Shown piece after piece: positions 1-12,400 of a stretch of DNA of 12,400 bases. The stretch spans positions 1 through 12,400 of the forward strand of contig CAZBPC010000021.1 of assembly GCA_964493715.1 (NCBI GenBank), written 5' to 3'. Position 1 is the first letter of the stretch. Each line of letters starts with the position of its first letter. The position numbers were made by a program, and so were the translations under genes. Origin of the DNA: an uncultured archaeon. Lineage in GTDB: Archaea; Asgardarchaeota; Lokiarchaeia; Sigyniarchaeales; SOKP01. Under the pieces are notes generated by a model that was not told the DNA's origin, ran no database searches, and saw nothing but the letters and a program-made list of their open reading frames with translations.

Positions 1-296
1 TATTCTCTAAAGAAAGAATAAATAAAAGTTGTAATAATGAGCGATATAAGTCCGAAGATTATAGATAATTTCCATAATGTTATATTTATTTCTTCAGAAA
101 AGTGAAATACAGTTGAAAGAATGAAGAATGTAGAATAAATTAAATTTCCACTGAATATCGTAGCAGAATTCAGTAACGCTATCAAATCAGTTCCAAATTT
201 CTTCCGATTTTTAATTATTTGGAATACTGTATACCAAGTAAAACCAGTTATTATGATATAACCTGCTATCAACGAGATTGAAGTTATATTATCCAT
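1..296 (-). CDS. Multi-pass membrane protein, 3'-partial (runs off window); paralog of 451..1545
   Basis: Manual translation from ATG at 296 is open to the window edge: MDNITSISLIAGYIIITGFTWYTVFQIIKNRKKFGTDLIALLNSATIFSGNLIYSTFFILSTVFHFSEEINITLWKLSIIFGLISLIITTFIYSFFRE. It has three hydrophobic segments. YSTFFILSTVFHFSEEINITLWKLSIIF aligns with YYNFFIIATFNLFPKETALVFWYLSIFF of the neighbouring ORF. Confidence 0.85.
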   Translation of the reverse strand, partial: MDNITSISLIAGYIIITGFTWYTVFQIIKNRKKFGTDLIALLNSATIFSGNLIYSTFFILSTVFHFSEEINITLWKLSIIFGLISLIITTFIYSFFRE

Positions 297-329
297 AATC
301 TTACGATAAATTATACTCTGTTTTGATAA

Positions 330-360
330 TTATTCGAATTTCAAAATTTATTCGAATTTC
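330..360. repeat. Direct repeat TTATTCGAATTTC x2 (330-342, 348-360), each with palindromic core ATTCGAAT; possible operator
   Basis: Two exact 13-bp copies with an 18-bp period, 34-64 nt upstream of the ATG at 296 (minus strand). Confidence 0.55.
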
Positions 361-450
361 CTCTCTAAATATAGAAGAATGATTAGTTTATAAGAATTTG
401 TTTAATATTTATTATCAATGAAATAGACACTGGTGTTATTCAAAAGAAAT

Positions 451-1545
451 TTATATTAGAAAAGCTTTAAAATATTCTTGTATTAATTCCGATGTGTTCC
501 TAAAATTAGAAACATCAATTAAACCTTGAAGATTCATAAATTTATCTAAGTATCTCTTAGCGAAATTCAAATTAAATTCATTCACAGCCTTTTCTAGAAT
601 TGAATTTTTATGCTTAGCAATTAATAAAGTAGCGTACCCTAGCTCATTATTAAAATTGAAGATTATTCCACGATCACTCATTTTAATTATACTTACCTGA
701 TTTTCCAAGTTTGAAAAATTCGAGAGAATATGATTAATTCCAATTAAAATACTGCCTTTTAATGATGATTCCTCCACTTCTTGTCTCGTTTCAAAATTAT
801 AAGAATAAAGTAAAATTCCCGATTTATGAAAGATAATAAAATCATAGAGTTTGTTAGTAAAAACCTTAAATAGGGATGGTTTTTTTACCAGAATATAAAC
901 TAAGAATGAGACATTGAATATGTAAAAGGAGAGAAGTACATGTTTAATCCAAACATTTTGAGTTATCAAAAATACTGAATATAATATTATATTAACAAAA
1001 TATAGAATAGTAAAAATGTAATATAATTGCCCTAGTTTTTTATCATGATAATTTGAATAACCTTTAATTTGAGATATCAACAAAACGAGCCCAATACTGA
1101 AATTGAAGGACACTACAAACACTAACAATAGAGGATTTATGAAGGAATAATTGATATTTTGACCTATTAATGATGAGTTAAATGAGGGAGAATCATAAAG
1201 CAAACCCAAAATGATGCCACTAATAAAAATGAACATTAAAATAACTACTATCTTGATCTTACTATTTTTATGTAATTCGAGGATATGAAACGAAGTCCAA
1301 GATGTTATCGAGACAATTTGGAAAAATATCGATAAGTACCAGAACACTAAAGCGGTTTCTTTAGGAAATAAATTGAATGTGGCTATAATGAAAAAATTAT
1401 AATAACTAGTTTGTAAAAAGTACCAAAGCATGATTGTAAATAGTAAACTAAATTCAGGTTTGTATTTCCTCCTCTCTAAGATTGTTACAATAATACCTAA
1501 TAAAAATAAAACTAAGTAAATCGCAATATATATGAATGCAATCAT
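451..1545 (-). CDS. 7-transmembrane protein with C-terminal longin/roadblock-like domain
   Basis: About seven hydrophobic helices in aa 1-220. The soluble C-terminus (LYDFIIFHKSGILLYSYNF...SLKGSILIGINHILSNF...GIIFNFNNELGYATLLIA...LEKAVNEFNLNFAKRY) follows the longin-type beta-beta-alpha-beta-beta-beta-alpha-alpha pattern seen in Asgard archaea. Confidence 0.8.
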   Translation of the reverse strand: MIAFIYIAIYLVLFLLGIIVTILERRKYKPEFSLLFTIMLWYFLQTSYYNFFIIATFNLFPKETALVFWYLSIFFQIVSITSWTSFHILELHKNSKIKIVVILMFIFISGIILGLLYDSPSFNSSLIGQNINYSFINPLLLVFVVSFNFSIGLVLLISQIKGYSNYHDKKLGQLYYIFTILYFVNIILYSVFLITQNVWIKHVLLSFYIFNVSFLVYILVKKPSLFKVFTNKLYDFIIFHKSGILLYSYNFETRQEVEESSLKGSILIGINHILSNFSNLENQVSIIKMSDRGIIFNFNNELGYATLLIAKHKNSILEKAVNEFNLNFAKRYLDKFMNLQGLIDVSNFRNTSELIQEYFKAFLI

Positions 1546-1665
1546 TTTATTGATCTATTTTAGAGATTTTAAATTGAATATTCTTTTACAATTAAAATAT
1601 TAGACAACTTCATTTAAATATTGGTTTGGAAAAAATTAGATCTTTGAAATTATAAAGTAATTTAA

Positions 1666-2172
1666 TTAACTTGCTTTTCGTTTTATATTATCTTGTAACC
1701 ATCCAATGCTTTGAACTTTTCGACAATCAAATTCAGGGACATATGGCTTAATGTCTAAGATATATGTTCTATCTAAAATATCAACATTAATAACCTGAAT
1801 CTTGTTATCATCCAGGGATAAAATTCGTAAAATTGAAACACCAATTGGATTCGGACGAAAAGGAGTTCTAGTAGCAAAAATTCCCTTTCTTTCATCAACT
1901 AAAAATGGTTTAGATTGAAGAGGTACAGGTAATTTTACTAAATCAAAAAAATAAAGACAATAAATATGCGAAAATCCTCCTATTTCGTATAAACCATCTA
2001 CATACTCCGGAAAAATTTCAATAGTTCCCTCTGTTTCTGACATACTTGATTGAATTGGTATTCCTTTTAATGTTTTAAAAGGAGTATGTATCAACCCAAT
2101 AGGCTTGAAACAGACTTCATAAATAGGTTTTCGATCCTTTAGATTTATAATTTCTTTTTTAGTAATCTCCAT
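1666..2172 (-). CDS. trmO: tRNA (N6-threonylcarbamoyladenosine(37)-N6)-methyltransferase TrmO/TsaA family, single-domain form
   Basis: Family motifs KPIGLIHTPF, GIFATRTPFRPNPIGVS and LDIKPY. Confidence 0.93.
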   Translation of the reverse strand: MEITKKEIINLKDRKPIYEVCFKPIGLIHTPFKTLKGIPIQSSMSETEGTIEIFPEYVDGLYEIGGFSHIYCLYFFDLVKLPVPLQSKPFLVDERKGIFATRTPFRPNPIGVSILRILSLDDNKIQVINVDILDRTYILDIKPYVPEFDCRKVQSIGWLQDNIKRKAS

Positions 2173-2219
2173 TTGTAAAACACTTAATAAGATTAATTAT
2201 AAAGCATCTTCATGGTTAA

Positions 2220-2231
2220 TAATTTATAAAT
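2220..2231. promoter_or_regulatory. Putative archaeal TATA box (TTTATAAA) in the divergent trmO / methyltransferase spacer
   Basis: Palindromic TTTATAAA at 2223-2230, about 30 nt upstream of ATG 2262. Confidence 0.35.
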
Positions 2232-2261
2232 AGTTCAATATTTGGATTTTATTAGTTTAGA

Positions 2262-4121
2262 ATGTTTACGTTTAATTTTTTTATTGCAGAAAATAGAATG
2301 TTAACAGAATTAAAAGAATTATATGGAGCTAAATCTCTTGATGAAAAACAAGAGGATTTCCTCACAGAAGTCTTTAGAAAAATAATGAATACAGAATTTA
2401 AGAATGATACTTCAGGTGGACTTGATTTAATTGGATCTATTTATGAAAAGACGGTGGATTTCGAATATCGAAAAGTTTTGGGGGAGTTTTATACACCTAA
2501 AATTATTGTCAATCACATTTTAGAAAGTATTGGGTACACTTCATTAGAAAAAATACGATATAAAAAAATGATTGACATTAGCTGCGGAGCAGGAAGCTTT
2601 TTGATTGAATCTGCTAATTTTTTGAAGTCTTCACTATTGTCTAGTCAAGATAAAAAAATGTCTATAGAGCTAGCTAAAGAAATTATAAATGAGATCAGAA
2701 TGCATATTTATGGGATAGATTTAAATCCAATTGCTTGCATCCTCTGTCAATTGAATTTATTTCTTTCTGTATTTGATTTAATTAAAGTAATCTATCAAAA
2801 AGAACCAATGTATCAATTTAAATATTTCAATATTAAAAATATTAATACTTTATATCTCTCTAAGGAAGAAAAATATGATTTTGTAGTTGGAAATCCTCCA
2901 TATTTATTCATTAGAGAGATAAGTCATCAACATAGAAAACTGATCGAACAAAGTAATTTAGAGACGAATATCGGGCAATATGATTACTATCAAATTTTTA
3001 TTGAAATCGGTCTTAAAGTGTTAAAAACACATGGGTTATTAGGTTATATTATTCCTGATTCAATATTAGCACTTTCTAATCGCAAAATCATACGAAAATA
3101 TGTATATGAACATTCCTTGATTAAAGAGATAGGCGTGATTGGTTCCCAATTTAAAGATCCCGTTGTTTCTAATGTCATTTTAATCCTTGAAAAAGAGGAT
3201 AATGAAAACAAAAGAACGCATAATATCATTCAAATTATTGAGGGAAACGAGTTTAATCAGATTAAAAAAGAAATGAATCAAAGGTTGATTAAAAAATTTG
3301 ATTATAACTTTTTAGTAAATCTCTCTTCGGTTGACGTAAAGATTTTAGAATATTTAAACGAAAAATTCCCGAAACTTGCAGACTTACTAGCTGATGATCG
3401 TTTTGAGATAATTTTAAGTAGAGGAGTTGAACTTGGAAAAGATGGAAAAATAGTTTATTGTCACATTTGTCAGAAATATTTACCATTTCCTAAAAATGAA
3501 TTAATCTGCCCAGATTGTAAAAATTTCATTAAAAGTGAGACTATGGAATCAATTATTCATAAAGAATTACCCCTTAAAAAAGAATGGGAATATTCGCGAT
3601 TTCTTTATAGTATAAGTCGATACCAAATTAATGAAATAAAATATATTCAACTTAACAAGAACGGAATTAATTATAAGAATAAAAATATTTATAGTGATAG
3701 GATTATCATCCGACAATTAAACCAGAATAATTTAATATGTGCTACCTATGATTCTAATTCATATACATCACAATCATATTATAATTTGAAAATTGTAAAC
3801 TCGGATTTGAAGGAGTTCAATCACTATTATTTACTTGGTCTAATAAATTCACGTTTGCTCTCCTATTATTATAACAAGTCTTTTGGAGCTTACAAGAAAC
3901 TTTTTCCACGAATTCTAATTGAAAAAATAAGGAGCTTACCAATTAAAATCCCTCAAACAGACCAAGAAGTAAAAATTTCTATAGAAATAGTTAATAAAGT
4001 TAAAAAAGTACTCACTACACAAGATTTTAGGGATGATTTAGAAAAACAAATTGATTCACTTGTATTTGAGCTATATGAAATTTCTGATCTGAATAGGATT
4101 TATATTTCCCAGTGTTATTGA
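2262..4121 (+). CDS. N6-adenine DNA methyltransferase, gamma class (TaqI/Eco57I-like) with C-terminal target recognition domain; start may be ATG 2298
   Basis: GEFYTP, motif I DISCGAGSF, IYGIDLN, motif IV VVGNPPY, GLLGYIIP, and a TaqI_C-like C-terminus (RIIIRQ...YLLGLINSRLLSYYY...LPIK...IDSLVFELYEI). Confidence 0.93.
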   Translation: MFTFNFFIAENRMLTELKELYGAKSLDEKQEDFLTEVFRKIMNTEFKNDTSGGLDLIGSIYEKTVDFEYRKVLGEFYTPKIIVNHILESIGYTSLEKIRYKKMIDISCGAGSFLIESANFLKSSLLSSQDKKMSIELAKEIINEIRMHIYGIDLNPIACILCQLNLFLSVFDLIKVIYQKEPMYQFKYFNIKNINTLYLSKEEKYDFVVGNPPYLFIREISHQHRKLIEQSNLETNIGQYDYYQIFIEIGLKVLKTHGLLGYIIPDSILALSNRKIIRKYVYEHSLIKEIGVIGSQFKDPVVSNVILILEKEDNENKRTHNIIQIIEGNEFNQIKKEMNQRLIKKFDYNFLVNLSSVDVKILEYLNEKFPKLADLLADDRFEIILSRGVELGKDGKIVYCHICQKYLPFPKNELICPDCKNFIKSETMESIIHKELPLKKEWEYSRFLYSISRYQINEIKYIQLNKNGINYKNKNIYSDRIIIRQLNQNNLICATYDSNSYTSQSYYNLKIVNSDLKEFNHYYLLGLINSRLLSYYYNKSFGAYKKLFPRILIEKIRSLPIKIPQTDQEVKISIEIVNKVKKVLTTQDFRDDLEKQIDSLVFELYEISDLNRIYISQCY

Positions 4122-4128
4122 AAATTAT

Positions 4129-4290
4129 TTAAATCTCTGCTAATTTCTTATTTATGTAAGTTCTTAGTATTTTATCCCATTTTTCTGCTAGATCAGAAAG
4201 CCCTGTTCTCCTAAATAATGACACGGCCCTTGTAAGAATTTCTTCAATTTTATTATCTTCTATAGTTGGTAGTTTTAATTCTTCTATCAT
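4129..4290 (-). CDS. 53-aa helical microprotein (paralog of 4385..4549)
   Basis: Manual translation, ATG 4290 to TAA 4129: MIEELKLPTIEDNKIEEILTRAVSLFRRTGLSDLAEKWDKILRTYINKKLAEI. It shares 17/37 identities with the adjacent small ORF. Confidence 0.8.
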   Translation of the reverse strand: MIEELKLPTIEDNKIEEILTRAVSLFRRTGLSDLAEKWDKILRTYINKKLAEI

Positions 4291-4384
4291 AAAAGAATCG
4301 TGTATTCAACTTAATTTAAAGAAGAATGTTATGAAGATGTGATTATTAAGACATCTGAATGGTATTTCATGTATTATTTAGATA

Positions 4385-4549
4385 TTAAGATCCGACTTTA
4401 TCTGATTCTATTTTGGATTTATGATAATTTTTTAAAACTTTTTCACTCTTTTCTAATAATTCATCCAAACCAACTTGCTTGAAGAGAGAGGTCATTCTAG
4501 TGAGGATATTCGCAATGTTTTCTTCTTGTTTTTTATCATTTATTTCCAT
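4385..4549 (-). CDS. 54-aa helical microprotein (paralog of 4129..4290)
   Basis: Manual translation, ATG 4549 to TAA 4385: MEINDKKQEENIANILTRMTSLFKQVGLDELLEKSEKVLKNYHKSKIESDKVGS. Shared pattern IxxILTRxxSLFxxxGLxxLxEKxxKxLxxY. Confidence 0.8.
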   Translation of the reverse strand: MEINDKKQEENIANILTRMTSLFKQVGLDELLEKSEKVLKNYHKSKIESDKVGS

Positions 4550-4704
4550 CTTACTTTAGACATCGATTTTATTGATAAAAACGGGTATGTTATGGGGATA
4601 ATGAGTGGTTTCAAATAAGCCGATCCTAACATTTTTCTAATAGTATTTTTTATATTATTTTAAGTATATTTTGATTTAAACCATAGAAAATAAGAGGGTT
4701 TTAA

Positions 4705-5682
4705 GTGGAAAATCTCCCGAATATCGATCTTTTAAAAAAAATACTTGAGAATTACATGTTCAACGTTGATGGAGCAGCCGCGGTTGCTATATGTGATCGA
4801 GATGGATTTATTATCGCATCTGAAAGTAAAATGAAGGATGAACAAAATACAGATTTGGTAATAGGAGCCATATCTGCTTTTTTAGATATCTACATCGATA
4901 GAATTAAATCCGAATACCAAACACAAAATAACTTTTTCAACATTACATCCATGGCAGATAGGAAGTTTGCCTATTGTAGCATGGGTCCGCATTCCATTTT
5001 AACTACAATAGCAGATCCAAATACACCAGACATTGAACTGAGAGTGTTTTCAGAGCATATTGCAGGAAAAATAGAGTTGCTGTTAGAAGGGTATGATGAT
5101 ATCTCTATAGAGATTCCTGAGATTATTAAGGTGTTATCAAAAACTCGATGGGGAAAATTACCAAAAGGAACTTTCACTTCAAAATTAATATTAACAGGAG
5201 ATTATCAAGTAGGAAAAACTTCACTTATAAAACGATTTGTTGAAAATAATTTTGTAGATGATTATATATCAACAATCGGTGTAGAGATTTCAAAAAAAAC
5301 CATTGTTTTGGGTGAAGAAACAACATTAAATTTTGTAATTTGGGATATTGGGGGTCAAAATCTCGCAATGACACCGTACAGAAAGCGATTTTATGAAGGG
5401 GCTAGTGGTGCGTTTATTGTCGTTGATCGAACCAGACCAAATAATTTCGTGAGCATAGATAATTGGTATGATGACATTAAAAAGTCTGTCCCCTCTAATA
5501 TCCCTTTAGTAATAGTAGGAAACAAGTCAGATTTAAAAGATGAACTTATATCATCTGAAGAAGATATTAAAGACATCTCAAAACAACATGGATTCCATTA
5601 TATTCTTACGAGTGCAAAAAGTGGAGAGAATGTCAACGAAGCCTTCCTATATATAGCTTACCGATTTATTGAGAAGGTTTAG
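4705..5682 (+). CDS. N-terminal Roadblock/LC7 (MglB-like) domain fused to a Rab-like small GTPase
   Basis: GTG start with GAGGG SD at 4694-4698. Roadblock pattern NVDGAAAVAICDRDGFIIAS...IGAISA. G-boxes: G1 GDYQVGKT, G2 YISTIG, G3 WDIGGQ, G4 NKSD, G5 TSAK. No C-terminal prenylation Cys. Confidence 0.93.
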   Translation: MENLPNIDLLKKILENYMFNVDGAAAVAICDRDGFIIASESKMKDEQNTDLVIGAISAFLDIYIDRIKSEYQTQNNFFNITSMADRKFAYCSMGPHSILTTIADPNTPDIELRVFSEHIAGKIELLLEGYDDISIEIPEIIKVLSKTRWGKLPKGTFTSKLILTGDYQVGKTSLIKRFVENNFVDDYISTIGVEISKKTIVLGEETTLNFVIWDIGGQNLAMTPYRKRFYEGASGAFIVVDRTRPNNFVSIDNWYDDIKKSVPSNIPLVIVGNKSDLKDELISSEEDIKDISKQHGFHYILTSAKSGENVNEAFLYIAYRFIEKV

Positions 5683-5683
5683 A

Positions 5684-5697
5684 CTTTTTTATTTTTT
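5684..5697 (+). terminator. Oligo-T tract, putative archaeal terminator
   Basis: CTTTTTTATTTTTT immediately after the TAG of the GTPase gene. Confidence 0.45.
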
Positions 5698-5781
5698 ACA
5701 ATAAACCAAATGTTTTTTTAGGTTTTTATTAATTTTATAATCAAATATTATCATTTTATATTAATTTATTAAATACAATTT

Positions 5782-5789
5782 AAGGAGGT
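5782..5789 (+). promoter_or_regulatory. Perfect Shine-Dalgarno AAGGAGGT, 9 nt before an in-frame ATA (5799)
   Basis: AAGGAGGT at 5782-5789 lies about 70 nt from the first in-frame TTG/ATG (5856/5859), but at canonical spacing from ATA 5799 in the same frame. Confidence 0.6.
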
Positions 5790-5798
5790 TTTTTAAAA

Positions 5799-5858
5799 AT
5801 AGTATTAAAAGTTAGTTTCAACGAAATTTTAGCGACTTGAAATACTGCGGGATACTTG
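5799..5858 (+). other. Putative 5' coding extension containing an in-frame TGA (5838-5840): (M)VLKVSFNEILAT-*-NTAGYL
   Basis: The frame is continuous with 5859..6728, the only stop is a TGA at codon 14, and a strong SD precedes it. Confidence 0.5.
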
Positions 5859-6728
5859 ATGGGCTTCTCAATAAAAGAAATAACATACATGAACAAGTAT
5901 ATACTCTATTTAACAGAACAAGAAATGGCAGGACCTTGGTTTAGTTTCAAATTAATTGGCAAAAATATTGGAACGCTTCCAGTGATTCTAAAGAACATCG
6001 AGCCTACACCCATATACAAGATGGTTAACACTCGAATTGGCACTTTTATTAACAGGATTACACTTGATTTTGATATTAAGGAATATTTGAAAAAACTAAT
6101 GAAGGAAGACAAAATAACCAGACAAGAATTTAAGAAAGAACATTCTTTGATAAGACTTTATATCGATATATTTAATAAACCAAAAATTCCTTACATTAAC
6201 ACTTTCTTCACGCTGAAAAATATATCTGACTATAATTTAACAGAATTTTCGATGTATTTTGTGTTTGACTTTGATATCAATGGATTAGATGGTTTCGATA
6301 ATGATGATTCAGACTATGATGAAAAAAACGACATATTATATCAATATGATAAAACTGGGCTTCATGCTGGATTTTCTCCGATCTCAAAATCAACGAATTA
6401 TGAGACTTGTCTAACTAAAGATTTTCATATAAATAATGATAAATTAGATCTTTCAAATACACTTTATGGAGAACCGGGAGAAATTTTATCCGCTTTGCAA
6501 ATCAAATTTAAAACTTTGGAACCAGATCAATCCTTCCAAACAGCTTTAGTCATTTCAGGTGGACTTAGCAAAGAAGAATTAATTGAAAATATAATTATCG
6601 GTAAAAATAACGCAATGAAATATTTATCACAAGTGAATAGGTCAGTTAAGTCAGAACAAAGAAACAAGCAAGAAGAAGCTTTCAACAAGATAAATTCGTT
6701 TGAATCGATTGATTGTAACAAAGAGTAA
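5859..6728 (+). CDS. Uncharacterised beta-rich protein, loosely resembling the N-terminal super-sandwich domains of GH15-type proteins; true start possibly 5799 via UGA recoding
   Basis: Long ORF (289 aa from ATG 5859). The pattern FTLKNIS...SMYFVFDFDING...DYDEKNDILYQYD...SALQIKFKTLEPDQSFQTALVISGGLSKEEL suggests a mutarotase-like sandwich. The fold call is inference; no catalytic (alpha/alpha)6 barrel follows. Confidence 0.8.
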   Translation: MGFSIKEITYMNKYILYLTEQEMAGPWFSFKLIGKNIGTLPVILKNIEPTPIYKMVNTRIGTFINRITLDFDIKEYLKKLMKEDKITRQEFKKEHSLIRLYIDIFNKPKIPYINTFFTLKNISDYNLTEFSMYFVFDFDINGLDGFDNDDSDYDEKNDILYQYDKTGLHAGFSPISKSTNYETCLTKDFHINNDKLDLSNTLYGEPGEILSALQIKFKTLEPDQSFQTALVISGGLSKEELIENIIIGKNNAMKYLSQVNRSVKSEQRNKQEEAFNKINSFESIDCNKE

Positions 6729-6769
6729 ATCTAATTTGATGATTCAAATAAAAAAACCATTTGGGGAAG

Positions 6770-6823
6770 TTATTTGATGAGATACTCTGCGAGAGTATAG
6801 ATTTATTGCATTGGGTCAAATAA
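6770..6823 (+). promoter_or_regulatory. Structured 3'-UTR stem-loop with AUGA...GA core (SECIS/K-turn-like candidate)
   Basis: Outer helix TTATTTGA (6770-6777) / TCAAATAA (6816-6823). ATGA at 6777-6780. Perfect inner helix ATACTCT (6782-6788) / AGAGTAT (6792-6798). GA at 6800-6801 sits in register opposite the 5' GA. Confidence 0.4.
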
Positions 6824-6875
6824 AATTAATATGTAATTTAATTACTATCTTTAAAAATAGGAATAAGTAGCAAAT

Positions 6876-7967
6876 TCACATTATTTGTTGAAAATTTCCT
6901 ATGATTCTTAATTTACCATTAAATTTATTGAGCTCTGTAATAATACCTTTGAGACCAGTCCCATCATGGTAAAGCTTTTTATCAAATTGAATAAATACAT
7001 TTCCTGATGCTCCAGGTTTAATTTCATCTCCAGATTTCAATTTTAATGGAGAGATTTTAAGGTCTACCATCCCAAAATATTGAATACCATCAGAAGGTTT
7101 TACAACACCTCCATTAGGAACATAAAATTTATTAATATGGACTATTGCATTTATTTTTTTTTCATTTACAAATTTGCCTTGACTCGCAATTATATTGTTG
7201 CGATCCACATCTTCAGGTGAAATATTTCCTTTAAGAGCTAAACCAACTCTATCTCCTACTTGAGCGGTTTTAAACATCCTATCTTGTTTTTGAATGCTTC
7301 GAATAATGACTTTTTTGTTCATATCCTCGTAACCGATAATTTCTACCATTTGCCCTGCATAAATCTCTCCCTCTTTAACTACACCTAATATTACTGTTCC
7401 AATTCCTTTCACGGGGAAAGCATGATCAATTAGCACTTTCGTACTTGAATTATTTATGATTTCCTTGGTTTCAGAGCCTAAATCAATAATCTTCATTTTC
7501 AACTTTTCATAATCTTCTTTGTGCTTTATTTCAATGATATCCGTATCATCAAGGCTAGTTGTTTTTAGGATGGTTATGAGTTTTGCTTTAATTTCAGGTA
7601 ATTTCCACTCCGTCTTGGAGTTAATCCCATCAATAATTGCTAAAACTTTGGTGTTAAAAAGGGTGTGATATAAATCTAAACCAACCAGAATTTCTCCGAT
7701 TGTTGCATTCAATCCATTTTCAAGATCTATTACTAAAATATGGATATTGGAGATTGATAATGCTTGTAAAAATGGTTTAATTTTCTCAGGATAATCAACG
7801 GGAGTTATAGCACAAAAAACATGGTTTAAGGTTGAATCTAAACGATTAAAAAAAAGGAGATCACTCTTTGTATCAGGAGCGCCTAGAGATTGCCCAACTA
7901 ATTGCCTTAATTCGAAATTGTCTCCAAAAATTCCCACGACGAAATTTTTTTCATCAACCTGACTCAT
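6876..7967 (-). CDS. Archaeal SelB-like protein (aSelBL; EF-Tu/SelB domains II-III with a degenerate G domain)
   Basis: Domain II motifs VLIDHAFPVKGIGTVILGVVKEG, IRSIQKQD and GDRVGLALKG. The N-terminal VVGIFG...DYPEKIKPFLQAL region lacks GxxxxGKS/T, DxPG and NKxD, as in aSelBL. Start placed at ATG 7967 (MSQVDEK) because the 39 upstream codons look non-coding. Confidence 0.85.
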   Translation of the reverse strand: MSQVDEKNFVVGIFGDNFELRQLVGQSLGAPDTKSDLLFFNRLDSTLNHVFCAITPVDYPEKIKPFLQALSISNIHILVIDLENGLNATIGEILVGLDLYHTLFNTKVLAIIDGINSKTEWKLPEIKAKLITILKTTSLDDTDIIEIKHKEDYEKLKMKIIDLGSETKEIINNSSTKVLIDHAFPVKGIGTVILGVVKEGEIYAGQMVEIIGYEDMNKKVIIRSIQKQDRMFKTAQVGDRVGLALKGNISPEDVDRNNIIASQGKFVNEKKINAIVHINKFYVPNGGVVKPSDGIQYFGMVDLKISPLKLKSGDEIKPGASGNVFIQFDKKLYHDGTGLKGIITELNKFNGKLRIIGNFQQIM

Positions 7968-8101
7968 CGATAAATAGAACAATCTATATAAGAAATATTT
8001 TTTGGTTTCACTTCTTGAGCTATGATAGTACTTTGATTGATAAAAAATAAAATGAATCATCAAAAAAAATGGTTTTTTTACCATGATGAATATTACTAAT
8101 A

Positions 8102-9607
8102 ATGACTATTAAAGGAGCTATTAACCGTGTTATCTTAATATTTATAGATGATGTGAGAGCACTCCATTTATTTGATTTGATTAACAATGGAAGGCTTCCA
8201 AACATTGCTAAATTAGCACAAGAAGGAATTTCTTGTCAAAATTGTGTGACTTCTTATCCCAGCATTACTTTTCCCTCTTATAGTAACCTCATCACGGGTA
8301 GTTATTCTGGTTATTATCCAAAAGAAGGGAGTGGCATCCCTGAATACCATTACCTTACTAGGACTGATCCTCCGTCTGAAGGGATAAGATACCCTAAAAT
8401 AATCAATTGTGGAGCGGGTAGTCTCAATAAATTAAATAAACAATTAGGTTCAAATTGTAGAACTATTTTTGAACAAGTTGAAGACGAAATCCATTTAAGT
8501 TCATGCAACATTGTTAGTCGAGGTTCTAAGTTGATATCTCCTCGTCCATATACAACAGAAGTCATATTAAACAATGTGGCAAAAGCCTTCAAAAATCCCC
8601 GGGAATACGATTTTAGTGAACCACCTATTGTTACAGTTGCTTATGTTCCTTATACGGATCATTTAATGCATGCTAAGGGATTTGATAACAAAAAATACAT
8701 TTATGAACTCCTTAAATGTGATGCGGGTATAGGAAATATTATCAATACACTAAAAGAAACGGGATATTATGACTCAACTGCTATTGGCGTATTATCAGAT
8801 CACGGTAATTATAAAGCAAAAAAGATGTATGATTTAGAACCCTATTTTAACGAAATTGGTCTAATGCAATATAATCCTAAAAAAGGAACGGGAGATTTTG
8901 ATGCTACTTTTGGTTCTGTTGGCTTTTTTAATTTTCGTGGTATTGATTGGCACCATCATCCTACTTTTGAAGAGATGAAGAAATATAAACTCAGTATGGC
9001 AAATAAAAAGGAGATCAATCTCTTTGACATGCTTTGGAAGATCCCAGGAGTTAAATACATGTACTATCGTGATGATGACAATACTCCAGATAAGGGAACA
9101 ATAAATTTAAGATATCGTGATGAAATAAATAAAATCCATGAAGCTAGAATAGAATTTGAAGGTCATGGTAAAAACCAAAAAACGAATTATATATATGATG
9201 ATTTAGATATTTATGGATATGAAAATAACGAGCAATCAGCTTCTCTATTAGATGGAAAACCGCATGATATTGACGCGTGGTTATATGGCACTAATCGTAT
9301 TGATTTCCCAATGATAATCGATCAAATTCCTAGATATTTTAAAAATCCCCGCTCGAGTGAAATTATGATCTCGACTTTAGGAGAATATTCATTTGGATTT
9401 GAGCATGGCGAAACTAAACCTAGTTCTCCATTTTCACATGATATATGCTTACGTAAGTCAATGATCGTACCATTTATAATTGGAGGATCCACAGAACTCC
9501 CTACAAAGGAATTAGCATATTGTAAAACAACAGACATGGTACCCTCTTTACTGAGTTTATTAGGACAGAAACCACACAAAAGTGTAGTGGGAAAATCAGT
9601 AATTTAA
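8102..9607 (+). CDS. Alkaline phosphatase superfamily protein (nucleotide pyrophosphatase/phosphodiesterase type)
   Basis: LIFIDD (first metal ligand), TSYPSITFPSYSNLITG (Thr nucleophile), TDHLMH, SDHG and a C-terminal SH. Confidence 0.9.
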   Translation: MTIKGAINRVILIFIDDVRALHLFDLINNGRLPNIAKLAQEGISCQNCVTSYPSITFPSYSNLITGSYSGYYPKEGSGIPEYHYLTRTDPPSEGIRYPKIINCGAGSLNKLNKQLGSNCRTIFEQVEDEIHLSSCNIVSRGSKLISPRPYTTEVILNNVAKAFKNPREYDFSEPPIVTVAYVPYTDHLMHAKGFDNKKYIYELLKCDAGIGNIINTLKETGYYDSTAIGVLSDHGNYKAKKMYDLEPYFNEIGLMQYNPKKGTGDFDATFGSVGFFNFRGIDWHHHPTFEEMKKYKLSMANKKEINLFDMLWKIPGVKYMYYRDDDNTPDKGTINLRYRDEINKIHEARIEFEGHGKNQKTNYIYDDLDIYGYENNEQSASLLDGKPHDIDAWLYGTNRIDFPMIIDQIPRYFKNPRSSEIMISTLGEYSFGFEHGETKPSSPFSHDICLRKSMIVPFIIGGSTELPTKELAYCKTTDMVPSLLSLLGQKPHKSVVGKSVI

Positions 9608-9610
9608 CTA

Positions 9611-9618
9611 TTTTTTTT
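9611..9618 (+). terminator. Oligo-T tract, putative terminator
   Basis: Run of 8 T just after the TAA at 9607. Confidence 0.4.
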
Positions 9619-9679
9619 AAAAAATCATTTATAATATTAAAAATTATAATATCATGATTTAATTAGGATATTTAGAAAA

Positions 9680-12400
9680 GTGGTCAAATCTAATCACATA
9701 ATAATAGTACCTGAAACTCATTGGGACCGTGAATGGTACCTGCCCTTTCAAGAGTATCGAGCACGACTAGTTTTAATGATGGATAAATTATTACACATCT
9801 TAAAAACCGATCCTAGCTACAGAAATTTCATGCTTGATGGACAAGTAATCCCTCTAGAAGACTATTTGGAAGTTCGTCCTGAATTAGTCCAAGAGATTAG
9901 AACTCATATCATGGAAAATCGTCTATCTATCGGTCCAATGTATGTTTTACCAGATGAATTTTTAGTGAGTGGAGAATCTTTGATTCGAAACTTGTTAATC
10001 GGTCATCAACTCTCTCGAACATATGGTAAAGTGATGAAAGCAGGTTACATACCAGATCCCTTTGGACACATTGCACAATTGCCTCAAATTTTAAGTGGAT
10101 TCGAATTACCAGCAATATTATTTTGGAGAGGTTTTGGTAATGAATTTGAAGATAATAAATTAAATTTAGAGTTTTGGTGGAATGCTCCTGGAAATGCAGC
10201 ATCTATTTTAGGTTACCTGTTAATTTTAAGTTATGGTTCTGTAGCTGATATGAGTACAAAATTAATAAATGGTAAATATAAGCCAGCTTTATCAAAAATG
10301 AAACGAATAATATCTACTTTTGAAAAATATACAGCTACACCTTTCGTTCTACTTAATAGTGGGTCTGATCATCATGAAGCAAAACCAGAAATTCCTGAAA
10401 TCGTAAGGCAATGGAACGAAAAATACCCTGAAAAATTCATGGAACAAAATGATGTTGAATATTTTATCAATAGAATATTAGATTCTAATCCAAAACTCAA
10501 ATCATTTCAAGGTGAACTTAGAGGAGGCAAGCACGCTCACTTATTATCTGGCATACTTTCAGCAAGAATGTGGATAAAGCAACGGAATACTTCAATTGAA
10601 TATTTATATGAGAAATATGCTGAGCCACTTTCAACTATATCATGGGTCCTTGACAAATACGATCGATTTAGATATCCTCAAAGTTATCTTCTTACTGGAT
10701 TCAAGTGGTTATTAAAAAATCATCCTCACGATAGTATCTGCGGGTGCTCAATTGACCAAGTTCATGACGAAATGAAAACACGCTTTGATTGGGCGGAGCA
10801 AATTGGAGAGGAAGTATTTAAAAATTCAATACTATATCTCATAGATCTAATAGATATTGATACAACCGGCAAAAAAACACCCTTTATCGTTTACAATCCC
10901 CTTCCATGGAAAAGAAAGGATATCATACATTTTAACATCTTATCACATATAAAGAAAGCTACTAAAACGTCACCTGGAGATTTTTGTATTACAGATTCTA
11001 ATGGAAAAAAGATCCCATACCAAGTGAAATATGTACACGAAGAACCTCGATATCAGACGGTATTTTCAATGAGTCATTTCTGTAGCTTTTTAGAAGAAAT
11101 ACCTGCTTGTGGATATAAAGTTTTCTACTTGATCCCAGACCAGAAACCAGTAGTTTTTAGCGTGAACGATTCAAATTTTAAACTGAGCGAAAATTCGATA
11201 GAAAATGAATTTTATAAGGTAGAGATAACATTAAAAGGGATCATCAAAATATTAGATAAAGAAAATAATGAATTATTTGAAAATGTTTGTTATTTCGAAG
11301 ATGTCGGAGATTGGGGAGATGAATATGATTTTGCTGGACCCCAAGAAAATCAGACGGATTTACATTTCTCCTCAGAAGATCTTAATATATTGAGTTTAAA
11401 ACCCTATATTGATGGACTATCTCAAAAAACGATCAAAATTGAAGCAAATTTAAATTTACCATCCTCCCTAACCGAGGATAGATATAATAGAGATGATTTA
11501 TTTGTCTCCAACTTGATATCAATTTATATTACTTTATATAAGGGCATAAAGCGCGTTGATTTCAAGGTTTTACTCGAAAATGATAGTAAGGACCATCGTA
11601 TTAGAGTGTTGTTTCCTACTAAGATAAAAACGGAAAAAGTTAATTGCGATGGACATTTTTACGTGCTCCCAAGAAACATAGATCTTCCTTTAGCAGAAAA
11701 TTGGGCTCAAAATCCCTTACCAACAAATCATCAAAAGGATTTTGTTTCCATTAGTAATGATAAAAGGACTTTTGCTGTAATAAATAAGGGATTACCAGAG
11801 TATGAAGCGATTAAAAATGCTGATGGAACTATTACGCTCGCAATAACATTATTAAGATGTATCGAGTGGTTGTCAAGATTTGATCTAAGTACAAGAGGAA
11901 ACGATGCGGGACCAGACTTAAATACTCCTGCTGCTCAATGTATCGGAAAACATGAATTTGAATTTTCCATGATAACTCTTGAAGGAGTTTCAAATTGGAT
12001 TGACGGTAAAATCCATCAAACCGGAAAAGAGGTTAATAATCCTCTTAAAGTCGTTTTCCCATCAATGGTAAGATCTTCGATGAGAGCGGCTAATAAAACA
12101 GTGATTAAACCATTCGGGATTCTCTCGTATTTTGACAAGCCTCACATAAAACCTATCGACTCCTATTTACCTCTTGAATTAAGTTTTCTAGAGATTGATA
12201 ACCCTAACATTATTCTAAGTGCTTTGAAAAAATCAGAAGAAGGAAACGATCTAATCCTGAGAATTTATAATATCTCCCCTCATTCTGAAAAAGGAAACCT
12301 GAAATTTTACAGTGAAATTACCATTTTAAGCGCAAAGATAGTAAATTTTCTTGAAGAAGCTCCTCAACGGGAGATAAAAGCATCCATAAATGATATCAAT
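9680..12400 (+). CDS. Glycoside hydrolase family 38 alpha-mannosidase (MngB-like), 3'-partial
   Basis: Absent from the ORF track because it runs off the window. GTG start at 9680. Manual translation gives ETHWDREWYLPF, FMLDGQ, LPDEFLVSGESLIRNL, GYIPDPFGH (nucleophile Asp), GSDH, NHPHDSICGCS, FEDVGDWGDEY, DHRIRVLFPT, NKGLPEYE, ITLLRC and SALKKSE, all in one frame. Confidence 0.95.
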   Translation, partial: MVKSNHIIIVPETHWDREWYLPFQEYRARLVLMMDKLLHILKTDPSYRNFMLDGQVIPLEDYLEVRPELVQEIRTHIMENRLSIGPMYVLPDEFLVSGESLIRNLLIGHQLSRTYGKVMKAGYIPDPFGHIAQLPQILSGFELPAILFWRGFGNEFEDNKLNLEFWWNAPGNAASILGYLLILSYGSVADMSTKLINGKYKPALSKMKRIISTFEKYTATPFVLLNSGSDHHEAKPEIPEIVRQWNEKYPEKFMEQNDVEYFINRILDSNPKLKSFQGELRGGKHAHLLSGILSARMWIKQRNTSIEYLYEKYAEPLSTISWVLDKYDRFRYPQSYLLTGFKWLLKNHPHDSICGCSIDQVHDEMKTRFDWAEQIGEEVFKNSILYLIDLIDIDTTGKKTPFIVYNPLPWKRKDIIHFNILSHIKKATKTSPGDFCITDSNGKKIPYQVKYVHEEPRYQTVFSMSHFCSFLEEIPACGYKVFYLIPDQKPVVFSVNDSNFKLSENSIENEFYKVEITLKGIIKILDKENNELFENVCYFEDVGDWGDEYDFAGPQENQTDLHFSSEDLNILSLKPYIDGLSQKTIKIEANLNLPSSLTEDRYNRDDLFVSNLISIYITLYKGIKRVDFKVLLENDSKDHRIRVLFPTKIKTEKVNCDGHFYVLPRNIDLPLAENWAQNPLPTNHQKDFVSISNDKRTFAVINKGLPEYEAIKNADGTITLAITLLRCIEWLSRFDLSTRGNDAGPDLNTPAAQCIGKHEFEFSMITLEGVSNWIDGKIHQTGKEVNNPLKVVFPSMVRSSMRAANKTVIKPFGILSYFDKPHIKPIDSYLPLELSFLEIDNPNIILSALKKSEEGNDLILRIYNISPHSEKGNLKFYSEITILSAKIVNFLEEAPQREIKASINDIN

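Follow-up and report, generated by a model that had tools for sequence, protein, structure and literature searches.

The window analysed here, a 12,400-nt stretch of DNA from an uncultured archaeon, carries on its forward strand a gene that very probably encodes a previously unrecognised, Asgard-widespread selenoprotein, with an AUA start and with a 5′ end that is clipped in public annotations. The coding sequence spans 5799..6728 (+), including the TAA stop at 6726-6728, and is defined by its translation, its homologues and an AF2 model. We hold with high confidence the joint reading of a 309-residue Asgard supersandwich selenoprotein that starts at AUA and in which UGA codon 14 is decoded as selenocysteine (Sec) by means of a SECIS element at 6739-6780. 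The evidence consists of the conservation of the locus, the pairing of Sec with Cys among homologues, coding constraint around the TGA, covariation in the SECIS, the Sec machinery genes of the genome, the fold of the protein and synteny.

In the proposed mechanism, the Shine-Dalgarno (SD) sequence AAGGAGGT would position ribosomes for initiation at AUA 5799, and UGA codon 14 would be translated as selenocysteine by an archaeal/eukaryal-type system of tRNA-Sec, PSTK, SepSecS, SelD and SelB. Decoding of the UGA would be directed by the SECIS at 6739-6780, some 900 nt downstream, whose predicted features are a core of the kink-turn type (AUGA...GA), a stem of 9 positions and an apical loop that is rich in A and contains a ministem.

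Reading frame and start codon

The SD sequence AAGGAGGT (5782..5789, +) is read directly from the DNA, and its GGAGG recurs in relatives. As an earlier sequence-only reading of the window had stated, it is separated by 9 nt from ATA 5799-5801, and the frame that opens there and runs to TAA 6726-6728 has a single interruption, TGA 5838-5840. If the TGA is read through, the product has 309 residues with the N-terminus IVLKVSFNEILAT-X-NTAGYLMGFSIKEITYMNK. The upstream in-frame stop is TAA 5781-5783, and the interval from this TAA to the ATA contains no ATG, GTG or TTG.

The assignment of ATA (5799..5801, +) as a near-cognate start codon is based on same-genus loci and on the alignment with Cys-form homologues, whose ATG falls exactly on ATA 5799-5801. 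Among 27 same-genus loci, the start codon is ATA in 25, ATC in one and, one codon later, ATT in one. GGAGG lies 10-12 nt ahead of the start codon at 26 of the 27 and, in L037, 5 nt ahead of the codon that precedes ATT; it is also found in further genera of the family. The stretch from the upstream stop to the start codon is free of canonical in-frame starts at 22 of the 27 loci, and at 10 same-genus loci the stop is located one codon upstream of the start codon. Judged from these alignments, ATA appears to be a start codon kept in at least six genera and not one genome's mutated ATG, as the sequence-only reading had supposed it might be.

Near-cognate AUU, AUA and AUC starts exist in bacteria, for example the AUU of E. 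coli infC, and ATT, ATC and ATA are rare starts in NCBI table 11. The present gene resembles these cases in having an AUH codon at proper SD spacing where relatives have AUG, and differs from them in being archaeal and in being conserved over at least six genera. Screening the whole genome for AUH start codons preceded by GGAGG(T) turned up few candidates, among them C52:18257, and in an ABC-2 permease family ATC, ATA or ATT follows GGAGGT, with ATG in two orthologues. A literature search on AUA starts brought up nothing on archaea among the papers listed, and the gene would provide a clean, conserved example of AUA/AUC/AUU initiation in archaea.

The 3′UTR element and the selenocysteine machinery

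A eukaryote-like SECIS of the Lokiarchaeal type is identified at 6739..6780 (+) by pattern match and covariation. The 5′ core, ATGA 6739-6742, is located 10 nt past the stop and is followed by one unpaired base, an 8-bp stem (6744-6751 with 6770-6777) and an 18-nt apical loop (6752-6769) with AAAAA at its start and AG at its end; after the stem, one unpaired base precedes the 3′ core GA at 6779-6780. The sequence-only reading had placed an AUGA stem-loop further downstream, and both the ATGA at 6777-6780 and the hairpin at 6782-6798 do exist, but the SECIS starts at ATGA 6739-6742, and the GA (6779-6780) of the ATGA singled out earlier is its 3′ core half. An outer helix formed by 6729-6732 and 6799-6802 encloses both the SECIS and this second hairpin, which has 7 bp and a core paired in 98.8% of alignment cells, and the entire conserved 3′UTR structure extends over 6729..6802 (+) in alignment A1.

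Pairing in the SECIS stem is complete in 28 sequences (100% of cells), with compensatory changes in four of the eight pairs, and the 8-bp stem is also predicted by RNAalifold, which reports 4 compensatory pairs; these main-stem changes stem from two sequences only, L008 and L022. The outer helix contributes compensatory changes in two of its four pairs (alignment A1). For the full 3′UTR structure, 96.9% of cells are paired compared with 32-49% when the partners are slid, and double changes occur in six pairs, a result equalled by none of 500 shuffles of an alignment whose sequences are related. The minimum free energy fold of the 3′UTR, with z = -1.44, is not significant alone and counts against the element.

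The strict lokiSECIS pattern occurs at six sites in the 3.68-Mb genome, 6739-6780 being one of them, whereas the control of 10 simulated genomes gave 0, 0, 1, 0, 1, 0, 0, 0, 0 and 0 sites. The other five sites include two behind VhuD-like genes with two TGAs each and one behind the gene for a NiFe-hydrogenase large subunit, and all five have an apical loop of 11 nt. The 18-nt loop makes the element at 6739-6780 a variant of the lokiSECIS type already published. That type is described in the available text of Mariotti et al. 2016 (PMC4989117) as AUGA, a 9-bp stem, a loop with As first and AG last, and then GA, and the present element shows these features. The eukaryote-like archaeal SECIS would thereby gain natural variants, a long-loop type among them. 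The 3′ hairpins of f4 homologues did not match a SECIS type. As side observations, the 3′UTRs of the UU gene look different in f4 genomes, and in a sister family the AUGA core contains the gene's own stop codon.

The Sec machinery that the sequence-only reading had proposed to look for is present in the genome. A tRNA-Sec scores 59 bits against a cut-off of 47 and is called SeC(tca) by ARAGORN, SepSecS scores 476 bits, above its cut-off, and two SelD genes contain one TGA each. A SelB-like gene (231 bits) and a PSTK-like gene (169 bits) fall below the curated cut-offs of models that were built on other lineages. SepSecS is also found in all nine f2 genomes that carry a Cys form of the protein, over the cut-off in eight, which rules out loss of the Sec trait as the origin of the Cys forms.

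Conservation of the in-frame TGA and competing explanations

The in-frame TGA at 5838..5840 (+), codon 14, is read as selenocysteine on the basis of its conservation and its alignment with Cys. Exactly one TGA is present in 33 of 33 same-genus matches (identity 67-100%), and the codon is kept in 60 of 62 genomes of family f1, covering nine genera, and in 65 of 66 matches of the distant family f12, counting only matches that cover the N-terminus. It is invariant in all 26 distinct same-genus N-terminal sequences, in which the neighbouring codons vary synonymously. Nine homologues of family f2 have Cys (TGT/TGC) at the TGA position, as the second Cys of a CxxC motif, and in other homologues the TGA corresponds to the U of CxxU. 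The CxxU form occurs in three f4 genomes, f21 has LCSKU, and one f12 homologue has Cys at this position within ECSSCG. The orthologue comparison suggested by the sequence-only reading thus returned TGA or Cys at position 14, together with upstream residues conserved under synonymous variation. TGA, SD spacing and ATA recur together in dozens of independent assemblies, a pattern far beyond chance. The comparative data strongly support the selenoprotein reading of TGA 5838-5840, and we infer that Sec is inserted at codon 14.

Both sides of the TGA show the constraint expected of protein-coding sequence. In the same-genus alignment, all 12 of codons 2-13 ahead of the TGA vary at the third position and 4 of the 12 at the second; of the six codons that separate the TGA from the next in-frame ATG (codons 15-20), all six vary at the third position and one at the second. 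Leu20 is encoded by TTG, TTA, CTT, CTG or CTA, which shows that TTG 5856 is no conserved start.

Of the explanations that dispense with Sec, the one that survives best, and is still very improbable, takes codons 1-13 as a conserved leader peptide that ends at the UGA, with the protein re-initiating at AUG 5859. This codon (ATG, 5859..5861, +), codon 21 of the frame, is assigned here as an internal Met on the basis of database homologues and codon constraint. The ATG, 18 nt past the TGA, is nevertheless present without exception in the 26 distinct sequences, which favours re-initiation and counts against the Sec reading, and it is also where public annotations begin: the 120 best database entries listed start at the codon-21 ATG and are missing the first 20 residues including Sec, with lengths of 234-289 aa and at most 94% of the query covered. 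Furthermore, in two related g18 genomes the TGA is split by an insertion of 28 or 31 nt, and the downstream ORF and the 3′UTR element are kept; the insertion, tested as a possible repeat, is single-copy in each genome. Retention of the rest of the gene in these genomes suggests that a Sec-less product starting at Met21 may also be viable. A leader peptide, however, does not account for the protein-type constraint on codons 15-20, nor for the residue-by-residue alignment of the supposed leader, the TGA and the following residues with the uninterrupted N-termini of the Cys forms. Also against it are the covarying SECIS directly behind the stop, as in the known selenoprotein genes of this genome, and the AF2 model, in which the strands of the sandwich include residues 3-6, 11-13 and 20-23.

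Next in order, and likewise very improbable, is read-through of the UGA without Sec, either through a near-cognate tRNA for Trp or Cys or through some other context-dependent suppression. The presence of a complete Sec system in the genome and of Cys, the standard counterpart of Sec, at the homologous position speaks against it, as does the lokiSECIS signature in the 3′UTR, which elsewhere in the genome is found behind VhuD-like and hydrogenase genes. Rfam offers it some support in that its SECIS models are silent: a search of 5600-7000 at E values up to 10 returned no SECIS family, just snoR29, mir-1824 and a plastid UTR, all three of them chance matches. Read-through without Sec is also opposed by the use of TGA as a terminator in neighbouring genes, as the sequence-only reading had observed for ORF 2262..4121 (tga 4119-4121) and for ORF 6876..8084 on the minus strand (tca 6876-6878).

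The sequence-only reading had also raised decay of the 5′ end or an error in sequencing or assembly (ATG>ATA, TGG>TGA), which would need two changes that are both G>A. This has a negligible probability and is refuted by the recurrence of ATA and TGA in dozens of genomes that were assembled independently and have synonymously different flanks, by the lack of Trp at this position in any homologue among those examined, and by contigs from four further metagenome runs that carry the ATA and TGA with no variant at 5799-5801 or 5838-5840; the variants close by, at 5805, 5822 and 5849, are all synonymous. No RNA run was among the sequencing runs listed as containing the locus, and the organism is present in salt-marsh sediments.

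Protein fold, genomic neighbourhood and relation to known systems

The AF2 model of the 309-residue protein (pLDDT 86.5, pTM 0.86) is nearly all beta with helices at the C-terminus. Foldseek gives 74 PDB matches at E ≤ 0.001. Galactose mutarotase (GalM) and the supersandwich domains at the N-terminus of GH94, GH116 and GH15 enzymes rank highest, with 8ho7_A as the best match (E 2.5e-8, TM 0.51 over the query). The protein is predicted to be a galactose-mutarotase-like beta-supersandwich that stands alone and ends in C-terminal helices, a prediction that bears out the beta-sandwich that the sequence-only reading had guessed from the N-terminal extension; a thioredoxin fold was not found in the model, the matches being supersandwiches. 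At the level of sequence profiles, no Pfam or NCBIfam model matched the 309-residue protein, searches with ten distant relatives and all 26 members of A2 gave nothing meaningful, Pfam supersandwich models matched none of 26 family members at E ≤ 1, and a PDB profile search returned one chance match only (LptE, E 0.085). With a Cys-form homologue as query, the ESM Atlas yielded unnamed Asgard clusters and named leads that are all sub-threshold, including a GH94 supersandwich cluster with a score of 0.81, below the level that counts.

The ancestral N-terminal motif of the family is CxxU/CxxC, with LxxU in the source genus. CxxU is present in f4, f12, f21 and genus g20, and CxxC in the Cys forms; the first Cys of the motif is absent from the source genus. 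An invariant Cys near the C-terminus is found in Lokiarchaeial lineages and is missing in f12 and f21. Both absences count against the main reading, as they bear on the redox partner of Sec. We infer that the most likely role of the protein is in selenol-based redox chemistry, as an enzyme or as a sensor.

Of 299 genomes sampled across the phylum, 130 contain the family, which has so far been seen only in Asgard archaea. Seven Asgard selenoprotein families are published, namely SelD, FrhA/VhuU, HdrA, FrhD/VhuD, Prx-like, AhpF-N and DsbA-like (Huang et al. 2024, PMC11227280), and the 309-residue protein has no homology to any of them by Pfam (0), NCBIfam (0) or PDB profile, in line with the new selenoprotein family that the sequence-only reading had envisaged. 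The family is absent from the available text of the Asgard census, in which only homologues of already known families were sought (PMC11227280), and literature searches found no prior description of it. Because the protein has no named domain and the listed entries are without the Sec residues, annotation pipelines miss the family as a rule. Two further candidate selenoprotein families were noticed in the same genome, and Asgard selenoproteomes are therefore probably under-counted.

A conserved neighbour is the gene for a Roadblock and Ras-family small GTPase at 4705..5682 (+), with a Pfam Ras match of 2.5e-37 and a weak MAPKK1_Int match. It is located directly upstream on the same strand at 26 of 28 same-genus loci, and directly upstream at 8 of 9 Cys-form f2 loci and in 4 of 4 other f1 genera; it was not found next to the gene in f4 (0/3), f12 (0/5) or f21 (0/1). 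A complex prediction for the GTPase and the sandwich protein gave a score of 0.00, which speaks neither for nor against binding. The supersandwich protein and the upstream Roadblock-Ras GTPase may work together in this order. The downstream EF-Tu/SelB-like gene was rejected as a partner, its adjacency being lost beyond close relatives.

An extended proposal, which taken as a whole we regard as unlikely, makes the CxxU supersandwich a redox- or selenium-sensing partner of the Roadblock-Ras (Rag-like) GTPase, adds a switch at the 5′ end of the gene and posits more AUH-initiated genes and more selenoprotein families. If true, the switch would consist of the weak AUA start, the UGA at codon 14 and the invariant AUG at codon 21, with the full Sec protein made when Sec-tRNA is available and the Met21 form in its absence. 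Other genes of the genus would also have AUH starts, and the genus would contain further unlisted selenoprotein families, one of them with two adjacent Sec residues.

Compared with the N-terminal domains of GH94 cellobiose phosphorylase, GH116 enzymes and GH15 glucoamylase and with galactose mutarotase, the protein is alike in its predicted fold (Foldseek E 2.5e-8 to 5e-5, TM over the query 0.36-0.55). Unlike the GH94, GH116 and GH15 enzymes, it stands alone without a catalytic (alpha/alpha)6 domain, and the Asgard family differs from the glycoside hydrolase and mutarotase supersandwiches in its N-terminal CxxU/CxxC motif and its C-terminal helices. Bacterial selenoproteins with CxxU or UxxC are mostly of the thioredoxin fold, and this type of motif is linked to redox function, according to the available text of a review (PMC13188914) that makes no mention there of mutarotase, sandwich or GTPase. 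Members of the Asgard family share the CxxU/CxxC motif with these proteins (PMC13188914) but are predicted to be beta-sandwiches, and the source protein itself has LxxU. The range of Sec-carrying folds would thus be widened beyond thioredoxin-like and metalloenzyme folds.

The closest comparison is with the selenoprotein genes described from Lokiarchaea (VhuD/FrhD, HdrA, VhuU/FrhA, Prx-like and SelD) in the available text of PMC4989117 and PMC11227280. The gene is like them in its in-frame UGA and Cys homologues, in a SECIS about 10 nt from the stop with an AUGA core, a 9-position stem, a loop with As first and AG last and a 3′ GA, and in relying on the same genome-encoded machinery. It is unlike them in belonging to an unrelated protein family that is neither thioredoxin-like nor a hydrogenase or Hdr subunit, in the position of Sec at residue 14, in its AUA start, and in an apical loop of 18 nt with a ministem where theirs has 11 nt.

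Gene layout and start codon

The gene, on the forward strand, is preceded by a Shine-Dalgarno sequence (AAGGAGGT, 5782-5789) and runs from the codon ATA at 5799 through an in-frame TGA at codon 14 (5838-5840) to a closing TAA at 6726-6728, and translation with the TGA read through gives 309 residues. These features, from which a sequence-only reading had proposed a UGA-recoded selenoprotein gene, are borne out by direct reading. The stretch from the in-frame TAA at 5781-5783 to the ATA is free of ATG, GTG and TTG, and the ORF listing of the window has at this gene only a 290-codon ORF from TTG 5856. TGA also serves as a stop nearby, as that reading held, at 4119-4121 for one neighbouring ORF and at 6876-6878 for another, on the minus strand.

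Across 27 loci of the same genus the first codon is ATA in 25, ATC in one and, a codon later, ATT in one, with GGAGG 10-12 nt upstream in 26/27. No canonical start lies between the upstream in-frame stop and the start codon in 22 of the 27 loci, and in ten that stop is only one codon away; five closely related loci have a TTG 15 codons upstream, ahead of the Shine-Dalgarno sequence. The other genera of the family of the own genome (f1) have ATA in g18, g19, g21, g22, g24 and g25, ATG in g23 and GTG in g20, and starts in four further Asgard families (f2, f4, f12 and f21) are ATG or GTG. An AUA start of the target gene is very likely. The alternative of a decayed 5′ end or an assembly error, raised in the earlier reading, is contradicted by contigs from four other metagenome runs, which span 5650-6900, are variant-free at 5799-5801 and 5838-5840, and carry synonymous variants at 5805, 5822 and 5849.

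A genome screen also found an ABC-2 permease gene (C108:602-1822, minus strand; loci L062-L073) that begins GGAGGT-7 nt-ATC and whose orthologues have ATA, ATC or ATT at the start position (ATG in two), with conserved residues ahead of the first canonical start, and an MscS-like ORF at C52:18257 shows GGAGGT-8 nt-ATA. As both the target gene and the permease begin in this way, initiation at AUA, AUC or AUU looks, judging from these sequences, like a property of the lineage used in more than one gene and not a defect of a single gene.

Conservation and spread of the probably recoded codon

With the read-through protein as query against 60 related genomes, matches are found in 46, including 32/35 of the same genus, and the same-genus rows, the own genome included, contain exactly one TGA in 33/33, with alignments beginning at residue 1 or 2. 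Base-by-base reading of 28 same-genus loci, representing 26 distinct N-terminal sequences, shows the TGA at codon 14 to be invariant in 26/26, with nearly all flanking codons varying synonymously. Counted by codon position (first, second, third), variation affects 7/12, 4/12 and 12/12 columns in codons 2-13 and 3/6, 1/6 and 6/6 in codons 15-20, which separate the TGA from the annotated ATG. With Leu20 spelt TTG, TTA, CTT, CTG or CTA, TTG 5856 does not qualify as a conserved start. The position proposed for selenocysteine is TGA in same-genus orthologues and Cys in the homologues of f2 (21-29% identity), which are stop-free, place the second Cys of a C-x-x-C motif on the TGA column, and have ATG exactly at the column of the ATA, or in one case TTG a codon later. 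Three f4 homologues read C-x-x-TGA. The ATG at codon 21 (5859-5861), 18 nt past the TGA, never varies within the genus and is replaced by Phe or Arg in other families; re-initiation there could give a Sec-independent product.

Of 299 genomes sampled across the phylum, a family profile matches 130, distributed over f1 (61/66, nine genera), f2 (5/7), f12 (58/76) and f21 (5/5), with no genome matched in the other 26 sampled families. A single TGA is present in 60/62 of the matched f1 genomes. The f12 form is 268 residues long and reads E-C-x-x-TGA-G, with one TGA in 65/66 rows covering the N-terminus and Cys in the remaining one (G308), and the f21 motif is L-C-S-K-TGA. Loss of the Sec trait as the cause of the Cys forms is ruled out, as SepSecS scores over its cut-off in 17/20 Sec-form and Cys-form genomes, including 8/9 from f2.

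Two loci of genus g18, L119 (G303:C161) and L120 (G285:C29), carry a hairpin insertion of 31 or 28 nt, both 3n+1, that splits the Sec codon as T|GA; with the insertion taken out, frame and TGA are recovered. Each genome has a single copy of it, compensatory changes distinguish the two stems, and neither the SECIS nor the remainder of the gene is disrupted. The insertion may represent a small bulge-helix-type mRNA intron, or may indicate that the product starting at Met21 is sufficient.

SECIS element and selenocysteine machinery

Conservation extends for about 85 nt into the 3′ UTR across 28 same-genus genes, where RNAalifold and the pattern of the Lokiarchaeal eukaryote-like element (lokiSECIS) place a SECIS at 6739-6780 on the plus strand. 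Its 8-bp stem pairs 6744-6751 with 6770-6777, with compensatory changes in four pairs (AA/UU becomes GG/CC in L008 and UU/AA in L022), and is flanked by AUGA and one base on the 5′ side and one base and GA on the 3′ side. The 18-nt apical loop has AAAAA at its start, AG at its end and a small variable ministem within. The hairpin taken for the SECIS in the sequence-only reading (6782-6798, behind ATGA 6777-6780) is instead the second hairpin of a larger structure, and the GA of that ATGA forms the 3′ half of the core. With the core of this second hairpin and an outer helix (6729-6732 with 6799-6802) added to the stem, 96.9% of cells are paired, compared with 32-49% for slid partners, and double changes occur in six pairs, which 0/500 shuffles reach, both controls overstating support somewhat since the sequences are related. 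The strict lokiSECIS pattern has six sites in the own genome and 0-1 in each of ten first-order Markov genomes (two altogether); of the other five, two are located behind VhuD-like genes containing two TGAs, one behind a NiFe-hydrogenase large subunit, and two behind further TGA-containing ORFs. An Rfam scan gave no SECIS match at the target locus. The element is retained in other f1 genera with compensatory changes (e.g., UCAAUUA/UAAUUGA in L114).

In f12, 7/7 genes examined (L102-L106, L109, L110) end in A-TGA, so that the stop lies inside an AUGA; behind it come a stem, a loop with GUAAAGC or a similar sequence at its start, the return stem and GA, and the putative SECIS core therefore appears to overlap the stop codon. 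L110, the sole Cys-form among the seven, retains a similar hairpin.

The own genome (3.68 Mb, 160 contigs; the window is contig C21) encodes tRNA-Sec, SepSecS and SelD, with SelB-like and PSTK-like genes scoring below cut-offs. The tRNA-Sec lies at C26:15797-15885 (59 bits, cut-off 47; ARAGORN: SeC, anticodon tca), SepSecS (476 bits) is 76 nt beyond it, and the SelB-like gene on the same contig reaches 231 bits (cut-off 242), the PSTK-like gene 169 (cut-off 290). The SelB-like, tRNA-Sec and SepSecS genes cluster within ~5.5 kb (C26:11835-17262). Two SelD genes ~760 nt apart on the plus strand (C18:41744-42781 and 43545-44573) have one in-frame TGA each (GU(N/S)CK) and, 8 nt past the stop, a SECIS-like element whose stem is shorter and whose long loop includes a ministem.

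In the own genome, two ORFs of no assigned family combine in-frame TGA with a lokiSECIS. The first, of 154 residues (C4:10807-11268, minus strand; L079/L080), contains a pair of consecutive in-frame TGAs (HAD-TGA-TGA-ADNF), and 9 nt past its stop lies a textbook lokiSECIS; both TGAs are kept in 35/35 matches from 24/31 related genomes and four families, at identities down to 23%, with f4 forms reading G-C-U-U-H. Pfam and NCBIfam assign this ORF to no family, its start is apparently an ATT or ATA behind GGTGA, and it is a candidate for another selenoprotein family absent from the published lists, one with a Sec-Sec pair. The second ORF, of 64 residues, encodes a predicted membrane protein (C14:11102-11293, plus strand; L078/L092) and reads DDGGG-TGA-GCF, with a lokiSECIS immediately past the stop, one TGA in each match (6/31 related genomes) and no assigned family.

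Protein, neighbourhood and relation to known selenoproteins

AlphaFold2, run on a 26-row alignment, gives a model (pLDDT 86.5, pTM 0.86) in which some 19 strands precede helices at 258-300, with lower confidence at residues 1-20 (62-66) and the last ten. Foldseek matches it to N-terminal supersandwich domains of GH94 phosphorylases, GH116 and bacterial glucoamylase, and also galactose mutarotase (best match E 2.5e-8, TM 0.51 over the query). Pfam, NCBIfam and PDB sequence searches return zero matches, and just 32 clusters out of 1.84 billion representatives reach E 0.001. Database relatives are labelled Lokiarchaeota or Promethearchaeota, and the best 120 of 390, named 'hypothetical protein' or unnamed, have 234-289 residues and at most 94% query coverage, so these entries are truncated at Met21. 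Columns invariant across the Lokiarchaeial lineages include U/C14, K26, N77, R86, T88, D123, N141, D157-F-D159, D169, Q182, R288 and C306; the C-terminal Cys is absent from f12 and f21. Three features, the CxxU/CxxC motif, the abundance of invariant polar residues and an acidic DFD...D...YD loop, suggest that the protein may be a redox-active ligand-binding protein or enzyme, and its role is probably redox.

A Roadblock and Ras-family GTPase gene (4705-5682, plus strand) adjoins the target upstream, an arrangement found in 26/28 same-genus loci, 4/4 other f1 genera and 8/9 f2 loci, the ninth having no upstream sequence, and in none of the f4 (0/3), f12 (0/5) and f21 (0/1) loci. Genes for an N6 DNA methyltransferase, a phosphodiesterase-family protein and a GH38 mannosidase (Pfam, NCBIfam) lie nearby. 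The convergent gene (6876-8084, minus strand) encodes a 402-residue EF-Tu/SelB-like paralogue, which is not the stronger SelB candidate of C26 and adjoins the target in close relatives only; its best NCBIfam match is selB (78.5 bits, cut-off 242, model positions 64-262), and Pfam finds EF-Tu domain 2 only, with no intact GTPase domain.

We are highly confident that this is a genuine selenoprotein gene. In the relevant passages of Huang et al. 2024 (PMC11227280), >400 Asgard genomes are searched with known selenoprotein families as sole queries and seven are listed, of which corresponding passages of Mariotti et al. 2016 (PMC4989117) and Sun et al. 2021 give subsets. A mutarotase, sandwich or GTPase entry is absent from text and table passages of a 2026 review (PMC13188914), and no earlier description of the family was found in the literature, taken as papers without their supplements. 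Given this absence from published lists and literature, it is rated a new family of selenoproteins that relies on a known recoding system, and its SECIS resembles the lokiSECIS in features described in passages of Mariotti et al. (PMC4989117) but has a longer loop.
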